From positions 1-64,000 of the forward strand of contig MQRK01173881.1 in NCBI GenBank assembly GCA_001938485.1: a stretch of DNA of 64,000 bases. Direction: 5' to 3'. Below are positions 1-64,000 of the stretch, in pieces. Each line of letters opens with the position of its first letter. Position 1 is the stretch's first letter. Both the position numbers and the translations under genes were made by a program. The notes below the pieces were generated by a model, which was not told the origin of the DNA, did no database searches, and saw nothing but the letters and a program-made list of their open reading frames with translations. The DNA comes from Girardia tigrina. Lineage: Eukaryota.

Positions 1-295
1 GGCCCTTAGCAACGGTTGCCATGGTAACGGTCACCTAGTTACCGAGATCAGGTTACTGGCCCTTAGCAACGGTTCCTTAGCAACCGTCACTAAGGTGATC
101 GCGACCGTTGCCGTGGTAATGGTAACCCCCCGTGGGACATCGCGGCGGTAACTAAGGTGATCGCGACCGTTGCCATAGTAACCGCGACCGTAACTAAGGT
201 AATCGCGACCGTTGCTATGGTAACCGCGACCGTTGCTATGGTAACCGCGACCGTTGCCATGGTAACCGCGATAACAGGTATCGTTGCCATGGTTT
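1..295. repeat. GC-rich ~21-bp tandem repeat (GTTGCCATGGTAACCGCGACC) made of RFX X-box-like palindromes
   Basis: Units GTTGCYATRGTAAC at 15, 169, 211, 232 and 253. The 7-aa periodic ORFs on both strands reflect the repeat. Ends at an N gap. Confidence 0.9.
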
Positions 296-1391
296 NNNNN
301 NNNNNNNNNNNNNNNNNNNNNNNNNNNNNNNNNNNNNNNNNNNNNGGGGGTGGTCGACAGAATGCCCATTTTCATACTACTCGCTTCTGAAAAGGATCCT
401 ATTTTTAATTCAAATTATACCAAGCTCAAAAAACAATTCAACACCATATAGTTATTCCGAAAAATACAGGATGAAATTCAGCATTAGAGAAAGAAATAAA
501 AATTTTATGAGAATATTAATGCCAAAAGGAAGAACTTATTTGAAAAACTATACAACGCATTGATGATAATTCAACCTACTTCTACAGTAAAGAAAAGGAT
601 ATTTTCTGTAGTTTCAACATTTGTAACAAAATTCGAAACCATTTGAAGATGCAAACTTTAGACTGGCTTGTATTCCTCAAATATTAATTTTTGAATACAA
701 AATAAATTATAAATGAAAACTTATATGGTCTTATATTAAAAAATATATATTATACTTATTCATATATTATAAAATCAAATAACTTGAACTTGAATGTTTC
801 ATCCAAAAATGCGCGGGCACCAAAATAGTGCAAGAAATAAATACTCAATTTTCCATGTTGCTAAAAAGTTGAGTATTTGGATACACTAATGTTTGGTGCA
901 TTCTCCACGTTGCCTAAAGACTGAACGGTGGAAGCAGAGTCATGGTGTTGTTACTGCGGTTCGCATGGGATCCATTTTATTGTTCTCAGATTACTCATTA
1001 AGATATTGAAATAGTTTGGTTCATCATTTTAATTTTTTAACAATAAATGAATTTCCTTAAATGGCTATTTTTCAAATTAATTTCCTTCGTTAGATGCACA
1101 AAAATTCAATTCAAGAATTAAAAAATTAAATTCGTCAGCATAATCTATAATTTCAGAATAATTTAATAAAATTGAATTATTTCATTCATTTTTTAACATA
1201 TCATTATGTTTACATATTTATATTTACATATGTTATGTACCACAACATTTTCCTTGGCATTATTCTTTTGGTGTGTGAAAAATTACTTTTTGATGTGTTC
1301 TAAAAACTGTTACGTTTTAATGTAAAAAAATTTATTTTTTGAGATATGAAAATTATTTTTTAATGTAAAAAAAACAATACCTTTAAAACGA

Positions 1392-1816
1392 TGTTGTTTT
1401 AATTTATTAATTAATAAAATATATTAAAATGATCGAATTGTCTTTTTTTTAAAAAAGAAAAACAAAATCCTCTAAATGATGGCCTCAAAAGCACTGAGCG
1501 CACGCGCCGCGAACAGCGACATCTCAAAAACGGAACGGTCGACCCGGCGACCTGTTGAATCGATTCCCATATAGGTATACACCACTACAACCGATGACTC
1601 AGGTCGAGTTAATATATCAAATAAAATAAAAAAGTAAAGCAGACAATTTAGCGATATTTACAATTAAACAGTTATAAAACGATTTAAGTTTCTAGAACCA
1701 CAAATTTAAAAAATAACTGATTTAACTGTCTTGGGTGGGGAGAGAGAGAGTATTGCAGTTGAATTATAAATAGAAATAATAATGAATATATTAAATGACC
1801 TTAAAATTATGAAACA
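1392..1816 (-). mobile_element. Probable 3' LTR of a BEL/Pao retrotransposon
   Basis: Minus strand reads purine tract CCAAGGGAGAA, then TGT..., ending CAACA at 1392. Lies downstream of the BEL integrase remnant. Confidence 0.55.
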
Positions 1817-1829
1817 TTCTCCCTTGGCC

Positions 1830-2480
1830 CATCTCTTTGATCAACTCACTCACTCTTTTTCTTTCGATTATCATTATTCAAATTCAAATTATCCTTGTCA
1901 GTTTCTTTGATTTCTAACTGTCACATCTTTTCCAGTGGTGTACAACATTCTAGCCCTTCTCTTTTGATTATTACAACTTGTTGTTTTCTCTATTATTTAT
2001 TTTTTCCACTCTAGTAAGCTTCCACAATGTCTATTTTCCACCAGTCTCCATTTCTTAGGTAATATCACCTTCTAAACTCCACTGGTTTTATCAATATTCA
2101 GTGATCTCTTGGATTCTTTTCACTTCCACAATAATCCAGTTTTTTAAAATGTTATAGGTTCTCTACTCACTCCTTCGTATCCTTCTCGAAGAAAAGGATT
2201 TTGAGTTAATGCATTGCCTCCTTTAATATCTGAATCCACAATTAATTAGGGGCTTTCATTCAAAATTGCTTCTATCTCCACCACGTTTCTAAGAGCTTTC
2301 TTGACCTCTCTTATCATCACTTCATAAATTCCACCGAAATGAGGCGTTCCAGGTGGATTGAAAATCAATTTCATTTTTCGTTTCTCGATTTTCTTACTCA
2401 AAGAATCCGTATCAACCACTTCTTCCTCAGTACTTTTGGTATACCCCACAAAATTTTTCCCTTACTAAATCTTGATTGCA
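1830..2480 (-). pseudogene. BEL/Pao integrase remnant
   Basis: FNPPGTPHFGGIYEVMIREVKKAL...EIEAILN matches the BEL integrase motif FNPPxAPHFGGxWERxIRxVKxAL...EIEAILNSRP. Confidence 0.85.
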
Positions 2481-3639
2481 ATTGACCATTTCCATTTGCC
2501 GTTCACTAGGTTCTCAATTTCGAGTGGCTTCACCGATTTTTCCGACACATACTATACTCGCCATTCTTTTCAGGATGCTGCATGCAAACTTCAATTAGCC
2601 GCCAACTATGAAGTGACCAAATAGCCGACCGACCACCAAAAATAATTTTTGTTATATCAGATGATTAAGTTATTTAGATACCTGAACATGTAATCTAGCC
2701 AAAAGAACTAAAAGATCAAGATTCAGTGCTTTTCAAAGTACTTCAGCCTCCGTACTTCTCAGGACCCCGTAGGGCAGCCCATCGATAAGGGGTTGAATTA
2801 CAAAAGCCTCATCACCTATTTTTTTTACTGCAAGTTACGGTTACCGATCGCTTCAAATGTGAGATGAAAAAATCGACGCTCAAACTTAAGCAAGTCGTCG
2901 AGAAGCAAAGCTCAATCATGAGAGCCTCGAGCTTAACACAAAAGCTTCTGTGAGGGAGACGGGACTCTCCATAACAGCCTTCCGCGTCACTTTGTCGAAT
3001 CCTACATATACCGGAACAGCAGCAGCATCAGTTACTTGTCTTTGTGAAGTGAATACATCTGTTTAAAAATAAAACGTTCATAGATTTTTAATGTGGCATT
3101 TAATTTTCAAAATAGAACGTAAATTTGAGGTAACTCTCTTTTCTTCGACCAAACACAACATTCCAAACAAAGCCTTTTGATACCGGTATAATCAATGTGT
3201 CCAAAGAAACCACAGTCAAATGCTTTCTATATGTTAGTTTTATCATATATTTTGAGGACTCACAAGTATTTCAATTCGAGTTGAATGATTGCGCTATAAA
3301 CATTGTTTATTAAATTCTTGTCTTTCTACAAATTCCATCATATATCACATTTGAGAACTACCTAGAAGCAGACATCGAATAATCTGCTTCATCTGTAGAC
3401 CACGAAATTTTGGATGCGTTTAGTCAGCCTGACATAGTAATTGATTTTGATGATAAAGTCAAAAAAGGACATAAAACAATAGTGTGCAGAAATAGTAATT
3501 GGTTTTAATTACGATTATTTAACTGAACTGATAAATTGCGGTAACTTTAAGCGTTTAGATTTTTGATTTAAAAATAAAACTCTGCTATCATTTTTGACAT
3601 ATCAAGCTATCACGGCCATGAACCGGATTAAATTTACTG

Positions 3640-4790
3640 ACGCAGTCCGAATGTATGATGGCTGCAGCGATTTCGCGATTTCGAAGCCTCAGCAGTGGTC
3701 TGTGACATTGACAAAACGGCGGCGCTACCGTTGATCTTGGACAGGTGCGCGTTTGATCTTTTTTCAGGGTTGAAGAGCGAGGACCAGCGAAGCTATGATG
3801 CAGTAAAGGCCGCACTGTCAGAAGCAATCGTGTCCGATCCGCAAGAAGCGTTCGAGCAATTTAGATTGCGATCGATTCAACCGGGCAAATCGATCGAGGA
3901 GTATATGTCATCCCTGCGGCGGTTCGCGACCGTCATCTACATGGGGCAGGAGCCGCAGATATAATTTTTGCGCCAAACATTTCTTGTTGGTCTGCCGACA
4001 GTAGTGTCGAAACATCTTTTGTCGGAGGCCGGGAAGGAAAACAAGCCCCTACGAGACATGATTCCAATGGCGCGGTCACTTCTCCGCATCAGCACGAGAA
4101 CGGAGAAGGTGGTCGAACCACCAAGCGGCGGAGTGGTGGCATCAGCGTCGAACATCAAGTGCGGCGCCAATCAGAGACAGTGTTTTAGATGTAAGCGGCG
4201 TGGTCATCTGCAACGGGACTACAATGCGTTGCTAAAAGTGAAGGAGGGTCCATCACCAGTTTCAAAATTCAGAGCGTGCTTCATCTACGGCGCACCGGAT
4301 CATTTTTGCGCGGCTTGTCCAAAACTAAATCGAAAGTCGGGAAAAGATCAACAGGCCCTCTCTTCTGCGCAGGGAAGGTACCTGTGAATGTCGATGCACA
4401 GTAGTTGTCATCCGAGTTGCAGGAAAGATGGTGAGAGGACTAGTCGACACAGGGTGTTCAATAATCATGATGGAACAGCGGCTGGTGCGACTGGATCAGA
4501 TTCAAAGTGTATCCGAAAAATTTCAAACGGTACTCGGTCAAGCAGTAGTAACACACGGGGAATGGGTGGAGATTGAAGTGCCAGGGCATCTTTTAAAGTA
4601 CTGGGTTTTTTTGGCTAAAAGTTTGCATTCGATAGGATTGGAGATGATCCTAGGAATGAATACAATCGTCTCAATGGGAAGGGTGAATGTGGGCGCCACA
4701 GGAGAAGGAATCAGATTCGGCGCTGGCACAGTGAATAGACAGCAACAAGCGCAGCGTAAGTCGAGAGTCAGTCTTAGAGCATCGCCCGCG
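3640..4790 (+). pseudogene. gag: GC-rich Ty3/Gypsy gag-protease fragment
   Basis: Two degenerate CCHC knuckles (CFRCKRRGHLQRDY, CFIYGAPDHFCAAC), slippery-like GGGAAAA near 4340 and aspartic protease motif LVDTGCS. Contains stops and frameshifts. Confidence 0.85.
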
Positions 4791-4799
4791 GCCGCTGTT

Positions 4800-7063
4800 G
4801 TTACTTTATTAATTTTATTCTTCTTAAGTTAATTCTTGTTTTATTTCCGTTAATTTCAATTAAAGCTGTGTTAATTTTAATTATGTATACTTTAGGTCTG
4901 GTGTACTTGTTTTGAAATTTTTTTTGTATGGTTTCCTATTACAAATGCTTGTCTATTATTATAGTCGTATGTTAGGTTGTTTCTATGTTGTACATTTTTG
5001 TTTTTTTCTATAATTGTACGTTTGTTTGTTATGTCTGTTAGTTTTTCTAGTGGTGATTTCTTTTTTTTCGTCCAGTCTTATTCTGACTGCTAATAGTGTC
5101 TCGTTAAGATTTTTGAGCCAGTTTCTATCATCTCCTTTTGTTCTGATTGTTTCTTTTAAAGTTCTGTAAAATCTTTCAATCTTGCCATTAGACTGGGGAT
5201 TGTACGGCGTCGTTCGTTGTTTGCTTATATCACATTTCTTGTACAGTGTTCTAAACATTTCAGATTCGAATTGCGAACCATGGTCACTAATTATGTTTTT
5301 GGTGGGCCATATCTAGTTATTCATTCATTTTCAATTTTATTAGATACTGTTTCAGCGGTTATATTTTTTAATGGAATAGCTTTTGGTTTTACGATCTATT
5401 AGTATGTGTTAGAATCGGTGGTCACACCACCTGTGAGATCACTATAACTCATCTATACTAAAAAAATATTCTACAAAATAAAATGCAAAAATATCTCGGA
5501 CACAAATACCACAAGGAATAAATCAAATTATTAAATAGAATTAACAATTTTTTATTACAAAAATTTTATTGATCCATAAATAATATTACTACAGATAATC
5601 AATACAAAATTTAATAAAAACAAAATAGTCAATACAACAAAAATAAATTTACTACAATTCACGCGTATCACAATCCACAAGCCAAACAATAATAAAAACT
5701 AATATTTAAAGAAAATTATTTTTTTTTAAAATTAGTTTACATAAAAATTAGACTCTATTTATTTTTTAATAAGTTTTGAGGAACTCTATTTAAGTTTTAT
5801 TTTCTTTGCTATTTTCTTTGTTTTTTTGTTATTTTGTTTAGGTTACAGGTTATACATTTTTTAAAGTTTTTTTTCATGCTTGGCCATATTACTTGTGCGT
5901 GTATTATTTGGTGAGTGGTTCTGTGTCCGTAATGACCAATAATATGTATTCTTTTAATGCATTCCTCTTGTAAATATTTTGGTATGAGAGGTCTCAATTC
6001 CCCTTGATACTATTGTCGTAGTATATTCCTTGAATTTGTAAAATTTTTAGAGATTTATATTCTTTTGTATCGTTAGTGATGTCATCTTGCTTGTTTCTGA
6101 GTCTTCTATTGAGATTATTGGGTTAAATGTTATCTGGTGTTAGCTCTTGATAGGTAGTCTGCCACTATGTTCGACTTTCCTGATATGTGTACCATTTCGC
6201 ATTGGAATTGTGATACATAATTAATTTGTCTGATTTGTCATGGGCTTAGTTCTTTTAACCTGGACATGTTACATAGTGATTTATGGTCTATGTATAGTGT
6301 AAAATGTCTATTTTCTAACAAGTCTTAGAAATGTTTGAAGCTGTTATGTATAGCTAAAATTTCTCGGTCATATGTTGAGTATTTGATTTCTGATGTTTTT
6401 AATTTTTTGTGAATAGAAACCTAATGGTCTTTGTTTGTTGTCGATCTTTTATTCTAACTTTGCTCCGATTGCTATGTTTGAAGCGTCGGTTGTTAGAATT
6501 AGTTCACTGTTTTTTGTAGCATTTCTAGTTCAGTTATTTTATTTATTTCTTCTCTAATTTTTTTGAATTATTTTTCAAGTAGATCATTCCATTTAATTGT
6601 TTCTGTTTTTGTTTTACTTTTTATTTCTTCATTGAAATCTGCTAGTAGTTCTAAAAAATGAGGGATGTATTGGTGGTAAAATTTTAAAGTTTTGTTATGT
6701 TTAATATCTTATCCGGGATCGCTTCTATTTGTTTTTCGCTAATTAGGTACCCTAGGAATGATATTTTTTCTTTTAGGATTTCGCATTTTTTTGTGTTTAT
6801 TTTTAGTCCGTTTTTGTCTAATAGATGGAAAACGTTTTCAATATCGTGTAAGCTTTCTTTTTCGTTCTTGCTTCCTATTAGTATGTCATCTAGGTATAAA
6901 ACGGTATTTCTGGTGTTCATGAATATATTATTCATTGTGCATTGAAATGTAGCAGCTGCGTTTTTCAATCCGAAAGGCATCCTGTTATACTCGTATAGTC
7001 CGAATGGAGTTGTTATAGCCGTTTTCTTAATATCATCTTTGTTCATTGGAATTTGATGATAAG
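4800..7063 (-). pseudogene. pol: AT-rich Ty3/Gypsy pol (RT-RNaseH-integrase), disrupted
   Basis: YHQIPM..KTAITTPFGLYEYNRMPFGLKNA and YLDD (RT); TTDASNIAIGA and YSTYDREILA (RNase H); GHYG...CITC, DHGSQF and PQSNGKIER (integrase). Cut at 7063 by another element. Confidence 0.92.
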
Positions 7064-7541
7064 TGTTGGGATCGAGAAATTTCCCAATCGACACCAGGCC
7101 AATTCATTAAGGGGGCACTGAGTCAGATGGAAAATTTCTCGAGATCTGAAATAAAATAAAATGATTATTAAATAAATATAATATTAATTAATTAAAACTA
7201 ACCTTAATTGATTTTGGACCTTGATCTGAAATAAAAAATATGATTATTAAAATTAATTGAATAAAAAGCTTACCAAATTGATTTCACCTTTGATCCTGAA
7301 ATTAAAAAAAAACAATTATTATCTATGTAATTAGAAAACTTACTTGAGATATCTGATCTTTGATCATTGTTCATATAAATGAAAATTTTGTTATTTTTAT
7401 TAAAACAAAAACTTACTTGATTGATTTGGACTTTGTTGTAGATAGATAACGGAAGGGGCTTATAGTGCCTGCCGAAACTGTTGACAAAAAGTACAGCGAT
7501 CTCGAAATTTATGTGAAAATTTCACAAAAACGAATTACTAT
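7064..7541 (-). mobile_element. LTR-like segment with TATA box and tandem micro-exon/mini-intron units
   Basis: Ends ...CCCAACA exactly at the junction inside the RT of the flanking element. CTATAAG at 7465-7459. GT..TTTCAG units at 7146-7202, 7226-7273 and 7296-7343, plus a donor at 7416. Terminal hairpin at 7070-7146. Confidence 0.6.
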
Positions 7542-7972
7542 TGTGAGGAATATTTGAATGTTTGATGTTTTGTGTTTGAATGTGAATGTTGATTTGGAAA
7601 TGTGTATCTCCTACCCAGATGGATGATTAATATTTTAATTCTTATTATCTAAAAATATGTAATGTTTAAATTTATTTTTAATTTCAAATAATTTTAAATA
7701 AGTTTATTAATTTTTATAATATTTAATAAATAAATCAAATTAATATTTTTTAAATAATTAATTATCATTTTAATTATTATCTAATAAATTTTAAGTGAAT
7801 ATTTTATTAAAATATTTATTTCCCCATTTTCTAAAAAAATAATGAGAATTAATTCATTAATCAATTTTGCTTTGAATGCAAATGTACGAAAGTTTTGATA
7901 AAGATTGTCTTAAGGACAATCAAAATTGTTGTTTAAATAAAAATATAAAAAGTCAAATTGGTGTTCTTAATA
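7542..7972 (+). mobile_element. 5' LTR (family A, TGTGAGGAA...GTTCTTAATA) followed by PBS TGGCG
   Basis: Near-identical to the solo LTR at 33653-34093, whose ends are fixed by a TSD. TGG follows immediately at 7973. Confidence 0.92.
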
Positions 7973-9852
7973 TGGCGACACACAACCATGTGACTCCGAA
8001 TATAAAAGGTCCAGAAACATTCGACGGATCTGAGACAAAAGTGGAAGCATTTATAAAGAATTTCAACAGGTACGCGAAGATAATGGGATTTTCGGAGGAA
8101 AGGAAAATCCTTTTAGTCACGCCAAACATGACACCGGAGGCAATAATCAAGTATGAAACAGCGCCCGGTGAAACATGTGAAGAAAAATTAAGAGCAGCTT
8201 TCTCCAAGGAAAAAACCGTTCTAGATATAATAAAAGAAATGTTAGATTTGAGAATTGGCTCCAGCGATCCCACAATAATATTTAAAAAGTCAGACAAACT
8301 AATAGAGAAATTGGTAGAGAAAAAGCTAGGTAAAAAAGAACTATCGAATTTAGTATACGCTAACTTGATAGATGATGTTGATGTACAAAAACAAATAGCC
8401 ATTCAAGGTATCACGAAATCTGATGAGATTGAAGAAATACAAACAAGAATGTTCGAACATGAGAAAAGAAAAGAAATGCACCAGTGGCAGCATATAATAC
8501 AAAAAGAGAAAATGAATGGAAAACAGTGGAAAATAAAAAGAGAACAACAAGATTGCGGAATAGAGAAATTCCAGAAGATACAAGAAGAAATTTTAGAGTC
8601 AGGAAAATTACTTGTTGGGCATGTCACGAAGAAGGACATGTTAGAAGAGATTGTCCAAATGTGACATGTTATCATTGCAATAACAAAGGACACATAAGAA
8701 CACAATGTTATGAAACCCCGAATAGGTTTAAGGAACGCAGCAATGGAAACGGGATAATGGAAGAAATCGATGGGAAAATGATAGGAAAAAAATACTCGAA
8801 TCAAAGATATAGAGACCGTCTGACGTACACAAATAGGAAATATTCAGTAGCGGAATTGGACGAATTAGACGATGAATTGTATGAAGGAAAACAATCCGCA
8901 AGACGGGGCTATACCGACGAAACTAATAGAAAAGAAGATTCTAAAAGACAGAAATATCCCAGAGGTTACAGAAAATTCAGAGATGATCAAGGAAACGAGG
9001 ATGCATGATCACAGGGAGAGGTGATCAGTGTGCTTCATTAGAAAGTCAATGCAGATGTATGTCTGATTGTACATATGAATGTGTGTGTGATTGTATTTTT
9101 GATTGTATGTATGAAAATATTCCTCTAGAAATGTGTGAATTAGATTTTTGAATAAAGAAAATAATGAAAAATGTGATAACATGGATATTGAAAAAGAAAG
9201 AAAGAAAAGAAATATTACAACAGATATATTAAAAATAGCAAAGTTTGACATAAATTATAAAAATTTGAAAGGACGGCCAAGTGTAGAATATCGTATAAAA
9301 GATAAAAATGTTCAGTGCCTTTTAGATACAGGAGCTCGAGTGAATGTCATTAAAGCGGATTTAATCAAAGGTATGAAAAATATTCAGATTAGAGAAATAA
9401 GAAAGCGTATTCACTGTGCGAATGACTCAGAACTTGTAAACTATGGGACTGTACAATTAAAGGTGATAATAGAAAGGGTACAGAAAACAATAGAGTTTTA
9501 TGTTGTCAAAGAAATAGATCCGGAAATGATTGCTGATATATATTTTTTGGATAAATTTGGAATAAAACTGAAGAAAGAAGCATCAAATATCGATAGCATA
9601 TTGGCTATTAGAGATAGCCCTTCTGATGAAGATAGATTGAAAAGAATAAGAGAATTGTAAAATAATACAGTTGAAAATGAGCTAATGGAACTTTTAACAA
9701 AGTACAGATCAATATTCATTGCTGATAAATGGGATATTGGAAAAACTTCGTTAACCAAACACAAGATAGAAATGCATGGACAACCAGTACTGGTAAAAGC
9801 GTATAGACAACCGAAACATTTTAAAGAGAAACTAGATGATATTATAAAACAC
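7876..9852 (+). pseudogene. gag: Family A Gypsy gag-protease-start of RT, frameshifted and 3'-truncated
   Basis: GPETFDGS gag motif, two CCHC knuckles (CWACHEEGHVRRDC, CYHCNNKGHIRTQC), protease LLDTGA, and pre-RT DIGKT..KHKIE..PV..KAYRQP. Confidence 0.92.
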
Positions 9853-9984
9853 TGTTGTTTGTCGGTATTAAATAAACTATAAAAAACTGAGAAAAAATTT
9901 AAAAAGAATGTCGTGTAAATAAAGTAAAATAAAAAAATTATTGTCCTTCTTTCCTTCATTATTTCTAATCAAATCACGTTATTA

Positions 9985-10350
9985 AAAATGTTAAGTCCGC
10001 CAATTAATGTTATCTTTCGGCCGAAATTGACGCCGCCACATCTCAACCCGCGGTGCACTATGAGCACACTGTATCCTACCGAAGAGGCGATCCACTGTCG
10101 TGTCCGGGTATCGAGCACACCGCGTACCCTTCCGAGTGGATCCGGTGGTCACTGGGCCGGTAACGCGGTACAGGAAGTTGCGGCCGACCGATTTGGGGTT
10201 TATTACTCAGCAATGCACCTGCTGGGGCCCACTCCGTCGACCGGTTACCGACGTCAACCGAACTGGCCGATCAATTCCTCCATGCGGCATCTTCCCGCAC
10301 AATTAAGAGGTGCTGACCGCCGCCACTCGGCCCGGTACCTCAGGGGATTA
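9985..10350 (+). pseudogene. GC-rich island, possibly a very degenerate Gypsy RT N-terminal fragment
   Basis: Across frameshifts reads GIEHTAYPSEWI / PVV...KLR..DL / LPTSTEL, in the order of the RT motifs IEP..SEW.SPVV..K..G.LR.C.D..LP..EE. Confidence 0.35.
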
Positions 10351-10879
10351 AAATCCCCCCCCCCAAAAAAAATTTTAAATTTCGATCATAATTACTTCTA
10401 AATATTTTTTCTGAATATTAGTTTTGCAGAGCATAGAAATGTTTCTTCCTCAAAACATTAAACATGCTGCAGATAACGAAATCCTACTATCCATGGAAGC
10501 CAGAAATAAACAATGGCAAAGTGATATAAGTTGCATTAAAGAAGTCTTTTGGTGAAGTGACAATAAGGAGGCTTCATTGTATTTATGAAAATCTTTGCAT
10601 TGACTTTATCCATTGCTTGAATATTTGCAAGGTAAATGTTTTTTTTTGTTTTTTTGCAAGAGAAATGTTTGAAATGATTTTGTTATTTTCTCTCATTATT
10701 ATGCATACTTCTACATGCAAATGCGGAATATTGTGCTGTTGATTAAATTCTATTTAGAATCAATTTAAATGTTTTATTCTGATTTTAAAGAAGAATTTTA
10801 ATCAACAGACAACAATTTAACAATATGCACGATTCTGGAATGTATTTGAAATGTTTTTATACATTTATTAAATATTTGT

Positions 10880-10965
10880 GCAGTATGTGAAATGGTTCGA
10901 CTATCAGGAACAAGTTCCAAGTATATAGGTCCATCATAATTCCACCAAAGCACAACATAACTGTT
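10880..10965 (-). pseudogene. mariner transposase fragment
   Basis: VVLWWNYDGPIYLELVPDSRTI resembles mariner LCVWWxxxGxIYYELLxxGxTI. Confidence 0.6.
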
Positions 10966-11149
10966 GGATTCTTGATCAAGATCAGAATTCATTAATACAA
11001 AATTTTATTTATTTTATTTCACCCGACTGAGCATAATCAAGTTGTCGCTAGGCACATTGCTCAGGTGGTTGCAACTCGTGCATCGCAGACAGTAAAGGCC
11101 CAGAGGCAAATTATTCAGAAATCTAGGACTGGGATTCCACTTGACGTTA

Positions 11150-11425
11150 TAATATTTCTTCCAAGTTATCGCGCTAGTCAACGTACAATATCCTACAATT
11201 CACACTATGCTGAAGTTATTTGAAATTTTACGAGTAACAACAGTCACAGCTGAACGATCTTTTTTATATTACGCAGAATCAAGACTAACTTACACAACAC
11301 AACATCAGCGCAGAGATTGAATGAATTAGTTATAATGAACATTTACAAGGAATTATGTGCTTCTCTAGAGACTGACAAAGTTATAGACACTTTGGAGAAG
11401 AACCCAAGAAGAATTATTCGTATGT
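11150..11425 (+). pseudogene. hAT transposase dimerisation-domain remnant
   Basis: VTTVTAERSF / LRRIKTNLHNTTSAQRLNELVIMNI across a frameshift. Confidence 0.75.
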
Positions 11426-11555
11426 TTTTATCGTATTTTTTGTATCGTAGCCGTTGGGCCGTGGGTGCACTCAATTATGCACAAGCATTATGACTTGGTT
11501 TTGCATATTTTTGAGTGTCTCAGTAGGCAAGCAACCTGGTGGCGCCTATCTCCTC

Positions 11556-11864
11556 TCCAGGTTTTATTGTATAAATGTATGTAATTATATATTTCTCATA
11601 AAAAGTTATTTCGATTACACAAAAATATTGTATTAAATTGATTACACACCGAGAGACACATAATATACGAACACGTCAACGATCAAACAGTAGACTCATT
11701 CAACTGTCTACCGCTATTTTGTCCGCCAATTCGCTTTCGTTTGCGCACGCCTCTAACGGAATCACTTCTCCCTCCTCTCTCTTGTCCTCCACATGGATCT
11801 CATTGTTCAAGTGCCACACTTTAATCTCATTCCAGGTTTTATTGTATAAATGTATGTAATTATA
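11556..11864 (+). repeat. Pair of identical 34-bp direct repeats 275 bp apart
   Basis: TCCAGGTTTTATTGTATAAATGTATGTAATTATA at 11556 and 11831. Confidence 0.85.
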
Positions 11865-12787
11865 CTTCTCACAAAAGGTATTAAATGTGGCATTTCGATA
11901 ATATTATAAATTGTATTATTTTAATAATAATTAATTTAATTTTTTGAACTTAGAATATGATATCTGGAAAAAGAAAATAGATATTGTACAATAGTATAAC
12001 CCCCTTCAAAATAATTTTCGTCGACCGAGGAATCCGAAATCACGATTCCCATCCATATCCATTTTTTGGGGTATCAATGGGAATTACTAAACACTAATAC
12101 TAAATTATAATGGCACATATTTGCACTTAACTGTAGAAATAATTTAATAATTAAATTCTATATTTTTATATCGAATTTCGTTTTCATCATGATTCCATTT
12201 ATTTCCGTATATCACAACGAAACCCCGGATTACTAGTGGGATTGAGATAGAACTTACTCAATCGTTGCGACTCGTGTTATTCTGAATTTTACAATATTTT
12301 TAAAAAAATATTCTAAAAAAATGGCTTTTTGTATGGTAAAAACAAGTAAAAATAATATTTTTATAAAAAAAGAATAATTTCACTTATTAGAAATAATAAA
12401 ATTACGAACTAACATTAAACTACAAATTTCTTTATATTCGGTTTAAAACACGCGCTTTCATTTTCATTTAGTGATTTATTTAAACAACATCATTCAATTA
12501 TAATAAAACAATGACAATTAAACTCGAAAATTGTTTTATTTATTTTTCTCTCGAAATAATTCGATATTTTTCAATTCTTGAATATTGCATAAAATATTTT
12601 TAATTCAGTTTTTTTAAATCGTAAAAAAAAATCATAGCAACAAATAATATAATTTTTTTTACTTTATAATATTTTATCAAAAAATTTTCGTAAAAATAAT
12701 AATTTTTTCCCGATGAAAAAAACAAATAAAGAAACAATAAATAATTTGATTGAAATGAAAACTAATTTGAATGATTTGAATTTCTAT

Positions 12788-12948
12788 GGCGCAAAATTTG
12801 AGATATTTCATTGGTTATTGGATGCAGTTATTTCAAATATGATTTTGGTAACGTAATTCTCACTACGATAAAATTTTTGTTCTTCTCGAAATCACCAAAA
12901 ATAAAATTAAAAAAAACTCAAATATCAAACTGGAATAAATTCGTAAGT
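12788..12948 (+). promoter_or_regulatory. Candidate promoter (CDE/CHR-like plus two inverted CCAAT boxes) and non-coding first exon with donor
   Basis: GGCGC-AAAA-TTTGAG at 12788-12802; ATTGG at 12810 and 12817; C|GTAAGT at 12943; second donor GTGAGT at 13098. The region lacks recognisable transposons. Confidence 0.4.
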
Positions 12949-13649
12949 TTAATTTTTTATTTTTATTATTATTATTTAATTTTTAATTAAAATTTAATAC
13001 GTTTTCTATTATAAATTATTTTTCTGATTGCAAAATGATTTTTTTCTTTTTTATTTTATTAAATTATATCCTTGGGAAATTATTTTACCGGGAAAAAGTG
13101 AGTTTATTTTATTTTTAATTTTAATTAAATTTTATTTTTTTGGTTTTAATTATTGCGAAATCGATTGAAATATTTTAGAAAATTATTTTTAAAATATTTT
13201 AATTTTCAATTCGAATTATTTTATTTTTTTGTTTTGATTTTCTAATAATTATTATTTTTATTTTGTATTTGTGATTTAATTTATTTATATTTTTTTATTA
13301 TTGAAATTTTTCTTCTGTTTTTTATTTATTTTTTATCTTTAATTTTTTGTCGACTTAATGGAATAAATTTCTTATTTTTTTTGATTTCATAATATATTGA
13401 AATAAATATATATATATTTATTTCAATTAGAATTGCTTTAGTCAAAAAATTATGCTAATTATTTTAATTTTCTCTGCTTTTCAGTGAAATACAGTCTTGT
13501 CCTATCGAGAACATTTCATCATGATAGCAACTCGGTGTGTTTCTTTATATTTTTGAAGCTTCACATTACAACTATCATTTTAAAACAGGGCGATATATCT
13601 GCCACATATACACACCCATACGCACACTCATTGTAACACTCGCTCGCAT

Positions 13650-13900
13650 TCATCGACACACAAACTCACACAAGCGGGTCTTTTAAAAACCTATACGTAA
13701 CAGTGAAAACGACACACAAACTCACGCGCGTCTTTTTAAAACATTGATATAACATTGAAACAGACACACAAACTCAAACTCGCGCATCTTTTAAAAACTT
13801 CTATGTAACAGTGAAACAGACACACAAACTCCAACATACCCATCTTTTAAAGACATCGATGTAACGTTGAAAGAGACACACAGACACGGCGCACGCGCAC
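13650..13900 (+). repeat. ~55-bp minisatellite, 4-5 diverged units
   Basis: GACACACA(A/G)AC core at about 13655, 13711, 13763, 13819 and 13875. The first four units continue TCTTTTAAA...AAC(A/G)(G/T)TGAAA. Confidence 0.85.
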
Positions 13901-15578
13901 AATTAATTTTGATAATGAAACAGTGAATTCTGAAGTCTACCGCTCTCTCTGTTCATTAACTATACTGACTTGTTTTCATCGACTGGTTGAATAATAAATG
14001 TCATTTTATCAAATGATTACAAATAATAAAGACAACATATTATAACGATAGTACTTATTGAGGTATAATTAATATCACTTTTAGAAACTTAATGAATTTC
14101 ATTTTCTCTTACTGATAATAAAATATAAATACATAAATAAATATATAAAAATATATTAACTGTCATATTTCGCAAATCGCTTTTTTTTCTAGTTTTTTTT
14201 TCGTCCCCACTAATTTAATAGACCGATATATAATCTGGCGCTTCTTTTTTGTTAATGGACGTTTGTGTTAATAATAATGGTATTTTATCACTTGTTAAAT
14301 TAGACATGAGTTTTCTTTAAAAGAAAAAATTGATGTTTTATTATAATTATTTTTTTCGGTATTAATGTTTTTTTTAATTATAAATTTTTTTAAATAATAT
14401 TTTTTTTGTGAAAATTTAAATTTAATGAATTATTAATTAAGTTTAATTAAGTTTCATAATCAATTTAATCTGTTGATGTTTTATAAGTAATTTGAATGTT
14501 TTTTTGGATTAAAATTAACGAAATTTAATCCTGATTAATTGTTATTATTAAGTCTTGACAATGATTATATTATTTTTAATATTATTTTAATATTAATTGA
14601 TATTATTTAAGAGTACTTAAATTAAAAAAATTTTCTTAGTAATATTATCTTATGATGTGTTTCAATGATTTCCTTTATCATCATCTTCAATTATTTTAAT
14701 GAAGAATAAATTTATCAAAGAAATATTAAATTTATAGCAACATTATAAAGTATATTTTTTTTATCCGAATAGTAATTTACTTGAGTCTCTCGATTTATTT
14801 TGTCACTACATAATGTTTTATTTGTGATGGAAGTAAAATATATAAAAATATATAAAAAAATAATATTGGGAAGTTATTAAAAAATCAAATACAAGATTTG
14901 TACCAGACAAACAGACAGATGAAGCTTATATAAAAGCGTGTAAAAAGTTTTATTATTTTAAAATAAATAATAAATATTAACTTTTTGTTAAGATTCGCTA
15001 TTAAGATTCCTATTAAGTTTTTATTACCTCAATATAATAATAAATATATGCAATATATATTCGAGTTGTTAATACGAAGACAGAAAATGAACAGAAAATC
15101 AAAGAGTAAAATTTCATTGTTATAAAAAATGAATAAAAAACTGTAAAACGTATAAACATAGTCTAATTTATTGTTGTGTGTTCGGACTTTTACAGATTAT
15201 TCAAGATTTTTAAATATTTATCTAATTTATTAGCTAAGCTTAAGAAAACGATAACTTTTATAAAATAACTATAAACAAATATAATTGATAAATTACATTA
15301 TATTATAAAAATGCAATTTTAAAGTTTTAGTTTTAATTATTATTTTATTATTATTATTATTTATGTATTGTGTAAATTATCCATTTTTATACATTTTAAA
15401 AATGAAAATATTTTTGAAAGAGGATCTTATACATTGATTGAGAGTTGAAAAATTTGTTGTTTATAATAATGCCTAATATTTCGTTGATTAAACACATTGT
15501 TTAGACCACTTGCTTTAAACTTGCAGTATTAAGTTTTCATTTTAAAATGAGTAAAAACTGAAATTAATTTCGGAAATA

Positions 15579-17026
15579 TTGGGTGTACAACTAATTAATT
15601 TCGTATTTTTTTGTTAAAAAACCATTTATTTAAGTATAAAAGTGAAAAAATATTTTATTCAAAATATTGTCCATTGGAAGCGGCAACTTTTTCTCATCTG
15701 TCAGGCAATGTATGGATTCCATCCCAAAAAAAACTTCTCATCTTTTGCGCCGAGAAAGTCATCAAGCCATTTTTTAATACCTTCAACATTGGTGAACCGT
15801 ATTCCAGAAAGGTGATTCTGCATCGACCGAAACAAGTGGTAATCAGAAGGAGCTATGTCTGGGCTATAAGGCGGGTGAGGTAGAATTTCCCATCTGGCAT
15901 TTTCCAAATAATTTTTGACCGGTAATGCAACATGTGGCCGAGCATTGTCATGACGGAAAATCAATTTCTCGTGTCTGGTCGCCCATTCTGGCCGTTTTTC
16001 GGCTATTGCTTGCTTCAAACGTATCAATTGTTGCTTGTATAGCTCTCCCGTGATCGTCTGACCCGATTTTAACAGCTCATAGTACAGCACACCCTTCTGA
16101 TCCCACCAAATACAGAGCATTACCTTCAAACCATGAATATTCGGCTTTGGTGTCGATTTGGCTGGTTGGCCTGGCTTCACATATGATCTTTTACGCTTTG
16201 GGTTGTCGTAATGAATCCACTTTTCATCGCCAGTGACAATACGATGTAAAAACGGTTTCTTTGTTTCTTTTTTAAGCAGCATTTCAGACATGCAAAATCG
16301 TCTCTCAACGTCCCTCGGCTTCAATTCGTGTGGCACCCAATTTCCTTGTTTCTGAATGTATCCGGCTGCTTTTTAGAAAAAACGACGTTTAGAAATGGCT
16401 TGTTGAGTGACTTCCAATGTTTTTCCAAGTTCTTCTTGAGTTTGACATGGATCTTGATCGAGTAATGCCTCCAATTCTTTGTCTTCAAACTTTTTTGATG
16501 GACCTGATCGCTCTTTGTCTTCTGTGTCAAAATCGCCACTTTTAAATCGTGCAAACCACTGCTGACATACTCTAACCTCTGGAGCGTATTCAGGATAAGC
16601 TTCTGAGAGTAAACGATGTGCTTCTGTTGCACTTTTCCTTAAATTAAAGAACAAGAGCAAACCTCCCCGCAAATGCTGTTTTGTTGGAACGTAATTTGAC
16701 ATTTTGACTGTAATAAAAAAAATTTGTGTGTTTACTAAAATTCAATAAAATTGACTATTGACTACATAAACAGANNNNNNNNNNNNNNNNNNNNNNNNNN
16801 NNNNNNNNNNNNNNNNNNNNNNNNTTGGAACGTAATTTGACATTTTGACTGTAATAAAAAAAATTTGTGTGTTTACTAAAATTCAATAAAATTGACTATT
16901 GACTACATAAACAGATATGAGGTTAGTAACAAATTCGAAATGATGTAACAAATATGAAATGAGGTAACAAATACGAATATAAGGTTATTTCGTAACAAAT
17001 ACGAAATTAATTAGTTGTACACCTAA
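15579..17026 (-). mobile_element. Full-length mariner, mauritiana (Mos1)-like
   Basis: 30-bp TIRs TT(G/A)GGTGTACAACTAATTAATTTCGTATTT with TA on both sides. Length is inflated by a gap and a 91-bp assembly overlap. Confidence 0.95.
15655..16702 (-). pseudogene. mariner DD34D transposase with two frameshifts
   Basis: MSNYVPTKQHLR N-terminus, WVPHEL, TGDEKW, HDNARPH, YSPDIAPSDY, and ...NGQYFE stop. Confidence 0.95.
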
Positions 17027-17247
17027 TACATAATAATAATAATCAACATTGTTAATTACTGTTCCGTAGTTAAGGTTATACGGTTGTGAGAATTACAATT
17101 GTCTTTGAACCTTGATAAATCAATTGCTATTGACTGATCAAGCTTATAAATAAATGAGATAAATTTCAATATAAATATAACAAATAACTTCAAATGAAAC
17201 AAAAAAAATATTTTAGGAACTCGTTAACAATAAAACGTTAAAGATAA

Positions 17248-17663
17248 TGTGAGGAATGTTTTGAATTGTGTGTTGATATTGTGCATGTTGTATGTTGATT
17301 CGGATTGTGCCTCTCCTGCACAGATGGATGATTGGTATTTTCTTTGATTCTTACTAATTAAAAATAATTTAATTTAAATTTAAAGTAAAAAGATTTAAAT
17401 TAATTTTTGAATGTATTATTTATTTTTTTAATGTAATTTAAAATTTTAATATATTAATTTAATATGTTCTTTTTTTAAAAAATGTTTAGATTTAATTTTA
17501 ACCAATTAGATTCTTTATAATTAATAAGTTTTATTAACAGAGTTTCATTTATTGAAAACAATTAGTTTGAACTCAGAAATATATTGATCAAGAGAGATGT
17601 CAAATAGTGAATGCGCTTGTGATATTAATAAATGTTGTAAACCTCATATTGATGTTGTTAATA
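17248..17663 (+). mobile_element. 5' LTR (family A, diverged subfamily) followed by PBS TGGCG
   Basis: TGTGAGGAAT start, CAGATGG core, GTTGTTAATA end, then TGGCGG. Confidence 0.9.
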
Positions 17664-18680
17664 TGGCGGCCACAGCTCATGTGACAACAAACATTATGGG
17701 ACACGAAAAATTTGATGGATCCTAGTAGAAATTAGATGACTTCATAAAAAATTTCGAACGTTATGCGGATATTATGGGTATAACAGAAGATAGAAGATTA
17801 GTGATGGTGACGATCTTCATGACTCCATCAACAATCACAAAATTTTCAGAAGCAGATGGAAATACGTATAAAGAAAAGCTTAAAACGACATTTGTGAAAG
17901 AAAAATCTCTGCTTGACACAATGAAAGATATTTTAAATCTCCGGTGGGGATCTTCAGATCCAGAAGAAACGTTCAAAAAAGCCGAAGAATTAGTAACGAT
18001 ATTAACAGAAAGTAAACTTTCTAAGAAAAAGCTACTCAACCTTGTTTGCATGAATATGGTTAGGATTATTATATGGTTGACGATTATGAGGTGAAAAGAG
18101 AATTGAAATTGAGAGGAGCTACAGAAACAAAGGACACAAAAGATGTAGTTTCAAATATGTATGAACTACGCAAAATGGAAAAAGAAGAAACAGTTGCGGC
18201 ATACAATACGGTAGGTAAACATGATGAATGGAAAACGGTAGGTAAACGTAAACCACACTATATAGAACGCAACCAACAAAGAAATATCGAAAATAGGTAC
18301 ACTAATCAAAGAAATAATGAATAAAAACCGAGAAATAACTATTCAAAAGTAGTAAAATGCTGGGCATGCCACGAAGAAGGACACATCAGAAGAAACTGTC
18401 CAAATATAAAGTGTTCTTATTGCAATAAAAATGGCCATATCAGGATGCAATGCTACATGAACAAGAATAGATTTAAAGAAAGAGACCAATATGTCAGGAA
18501 AAATGAATGGCAAAGAACAAATAACCCACGAAATCAACAGAGGCATCAAAATCGAAGATATGATATTGTAGAAATGCATGATTAAAACGATTACAACGAA
18601 TATGAAGAAACACGATCAAATGAAGGATGTCATAAAATTTTGTGATTTTTACTGAACAAGAAAATTGGTCCGACAATAAT
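17597..18680 (+). pseudogene. gag: Family A gag, second diverged copy, truncated
   Basis: Homologous to 7876-9008 (GSSDP, AAYNT, CWACHEEGHIRRNC, CSYCNKNGHIRMQC). Several stops and frameshifts. Confidence 0.9.
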
Positions 18681-20442
18681 TGTAAGGAAAAAAATAGTCT
18701 AACTTAACTGAAACGACTAGGGTTTGACTCTCTTAGATTCCGAAGGTCCAAAAACCTGAATTTCGGTATATAGCTAGAGGTATGGGCTGGAAAAATAGTT
18801 TTTGTATTGATTATGATCGCTTGGGAAAATAATCCAAAAACGAATTTTGTTGAAGAAGATTATTTGAAATTAGCTAGCTGAATGACTTGAGGTGGTTGGT
18901 TTGTTTCCTTCTGTCATGATAAGTAGTTGCAATTTTTTTATTTATTCCTTTTTATCGATTTTTATATCAATATTTATATTGTAATAAATCTCAAATATTT
19001 ATTTATAATTATATTATTATTATATAAGGGCAGTAAAATCATCAATATATAGCAACAATAACTAAATATAAGTCAATGTTCCTTTAGTAATTATCCAATT
19101 TAATAATATTATGAACTTTTATTACTAGTTTTTGTTGAAATACAAATGTTTTGTTAAAAATGTAAATGATGTTTAATGTTTGATAATACTTATTACTATT
19201 ATTATTTATTAATAAATGAACATTTTATTACTAAGTAACGTATTTAACTGTACATTATTATATTTGATGCAATTTTCTATTCTGTCTGTGCATTGTTTTA
19301 ATTGTTTTCTGTATTCCACATTTTTTTACTTTTCAATGATGTCTCTCGAGAACAAATGCAAAATTTCTACCTGACGACTCTAATATGCTTTTGTCTTCGT
19401 TATATTCTTTTAAATAATAAACCGAAACTGAAAATACAACTATAAACTTCGGTTTCATCTCCGTATGGAATTACAGAAATAAAATTTGTACATTTGACGA
19501 TTAATAAACTTTAGACTATTGTTTTCAAACATCCAATTTAGGTCTAAATATCGGTTTTAGTTATCCTTTAAGTGTCTTTTCATTCCATCGCATTTATTTA
19601 TAGAAAGAGAATTTTAATTTTGAGATTTTACATGGTAAAAATTGTCTTAATAATGATTTTTTTTATAAATGTTTATAGAATATTTTTTATTATTTTTTCG
19701 ATTAAGTTTTATGACCTTCAACAGCCATATTTTTCAGTCATCCACATGAAATACCAGTTAAATACCATTTGTAAAAATGTAAAATAATAATTTCAAAAAA
19801 TTAAATTTTAATTTTAACTAATAAAAAGATTTAATAAAAGACTGGGTATTTCGAATTACATACTATGTGTTATGGAAATATACAATATAAAAATAATATA
19901 ACGAAATGAATATTTTAATAATTATTATCTTAGTAACATAAAAAAACTAGAAACGAAAAGCTTTATTCATTTTTTCAACATTAAGAATATCTAGAAATGA
20001 ATCATTTCATTCTATCTTTGATTACTGTCAAAGGAGGCTTAAATTTTATATTTAATTTATCTTTCAAATATTTTATTTTATTTTTTCAACACAGTTAAAA
20101 TAACTCCTAATGTCTCGCGCCTCCATGCAACCGTATTCCGTGGCAGTATTATCCCGGGGTGCCAATTTATCCACAATCATCCCTGATTGAATCTATAAAC
20201 ATCAACAGTTGACATTTCTTTTAAATAAACATGTTTAAAGTTTCACTTTCATACTTTTGGTTTATGATATTGAAGCTGAAAAAATAGTTTCACAAATAAA
20301 CTTAATGATTAAGTAAACAAAATTGATTTAGAATTAATTAATATTAAAATTTTAAATAAATTTGTATAAATTACCTCTAGAAAGACATAAAAAATTAAAC
20401 CGAATATATATAAATTATGAATCATAAGAATCGACTGGATTT

Positions 20443-20460
20443 TAATAATAATAATAAAAT

Positions 20461-20508
<48 letters not shown>
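20443..20508. repeat. (AAT)n microsatellite
   Basis: Direct read. Confidence 0.95.
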
Positions 20509-23500
20509 TACAAAAATTAAAATTAGGCTGTTATATGAATTTATTTAATAGGAAATTAAAAAAATAATAACTATTTTTTTAATATTAACATAACTTTGAT
20601 TATTTAAGAGTTTAAAGGGAAAATTAAACATTAAAATATTACATGTATATAAAAATTACTTTTATTTTTGAATAATTATTTCTAGTTTCACCTACGCACA
20701 ATCTTATAGTTTTATTCAACAGAATAATGTTGTATTCTGGTCACAACTTTGAAATACTAGGATCATTAACTTCCGGACCATGTTGAGATTTTAACTATTT
20801 TTCTACTGTTGAATGACTGTTTTATTTCCAAAAAAATGTTGTCATAGTTGTCTCCGTAAACCACTTTACTTGCACCCTTGAAAGTTGGTTTTCCTAAAAT
20901 AAATACTTTTCAGAAAACTGACACCGCTAAAAGAAAATTAAAACATTTACTAACTAAAAACCATGAAACTTTACAAGTTACATTCAAGTCAAGGTATTAT
21001 AAGGATATTTGTTGTTAAATTATAAAAAAATATTTTTTAACGAATTTTTAGATTATCATGTATTTTATAAAATAAAAAAAATGTGTTTTTTTTAATTTTA
21101 ATAAAATGTATACATTTTAAAATCTTTTAACTTTTTTCACCCCCTTAAATTCAGTTTACCCCCTTTGTTTAAAAATATAAAATATTTTTAACATCTATTT
21201 GAAATAAAGAATAATTTTTTATCATGACATAACGAAAACATAATTCAAGATAAAAATATTATAAAAAATATATTTTATCTTCTCCTAATTTTATGATTCA
21301 ATAAACTCTCACTCTTCATATTTCTTCTCGAAACTGTGTTTTATTTTTCAAACTCTAATGTCCAAGACAAAAAATATTTTTTTAATCCTTAAAAAAATAG
21401 AGAAAAATAAGGGAAAAAATAGTTACTGTTGTGTAAATGTTGTAAAAAAAATAATCAAAAAAAATTTTAACCAATAATTTAAATTTTCGCATGCGTTGGA
21501 CAAAAAACAAAATTTTTAATTTCTAAATAAAATTTAAGTACTAAGCGAAGAAAAAGGGGATGAAAAAATATTAAATATATACGGTAAGAGAAAACTTGAA
21601 AATAATTTTATGTTGAGTATAAATCGATAGAAACATATATAAGTTAAAAAGTATTTTCTTCTAGTTATTAAAAAAAGATGTTCAGAACAAAATATAAGGA
21701 AAAAAAATAAATTTGATTAAGAAATTTTAGCATAATATTTTTTTGTATTAAGAAATTGAGTTCAGAATATTATTAATATAAAAATGAAAATTATTTTTTA
21801 AAGCAAAAATTAAAAAGAAGATTTTAATTTCAAATATTTAAAAAATATTTTAAAAATGTGTAAATAATATTAAATTTATATTTTATATTACAAAAAAATG
21901 TTTCTTTACAATAATTAACTGAAAATATAAAATGAAAATAAAAATAAAATTTATATTCTTTGCAATTTATGTAAAAGATATTAATATTGCAAAATATATT
22001 CTAAAAATTGTGTTTAAATTAACCATTTCAAGAATTTTTCTTTAATATTTGCAATTCTACAGAATTTTTATATTTATTTTAGAATAAGATATTTTATGGA
22101 AGATTTTGTATTTAATATTAAAATATTATTACTTCAATATTCAACAAATCTGGGACAGTCCGCAATTTGAGATTGCTGTCCGATTAAAAATATTTTTTAT
22201 TATTGCAAATAGTTTTTATACAATGGAGATGAACTAACTTTTATAATTTTAAAATTATTGTTTTAAAAAAAAATCAATATTTATGTGTTCGCCCTATAAA
22301 TAGTTAGTATTATATACAGAATCAGTCCTTAAGAAGTTTGTAAATACGAGCAAGAAGGAATCTGGTGTCGCGTCCTCACCATCAAGCTAATGATTTTGGA
22401 AACATATTTTTTCTAATATATTCAAAGTTTTATTTTTCAATCTTTCTGAGTTATGTACGCACCTTAACTAAGTTTTAACATAGGATACGTTTTCTAAGTT
22501 ATTTGGTAAGAATAAAATTCGACACAGTCCACAAGTTTGATATACATTCAGATATTTCTAATATCATTTGAATGCGAAATGAGTGACTAGATTATGACAA
22601 TATGATACAAAGTTTTAAATAAATATTTTATTGTGCTGTATAAAAACTTTACAAAAATTATTAACATCAATGTAAATTTTCGTAAATTTCACGTATATGT
22701 TCCAAATATTCATAAGTTTTACGTCGATTTCCTTGATTTCTCTCAGAAATTCCATAGATCCTCCGTAGATGTCAAAATTACTTTGCTCCATGCACCAAAT
22801 GAGCTTACTGCAATACTTTATAAGTGTATTCCATAATCTGACTTGTTCAGAAGAAACGAATATTTAATGATGAACTATATGAACCTGACTGTATCAAGTG
22901 AGTCCAAGAGTATACACAACTCATGTAATCAAGTCATACCGTTCCTATATAGGTGATGCGTATGTATATGGGAGACCACAATTCAACAAAACTTAGCTCC
23001 TTCGCTAAACAAAAAAAAACTAGTAAAATTAGGACTATTCAGTGTGTGTAGCGATTGCAAAAATATATCTCTATGGTATTAATTTTTGCATTGTTCAAAG
23101 AGTACAGAAAAATCAAGAAAATTATTTTATTAACTTTACTTATACATTTTTTAAGTAACTTTTTTAAGAAAAAATGAAAAGTAACAAACGTTAACTATGT
23201 TAAGTAATATAAGCCTCTTCGACTAAACGAATAACTGAGTATTGTAGAGATTTAGTACCAGCATTGGCTTACAGGGTAGTGAGTCATAGACTCTGTATCT
23301 GGTAGAAACCATAAATAGATAAAACAGAACCTACTGACTTTCTCGCACGGCTTTGGATGCAAGAATGCGAGCTTTCAGTGCACGGGCACGCCTCGGTTTC
23401 CCAGTCAGAAAGGACCAGTCATAATCCATCGTACCGTGATTCTGTAGAGCTTTGGCTGTTTAAACACATTCAGTAATAAGGTCATTGCACTCTTCATATA

Positions 23501-24060
23501 GTAAATAAAACTCATATAAGTGAATGTATATAAAGTGATGTGAGGGATATATTTTTAGTTTTCATAGAAAAAGTTCGCATAAACCCATTTCTGAATTTCA
23601 TTAATAATAACAGTAATTTCAAAACTAAAATGAAAGATAATTATGATCATTCATTCTTATTTGTTGTTTTAAAAAGAATAAATGTAAAATATGAAACAGA
23701 ATGATACTAATATCACAATTACTTAACACAATATCAAATAGTTACTGAAAGGAGAAATACAAAGATAGTATAATCAAAGGTTTGATTTAAATAACTGCAA
23801 ATGTTACACATATAGGACCTCGCCAATTCTAAACGATACATTTTCTATTCTTCAACGAATTTCTATTCTCATTATGAGAAGTTGTATTTTGAATTATTCC
23901 TAATCAGACACTAAAACCAGTCCTAGATTAATATCCAAGATGGGAAAAGAAAGCAGTCTCAATATTAAATGTTTTCCATTAACTTTTAATTTTATTTTCC
24001 AATAAAATTAAATCATAGTTTAATTAAACACACAATGTTTCCTTTTATATTACCTTTAAA

Positions 24061-24063
<3 letters not shown>

Positions 24064-24096
<33 letters not shown>
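24064..24096. repeat. (TA)n microsatellite
   Basis: Direct read. Confidence 0.95.
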
Positions 24097-24099
<3 letters not shown>

Positions 24100-25319
24100 C
24101 ATTTATATTTTTCAGTATCCATCAGTTAATTTTCGATCAATTTAATATATTAAATATAAAATATTCCGAATTAAATATAATTTCTTCTTTTCTCTATTTA
24201 AATTTTCAAATCGTAATTGTGAATTCTAAATTTAACTAATTTTAAGATAAAGATTTCCATTTTCCAGATTATTAAGAAAAAGTCATTAAATTAGTGACCG
24301 TTATTATTAGTATAAAATAATAAAACTGTTATATTTTTAAACCTAAATTTCATGAACTATGTAGATAATCCAAAAAATGTTGACTAATCTTATATTATTT
24401 GTTTCATTTTGTTATGTGATTTAACCATGGCATCATCTCATAATATGTTTATGAAAGGGTATACCTTCAATCACAAATTTCTTTTGGGAAACCTAAGTTT
24501 AAGTTTATGTCAATTTATGAAACATAATAATTAATTATGAATAAATAAGAAAGTTTACTGTTTATTATGCTAATTTAAGTATTCGAATGTCGAATAACAA
24601 GAATGGACACCATTCTTTTATCCTTTTTTAATGGTTTTCTTATGGTTCCGGTCCCGTGTACTTAGCAAACTATCTTAATATGATATCAAAAAAATAGAGT
24701 ATTTTCCAAAAAATAATGTGTTACGTATCGAAATAAAACTTTTATCCATCATTTGAATCATTATTTTTGAGTGGAAATAATAAATAAGTTATTATTGTTG
24801 ATCATATATCTTCTGTCACTGGGTTACCATTTGACCCAAAGAAATTTTATACTAAAAGAGAATATTTTAATATAACTATTTGTTAATTATTCATATAATT
24901 TACTTTTCATTAAATCTTTCAGTCTTCTGGTACTCAAATTTGTACATTAAAATGTACATCGTGTATCCCAGTTTAGCAGAAACCTGCATAACTTAATAAA
25001 TACAAAATATTTTTCCTTCAATACTAATGACAATTTTTAATGTAATTAGTATATAATAATTTAGATTAAAAAACATTTCATGCGACAAAAATTACCTACA
25101 AAATTGATTGATCTACACCATGTACCTCATGATCGACAATGGCGCATATGTTATTTTTGCTAGTTTTGCTTTATTGTATGAATGTCCCTTGAAATATTTT
25201 ATACTTTGATTATGCATTTTTTGTATATATTCTTTTGTTGTTATGTATTATATATTGAATTTTCTTGCATCTAGTATAATAGTTATTTATTTTAATTACT
25301 TTTGTTATATATTGATAAA

Positions 25320-26140
25320 CATGGCACGAAGAACGGTGGGTTTGATTCAGAGGATGATGAAAGTTTAGCTGATGATTCTTATAACAACGAAGTAGACCAT
25401 TTGTCAAGTTATGAGGAAGAGGATGATGAAATTGGTGTTGGGATAGAAGGTAAAGGAGGTGACAACAATGAAGATATCAATTCAGAAGCAGGTGCAAACG
25501 ACCTGTCAAAAGATGGCCGCATTTGTAGGTCATCAAAACAAGTTTTATTTATTTTATTGGAGGGAGATGACCAATTCATAATATTTTGAGACGAACCAGA
25601 CTTGACATAGTACAGCATCCTCTGGAATGGATGCATTCAAACTGTTTTTCTCTCAAGCAATCATTGATGTAATTGTGCGAGAAATTAATTCAAGAGCACA
25701 TCATTCGATTATGGAATGGAACCAACAACATCCAGATTCTCTGAAAGTGTGGATAGATGTTGATTCAATCGAGATGTATTGATTCATTGGTTTTGTGATA
25801 TTGGCTGGGGCAACGCAAGCTCGAAAAACCTTTTTCTGAATTGTGGACCAAAAAAGCTGGATCTGTGAAACCAATGTTTATTTCTACTTTGAGTCGAAAT
25901 CGATTCAAGGAAATAAAACGTTTTCTTCGATTTGACGACTTGTTGACGTGTGATGTCAGGCAGCGAACTGATAAGTTGGCTGCTATTAGAAATGTTATTG
26001 ACCAGTTTACTCACAACTGCAGAACAATTATGAATCCATGTCCAGAGCTGATAATTTATGAACAGCTGCTAGCATTCAGAGGACTCTGTCCATTTAGGCA
26101 GTTTATTCCAAGTAAACTTTCCAAATATATCACGGGATTC
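25320..26140 (+). pseudogene. piggyBac (PGBD4-like) transposase remnant
   Basis: Acidic N-terminus, then LSRNRFKEIKRFLRFDD...DKLAAIR...EQLLAFRGLCPFRQFIPSK. Confidence 0.9.
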
Positions 26141-27857
26141 TTGCAGATTTCGGAAATGAGTAGCATAAATGCAACAAAATATTCCTTTGAAGTTAAATAA
26201 TTATAGGTCGCTTAAAATAAATAAATATGTTACAAAAAAGTTAAGTGGTACAAAAACCTGTGGTAGACGCTGTACCCCACTTCATCTATCCGTGTTATAT
26301 TTTTATTTTAGTCTTCGAAAGGTTTATTACAACATTATTTTATAATAATTATTAAAATTTATATCATTAAATTAATTTACATTTTACAAATGCAAACAAT
26401 CTCTTGAATAGAACAAACAAAATCAATTGAAATAAAGGATTTATTTATTTAATAAATAAACAAATCAGTATTAAAGAAATAATTTTTATAAAAATTATTC
26501 ATACGTAACAACAAAATAAATATATCATTTTTATTAATTTCATGTTTATATGTATATTATTTCTTATTTATATTTTATTCTAATTTTTTTATATTTACTG
26601 TTCTATTTTCTTTATTTTCAATGACATTTTAGTCATATTAAATCAAAATTAATATTCATTCATTCATTCTTTTATATTTGTACTAAACGCATGTTTAAAA
26701 TTTGAAATTAATTAAATAATATTTGTATTTATTCACGGCATTGTTTTTCTTATTTTCTATTATTTTTCTCTTAATAATTTTCCTATAATTTCTTAATAAT
26801 AATAATTTTCTATAATTTTAAGCGGATCACGGAATTTACCATGATCCGTTGATGACACAGTATAAAACGGCAAATTACATAACTTGCTTATTAAATGTTA
26901 ATAATAACTATGGTTTGGCACAGGCCATATTTTAACAGTTTTTTACTGGGTACCCACTTTCTGACAATGTCGTGAAAATGAAACCTATTTTTCTGAAATG
27001 CATCTTTTTCAAACCATACGGGAAATAACTTTTATTATTGATACCTTTCAATGAATAACTCTGGTTGACCTCTGTACACCTGCACAATCACAACTTGATC
27101 TATAGAAATGGGACTGTGATTAACATCAGAATTATGAGTTCATGAATCAGTCTATTTGCCGTGCTGCAAAGAGTAAGATTCAAAATGGGGAGCGAGCGAT
27201 AAAGAAGAATAAATTTTATCTCTAAAGTTTATTTATCAGATAAACCAGTTACATCTGGAAGGAGGAGGAAGATAGAGCTACACCACGGAATATTCTAGCT
27301 GGGTGCCCACTTCATCTATTAATAAATGACTGGACACCCAAATGGGCGCCCAGTTACTATCTTAAAACGTTGCCAGGTTTGGCGAATATTCTTTAACCGA
27401 GCGGCGCCCACACAATTACTTGCGTTCTGTAATGAAAGACGATTGGTTATCTTAACAATCGAATTCTTCGAAGAAACCAATTTTGATATTTTTGACGAAT
27501 TTGCATGTATCTTAACAGAAAAGATTAAATTTAAAATAAAGTAATATGGTTTTATTTATTATAATTTATGTTTGAAATGAAATAAAATATAATTTTAATA
27601 CTTTTGTATCTATCAATAATACTTTTAATACTCTTGTATCCTTCATCTTGTTACATGGATAAGCACAATTTTTAATGTTTACCATAGGGGAAATAAACTC
27701 TAGCTAATAATTCTCTGATAATAAGTAATGATTTTTGAAAAATAATTTCCATTATTACTTCTTCATCATTATTAATACATTTCTAAAACGGTATTCCTTA
27801 TCTTCTGTATTTTATACATCATATATCTTTTGAGTAACCATTTATTATTTAACAATT

Positions 27858-27895
27858 AACGACATGTTTCGTTCTTAGCAGAACATCATCAGGTA
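27858..27895 (-). ncRNA. Minimal type I hammerhead ribozyme (Penelope-like), intact core
   Basis: Minus strand: AC CUGAUGA U GUUCU-GCUA-AGAAC GAAA CAUG UC GU. Perfect stem II, palindromic stem III, GUC cleavage triplet, short stem I. Confidence 0.85.
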
Positions 27896-28424
27896 GATCG
27901 TCTCTTAATAGAACATTCATAATTAATTAAACATTCAAAACTAAAACCAAAGGAAAGTCTGTATTAAAACAGAATATTTATCAGAATCATGATTAGATAC
28001 AAATAACTTAAAACACTAAAAATATTTATTTCAAATACTAATATCTTAATTTATTTTAATTATTATTATTTTTTAAAATATCTATTTTTTAATACATTTA
28101 ATAATTTAATAATAACACTTAATAATAACATTTTTAATAATTTAATAACTAATAGATATAATAAAAAATTAAATACTATTTTAATACCAAAATTTTATTT
28201 TTTTTAAATATAAAGTGAAATATAAAATTTAAAATTAAAATTTTATTTTAATAAATAAAAAATAAAAAGTAAAGCCGTTTCAAATCTTAAAATCTTTAAT
28301 TAATTTTTTTAAACATTTTTCCATTATTATCCAATAATAATAATATCTTAAATATATAAAATGAATAAATTTTTGTATCCTTTTAAATAACCTTACACAA
28401 TAGAAACATTAAAATAGTAAAAAA

Positions 28425-28462
28425 ATAGCTGATGATGGAGAATATTCCGAAAGATGTACTGT
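28425..28462 (+). ncRNA. Minimal hammerhead ribozyme with one stem III mismatch
   Basis: AUAG CUGAUGA U GGAG-AAUA-UUCC GAAA GAUG UA CUGU. Stems I and II pair; GAUG replaces the palindromic CAUG. Confidence 0.75.
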
Positions 28463-28989
28463 AATCGATTTATTATAAAAGATTTAGCAAAATTATTTTT
28501 AACAATATTAAATTAGCATTCACAAGACTCAGTATATAATTTTAAATTTTCTATTTAATCTTTTATTATTTTTCTTTGAATATTTTCTTCCTAATTTTAT
28601 TGTAATAAATTTTCGTTTAACAAATCTTCAAAATCGTGTTAGATTAATTTGTTGGAGATTTTGTATGGAAACTTATCTAAATTTAAAGTTAAATAATAGT
28701 AAAAACAAAAGTCCCTTAAACTTGGGTTTCCATAAGTCTGGATTTTCCCGTGCATGTCCGGGTTTTAATTCTCCCCCGGGTGGGATTTTAAACATTGTTT
28801 GGGTTTTTAAAAATTTTCATTTAATTAATAATTATTATTCGAGAATTTTAATTTTAAATATTTTAAATTCAAATTCTATAATTTGACAATTTAGAAAAAT
28901 TTCTATCAGCTTAACCTGTTGTCATCCCAAAATATACACCTTTTTAACATGTATTGTAGGAAAATATCTCATATTTAATCTAACGCATA

Positions 28990-29380
28990 GGAATCAACGA
29001 ATCTATAAAGGTATATGGCCTGAGGCTTATAGGAGACCTGGGACGTTGATGATGCTCAAAAGGCAATCTCCCTATTTACATGCTTCTGCTCCGTCGGCTA
29101 ACCGACTTCATCGCAATACCGCTGATCAAGATTGATTCATCAATAATCCTTGCATGCTATCCTACCATCGACTGCGAGGTCAATACTCCCCACAACCTTC
29201 ACACCAAGATTTGGATTGCAAGCCCAATGGCACTACAATGATCTGTCAGCATAGATATCGTCTAGCTTATCAGATACTTTAGCCTAGAGACGGAGTCGAA
29301 CCCATTCTAGTTTCACAGGGACACTACGTGGAAGTATATCTGCCTGTCTTGTACAAATGATCCCTCACATACCGGTTTTA
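28990..29380 (-). mobile_element. Probable tRNA-derived SINE
   Basis: GC-elevated ~400-bp island with B box GGGTTCGACTCC near its minus-strand 5' end (~29303-29292). No ORF. Confidence 0.45.
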
Positions 29381-30940
29381 AGCTTCTGATCATCCTACTT
29401 AAATTAACTTTCTTGAACCATTGATGTCTTTCAATATTTGTAATTGCATATATCTTTTAGTAATGAATAGTGGAAATTAGTTGAATTTCTGTTAAAAACA
29501 TTTCTTAGTTTATTTTATAAATAAAAGTGAAACCAATTTCTTGAAACGAATCATTTATTTTATTAAAATAGTTCAGTCCAAACCTCAATATGTGTAAATG
29601 AAAGATGTGTATAAATGCAGTCATTGAAGAGATATAATGCTCTTCAAGAATAGTCAATTGCATAGCTGAAGGTTAGTCATTGATCAAACATTAATTTTTA
29701 AAATATCTATCAATTACAATTTAATTTAATAAATTAAATTACAATATATAAATTCCAATTACCTTTTGATTAAGAACGTCTTAAAATATATATTAATTAT
29801 GATGTTTATGATAATCTACTATTTTTATGATCTCATATTCCGATCACTGAACCAGTATCACTAACCATACATACGACTCTTCTAATCATACTTATCCCTT
29901 GTCATTTACTTATACATCTCATTATTGTTTACAACTAAAAGATCTACTCGATTATTGATTTACTATTATCGAGATCATAATTATCTAGGTTCGCCTTACC
30001 ATCATATAATTGCATTACATTTATCAATCAAAATTTTATAAAAATTTAATAAATTAACCCATCATTTATTTACGAACAAAAATAAATTAAATTACAATAT
30101 ATAAATACCAGATACCATACTTTTAATCAAGAGTAGCCGAATATATATTAATTTTGTTATTTGTATAGTACAGGGGTTATCAACCTTTTTGTGACCATGA
30201 TTCATTTTAAAAGTTTGTATTTACATTATAATATAAATTTTTAATTTCTTTAATAAATTTATTTACAAATTGAATGTTTATACTATAAAAATAATTGTTA
30301 ATACAAAATATTTCATTAATTAATCTAAATAAAAACAGAATGATTAATATATTTAAATTAAATAGTAAAATAGAAGAAGTATATCAATCTTGTGATAAGG
30401 CTAGAAAAAATAAGAATGTTTCAACAAACAGATCAAGAGGTTGTCCAAGCCGAAGATGGCAAAGGAACTTGCTTTGTTAACGAATTTTGAATATTCTACG
30501 ATAGCAAAGGCGATTCGAAATATTGAAAGTTCTCCATCATGGATTCGACTTCATGGATTCCTTAAAAAAACTAAAAGGAAAATAAACAATAAATCGGATT
30601 TTCATTCCGAAATCATAGAGATTTTTGAAACAATATTTCTGTAACTCAGCTAAATGTACAAGAAATAATACTGTTTTAGATAAAAGACAATTTGTTATCG
30701 ACAATTTGAAACAAATACTTCATTATGTAATTTTGGGGGGACATTGCACCAACCATTAGGTACACGGGGGAAGGATGTATAAGGATAAAAATTAAAATCA
30801 AATAGTAAAAATATTAAACAAATACGCATCATCAATATTTAATTCTGTTTTCTTTAATGTATTCAATGTAAAAGAAACGTGATTTTCATTTACTACTCAA
30901 TGAATGAAGTTTTGTCTTGTCTTATTTTTTACATATCTTT

Positions 30941-30977
30941 TCTATCGGTTTCGTGACATCCTTCACGTCCTTCTAAA
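30941..30977 (-). ncRNA. Degenerate hammerhead remnant
   Basis: Stem II GUGA/UCAC followed by GAAACCGAUA, but the CUGANGA box is corrupted. Confidence 0.35.
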
Positions 30978-33188
30978 TAAACGAATAACTGAAATGACAG
31001 ACTTCAAGCCTTTACTAATCAATCGAAAATTTGTAAATTAAATCTCTTATAAAACTAGAGGTTTGATTTGAAATAAATAATTTTTTGTATAAGTCCATCA
31101 AAGTGATATTAAAGTTTAAAAGGATTAAACGAAGATAAAGAATTATAAAAGTTGAGTTTTGAAGCTAAAGTTCCAAATGAGGTATGATATTTGGATCTTT
31201 ATTTACTGAATATCAAATGTCTTGAACATTATTAAACAAGGACTACACCAATTTAAAATTAAGGTGTGAAGAAACTCCTTCATTAGTTATATATTATGAT
31301 TATTTATTTTTGATTTTTTTTAAATTATAGAATATTAAGACGTTTTTTAACAAAAAATAACTCTAAAATTATAATTTAGCTATGTAGTTTTTATCCATCT
31401 AAAAATAGTTTCATATGTGGAAAAAATTATCTTATGCTCAAACGTTTTTATCAGATTTCTCGAAAAACTGATATTTCATGTGGAATAATAGGAATACCTT
31501 TTACTAAAGTTATCCATAGGGCGTTTTGAACGTTAATTTTAGTATCCATAGATCATATATAACGCCTAATTGTCAGAAATTCTTAAATTGAGTGCACAAA
31601 ATTTTAAATGATTTATTGATGAGTCATCAATGATGACATATTGATTGCATAATCATTTCCGATAGTATATAAGTAACTTTAATTTTTTAAAAATCAGCTA
31701 GGATGCGGCTCGGAGTCCACCCGTAACATTTTTTCCGTCCGTGTGGGCACTGTCCTTACTAAATATCTGACTAAGTATGTAGTTTTAAAATTCTAATTAA
31801 ATTAATAATTGATTTTTATCTATTATATTTTTTACCATTTATTTTTAATCAAACTTTTTAAAATGTCGTTAACAATAATATAATTAACACCATAATATAA
31901 TAAACATTTAATGTAAATAAATATCACAATAAAATAAATATTTTTAAAGATGATGATACTGATGAAAATTTTGTCGAAATGAAGATGCATCTTTATGTGA
32001 TAAATAAAAATTTGTCTTTTTTTATTTCTTTATTTATTTTTCTTAATGTATTAATATAATATATAACATGTAATATATATAATATATTAGATATTATATC
32101 TTATATAATATTTAATGAAATCCAAGCCCATGCCCATACGGGCCGCACCATAGAAAATCAGTTATTTTGAAAATGACGGTCAAACCTTTAAATTTAATAA
32201 ACACTATAATAAATTTTGATTAGCCTACCAATTTTAATTTAAATAATTTGCCAATTGGTTTTAAATTTATTTGCAATTATTATAATTAGTTCCCTATTAA
32301 ATGTAAAAGTCAAATTTCTCTTAATAAAATTAAATCATTACAAAATTGTTCTTCATAAAAATCGAGATTCAGACTTAGAGACAGAAGATAAAATCTTTAC
32401 CGATATTACAAATTTATCATTTTAGTAAAACTTTAATCAAACAAAATAAAACTTCATAAATGTTCACATGTTATAATACAAGTTAAATCATTATTATTTT
32501 TCGAAAAATAAAAATGTTCTATTCTTCTTTAAACCTTCTTCAGCTTGATTTTTGACGACCCTTAAGAATGACCTTAAATAGCTAATGTCTTATTTTAAAA
32601 ATATTCATATTCGAATATAATAATAAAATATTTGGAAATTTTTTCCTATTAAATTTTGATATTTGCTTTCAGTTTTTTTAAGCAAAATGCCTTTATTGTA
32701 AATTATTTCCTTATTTCGTATAGATATCATTACAACAAATTCAAGTTACTAAAACAAAAGTTAATGTACACATTTCCAATTTCTTAAGTTTTAAAGAATT
32801 TTCGATTAAATTGCGCCTAAAGAGAAGGACTGTCTGACAGTACCAACAATGAAATAGTTGTAGAACAATGGTCTGTTCACCTGTGACCGTTGGTGAGTAT
32901 TTTATTCAGTCGGTTAGACCTTTATGCGTGGTTGAGGGGTTCCACTTGACTGGACATCACTGAGAAGGCATAAGTGCATAAATATGTCATACATTGCGGG
33001 CACCAACTTTTCTTCAAAAACTTTATTTACCAAATTATTACCTGAATTAAAATAATTTTTATCAGCAGTTTCTATTCTAATTTATTATCACATATTTCCA
33101 CTATTACTATGGTTTAAAAGATAAATTTCCGACGATAAGCGGGTTAAAGATATGGTGATTACACTCACATTCACTTTAGTTTCAGGCT

Positions 33189-33503
33189 TATGAGACATGT
33201 TTCGAATTGTTTGTTGTTTTATATTGTGCATGTTGTTCGGATTGTGCCTCTGCTACCCAGATGGCTGATTGGTATCTTTGATTCCTACTAATTAAAAATA
33301 ATTTAATTTTAAATAATTAGAATTTTTATAATTAATAATTATTAATAAATATTTTTCATTTATTGTAAAATTAATATGAATTTAGAAATTATATTAATCA
33401 AGAAAAATGTCGAATAGTGAAAGTGATTTGAATAATTGTTGTAATGACAATTTTGTTTGTGATGTTAATCAATGTTTAAAAAACCATATTGATGTTGTTA
33501 ATA
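33189..33503 (+). mobile_element. Solo LTR family A (internally shortened)
   Basis: TATGAG...GTTGTTAATA with TSD AGGCT/AGTCT. Confidence 0.85.
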
Positions 33504-33652
33504 AGTCTGATATTATACAAGTCTCTAAAAGTGTGTTATCCAAAATTATATAAATTAATCTCTTAAAAGTGTGAATAACGACAAAATCCATTTGAAAATT
33601 GAAAAACCAAACTCGTCAAAAATACCTTTATGATACATATCGAGTTCATTAC

Positions 33653-34093
33653 TGTGAGAAATATTTTGAATGTTTGAAGTTTTGTGTTTGAATTTGTATG
33701 TTGATTTGGAAATGTGTCTCTCCTACCCAGATGGATGATTAATATTTGAATTCTTATTATCTAAAAATTTGTAATGTTTAAATTTATTTTTAATTGAAAA
33801 TAATTGGAAAATTTTAAATAAGTTAATTAGTTTTTTTACAATTTTTAATAAATAAATCAAATTAATATTTTTTAAATAATTAATAATCATTTTAATTTTT
33901 ATCCAATAAGTTTTGTGTAAAAATTTTAATAAATTATTTATTTCTCTATTTGCTAAAAAATAATAAGAATTAATTCATTAATCAATTTAGTTTACAATGC
34001 ACTCGTACGAAAGATTTGACAAAGATTGTCTTAAGGACAATCAAAATTGTTGTGTAAATAAAAATTTGACAAGTCAAATTGGTGTTCTTAATA
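33653..34093 (+). mobile_element. Solo LTR family A
   Basis: TGTGAG...GTTCTTAATA with perfect TSD ATTAC. Confidence 0.95.
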
Positions 34094-35789
34094 ATTACTG
34101 CTTATAATTAAGGTTTTTTTATAAAATAGTGTATATCTGACACGATTAATTAATGACGAAAAAAAGTGTCCCTTGATATATAAATAAATTACGATATAAT
34201 CATTTACTTTGAAGTATTCATTAAAATAATTATTCTTACCAAACGTTTATTTGAACGTGCATACTCATTTTAAGCAAACAAAAATACTTAGAACGTAATA
34301 ACTTTGTACAATTAACAGTATTAAAAATAGCTTTTAAGTAAATAGAAATTCGTCTAATTAAAATGGTAATTTCCGAGATTTAATTTAATTGTTAAGGGTC
34401 GCATGTGAGCTGCAATTCTTGCATTGCTACTTCGATTTTGAGTTAGAGATATTCAGTTTATTTTATTAATTATTATAATGATTTTTATATTTATTATTAT
34501 TATCATATATTTGACGAAAAATTAGTATTTTCTTGTCGATGCAAGTGTTTACTTAGTCTTTTGTGACTATTTATTTTAGATAACTCTTCTTTTTTAATGA
34601 TGCATTTACTGTGTTAAGTTTAACGTCTCTTAAAACTTTTAATTTTAAAATCAATAAATTTTAAGATTTATTATTTTTTAATTTTCATATTTCAAAGAAC
34701 CATATAGTAATAATAATATAATTTTCCTAATGTTTTATCGTACTTTTGATGTTAAAAATTACTATAGACCTATAACGTATACGAAGAGTACATGTACAAT
34801 ACATCCTTTTTTATAAAATTCATTTTTACATATAAATATAATTGTTGCAAAATCTCTTAAATAGAAAAAAAATTGTAAGAAAATAAACACAATGTAAACG
34901 TATAGTTTAAATAATGTCTCAAATAATGAATACAATTAATTAGAAAATTAATTAATTTTTTTCAAGTTTATTATTTAATATTTCCAATCATTGTCTTCTT
35001 TAATTATTTAATTAATTTGAAATAAAATATTTATTTTATAATTTAGTAAATTTCTATTTTTTTTCAATACTGACTTAAGATTCATTGTAATGTATATTGT
35101 TTTGAAAAAGATTTTTTAATTTTAATAAATATTAAATTATTATGTAAAATAAAAATAATATTCGAGCAAAATGTGATTACGAGTCTTACGATTTCATTCA
35201 GCTATATTTGAAGTTTATATAAATTGAGAGCGTGTCCTGATAATGGGTTCTTGTAACTGTAAAAATTATACTCCGTTGCTCGGGCTTCGATAATTAACTG
35301 ACAAATATTGGCACTTCCCCTGTTACTGTACTCACATGGGTAGTTTCTTGTTATTTGACAACTGTAAAGCAATATTCAACATTCTAGAAAATAACTTCGT
35401 AATAACATACCTTTCGCCCCGTCAACGTTTATAACGTTCCGATTTAATATAGACTTTCACTTTTACTTAATAGATAAATAATGTCTTCTCGAACTTGAAA
35501 TATATTGGTTTGCAAAGGAAAAATAATAAATTAAGACAGGTTGTAAGGGAACATTGATCATAATAACTATAGTAGAAAATACTCCAGATAAAACTAACTT
35601 ATGCACTATATCCTCTTCTAGAAAAATAATAATACAATATAAAAATAGATATTATTTAAAAGAAGTTATATTAATTACAACAGTTCGAACGGAAGAAATC
35701 AAAAGTGGTACCTATTTGACACAATAAAAGGAAAAGTGAGTTCGAGAATCAACTTAATATTGTAGTTACTTTAAGAGTGAAATTTGCTA

Positions 35790-36270
35790 TTTTTGGATAA
35801 TTAGATTTTGGAATAGAGCTGGTTTAATGAAGGTATTGATTTATATAGGAACTCATTATATTAGTATATTTCGGATTTGGTGTTGGATTGCAGAATGATC
35901 CAGAGTAATGACGGCAGAAAAGTTCGTGATGAATAGATGATCAACAACAATTGTTTTTTTTCTTTGTGATTGAGACTGTTGAATGAACAAATATTTGATG
36001 TTGATGGATTGAAAGGATTATGTGATGATGACTCTGAAATATGCTTCTAGATTGATAAAATGTTCATCGACCCAACGACTATATTTTTGTCAGATGAAGA
36101 AAGATGTTTGATATGATATTGTTGATATTGTTGAGCCAATATACGTAATATTCAATTACCCCAGTTTGTATTTGTGAAATCTCTTTCTTTTCTCTCTATG
36201 TTCTTATAAATCCTCGAAAAACAAAAGTATTTGATAAATATTGGTCTTCAGTTGTGTAAAGTTCTTTATT
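35790..36270 (-). pseudogene. Possible Penelope GIY-YIG endonuclease remnant
   Basis: YIGST motif and a C-terminal EFLYKSIPSLN resembling E.L.I....P.LN. Heavily decayed. Confidence 0.3.
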
Positions 36271-36275
36271 ATTCT

Positions 36276-37360
36276 TGTTAAGAACACTGATACAATTATT
36301 ATTAGAACATTTATTTTTATCACATTTAGAGTCATTACAACTGTCGGAAGATCTTTCACATTTTGAATCTTTCTAATTAATTTTATTTTTGACTTTATAA
36401 TAATAATTATTTGTTCAATTCTTCTAAATCTTTCTAAAATATTTAATATATTTTAATTTCCAAAAATATTTAATAAAATTAATAATTTTAACCATTTCAT
36501 TATAAGAACTATAAAGAAACCTATTTCATTATATTGTAAAGGAATTTAACCCTTTCAGTCACCTTGTATCATACGTGATACGCGCTTTCTTAGTGCTGAA
36601 GTATGGAAGTTAGAATAATTTGACACAAATGCTCACCGTGTATCATTTCTATAAAGCTTTGTGAATATTTTCATAGATGGTATGCATCATTGCATCCTCA
36701 CCATGTGACACAAATGACATTTGTGTGGAGACATGGTTGAGACAGTCGTCGAAGTAAATGTGCTTTCATGGTTTTTTGTAGATTTTTTTACCAAAAAAAG
36801 TGATTTTTCGTTTGAAATTTCGATCTTACTCAATAGAAATTGGACTGATCTTGAAAGTGCTTCACAGAATACCATAAGAAAAAAGCGTTTTATGTATAAA
36901 CTCGTTTTACTCCTTTCCACATTTCGGAGCATTTACAGTCTTTTGGTCACTATGTATCACATATGATACATCTCATATTTTTATTGGCGACTGGATACAA
37001 AAATTGTAAAACTATGTTATTGAAAAACACTTTACCAACTAAAAAAACATATTTCATATAAATATTCATAAGGAAAATAATTCATGACTCAAAGGGTTAA
37101 ATTTAAAGTTCATTATTTTACTTTATATCCTTATAAATACTTTTCTTTTTTAAAAATATTAAATTTGATTTTAATTGTTAATTTCGAAAATTTAAACTTG
37201 CCAGATTACTATAATTTTGTTATTTTAATTATATTCGAATAGTCAATCATTGTAAATGCAAAAAATACCAATTTCCATCTGGTTAGAGAATCAACATTCG
37301 AGGTTCAACATATTCAAAACAACAGACTGCATTCACATACAATTTAAAATGTTCCTCACA
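36276..37360 (-). mobile_element. Solo LTR family A (TG...CA) carrying a piggyBac MITE
   Basis: Perfect TSD ATTCT on both sides; minus-strand end GTTCTTAACA. Confidence 0.93.
36550..37096. mobile_element. Non-autonomous piggyBac element
   Basis: TTAA on both sides, TIRs CCCTTT(C/G)AGTCA, and subterminal palindromes TGTATCA..TGATACA near both ends. Confidence 0.92.
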
Positions 37361-38412
37361 ATTCTAATTTAGATATTAAATTTTGATATCGTTGTAAGGT
37401 CTCTGTTTCGTTATTTCTTTATTTCAAAACAATAAGATCGCAGAACATTATATGTCAAATTATTATAGTTACAATTTTAAACAAAATATAATTTTGAATT
37501 TATTTATTCGAAAACTTTTTTTATACTAACAAAATACTCTACTTTTTTCTCAAATAAAATTTATATTAACAAATCTTATGTTATAAGAAAATAATAAAAC
37601 ATTAATCTTTCCCTATATTATTTGTTTATAATACATTTTATTTGACAGGTAAACAATGTTGTGAGTAAATAACAAATATTATTAATAATAATAAACAATA
37701 ATTACTAGTATTTATTTTAAATGGTTCATTACAAACTTCTAAGGCGTTATCAAATATGATTGTTCTGGTACCTTTTGTCTTTCAATAATATTCAGGAAAA
37801 TATTATATAAAGTTATAAGGTATTCATTTATTTTTATGTTTTCATTTTTACTTAGAGTCTTATTGAAAGCTTTTGAGAAAATGGTCCAAAGAAAGCAATT
37901 TTGAGCTGATGTTATGTTATGCATTAAATTTTAGAACTTAATTATTCTGTTTTTTACAAAAAGATAAAAAATATTAAATATAATATTGACATAAGCCCAA
38001 GTGTGATAACGAAAATTACTCTTATAACTCAAATAAATTTGGTAAGTAGTAGTTAAGTACCTTTGGCAATTCCTTTATTTTTATATAATAAGTCTCTTAA
38101 TTTAATATAACTGAGTTTTGTCAGCAAATCTGAATTGTTTTTGTTACATATTTCTTTAATATTAGCATTTAGATTATCAAAGCAGAAGTACAGATTTATA
38201 TATGTACTGCTTCAATACGGTTCTAATCATCCAAGGGACATCAGAATTCAATAAAGATATAAGTTACCCTCTAAGAAAAAAGTTAATTAATATAAGATTA
38301 CAAAAACATCAATGCCTTTTGAATTATATTTGGTTAAGTTAATAACTCAATACTATAACATAATATTATATAGTTGTAAAGAGCACTGACACAATTGTTA
38401 TGAAAACATTTA

Positions 38413-39565
38413 TTAGGTGTACAAGTATGAAATGCGGATTTCAGAAAACAGATTGTGCACAATGCAAAAAGTAGGTCAATGGTTAGGCAATGATGTCATA
38501 ATATTGAGTAATTATGTAGTGTCTCANNNNNNNNNNNNNNNNNNNNNNNNNNNNNNNNNNNNNNNNNNNNNNNNNNNNNNNNNNNNNNNNNNNNNNNNNN
38601 NNNNNNNNNNNNNNNNNNNNNNNNNNNNNNNNNNNNNNNNNNNNNNNNNNNNNNNNNNNNNNNNNNNNNNNNNNNNNNNNNNNNNNNNNNNNNNNNNNNN
38701 NNNNNNNNNNNNNNNNNNNNNNNNNNNNNNNNNNNNNNNNNNNNNNNNNNNNNNNNNNNNNNNNNNNNNNNNNNNNNNNNNNNNNNNNNNNNNNNNNNNN
38801 NNNNNNNNNNNNNNNNNNNNNNNNNNNNNNNNNNNNNNNNNNNNNNNNNNNNNNNNNNNNNNNNNNNNNNNNNNNNNNNNNNNNNNNNNNNNNNNNNNNN
38901 NNNNNNNNNNNNNNNNNNNNNNNNNNNNNNNNNNNNNNNNNNNNNNNNNNNNNNNNNNNNNNNNNNNNNNNNNNNNNNNNNNNNNNNNNNNNNNNNNNNN
39001 NNNNNNNNNNNNNNNNNNNNNNNNNNNNNNNNNNNNNNNNNNNNNNNNNNNNNNNNNNNNNNNNNNNNNNNNNNNNNNNNNNNNNNNNNNNNNNNNNNNN
39101 NNNNNNNNNNNNNNNNNNNNNNNNNNNNNNNNNNNNNNNNNNNNNNNNNNNNNNNNNNNNNNNNNNNNNNNNNNNNNNNNNNNNNNNNNNNNNNNNNNNN
39201 NNNNNNNNNNNNNNNNNNNNNNNNNNNNNNNNNNNNNNNNNNNNNNNNNNNNNNNNNNNNNNNNNNNNNNNNNNNTATTCACCAGACTTGGCTCCTTCAG
39301 ATTACCATTTGTTTGCATCGATGGGTCACGCACTTGCTCAGCAGCGCTTTTATTCTTACGAAAATGTGCAAAAATGGGTCGATGAATGGTTCATAGAAAA
39401 AAAGGAAGACTTTTACTGGCGAGGTATCCACAATTTGAGATATAGATGGGACAAGTGTATCATTAGTAATGGAGCATATTTTGAATAAAGCTTTTTTTAT
39501 CGTTCTTTTGTTTTTAACGTATTTCTTTTCAAAATTTAATCCGCATTTCATACTTGTACACCTAA
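38413..39565 (+). mobile_element. mariner, Mos1-like (interior in assembly gap)
   Basis: Perfect TIRs TTAGGTGTACAAGTATGAAATGCGGATT, TA TSD, and C-terminus SPDLAPSDYHLFASMGHALA...GAYFE. Confidence 0.95.
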
Positions 39566-40097
39566 TATTAATATCACATTTAGAATCATCCAAACTCTCG
39601 AAAGATCTTTCCCAATTTAACGTCATTCTAATTGATTTTTATTTTTCTTTTTAAAAATGATTATTCAGACATTTTTTCTTTATCTTTAAAACATAATAAA
39701 TATTTTAGAATTTCAAAAAATTTTATTAAAATTTAAAAATTTTACGTTCTTTTATTCTTTAAACACTTTTACGTTATAACTTCAAATAAATTTCTATTTT
39801 AATTGATTTATGAAATATTTTATCAATTGTAAAAATGTCCTAAATTTAAATTTCATTACTTTAAAATTTTCAAGACACACTTTTCTATATTATAAAATTC
39901 TAAAAAGCATTTTTAATTATAGAAATATCGTTTAATTAAAATATTTTAAATTATAGTATTTAGGATATTTTAAATACTTTTCTTTTAATAGTAATATTAA
40001 AATTTATATTTATTATAAATTTAAAAATTTAAAACATTAGGTTTATTATTATTTTAAAAATATAAAATGTTATTTTAAAATTATAAAATTTTATTAT

Positions 40098-40531
40098 TAT
40101 TAACAACATCACAATTTGAATGCAAACATTTATTTACAACACAAACAGATTCTTCACAACAATTATCAGTGGTCATCTTTCTTTGATTAATATATTCAAA
40201 TCTAAAAAAACAACGAATGGGAAAGATTAATAATAAATTTTAATTTCTCATAATTTTTATTGGATAAAAGTCATTACATAATTTTTTNAATAAACATTAA
40301 TTTTTAAAATATGTTACATTTAATAAGTTAAAATCATTTACTGAAAATATTATTAAAATTCATAATTATCAAACTTTAATTAATTAGTACTTAAAATTAA
40401 TATCATTAAATTAATTTCATTAGATTCAAATAATCAATCAATAAACATATCAATCCCATCGGAGTAGGAGAGTCACAAATCTAAACAGCATACAAACAAC
40501 AAACTTACAACATTCCAAATTATCCCTCACA
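40098..40531 (-). mobile_element. Solo LTR family A nested in another family A LTR
   Basis: TGTGAGGGA...GTTGTTAATA on the minus strand with TSD ATTAT. Confidence 0.9.
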
Positions 40532-42494
40532 ATTATAAATTTCAAAAATTAAAACATTAGGTTTATTATTATTTTAATTATGTTCGAATGATCATTTATA
40601 ACAAATACAAAAATACCAATTTACATCTGGTTGGAAAATCATCATTCTAGGTTCCACTTATTGAAATCAACATCCTGCATTCACTTACAATTTAAATTAT
40701 TCCTCACAATAGTTATTAAACTCTGTCATATTCACAGCCTTAGTAATTTATTATTATATTTATTTTTTCATATTGACTAAAATTAAATCCAACAGTTAAG
40801 TGCAGTATTTCTCAATCTTTCGTTGTATGAAAATACTGGGATCCTATAATTATTTAAGTTTATTGGAATTATTACATTATAATAACATAAACTTTTCGTT
40901 TTAAATTGAAATTTTTTTGTAATAAATTCAGAATTTTTCTAAATATATAACAAAATATATAAATATATAATAAATTCAGAATTTTTCATAAAAACTTACA
41001 ATTTAAAAAAATGTTTATTTAATCATTTGAATGTTTTGACGAGTTCATGAATTTGGACTAACATATACATTAAAAAATACTAACGTCGAGATGTCCTCTA
41101 CCCTATTTCCAGTAACCCTCATTAACTAATGAATTTAGAGGATTTTTTAAAAAGGTTTTAATAAACAAATCTTATATATGCACAAAGAGATATATTTGTA
41201 AATAGATTAACCGAGGCTTATATGTAAAATTATGAGCCATGTAATATAGAGACTTTTATTACAACTTTTATGTGTTATTGTATTATTGAAAACATAATTT
41301 AAATATTTTTAAAAAAATTGCGAATAATTAGATTTCAATATTTGGATTACTGAAAAAATAGAACCTAGGTCCTTAGTTTTTGACTTTTTACTATTCAAAT
41401 TGTAGGAATCCCTCTTCATTTCCATTCTAGTGACTAATTTTTTTTAAAGTAAAAACAAATACAATGTTTTTATTTATAATATTTTTTTGATCTTTCAAAT
41501 AATCTTTGCATTAATAGAAAAATATTTTACTGTGGTATAGCTTGGACAGAAAAGGTTAGTGAATAACTTTAAGATACTGAATATTTACTACAATTAAACT
41601 TAAAAATCCATTAATTTTTTTGAAAAAAAATAATAGAAATTAAGAATGATTCAAGATTTATGTATGAATCATAATCCTGAAAGAAAAAAATGAGACCGTT
41701 ACTCATGGCGGAATTTCAATACACTATTCCCACCGTAAATACAATCTTTTGACACTTTGGTGGTTCAATTTCAAATGGGATATTTCTAAAATATTCTATT
41801 TGTGACGGTTCCACTGATTAAATTATCATCAAAATTGTCTCTTTACAAAAACGTTAGCCATCGTCAAATGTTTATATTCATCTGCTTAAATTTCTGACGT
41901 TAATAACTGTTTTTTTTTCACTTTAGTGACATTAAATTTGATAATTTGATAAACCTCTGTTTATAGCACTCTAACGACCTGTGCTCCTCTAACCTTTTTA
42001 ATTGTCCTTCATCAACATACTGACTTTTTCAACTAGAACCCCATTTGAATATATTTTTATTTTTTACTTCTTGTTATTTTCATATACATTCTTAACACTG
42101 ATGCTAAATATTTTCGTCTTTTACAACATCAATTATTAATACATGTACAATTTTTCTATTTTCAATATTTTTATACATGAAGAAATAATGTATTTTTTTA
42201 CATTAACATGAAAATTTCTTGTTCATGATTAAATTGAAATACTTAACAATGTTAAATAATATTTACCAATTATGTTTTGTTTTTGTCTACAATTGGAATA
42301 ATAATATTAGTAATAATAATTTTAGTAAAAACATTATGAAAAATTGATACTTCTTCGAACTTTTTCTTTAACAAATTCAAAAAGTACAAAGACGATTGAC
42401 TTCAAAATAGTTTCTTTCTGAAAGGTAGTAACATAGGAATCAAGTAACGTTATTACACTCCCGACATTTTAGATAACACATCTTTTTCCTCAAA

Positions 42495-43800
42495 ATGTGT
42501 ATTTATTTATTTTTCTATCAGTAGATAAAAGTACCCGTTCAGTCCTATATATATTCTCACGGCTGGTGAACCGCGCCATGGTTTTTACCGGGGTTCTTTT
42601 TGTGTGGCCTCCCCCACTAGTTTGGGTGATCCTTTCCGCCTCCCTTTATACATTATATACATTATAGCCTTATTCTTCATCTTCTGATGTTTCTTTATCA
42701 GAGGATGGGTACTTATTCTCATCGTCAAGTTGCTCAATTCTATGTACGTATGACTTGAGCAACTCATCGAGGACTGCCGGATCTAAATCTTCTGTACCTG
42801 TTTCCATTTTGGATTCCTCCATACTGTCTGGTTCTTCCATGGTCATTATGGAGTACATGGGTACTTCCTCCTCTCTCATCTCGATTCGGTTAAGTCTGCG
42901 GAGCCCTGGGCATCTTCCATCTCTATGAAATGCCAATTGCTCTGAAGAATATTTAACATTAGATATCGAGAACGCTATATCGCAATGTTTCTAATAGTCT
43001 TTGGCGGCATTTTTAGACTTGCCAGAATACTTGTACTACACTTTGGTCAAGTTCCGATACAGCCTACCTGGAGGGTGTGGAGCAGTACAGTTTTATTCGG
43101 TATGGTCATTCTACAAGCAATAGCCAAAGACTCGTAATGATTCAAGTTCTTGGTATTGCTGTTTTCTATATTTTTCTGCGTGTCATATGAATACTTGACA
43201 TCTACGAGATACAGATTGTTTTGCCCAGGGACCATTATTTGGAGGTGTACCCGTTGTTGTGACGGAACATAGCCGACACAGCATCTATATGTATTTCATA
43301 ATCTAAGTGCTCTGTAATTTGTTCCGCCACAAAGTACAAGACCGCGTTATGTCGATACTTTTTAAACTCAGCACTATAAGGAAACTCGGTCAAAACATGC
43401 AACAGAGTCTCTTTATTTTGCGGATATCTTCTACAGTGTCCGCCATTAATACGAATACCAGGTCAGTAGTTGACGGTCACTGTATATGTAATTGCCTTGT
43501 GAAAAAAGTACCATTCAGTATAATTAAGTCCTCCTCCATTTACTGCACCGTGAAAACTTACTGGAGAGATTAGACTTCTCGAAAATCTCCCGACAATGCT
43601 CTGCTTTAGCCATTTGTGTGTCCATGACTTTTCTACTAACCTGCTAAGTGTCCTGGACACACTTTTTTGAGCATCGGCGTGAGCAGTAAGTTTTCATCGG
43701 TGTTGTCCCTTATTATCTCTGTTTCTCTGTTTGCAAGTCGTTTTTCCCAGACCAGAATCTGGTGTATGTACGAATATCGTACTTGATAAAAAGATTGCGA
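42495..43800 (-). mobile_element. 5'-truncated non-LTR retrotransposon with restriction-like endonuclease (R2/NeSL-type architecture)
   Basis: C..…ETLLHVL…RHNAV zinc-knuckle region, LYLVDVK, LQVGCIGT, acidic tail, GC-richer 3' UTR and (AAAT)n end. Confidence 0.75.
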
Positions 43801-44723
43801 TTCTGGAGAACATTTTCTAATGACATCACCTGGTCATCAAGCACAGTTGTTTGCAATAAAGTAACATCACTAACATTTTAAAAATTTTAAGTCTCTTTTA
43901 AACGTTCAGGAAATTTCGTACACTTCAGAAGAAAAACGTAGATTTATTATCAATCATAAACAATTCCAAGAACCTTTTATAAGATCTGAACTTCGGTCAT
44001 CAATTTTCAAGCATTTTGAAAATGGTTTATGCCTTTCATAAACACATCCACATAACATTTTAATCGACCATTTAGGAAATATATTTGGAAAATAGCTATA
44101 TTTAGATATATCCGATTATATAGAATGAACACATCAAGCTGTGTTTGATAATACCATGGCAGACAGGACGTGTTCTATAACCGTCTATTCGTCTATCCTC
44201 AAACTCGTAATTCCCAAGCTTTATGAATTAGTTTCATTTTTTATAATTATGTAAAGTATAATTATATATTTTATTTATTGTGTTAAGCTTTGTTTGAATC
44301 TTTCGGTAATGGGAATTTTTTCTATACAAGTTATATTAAAGCCCGATACTTCGTTTTTGTGTTTTACAGGTTTTTTTAAATTTAACATTTTGAAAAATAT
44401 TTGTAAAAATTAAAAAAAACTAATTCCCATTTACAGTGGTACCTGATAATGCAGTCTTATTATATGAATAATTGTATTTTTATCCTCTGTTTCTTTGTAA
44501 TTTTGAAAATGTCTTTTATATCAAATCTTTATCATTTTCTGTTAGTACAAATTTTCTTAGCATGTCGGTCATGACCCCGTCGCTTTAACCCAAGACCTTG
44601 GGAAAGATGAACTGTTGTCTGTTCTAATGTGTCAAAATTGTTGTTGTACATACCTTTGGTAGACACTATTTTTTACTGTAATTGTAATTCAAGGATAGAT
44701 AATGCAGATAATCGAATCAGAAT

Positions 44724-45146
44724 TATTAAGAACACCAATATGGGTTTTCGAACATTTATTTTCATTACAATTTGAAATGCCTTTTGGACAACTCTCAGCC
44801 AAGCTTTCAGAATTTGACATCTTTCTAAATTGATAAATTTTTGTTAATAATTTTATCTAAAAATTAATTAATTTTAAAAATGATTTTATTTAAAGAAAAA
44901 ACATTTATATACTTAAAATTAAAAACAAGTTAAAAGTTATTTACTTTATTTAAATTTTTGATATTAAAATTTGAAACAATTTAATATTTTAAGTTTTTTT
45001 ATTATCTTATGATGTAGTTTAAAATGCAAATTATGCTCGAATAACTATTCATCGTGAACATCTAAAATACCAATTTTCCATCTTGGTGGGAGAAATGTAA
45101 TTCCAAATACTAAACTCAACATACCAAATTTAAAATATTCCTCACA
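44724..45146 (-). mobile_element. Solo LTR family A
   Basis: Perfect TSD AGAAT; TGTGAGGAA...GTTCTTAATA. Confidence 0.95.
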
Positions 45147-46021
45147 AGAATAATTACAAAAATTTTAAGTATCCTATTTTTATAGTAAAATAATGTTGTG
45201 GTGTGTATTGCTAGAATATGGAGGGTTGTATTAAATGGTCGTGGCACTAGACAGGTTGAGAACAATTGTATAAGTACTGTAGCAATTGTACAATTTACTG
45301 TAAAATAGTAATTTTATTTCAGTTTCTAATTAATTTTTAAACAATTATTAATATTGCGATAATATCATCAAACAGGATTTTAAGTTTCAGTTTGAATGAA
45401 ACATTTTATTTGTATATAATATACAATTTCTTTAAATAAGAACTAAATTCAGATGTTTAAGAAATATAATTATTCAGAATTTAGATTTTATTGCAAATTT
45501 AAAAAAAAAATAAAAATTTCATTTATAATTGATTTCTATGAAAATTTCTTTTTTTCCAATTTTAATTGCTGTAAAAAAAGTTGTGTGATTTTTATTATTC
45601 TGATATGTTGAATCTTGAGTAATAAATATGAAAATTGGAAAAAAAGTAATTCTAAGTATTACAACAATATTTATAGCCATATGAGATGGAATAATAATCT
45701 TTGGAATTTGTAACTCCTTAGGAGAATTTGATTGAATTTATGTGATCATAATTATTTATTAATCTGTTATTTTCACTTTAATTGCTTTAAGACACCAAAT
45801 AAAACATATTGTAACACGATGTAACTTTCGTTCATGATTGTCATAGTAATTAATTTCAGTAGATTGTTCAATATCATCTTAAGACTAAATAAACATTAGT
45901 TCTACAATTTATATAGCTGAGTATTAATTTGTAATCAATAATATCATCAGACTATTTGAAAATGTTTAGCAGAGAATTTGAGTGTGTCGTTTGAATATTT
46001 TTAATAAATTCACTTTATTAA

Positions 46022-46093
46022 CAGATTGACTGCCACGGCGGTCGTATACGCCTGCTATGTACTCGACAAAATTTATATATGGCATTCAATCTG
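46022..46093. mobile_element. 72-bp piggyBac-like micro-MITE
   Basis: TTAA-CAGATTGACTGCCA ... TGGCATTCAATCTG-TTAA (13/14 TIR match). Confidence 0.8.
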
Positions 46094-47618
46094 TTAATAA
46101 GGATTAGCTCGAGTTTGCCTGTCTCTTAACAGTTTTTTAAATTGATGAAATATGTTTTTTAAATCTTTTTCTTCAACTTTTTTATAATTAAAATTATGTT
46201 CAAATCAATATTGCTCCTATTATCAAATTATCATTTATGAGGAGATGACTGGAAGTCACTTCAATGTATATCAATTGAAAAGTTCTTTCTCAATCCCAAA
46301 TAATTCGTCAAATGTTTGGTAATATATATCAAACAGGTCTCGGTTTGTGTGTGGATCTTCCTATGTCGTTCATCAAAATAATGAATGTAATTCAAAATAT
46401 ATAAATTTGATAAATGAAAATATTAAGTCGCTTTTTAATTAAATACTTTTAATAAATTCGTTGAGATTGTCGTTTGAAAGCTTTATTAATCAGGACTCAC
46501 AATCCTAAAATAAATGTTCAAGTGTCATAAATGTGTCATAATCCAATTTTTTCAAAGATCTATTTGTCGAAAGTTTGATTTTATTAATATTGTGATAATA
46601 TAAACGAATTTTCAGGGGTAAATATAATAGATGACATAAGAGTCTAATCTATTGAAAAAAAACAAGTTACCTAGGGTCATTTTTTCAAGTAATAATATCT
46701 TTAATATTATCAGCTGTTTGTAGAAAATGTTAATTAATATCTTTGGATTCTCAGTATTCGTTTATCCACTTTATTTTCCCTCCATCTTTGGACAATTATC
46801 CAGTTGCCCATGCACATGTGAAACATAAATCTGGGTATTTAGACTCAAACTCAATGATTTCTTCATAATTTTTTAATGCATTAAATATTTATTCACTTCT
46901 AATTGCTTCAATCAATCATACTTTTTAAAACAATTTATTATTATCTGTGATATGACATTATTTCGCATATATTATAAATTTCATTTGTTGCTTCAATTTA
47001 ATTTTTGGGAGATTTAAAATTACTTTTCATTTCACTGAGTTTGTTCTCACCGCAATATTATTTGATAATAAAGCTTAAAACTTTTAATTATATCTTAATC
47101 CATCGGTTCCTACTATGGCTCACCATATTCAGGGATAAAAAACTAATTTATGTCACTTATATTTTTGGGATACGAAAGACAGTTATTTCTTCTTAATAAA
47201 AAACACGCGTATTTTAACAATTTACTAAATGATCTTTCTTCAAATTGGTAAATGTTGATCAATATTTAATATGTTAAACCCCTTCAATTTGTCTTATAGT
47301 TCTGGTTCATTTTCATTTGGTTCATATTAATAAAGAAACGGTAAAAGGCTCTTCGAATGTAATATACTCTTGGTTATCAAGTTGTTGAGTTAATTATGGA
47401 TTAATAAGAAGGCAACAATAAGATTTAATCAACGAATCTTTAGATTTTCATCCATTAGCAGTTTTAAATTCCAAATGAATTGCACCATTTTATTCAATGA
47501 CTCTTTTTGTTCTTTCCCTTAATTATGTCATTTCTTTGTATACCCCTCCATAACTATATAAAAAAATGTTAAGACAAGTAAAAATATTCAAGTTCAGTGA
47601 AAAAATTCTTCCTCACTT

Positions 47619-48577
47619 GAGTGAAACTCTGCATATCGCAAAATCGCTTATATCAAATTATCGTCTAACTCAAATCGTTTTCAGTCAAGATTTTTTCTCC
47701 ATAAGTTTCAATACATTTTAATACTGTTTATCTCAAATCGTTTATCTAGACCCAAACACAAATAAATCATTTATCACAAATTGTTAATTTTTTACAATTG
47801 ATATTTTTTATAAAAAAATGTTATAAATGTTAATTGAATTTTAAATATCGATAATTAAATATTGTTTTTTAAATAATATTTAATTACGGGTAAATATTTT
47901 AAATTTCTGATTTGGTCGAAAATACCATATTTATTGACTACGTTGATGTTGATAAAAATGTTGATTATGTTGCAACTTTATCCGAAAATGACATCGTCAA
48001 CAGCATTCAAGAAGACAAAAGGGAAAATGCAACTGAATCAAGTGACGAAGAGTCAGGTTCTGATCGTCCAATGGTGTCATTGTCGATCGCAGTATAAGCA
48101 ATTCATGACCTGGAACGTTTCGCATTGCAACAGACCGAATCAAACCAAATTTTTGATCATATTAGTGTCGTTAAAGACTGGATCATTAGTCAAAAGTCAA
48201 ACGAAGGATACCAACGATTGATAACTGACTTTTCTTAATTGCTAATTTTATAATATAAATGTTCTACGGTATCTTGTTTATCTGTTAATTTTTGCCTTAT
48301 TTGTAACGTTTAGCCCTAGGACTACAAAGAAAAAAGTAGTTGTGAATTAATTTTTCCACTCTTCATAATTGTTGATACGGTTAATAGTTAAACGCCAGTA
48401 TTTAGATTTTTAGGCTAAATATTATAGTAGCTAAAATTTGAAATATTAATTAAAATTAAAAAAGGATATTGATAAATATTTTTAACAATAGAATTAAAAA
48501 TGTGTGATTTTGTTCAAAATCGTTTTTCTCAAATTTTTTTATGGTCCGAAAGATTTTGAGATATGCAGAGTTGACTA
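47619..48577 (+). mobile_element. Internally deleted pogo/Tigger element
   Basis: TIRs AACTCTGCATATC(G/T)CAAAATC. Acidic C-terminal transposase remnant at 47912-48238 ends QRLITDF (PIP-box-like, typical of Tigger). Confidence 0.75.
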
Positions 48578-51500
48578 TATGTACTGTTGCATAGATTTTC
48601 GTTACAGGGTTTGAAAGATAACCTTTTCATCACAGAAGACGAACAATTGTTCATTTCAAATTCGAGATATGGAATACATCTCACGAAAGGATAGTATTTC
48701 TGTTGATTTTTTTTTAATATTCCTTTACTTAACTATTGGAATTTCCATTCTCACTGTATTTGTTGAGTCATTTTTACTAATTTATGTTTCGTGTTAGTTA
48801 GGCCTAATAACTTTTTTATGGTACCTAATAATATTAATGAAATATTAATCATATATAAAATTGATCAGAATTTATCTAAAATAAATAAGAATAATATTAT
48901 ATTATATGAGCTAAATATTATTTAAAATTTAATTAGAAAATTATAAATATTAAAAAAAACATCATTAAAAAAGGATAATTAAAAAACTTTTGTTATTGAG
49001 ATAAAATAAAATAAAAACTAAAATGATTAATAAACTATTTAAAAAAAAAGTCAACTGTTAAATGAAAAGAATGAAATATACGTATATAGTGTAAGGTTGC
49101 TATTATTCCTTGGTTTAACGAGCAGTAGAACTCTTATTAAATGGAACCAATCAATCATTCTCTTTAATTGAAGTAAGACAATAAAAATATATTATTTTTT
49201 GTTGATTATATAAAAGATTTGTTCACTTTAATTACCGTTTTTATTAACAATTTATTTTGAAAACTTTTCAAGTTGTTGTCATACACAATTTGAAGAAGCG
49301 GCTTCATTTTTATCACTTTTCTTTAAAGAGAAATAAATTATTTCTAGTAAATTGAAAATAAATAATATAAAGCAGGTTTTTTATTTTAAAATTAAGGAAA
49401 GAAATAATGAAAAAAAATATATTTTATAAATGAAAAATAATATTTGTAAATGGTTTTTGAGGGTTTCGTTTCTTGGTGGATCCAATTTTATTTAAAAAAT
49501 TTTTTTGTATATTTGGAGATAGTATAATTTATTAATAAATATGGAAAAAATACTTAAATTTAATATATTATTAATTTATAATTAAATATTTTTATGACAA
49601 GATCTTTTGATGGATTTACCATAATCTTCTGGTCACTGACTAATTTCATGGTCTATCATAAATTGGAATTTACGACACTTGGTAGCATCACAGATAATCG
49701 CGTCACACTTAATCCTATTACAGATAATCGTAAATTATTGGATTAATATTTTGTTTATATTTCAAAATAATTCACTAAATAAAATAAATAATAATAATTC
49801 ACTAATAAAATTCAATAAAAAATCAAATTCAATAAAACTTTATGTGACGAGATTAAACACACATAAATTGATTATTATAAAAGCAATTTTATGACATCAT
49901 ATTAATTGGAAATTCTAAATAAGATGGTTAAGATTGATGTTTAAATATTTATTTTAGGGTTGTGAGAAGTTGCAACCTCTATATCAGAATTCATTTTTTT
50001 AAACATCAAAATTTATTTATATAACAATTCACATCTTTAAAACAAATTTTCCTGTTAATTTAATTTAATTATCTCGACCCAAATTAAATTAAATTTATCC
50101 ATTAAATTCTCTTAGATTTACTTTTTAAAATCCTGAAAATTTATTTCAAAAATTATTTAAACTTTATTTTCAAAATCAATTTTTAAAATTGCTTATTAAA
50201 AATATTTTTATTTATAAATAAATATTTAATATTTTTGTTTTCTTGACATTTTTAATTTTAAGATATTTAATAGATACATTACAAGATATTTTTTATTTTT
50301 AAATAAATATTTTATTTTTTATGATTTTCTTTTATTATATCATTTTTAATTTTCTAAAAATATTTAAAAACACATTAAAAAATATTTTATTTTTAAAAAC
50401 GTTTTTGATTTTTTAATAGTTGTTTTACTATATCATTTTTAATTTTAAAATATTAAATAAGCATATTAACATAAAAATATTTTACCCTTTAAATTAAAAA
50501 AAATAATAAACTATTCAGGCGAGATAAAAATTTAAATTAACCCCTCATAAGGGTAACTTTACTTAATTAACAATGGTCCCTCGACATTGTTTCCCAATAA
50601 CTGTCGAATAGCTTTCAAAGAATCTTGAAATTATCAATTTTAATATCACATTTACATTGTTTCCTATGTTAAGATCAATATAATTCTTGTCTTCTTTTCG
50701 AGCATATTTTATAAGGCACTCATTACATTTATATAAGGATAAGTAAACAAATGTTAATGACTTGAACTTAATTGTCATCATCGATGTACATTGCCAAAAA
50801 GTAAATACTGTGTAAAGTAGATTCTCAACCAATACAGGTGGTTAATTGATGTGTTTTAAATCTTATTCTTTAAAATTTTAAGTATTTAATAACTAAATTT
50901 AATATTTTTTTTAATTTTGTTTCGAATTTAAATAAGAGAAAATTAAATCCAGCAATACTGTAAGTAATGCTGAAAACTGTTACAATCATGATTTCATACT
51001 TTATCAATTGTGTTATACAAATCTTGACGCTGTTATTTCTACCAATATTTATGAAAAAGGCTGCTGATAAGTAAAGCTTCTCTCCTCAATAATATAAATT
51101 AAGGTGATTCCAGTTAATTAGATCGGCAACTTCTATGAACACTCAATACTTCGGAATCGGAGTATAAAAATGCGAAATTCTTATTGATTCAAATTTAAGA
51201 AAAATTACTAAAATTGTAAATAAATATTTGTTTTAAGAGGTGAGGCGACTTTACCGCGGAAAATTTACAACAAAATTGTCAATAAGTGAACAATGTCATC
51301 TAAAATATGAATAAAAAGTTTTAATTATGTAATGATAAAACAATGAATCATACAAAGGTTTTAATTTTAAAACATAAGTAGATAGAAAATTTCAGATCGA
51401 CATGACATTTAGTTATACTTTTTATTATAAAAAATAAACAAACAACATACGAAAAATTCGTAAATTCCAAATTTAAAAAATTCAAATAACATTCTAGAAC

Positions 51501-51579
51501 AAATGAATAACACACATAAAATATGTAATGTGTAAATAGAAGAAAGATACAAAAATATTAAACTGGAATAGTAAATATA

Positions 51580-52227
51580 TACAGATGAGAAATGGTGTCT
51601 ATACTCGAACATGACACGCAGAAGAAGCTGAACAGACAAGGGTACAATTGCACAACCTCAGGCAAAGGCCGACCTGCATCAAAAGAAGCTAATGGTTTGT
51701 GTCTGGTGGGATGTAAATGGCGTGGTTCACTGGGAAATGTTGGAACGCCATCAATCCATCAACGTCCAATTATACTGTCAACAACTGCAACGGGTGGCAG
51801 ACGCGATTGCACAAACACGACCAGAATTGACTGATATCATGTTTCTTCATGAAAACATCCGACCACACGTTGCAAATCTCACCAGTGGTAAACTTCTGGA
51901 GCTGGAGTGGGAAGTTCTCCCTCACCCACCGTACTCGCCCGACCTGGCACCAACAAACTACCACTTATTCCCGGCACTGCAGAACTTCTTGAGTGGCAAA
52001 ACGTTCGCAACTGATGATGAATTGAAAGCTGCAGTTGGAGACTTCCTCAAAAGCAAACCAGTTGAATTTTACAACAAAGGTGTCCATGATCTACCCCGTC
52101 GTTGGAAGCAGGTGTTCGAAAAGAACGGTGATTACATTGATGATTGATATGTGCCTTTTGCTGCATTTTTTGTGCTGTATATAAAAGTTGTAATAAAATT
52201 TGTGCGAGAACTTTGTTTCCAACCTAA
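51580..52227 (+). mobile_element. 5'-truncated mariner
   Basis: DEKWCLY, VCVWWD, HENIRPH, YSPDLAPTNYHLF; 3' TIR ...TCCAACCTAA followed by TA. Confidence 0.93.
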
Positions 52228-52846
52228 TATATTTTATGATATTTATTATTATTTATTATTTTATGATATTTATTGAGAACTTCATTTATATTATTGTTAA
52301 GATTCGTTTTTATCTATTTATTATATTTATATTTTAATTGACAGTTCAGAAATGTAATTTTTGCTTAAGTAACCTTGATATTGCTTAGACGTTCAATATT
52401 TTTATTTATTCTTACAAAAAGTCTGTTTTGTTTTACTTTCTAAAAATTTACTATATGAATATATTACAATTAATTATTTAATCAATTCTTTATTACTTAA
52501 AGTTTTAACATGCATATAGAGCAGGGATCGACCAATCGTTGTATGGAGTCTCTATTAATGATTTATTGAATATATCCTTAAAGTTTATTATGAAAATTAT
52601 GTCATAATATTATATTATTTTCATAATATCAAAGAATCAATCGGATCCATTTACAACTACGCGTATTTAATATGAGCTTATGTAGCCGGGGAGAGGTTCT
52701 GACGACTTTCCGCTTTCTGTTCACTTCTTTTTTTTCAGAAAATAGAAATGAAAATTATCCATAACTTGGGAAGTCACATTATTTTCTTTTATATTATTAT
52801 TCTTATTGTTAATACATCCTTTCGAACGGAAACCATTCCTTTATTA

Positions 52847-53235
52847 CAGGGGTTTCCAAACTTTATTTTACCACACCTCCATTAAAAATATTTTATCATA
52901 TGATGCCTCCCTTCAATTTTATAAAATAATACAAACACAAAGGGTTATAGTTAGGGTTTATTGCAAAAACATTTATTGATACAAACTATGGCAAAAAAAT
53001 TAAGAGAATAACAATACTTGATTATTGTATTTTAATGAGATGGATATGCTTGTCTATTCACGCAAAGTTTATCAAATCTCGGTGTTTTTGACGAGATAGC
53101 TACTCGTAGCTCTTTTTCTACAACTAAACGAACTCGGTATTTTGATTTCATTGCAGGTAATGCAGAAAATCCTGATTCACATAAATATGATGTTACGAAC
53201 GGCTGCAGTTCTTTTACAGCTTTCTTTGACAAAGT
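52847..53235 (-). mobile_element. 3' end of a Buster/Charlie-type hAT element
   Basis: PFVTSYLCESGFSAL..MKSKYR.RL.VE.ELRVAIS...PRF....QAYPSH; TIR CAGGGGTTTCCAAAC at 52847. Confidence 0.88.
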
Positions 53236-54219
53236 ATTATATATACAATAAAGTTTATTATATGAGAAATATTTTATATGACATTTATATTGTATGTTGT
53301 TTTAGAGTGATGTATCTCCTATCTGGATGACTGGTTGTTGTATTACATATTGCATATATTAATTTTTATTAATGTTTTCAAAAATTTAAAATAAGTTTCG
53401 AATACTTTTTAAACAATTTGTTTTAATATATATTTTTAAAATCGAATAGGAACATCGAATGTTTTTCATATTTTCAATAGACTGATGACAAATACTGAAA
53501 GTTAAATTTAGGATTGGTGCTATAATACTTAAATCTTTAAAAAATATTAAAAAATTATTATTATTAAAAAAACTATTTTTTGACAAATCAACCATTATCA
53601 TCAGGTTATAAAAAAATAATTTGATTCATCTGTATATATAACATGTTTCTCTGTCTCCGGGGGTCTAATTTGTAAAATATTACAACACAAGCTCTCCCAT
53701 AAATTGAAGCCCGATTTAATTTAATTAAGTTTGACCTAATTCAATTTTGTTTAAATATTAATTTTACAATATTTTTTTAAAAATTAAAACAGTATGTCTA
53801 ACGGACAAAGAAGAAGCTATTTTTTATACCTACAAAAATGTTCGATCGATTTGGTTATAAAGAAATATACACCAAATATTCTCTTGGTTCAAAAATGTTC
53901 ATAACACATAATAATAGAACACATTTTTTGGAATTAATTTTTCAAAATACATTGTCTTGAAAATATATTTTTAAGTGAATGAGTTTCTTTTAATAAAAAA
54001 ATTCATCTTGCTTGAAATGCCTAAATAATTTTATCAATACATTAAATTAGTGTTTATTTTTCATAATTTTCTTGAAACAATTAAAATAAACTAAAAAAAT
54101 AAAAAACTGAAAATATTTTTTTCCAAATTGTTTTTCATTTCAATTTAAAAAGTAATTTACACATTTTTCAAATTTTATTTTAAATATTTACTTTATTTTT
54201 TTTATTCAGTTGATCTTTA

Positions 54220-54799
54220 ATGTCCATCGAAAATTTCTGTAGTAATCCTAAGAGACTCAAGTTGGACGATGAAATCACCGAAATTAATGTCAAAACATTG
54301 TATATAAACAATTCAAATCATAACTGCGAAGAATCATTGGATTCCCCAATGAATTCCTGCGAACAAGTTTCAATTAGTTCGGCTTTCGACCAAGACTCTT
54401 CATCTATTTTAAGTGGTTCCGTTTGCGAAAGCAATTGCGAAATTTACTCAGCAGAAATCATTCAAAAAAGTATTTTAAAATCAACTACAAACTGTCCAAA
54501 AGAAACTCCAAACAACAAAAACCGAATCAAATTTCAAGATGTAGAAATATTTTATTTTAATCGTCAACAGAGTTTCTGTTCCGTTCCCAGTATCGGGGGC
54601 TCGGCACTCGGAATGGAAATGCAACATTTTCTTTCTGAAAAATTTGATTTAAACAAAAATCTCGATTTGTTTAAATCGAGTAAAAAACTCAACTCCGATT
54701 TCTATGATCTTCACAAAGATGGCAATTACAATAACGAAAGTTATTCTATGCTTCAACCGATTGTTGCAAAACACCGAAGAATATTATTAAAAAATTCGG
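54220..54799 (+). CDS. csrnp: Cysteine/serine-rich nuclear protein (CSRNP/Axud1 family), first coding exon
   Basis: IKFQDVEIFYFNRQQSFCSVPSIGGSALGM and LQPIVAKHRRILLKNSG match the CSRNP_N motifs. Acceptor TTTATTCAG at 54209 and donor G|GTAAT at 54800. The downstream Cys-rich exon was not found in this window. Confidence 0.9.
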
Positions 54800-55343
54800 G
54801 TAATGGTTTTTTTTTCATGTAAAATTTTAGATTATAAATGAATATTTAATATTATTTGTAAGAAATATCGGTTACAGATAAAAATACAGCATTTTTTCAA
54901 AATATAGTCTTTTACCTATTCAACAAAAACAATTAAACATTTTATAAAAACAAACACAAAAGAAAATCAAAACCAAATACAAAAATTTTATTCCAAATAT
55001 TTAATTGCCTCACATATTGCATAAAACAGCAATCTTGGTAATATTTATCATAAAAAAACTGAAAATAATTAACTTCAAATATTTATTCAAATTCAAATTG
55101 TACACGTTTAACCTTATTTAAACAAAAACATCAAGAGACTTAGTTCAGAATATTTTTTAATCAATTATGATGATATAGTAAATGTTATGTTAATATAATA
55201 AAGATAGAAGAGACATAAATATAATTAATTATCCTTGCAATTTTCAAGTAATTAAATTACAAAATTTAATGCAAAATAAAACAAAGTAGTAATAAAAGAC
55301 AATTAGAAAATTGAAAAAAATGCTGTACCGGTGATTAAAGTGG

Positions 55344-55606
55344 TAATACACTAATATACATGACATGTTTCGCCCGTCTCTAAACTTCGCCAGGTAAATA
55401 ACAAATTCTGTCTGACGGGAATAATTGATGATAAGTCTGACAAAATAACAGATTTTTTTATTGTATGAAAATAATATAAATAAATCTGTTATTCTATCAC
55501 AGACTCATCATTTTCTAGTCGTCAGACAAATAATCATTTGTTATCTATTCAATGGACGACCAATCTGATGAAGTTCAAAGACCAACGAAATATATTGATG
55601 TATTAA
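55344..55606. repeat. Long imperfect inverted repeat with a degenerate hammerhead at each end (Penelope pLTR-like)
   Basis: Paired arms AATAACAGATTT/AAATCTGTTATT, TGTCTGACG/CGTCAGACA and AACTTCGCCAG/CTGATGAAGTT. GAAACATGTC on the minus strand and GAAATATATT on the plus strand. Confidence 0.8.
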
Positions 55607-58600
55607 TTAAATGCTTTTATTGTTGTTTAAATTATTGTTTCATTCTCAAATAATAAAAGAAAAAAACAAAATCGACAGAATTCTCTCATTTAATTTTACC
55701 AACTTTTTCAAATATACCAAAAAGTGATAAATATGTCAACTCTTATTAGTAAAGTTTGGTTTTAATATGTGTTGATAGAATATTAAAATTCAGTGTTGAG
55801 CATACACAATCAAATTCTTGTTCATTATCGTATTAATATCTGAGCAACGCTAGAAAAATAATATAAATAATATTGTTTTCTTTCCAAATTATTTCTATTA
55901 ACATTCAATTTCAATGAAGACTGTCGTTAAAGAATATTAGATAGCCAATGTTGTGGGTAAAATGGACTATTTTTCATTCTGCCCAATATTTTCCCCATTG
56001 AATTACAATAAAGGGCAGCAATTTATGAGTCATAAAGTTGGTTGTGTGTTTAAGAGTTGGTGTGTTTAATTGGATTGGGGAGGGGGTAGAGGTGAATGAA
56101 AATTGCAGTACAATTTCATCAATAGGGGGGAATAGGTACGTTGGCGTAAACATTTCAGAAGATAGATTAGGTTGCTACAGTAGTTTTAGTCTCTCATAGG
56201 AATCACCTTTCTCATTTAACGATTGTGTATGTGTGTGTGTGTCTTTCAGAGAATTTGAATGTATATCGTCGAATGGTTGTGTATCTATAATTTGTAAATA
56301 TCTACTTGATCTCGGTTGTATTAAAAGAGACACACGCTAATGCACTTGCGGCCGAATACAGACACGCATTCCCAAAGTGTAGTCGCATGCACACACACAC
56401 AAACACATCGACATAGACGTATCCTCGAACAGTAACCAATTCGATTAATGGTCTTACTGCTTTGATGACGATGAAGCTGTTGTCTCAGTCTATTTACTGA
56501 TTATATTTGTTGCTATTTCGTGTATCATGACTATTCTGTTATTTTTACTTGCCTATTAAGAGCTCAGAAAAAGAAATTTCAACAAATGAGTAATTTTGTT
56601 GTAATTTCTCAAAATTGATCTATGAATATTTTTTAATACAATATGGAGGAATAAAATATCAATATAATTTCAGTTAAGTTTTGTTTTAAAAGTAATTCAA
56701 TTCAATACAAAAAAAATTTTTTTTTGAGATATCCTCTAATCACCTGGACATAAATACTTGTTTGAGATTGTGAGTCTATTCTGTTTGTATTTACTCTACA
56801 GACAAGTCAGATTTACAGTAATTAATTTCTGTCAATTCATTGATTAAGACATAGTTCGCAATCGGCATTAGAGTTAGGGATTTCATTTTAATAATCCTGC
56901 TTAGATTTAATGGATTTCATTTCTTTCAAACTATATCAAAAAATAAAATTATTGAAATACCATTATACAATTGAAATATATATGTATACGATTGTTGAGT
57001 GCTGTCAATGAGGCCTGATTGTGTGCGTGGTTTGTGTGTGTGTTGATTGTGCAATGATTGCTATTGAGTCATATTGACGCATGATATCTCTCTCTAGCCG
57101 ACTCACTTCAATTAATTTTCAAATTATAAAAATAATTTTAAAAAAATATATTATTATAAATTTATATGCAAATTTTCATTTCACAAATTAATACCTGTAA
57201 GAAAGAATGAAAAAAGCTTACCTGTTTTATTTAAGTTTTAATTGTGCAATGTCTGTGTGATGTTATCTTATAATTATTTTTTTTCTGATTTTTTACGAAC
57301 TATTTTTACATGAGAAATTTGAGTAATTATATTTTTAAAGATAATTTAAATATCTTTTACTGGGATTATAAAAATCCGATTTTTCGTTGAATATTATACC
57401 GGTTTTATCATAATTTTTTTTTGAAAAATTAATTACTAAAAATAAAATTTTCATTTTGTGTGTTAAAATTTAACAATTATTAATCTGTGTGGATTTTTTT
57501 AATTAATTATTAAGTTAATTGTTCTTAAAAATTTTAACACTTCAAAGACTTAAAATTTAGATATTTATAAAACAGAAAAAAAACATTAATCATGAAAATT
57601 TTAAATTAAAACTTTTTTAATTTATTTTTTATTCAATATTTAAAATTTTTGATATGCATCATTTATATGGAAAATTGAAAAAAAATTGATAAAAAAATAA
57701 AAAATTATACTCTTAGAATCTTTAATTATAAAACATTTTTGTTAAAATAGTTTGAAAAGTAATTCTTCTTGTAAAATTCTAAATAACTTAAAAGATACTA
57801 ATAAATTGAAATAATTTATTCTTTAATTCTAAAAAATTAATATTTGATTTTTAATACAAGTTTATTTTAAATTGAAAAAAAAGCTATGAATATAATTAAT
57901 ATCGATCAGTCTACAATGCAGACAATATAGTTGTACAAAAAGCAAATATTTAGTTATTAAATCTACAGAATTTTTCATTTTATCTTACTACAATTTTTTT
58001 TTCATTTTTTTCTCTCATAAAATTACTGAAAAAAATATTTTGTATCAACTTTGTATTATATTTGAGAAATTTCGAGCTAAACGAAATTACTCTTTTGACA
58101 AAATGAATATATAATCATCAAATATTTCTGGTAAATTTAGAAATATTTGAAAGATTAAAAGTGAATATTAAAATATTATTGAATGTTTTTTCCTGTTTTT
58201 TTATACTTTCAATTTCTTTTTTTTCCTTTTATGAATGATACAAAGTAATATTTTCAATTTTAAATTGTTTTTTCCTAAATATATCTTTAATAATGTAATT
58301 AAAAATTTCTAAATATTTCCGAATGTATCTATTTATTATTATATTTAATGGTTTGACATTGGAAATTAATTCATAAAATTACGTGTGATGTTTCCATTGT
58401 GTTTTTTTCTTTCTTTTTTTTTGAAACTATTTTTGGTCATGGAAGACCGAAGAATTATGTTCTAAACCTGCGATAAACTTGGAAATATTGTGTAATAATG
58501 TGACATAACAAAATTTTTTTTAAGACACAGGAAATCATAATTCTTTTCTCGTAAATTAAATGAGAGTCTTATCCAAAATGCAAAGAAAATTTTGTTTTTA

Positions 58601-58713
58601 TTTCTTCTTTACATATTAAAACAAAATGTACTTTTAAAAATCAAATCTCATAATTTTTTTTAAAAAAAAAGAAAATTGTTTTTAATAGTTTCTCACATTT
58701 TAACAAAAACAAT

Positions 58714-59201
58714 TGTGAGGAATATTTTAAATTGTTTGAATGTGTAAATGTATGTATGTTTTATGTTGATTTAAGTATGTTGAATTTAGAATGGTGATTC
58801 TCCCACCCAGATGGAAATTGGTATTTTTTTATTAAGTTGACTATTCGAACATAATTAAAATAATCATTTTATAAGTTCATATCTTTAATTTGAGAATTAA
58901 AATTAAGTTTAACAATTTTTAGTAAAATTTAAATTAAATGCATTTTTAATAATTTGATGTCATTTTTATTATTTTGGGATTTATTAAAAAATGGTAAAAA
59001 TTAATATTTTTAATTAATATTTTTTAGAGGTTAAATATTTTAAAAAATAATTTAGAAAAATTGTTCGAATAATCATGATTAAAAACATAAATAAGAAAAC
59101 CAATTATAACAATGGCAAACGATGAAAGACCTTCTGAGAGTCTTAATGACTCTAAATGTAATTGCAATAAAGATTTAAACAAGACTTAAATGTTCTTAAT
59201 A
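58714..59201 (+). mobile_element. Solo LTR family A
   Basis: Perfect TSD ACAAT; TGTGAGGAA...GTTCTTAATA. Confidence 0.95.
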
Positions 59202-59356
59202 ACAATTACTTCGAAAATTATATTCTTTTATTTTTTATGTGCGATTGATTGAAATAATGTTTGTGGTTATGGAAATTAATTTATTATTTTGTAAACAAAT
59301 TTAAAAAGTAATGGTCATTATTTTGGAAAAAAAGAAACAATTTTAAAATATATTTG

Positions 59357-59399
59357 ATGATAATATATTTCGACGGTTTTACCGTCATCTTCAGATCAC
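59357..59399 (-). ncRNA. Minimal hammerhead ribozyme, near-intact
   Basis: Minus strand: GUGAU CUGAAGA U GACGG-UAAAA-CCGUC GAAA UAUA UU AUCAU. 5-bp stem I, perfect stem II, palindromic stem III, AUU triplet. Confidence 0.85.
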
Positions 59400-59499
59400 T
59401 GATTATTAGCTTTAAAAAAATTTAAATATTCTATAATAAGTATTTTTTTATTAAAATAAAATTATTTTGTGAACCAATAAAATATTTTACAAACCATTA

Positions 59500-60030
59500 A
59501 AATCAATGAATCAAAATTGATTAAAGTGGATTTAATTTGCATTTGACTGCCACAAGGGCGCGATCGTGAAAAGGAACCAAGTCTTCTGTAGTTGTTCCGA
59601 CAATCAGGAGGAGATCCGTCACTATTATTTCAGCAATGAGTAGTGGTGGAATTCTATTTTCAAAGATGATTGACGATGGTACTGTAACTGCAGTAAAGTT
59701 TTATGGCTTTATGATGGAGCTCGTTACCGAAGTACAGGCTAAAGGTGGATACGAAAACGCTTGGATTCTTATGGGTAATGCACGTATTCACCGTCGGGTC
59801 GATATTAAAAAAATTTTCTTCAAACTTCTTTAACATTAAAGTTTTTTCATCATATTTGTACATGTTAAACCCTATTGAACATGTATTTTCGAAAGTAGAG
59901 TCTGTTGTTCGGGCAAATTTAATCGATTGGAAGGCATAGGTGCAGTTAGTAAACAGAATTGCAATGATTATATTATGAACATGCTAAGAAATATTTCGAT
60001 TGCAGCAGTAGGTGAAAAATTCAATGTTTA
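59500..60030 (+). pseudogene. IS630/Tc1-like DDE transposase remnant
   Basis: ILMGNARIH (DNARIH) and SYLYMLNPIEHVFSKV (PYSxxLNPIExxFSK). Confidence 0.8.
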
Positions 60031-62349
60031 ATGTAATAAATATTAATTGGTTATCTTATTACCGATTTTCATGATCAAAATTTACAAAATATTTTAAAAA
60101 TATATTAATTGTTTATAATTTTACTGGTTTTATTGGTACAACTTTATTGGTTCACAAAATGAAAATTAGTTTACCAAATGATTTTAATAGCTTGCAAATG
60201 GATGATTGTTTAATGGATTACGTAAAATTAATCGAATATTCTTAACAAATTGATTGACACAATACCATTTCTAGACAGTCACAAATAAGCGTCTTAAATG
60301 TTGGGAAGATACAAAGTTTGTTAGGATTGCAATATTTTGGTTTATCCATGTTGCGGGAAATATTATTAGCTATTTAGCCAAACAAATATATGTATAGACA
60401 AAATCTTTGTTTTGTCGTTATTTTATTCTTCAAACAATGTTTCATAGCATTTCAAACTCATTTTATATGTTTTTCTCCAACTCATTTACAAAGGAAGCCT
60501 TTAGTGTTTATTTCGCTTTACTTTTGTTCCAAAATTTTAGGTTTATTTTCAATAAATTTGATACTGATAATTATTATTGTACGTAGTAAAAATGCCAGTG
60601 CAATTGTATTGTCCATTCAATTATTAAAAAATCCAATTTAAACCCAAGTAACTGTGTTACAAACATTGCTTTTAGGATCATGAGATCTTATTAACAATGC
60701 TTCATATGATACCCTCAAAATAATTTTTAAAAAACTTGCACAGAATTTTTAAATAATTTATACTCAAGTTACATTTAAAAGTTTTCCTATACTCATCAAT
60801 ATTACTCTTGCCCCCTCATATTTTATTTTATTTGAAAATATAAAATCGATTGTGTAATTTAATTGAATTGATATTTTACGAAAACTGTAATTGAATATAA
60901 AGAATAGATTGTATTATAAAGTGAGAGAGAAACTAATTATCCAAACATTTCTACTAGAGTTTGATCAATAATTTTAGAGAAATATTTCCCATTTTCAAAT
61001 AAAAAAACAAATGTATTTGCAATAGAAGAAGCGAATTGAATCTATCAAATTGATATTAATGGATTCATTAATAATTATTATTTTAAAAAATTATTTTTAC
61101 TCATTCAACTACAGTTATAATTAGTAATAAAATTGAATAGATGGATAATTAATCATCATATTTCTATTCTTTTCAATTTAACTTTTGATTTCGCTTGTTC
61201 TAGTGCTAATAGATTCTCGCTGGAAGATTCTCTCCGCAAACAGAATCATTTCTCAAACGATAATCGAAATGTAATTACTCTGCAATTTTGACATAATTAT
61301 AATAGAAATTTATTCTTCAATTTATTGAATCAGTTTTTGCAGATATACCTTTTCTTTTTAAGTTTTTTTTCTTTTCCTTTGAAATAATTAATGAAAATAT
61401 TCTTTCTAAATTGAAAGTAAGAAAAAGAAATTAATTCATTTCATTATTTTTGTCAATGGTTATATTATTTTTAAATAATTTTTGTTTTTTTTGTCGTTTA
61501 ATAATTATTTTATTTATTTAAATTAATTTTTTAAAGAATCGGTTTTTCAAAATATGAAAAATAAATTTTAGATTTTATTAATTATTTTAAATTATCTATA
61601 AATATTCAATTTCTTTTAAATGTTTTTTTTAATTTAAGAAATTGCATTTAGTAGGATTTTAGTTTTTCTAAAAAAAGTTTTTTATTATTTTAAAAAAATA
61701 TAAATTTCTTTGTTGTATAATATTCTAGAAAAATTTTAACAATGTAAATGAATGAAAAAATTTAAATTGAAATTATTATAAAATTAGTTTTTTTTAATTG
61801 ACATAATAAATGTTTTTCTTCTTTCTGTTTGTTTTTCAAATTAGAAAATAGGAACATGTTATTAGATTATTTTTTAATTTTTTAAAATTTTTTTGAGATT
61901 TTTCGAGACACAGATAAAAAGTACTTATATTCACATTGTTCTTTGCGTACTTATGAACCTAAAATGATTTTCGGTTTTCTTGATCGAAAAGAATTGAATT
62001 AAATGTATATAAGTTAGATTGATAGATTAGACTCAAGCCTTATAATTTGGAACCCCTAGGGAAATTCCAGGGCGACATCGTACATCATGACCGTCAACAA
62101 GCCCAAATGAAACAAAAATCATAATTTCAAGTTTGTCTCTATATATCACTCAGATACACAATTGATTACTAATAATACAAATATTTTAATGTTTCATTTA
62201 TTAATTTTTTCCCTTTTATTTAATATTTATTAATCCATGATAATAAGAAAATGTACAAAATTATCAGTAGAAAATTAAGAAAAAATAAATAGACATTTGG
62301 ATATGTATGAAAACCTTTAATGGATATTTTAAGAATCATTCTTCATAAT

Positions 62350-64000
62350 TGTGAGGAATATTTTAAATTGTGTATGATGTGATGTGTCGATTTGAGTGTG
62401 TTCACATTGTAGTTGTGATTCTCCCACCCAGTTGGGAAATTAGTGCTTTATTGTACCTGCGATCACTGATCATTTGAACAGAATTTATATTTTTAAAATT
62501 AATGAAAATTAAATAATCTGACAAGATTTAAATTTAAAAAGTGATAATATAGGGTAATTTCTAATATAAGTAATATTTTTCAAAAATTAAAATAAGCATG
62601 TTTAATGTTTTTATTAAAGAAGTTTATTTTTTTAGAATTTCAGATAATTTTAAAATTATTTTTTTATAATTTTACTAATTATTTAAAAATTAAAATAATA
62701 ATAAATGGTGAAATTTTTGTTCGAATAATCATTATTAAAAATTCAGAAACTGCGCTAATTATTGAGTTTTTCGGAAAGTAATTTCGTTTTTTCCGGACAG
62801 TGGATTTAACTGTTTTTCGATCCCAACTTTACGCTTAAGCCACATAATCATTATATGTTTTGATAGGTGATATAGCAAGGCGTGTATGTGAAAAAGTTCA
62901 ATTGAATTTAAGCAGTAGTTTTTGGTTGGTGCCCTTTTAAATATGGAGAGCAATAAGCAACATTTTCGTCATATTTTACTTTTTTACTGTTCAAGCCAGA
63001 AAGAAATTAACCGATATGTATGGAAAAGATGTGTTGACAATAAGCCAGTGACAGAACTGGTTTGCGTAATTTCGATCCGGCAATTTTTATGTCTAAGATG
63101 CACCACGTTCTGGAAGGCCCGTTGAAGCTGATAAAGGCAAGATAAAGGCATTAGTTGATGCGAACCAGAGATTAACAACAACTGTTTTTGACCACCTGAA
63201 TTGCCTGGCTTTAACCTCGAAGTTCGATATATCGGTTCCCCATGTCCTCGTGGAGAGAAATTTGTGTCGTCGCGTTGTGGTCTGTGATTCGCTCCTCACG
63301 AAAATTATCTATTTTTAAGCGCATCATTACTGGGGACGAAAAATGAGTTGTATATAACAATGTCAAACGCAAGAGATCATGGAACAGAAAAGATGAAGCG
63401 GTAGAAAACATTTCGAAAGCCAATATCCATAAAAAAGGTGAGGCTGTCTGTTTTGTGGGATTTTAAGAGTCGTTATTTTGAGCTTTTACCGAATAACATA
63501 TGAATAAATTCGGAAGTCTACTGTCATCAGCTGCACAAACTGAATGATGTACTTCAACAGAAAAAGCCAGAATTAATCAATAGAAAAGGTGTAGTGTTCC
63601 ACCAAGATAATGCGAGACTGCATACAAGTTTGGGCACTCGCTAAAAGCTTTTACAGCTTGAATAGGATACACTGCCACAGCTACCATATTCTCCACATCT
63701 GGCGCCTTTGGATTATTATTTTTTCCAGTCACTGCAAAATTTATTGGACGGTAAAACCTTTACCTCAAATGAAGATTTCAAAAATCACCTGGATCAGTTT
63801 TTTCTAGCAAAGACCAAACATTTTATAATCGTGGAATCATGCTAATACAAGAAAGATGGCAAAAAGTGTTGGATCAGAATGGTCAATATATAATTTAAAA
63901 AAATATTTATTCATTAACCGAAGACCGTCTTTCATTTACACAAAAAAACGAAATCACTTTCCGAACAACCCAATAAAACGATGATAAATGTTGAAAGAAC
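62350..64000 (+). mobile_element. Family A LTR interrupted by a mariner; runs off the window
   Basis: TGTGAGGAAT start and CTCCCACCCAG core. Collinear with the 58714 copy up to 62759 and appears to resume after 63975. Confidence 0.85.
62762..63973 (+). mobile_element. mariner, mellifera-like, defective transposase at 62943-63898
   Basis: TIRs TTG(A/G)GTT(T/G)TTCGGAAAGT(A/G)ATTTCGTTTTT with TA TSD. MESNKQHFRHILLFY, TGDEK, HQDNAR and YSPHLAPLDY motifs. Confidence 0.95.

Follow-up and report, generated by a model that had tools for sequence, protein, structure and literature searches.

In Girardia tigrina, a family of LTR elements that we call family A carries, at the very start of its U3 region, an array of four short predicted introns and intervening micro-exons that reads antisense to the element and closes with a stable hairpin. 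We interpret the array as a probable outward-facing Pol II unit. Its predicted product is a hairpin RNA, short, spliced, and non-coding, which would hold down the RNA of the element itself, and we put the probability of this reading as a whole at roughly 0.65. One copy of the array lies in the window, meaning the whole stretch of 64,000 nucleotides that was analysed (contig MQRK01173881.1, positions 1 to 64,000). Coordinates below are window positions unless a locus is named.

The original prediction held the segment to be an LTR-like element extending from 7064 to 7470. Its LTR call is borne out by the wider family, whose full LTRs measure 1.14-1.52 kb, start with TGTTGG, finish with CCAACA, and show 4-bp target-site duplications in 14 of the 18 two-ended copies (11 perfect, three with one mismatch); the other four adjoin internal sequence. 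Judging from these flanks, the two-ended copies are solo, 5' and 3' LTRs. The start at 7064 also stands, but the repeat does not end at 7470, since comparison with other copies carries the homology on to 7541. The window thus holds, at 7064..7541 on the plus strand, the first 478 bp (the U3 start) of a family-A LTR of subfamily A1, with 91-94% identity and common ends; no further part of that LTR was found in the 64-kb window, from which the rest is absent. What had been described as a CAACA end is the LTR terminus TGTTGGG (7064..7070, plus strand), inverted relative to the other LTR end, so that the minus-strand CCCAACA finishes at 7064. It was re-found on the minus strand at the predicted position, as were the CTATAAG word, the four donors, the three TTTCAG acceptors, and the hairpin.

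The assembly (1.43 Gb, AT-rich, 255,254 contigs, some of them duplicates) gave 1144 candidate copies in a DNA search, and the 40 that were scored, the window itself excepted, are 91-94% identical. Exact patterns for the two LTR ends matched 152 and 138 times genome-wide, and the family-A copy number is at least 150-270. Most of the variation in LTR length is explained by the number of copies (2-6) of a tandem repeat of ~103 bp with a palindromic motif in each unit (full LTRs L006, L008, L052, and L058), a candidate bidirectional enhancer. Readings as a Helitron, MITE, or DIRS element were rejected on the TG..CA ends, the 4-bp target-site duplications, the primer site, and the gag found. The same ends and duplications set family A apart from Troyka LTR elements, which have CG..CG ends and 3-bp duplications as described in the available text of their report (PMC12440569).

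The family-A LTR is itself part of a three-layer nest. Its target was a reverse-transcriptase (RT) fragment of an older element (6684..7063, minus strand), which carries MPFGLKNAAATFQ and YLDD, both of which we take to be reverse-transcriptase motifs; the family-A LTR is in turn interrupted by the LTR/leader of an unrelated element (7542..7972, plus strand) with an 88% copy at 33653-34093. Gag-like and protease-like frames, read from motifs, follow the leader of the interrupting element at 7972-9660. This TGTGAG-starting LTR family has several copies in the window (7542-9700, 17248-18615, and 33191-34093), two of them with gag-like frames. Further motifs at 15701-16741, 38520-39488, 51632-52147, and 25799-26200 presumably mark mariner-like transposase fragments and one piggyBac-like fragment. 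Two tandem repeats, one of 21 bp and GC-rich, the other of 56 bp, occur at 77-285 and 13655-13882, and the 21-bp repeat recurs at other loci (L059, L078, and L087). A host-like frame at 54214-54822 (plus strand) has what we take to be a CSRNP-like motif; for 54217-54819, a protein search among longer proteins gave no homologue at E<=0.001.

The orientation of the element follows from what lies beyond its LTRs. Among 100 listed flanks per LTR end, nine share one sequence past the hairpin end and six share another past the far end. Beyond the far end, six distinct 5' junctions hold an 18-nt match to the 3' end of tRNA-Pro(TGG) with 0-3 mismatches, and the match to the tRNA-Pro(TGG) of the same genome is complete (18/18) at L055. 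In all six (L010, L053, L054, L055, L056, and L060) a spacer of 9 nt separates LTR and primer site. The usual spacing is much shorter, 0-4 nt. For ta-TRIM elements it is given as 4 nt in the text available to us (PMC4558846). Patterns with TGG after the LTR and spacers up to 5 nt had yielded no primer site, because the true spacer is 9 nt. A gag frame lies ~2 kb past the primer site, on the strand opposite to the introns; in one single contig (L051) gag is followed by the 3' LTR in that orientation, and five further contigs join gag to the 3' internal part. Both junction types expected of paired LTRs were found and are linked via overlapping contigs, with no contig examined carrying both LTRs. 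Since the window's plus strand is the one with primer site and gag, it is the element's sense strand. U3 therefore begins at the hairpin end, and the exon-intron unit runs antisense to the element. A putative sense TATA-like word and AATAAA signals are located towards the far end in full LTRs, in the part that is missing from the window.

The gag assignment draws on two families. The family-A gag matches PF03732 at E 7e-4, below the curated cut-off, while the gag of a sister family (family B, ~75% identical in gag DNA) matches the CCHC zinc finger PF00098 at E 1e-11 and PF19259 at E 0.003; a protein search with the family-B gag gave nothing at E<=0.001. Combined across A and B, these matches supply the capsid-like domain and the CCHC knuckle of a Ty3/gypsy (Metaviridae) gag. 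The family-A internal region further comprises a frame X and, near its 3' end, a C-terminal remnant of integrase (IN), in keeping with a pol order in which IN comes last. The gag is decayed, and nine internal stretches yielded no core of protease (PR), RT, RNase H, or IN, so the family-A copies seen are non-autonomous. A block with fusion glycoprotein, PR, RT, RNase H, and IN at L052:5351-9999 was set aside as another element, being in opposite orientation and past the family-A internal region; the second half of its glycoprotein shares one frame with the protease. In family B, frame X spans ~900 codons, with gag before it and a fusion glycoprotein of the Monjiviricetes type after it (L076:5657-9655 and L072:5964-7672); in one family-B contig the glycoprotein matches PF24664 at E 1e-12. 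Frame X has no Pfam match, and its best Atlas match reaches only 0.76. Family A resembles LARDs, the non-autonomous LTR elements of >4 kb, in keeping LTRs and primer site without PR, RT, RNase H, or IN core, and differs from them, as far as the accessible part of their description goes, in retaining a decayed gag, frame X, and the IN remnant and in having no recognisable polypurine tract (PMC4558846).

We now turn to the array itself, read on the minus strand. Predicted exon 1 (7417..7435) would begin ~30 nt past the TATA-like box, a start placed by spacing. It is followed by predicted intron 1 (7375..7416), which has a GTAAGT donor at 7416 and is shortened, with a broken acceptor, in the window copy; elsewhere in family A this intron measures 46-48 nt, and of the 32 copies aligned, 29 have its acceptor intact. 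Next come a predicted micro-exon 2 of 31 nt (7344..7374), with an ATG start in A1 only, and a predicted intron 2 of 48 nt (7296..7343, GTAAGT..TTTCAG), whose signals are kept in both subfamilies. Micro-exon 3 (7274..7295) has 22 nt, or 23 nt in A2, intron 3 (7226..7273, GTAAGC..TTTCAG) 48 nt, micro-exon 4 (7203..7225) 23 nt, and intron 4 (7146..7202, GTTAGT..TTTCAG) 57 nt. Exon 5 (7064..7145), of 82 nt, holds the hairpin and runs to the LTR edge. The TTTCAG acceptors begin at 7301, 7231, and 7151. Four donors and three introns had been predicted: the three introns with acceptors stand, and the family adds a fourth (7416-7375), the one whose acceptor is broken in the window, giving family A four introns of 46-57 nt.

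These introns have the marks of the U2 type, that is, GT..AG borders, a donor consensus, and a pyrimidine-rich acceptor. Across the 32 aligned copies (29 of A1 and three of A2, all sharing ancestry), GT is present at introns 1-4 in 30, 32, 29, and 32 copies and AG in 29, 26, 31, and 29, acceptor 2 being undercounted by two A2 copies that lie out of register. In pairwise alignment A1 and A2 both end all four introns in AG, with acceptor 2 lost in one A2 copy. Three intron-shaped GT..AG patterns fall within the 300-nt array, as many as one dinucleotide shuffle in 2000 produced, and elsewhere in the 64 kb there are five scattered matches, counting both strands. As predicted, the spliced product holds no long open reading frame: it measures 177 nt, and its longest ATG frame is 24 aa in eight of 12 intact copies, 45 aa in two, 14 aa in one, and 2 aa in one. 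Because exon 2 has no ATG in A2 and exon 3 there measures 23 nt, the unit is non-coding. Behind the 3' LTR, no conserved antisense frame was found in eight family-A and 14 family-B junctions.

The claim that splice signals are kept while intron interiors drift also holds, both between the subfamilies and among the four paralogous units. None of 20 donor positions differs between A1 and A2, against interior differences of 18/36 in intron 1, 8/36 in intron 2, 3/37 in intron 3, and 0/46 in intron 4, and the interiors of the paralogous introns are 46-69% alike. Within A1, per-copy losses amount to 1.4% for donors, 4.3% for AG, and 1.4-1.6% for interiors. Copies of A1 thus lose their signals at least as fast as their interiors, which points to selection that acted in the lineages that transpose, with the resident copies left outside it.

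Family B bears out the proposed tandem amplification of one exon-intron unit, for it has one such unit where family A has four. The unit of family B is intron-like and stands directly before the hairpin; its donor is weak, whereas its AG is mostly preserved. The sequences fit the amplification of one ancestral unit to four. The LTR of family B may be long and gene-bearing. A coiled-coil basic frame of ~200+ codons lies past its palindromic repeats, in sense orientation and ~680-1300 nt from the LTR start (L087, L097, L101, and L105), and up to 1.6 kb the sequence showed no far LTR end.

The hairpin is a stem-loop of ~70 nt (7072..7142, minus strand) with a folding energy of -33.1 kcal/mol and a z-score of -4.56; none of 200 shuffles was as stable. 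Its length falls within the range of miRNA-precursor stem-loops (~60-80 nt). An Rfam search of 6500-8200 gave five matches, all far below gathering scores. Family B has a hairpin of the same place and shape with another sequence (z -4.82). The 3' LTR junction of both families lacks a polypurine tract and shows a C-rich or pyrimidine tract instead. There, at a distance of 5-6 nt from the LTR, an inverted near copy of the tRNA-Pro primer site, 11 nt long, is present on the minus strand, with one mismatch in L008 and two to three in the others (L051, L052, and L061; L088, L094, and L105). Such a copy might allow tRNA priming of the plus strand or pairing of both RNA ends; our literature search found no precedent for it. 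At L109, L111, and L112, tRNA-Pro(TGG) genes stand in tandem with a spacing of ~646 bp.

These neighbours raise the question whether the hairpin serves reverse transcription instead, as a cis-element on minus-strand cDNA beside the origin of the plus strand. Such a role would be compatible with a spliced antisense RNA, and it gains from the hairpin abutting the LTR edge in both families, from the inverted primer-site copy and pyrimidine tract in place of a polypurine tract, and from the sense strand folding as well (z -2.83 in A and -3.98 in B). Yet the stem begins at the last acceptor in both families, the spliced strand folds better (the antisense strand has the lower energy in 29 of 37 family-A and 12 of 15 family-B copies), and the introns would be left unexplained. 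We consider this account unlikely.

In the reading that we prefer, transcription would start behind the TATA-like CTATAAG (7465-7459), which lies in the 11-nt centre of a palindromic motif with 7-bp arms (7450..7474, minus strand). The motif recurs two to five times deeper in the LTR in a non-TATA form and is also common to family B. The TATA form is found in all 32 intron-proximal motifs versus 2 of 56 upstream repeats, and this restriction favours a role as TATA box, which we infer for CTATAAG. Downstream, AATAAA stands 40 nt past the LTR in all eight family-A 3' junctions; in family B it occurs within 700 nt in four of 14 junctions, and in none at +40.

Evidence on splicing comes from contigs of four public runs, from four studies, aligned in copy L052 to exon 5 and the sequence bordering it. 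No run listed for the repeat is recorded as RNA, which tells neither way; the runs used (X1, X2, X3, and X7) are RNA by guess, and their contigs are strandless and hold no start information, the strand being inferred from GT-AG. On that footing, spliced junctions of the predicted kind do occur: exon 4 is joined to exon 5, with intron 4 removed, in one of 12 X2 contigs and four of 20 X3 contigs. The X2 joint has 20 letters on its short side, and in three X3 joints each side exceeds 31 letters. Exons 3 and 4 are joined as well in one of the X3 contigs, and another keeps intron 3 with intron 4 gone. None of the 12 X7 contigs and not the one X1 contig has joined ends, and unspliced contigs are present in X2, X3, and X7 as well. 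The organism codes of X2 and X3 differ from those of X1 and X7, and intronless DNA is possible there. The check for intronless genomic copies that the original prediction had called for gave 0 intronless versus 273 intron-bearing junctions for intron 4, and no intronless junction for intron 3 (both at <=1 mismatch). If the runs are RNA, introns 3 and 4 are therefore gone from RNA and present in DNA, as U2-type introns should be. Two of the joined X3 contigs extend at least 255 letters upstream of exon 5, beyond a start at 7435 even with introns 1-2 retained, although contigs can chain different molecules. Most aligned contigs run from the LTR into unique flanks, and among the contig pieces listed none that begins in exon 5 of family A leads deep into internal sequence, bar one short X2 overlap.

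Placing the introns antisense in U3 removes the paradox of intron loss. The sense genomic RNA would be unspliceable at antisense sites, and reverse transcription would retain the introns; being inherited intact, they could multiply from one to four free of cost. [quoted passage not shown] Solo and 5' LTRs would instead feed host DNA with spliced leaders, for which the unique flanks seen in most contigs leave room. The weakest step is the last one, in which cap-proximal splicing would stabilise or export the antisense RNA, and that RNA, or a small RNA derived from the hairpin, would limit the element; we give it slightly less than even odds. A more far-reaching version would make U3 the seat of a complete antisense spliced Pol II small-RNA gene with multiplied cap-proximal introns, proof against reverse transcription. 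Its miRNA-like hairpin RNA would pass as host mRNA and tune genes of the element or the host, solo LTRs would seed spliced promoters, and the inverted tRNA-Pro site may replace the polypurine tract, with tRNA priming both strands. As a package this seems improbable to us.

A more modest account, which we likewise rate as improbable, is that a captured host exon-intron fragment was amplified in the LTR, has no promoter of its own, and is spliced only when the host reads through it. The over-long upstream parts of two joined contigs agree with this, as do the unique flanks that most contigs enter and the neutral decay of resident copies, and CTATAAG, lying inside a repeated palindrome, is perhaps part of an enhancer. 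However, read-through does not readily explain why both subfamilies and four units keep donors and acceptors despite interior drift, which needs selection in transposing lineages. It also has to accommodate a TATA form confined to the motif ~50 nt before donor 1 and an intron-like unit at the same place in family B.

A plain AT-rich minisatellite with accidental splice-like words would account for the 70-bp period that TRF reports at 7179-7309, as duplication would multiply one chance unit, but the signals are kept across interiors that have diverged so far, and the contig joints fall at GT and AG (a contradiction if the runs are RNA), which makes this explanation very improbable. Last comes the geometry first proposed, with sense introns in R/U5 and splicing separating mRNA from genomic RNA: a TATA-like box ~400 nt from a CA end does resemble U3-R-U5 on one strand alone, but primer site and gag occupy the opposite strand, the unit lies antisense at the start of U3 and needs no such sorting, and intronless copies are lacking among 273 junctions, so that hardly any chance is left to it.

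The array has a wider meaning. It shows how an LTR can hold introns stably, and how introns are gained by stepwise duplication inside an LTR, from the single unit of family B to the four units of family A with its two diverged subfamilies. The two families form a natural series for asking what splicing gives to antisense transposon RNA. At least 150-270 copies may moreover send spliced leaders into adjacent host DNA.

Several retroelements are known to produce antisense RNA, retroviruses among them. Bovine leukaemia virus (BLV), a deltaretrovirus, reportedly makes spliced antisense transcripts, AS1 and AS2, from its 3' LTR. In such viruses the antisense introns extend out of the LTR into internal sequence. 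Family A differs in having all four introns wholly in U3 and no conserved antisense frame. According to the portion of the literature available, the 3'-LTR antisense transcription of deltaretroviruses (HTLV) and the U3 antisense activity of MLV are alike in being LTR-driven and spliced and in entering the element when they start in the 3' LTR but host DNA when they start in the 5' LTR, and they differ in belonging to vertebrate retroviruses, several of which have antisense proteins (PMC8622228). Micropia of D. hydei and the plant elements Retand and Grande are LTR elements of the Ty3/gypsy type with antisense units of their own; in the parts of the reports consulted, these units are internal and RT-complementary or protein-coding, with no mention of an intron array in the LTR (PMC2615633, PMC11963269). 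Our wider search, covering main texts, with most subscription papers and Repbase outside its scope, likewise found no intron array inside an LTR.

The HeT-A and TART elements of Drosophila are a close parallel in kind, with an internal antisense promoter near the 3' end, multi-intron non-coding RNAs, and introns absent from the transposition template; by the accounts consulted they are non-LTR telomeric elements with alternative and partly cryptic splice sites (PMC2615633, PMC1636488). The role of their antisense splicing is called elusive in the section available (PMC2615633). Family A is set apart from them by a unit inside the LTR, tandem exon-intron repeats of 70 nt, exons of 22-31 nt, and a conserved terminal hairpin. 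By analogy, the family-A array is predicted to function like the antisense RNAs of HeT-A/TART and of deltaretroviruses and MLV, while being a member of neither group.
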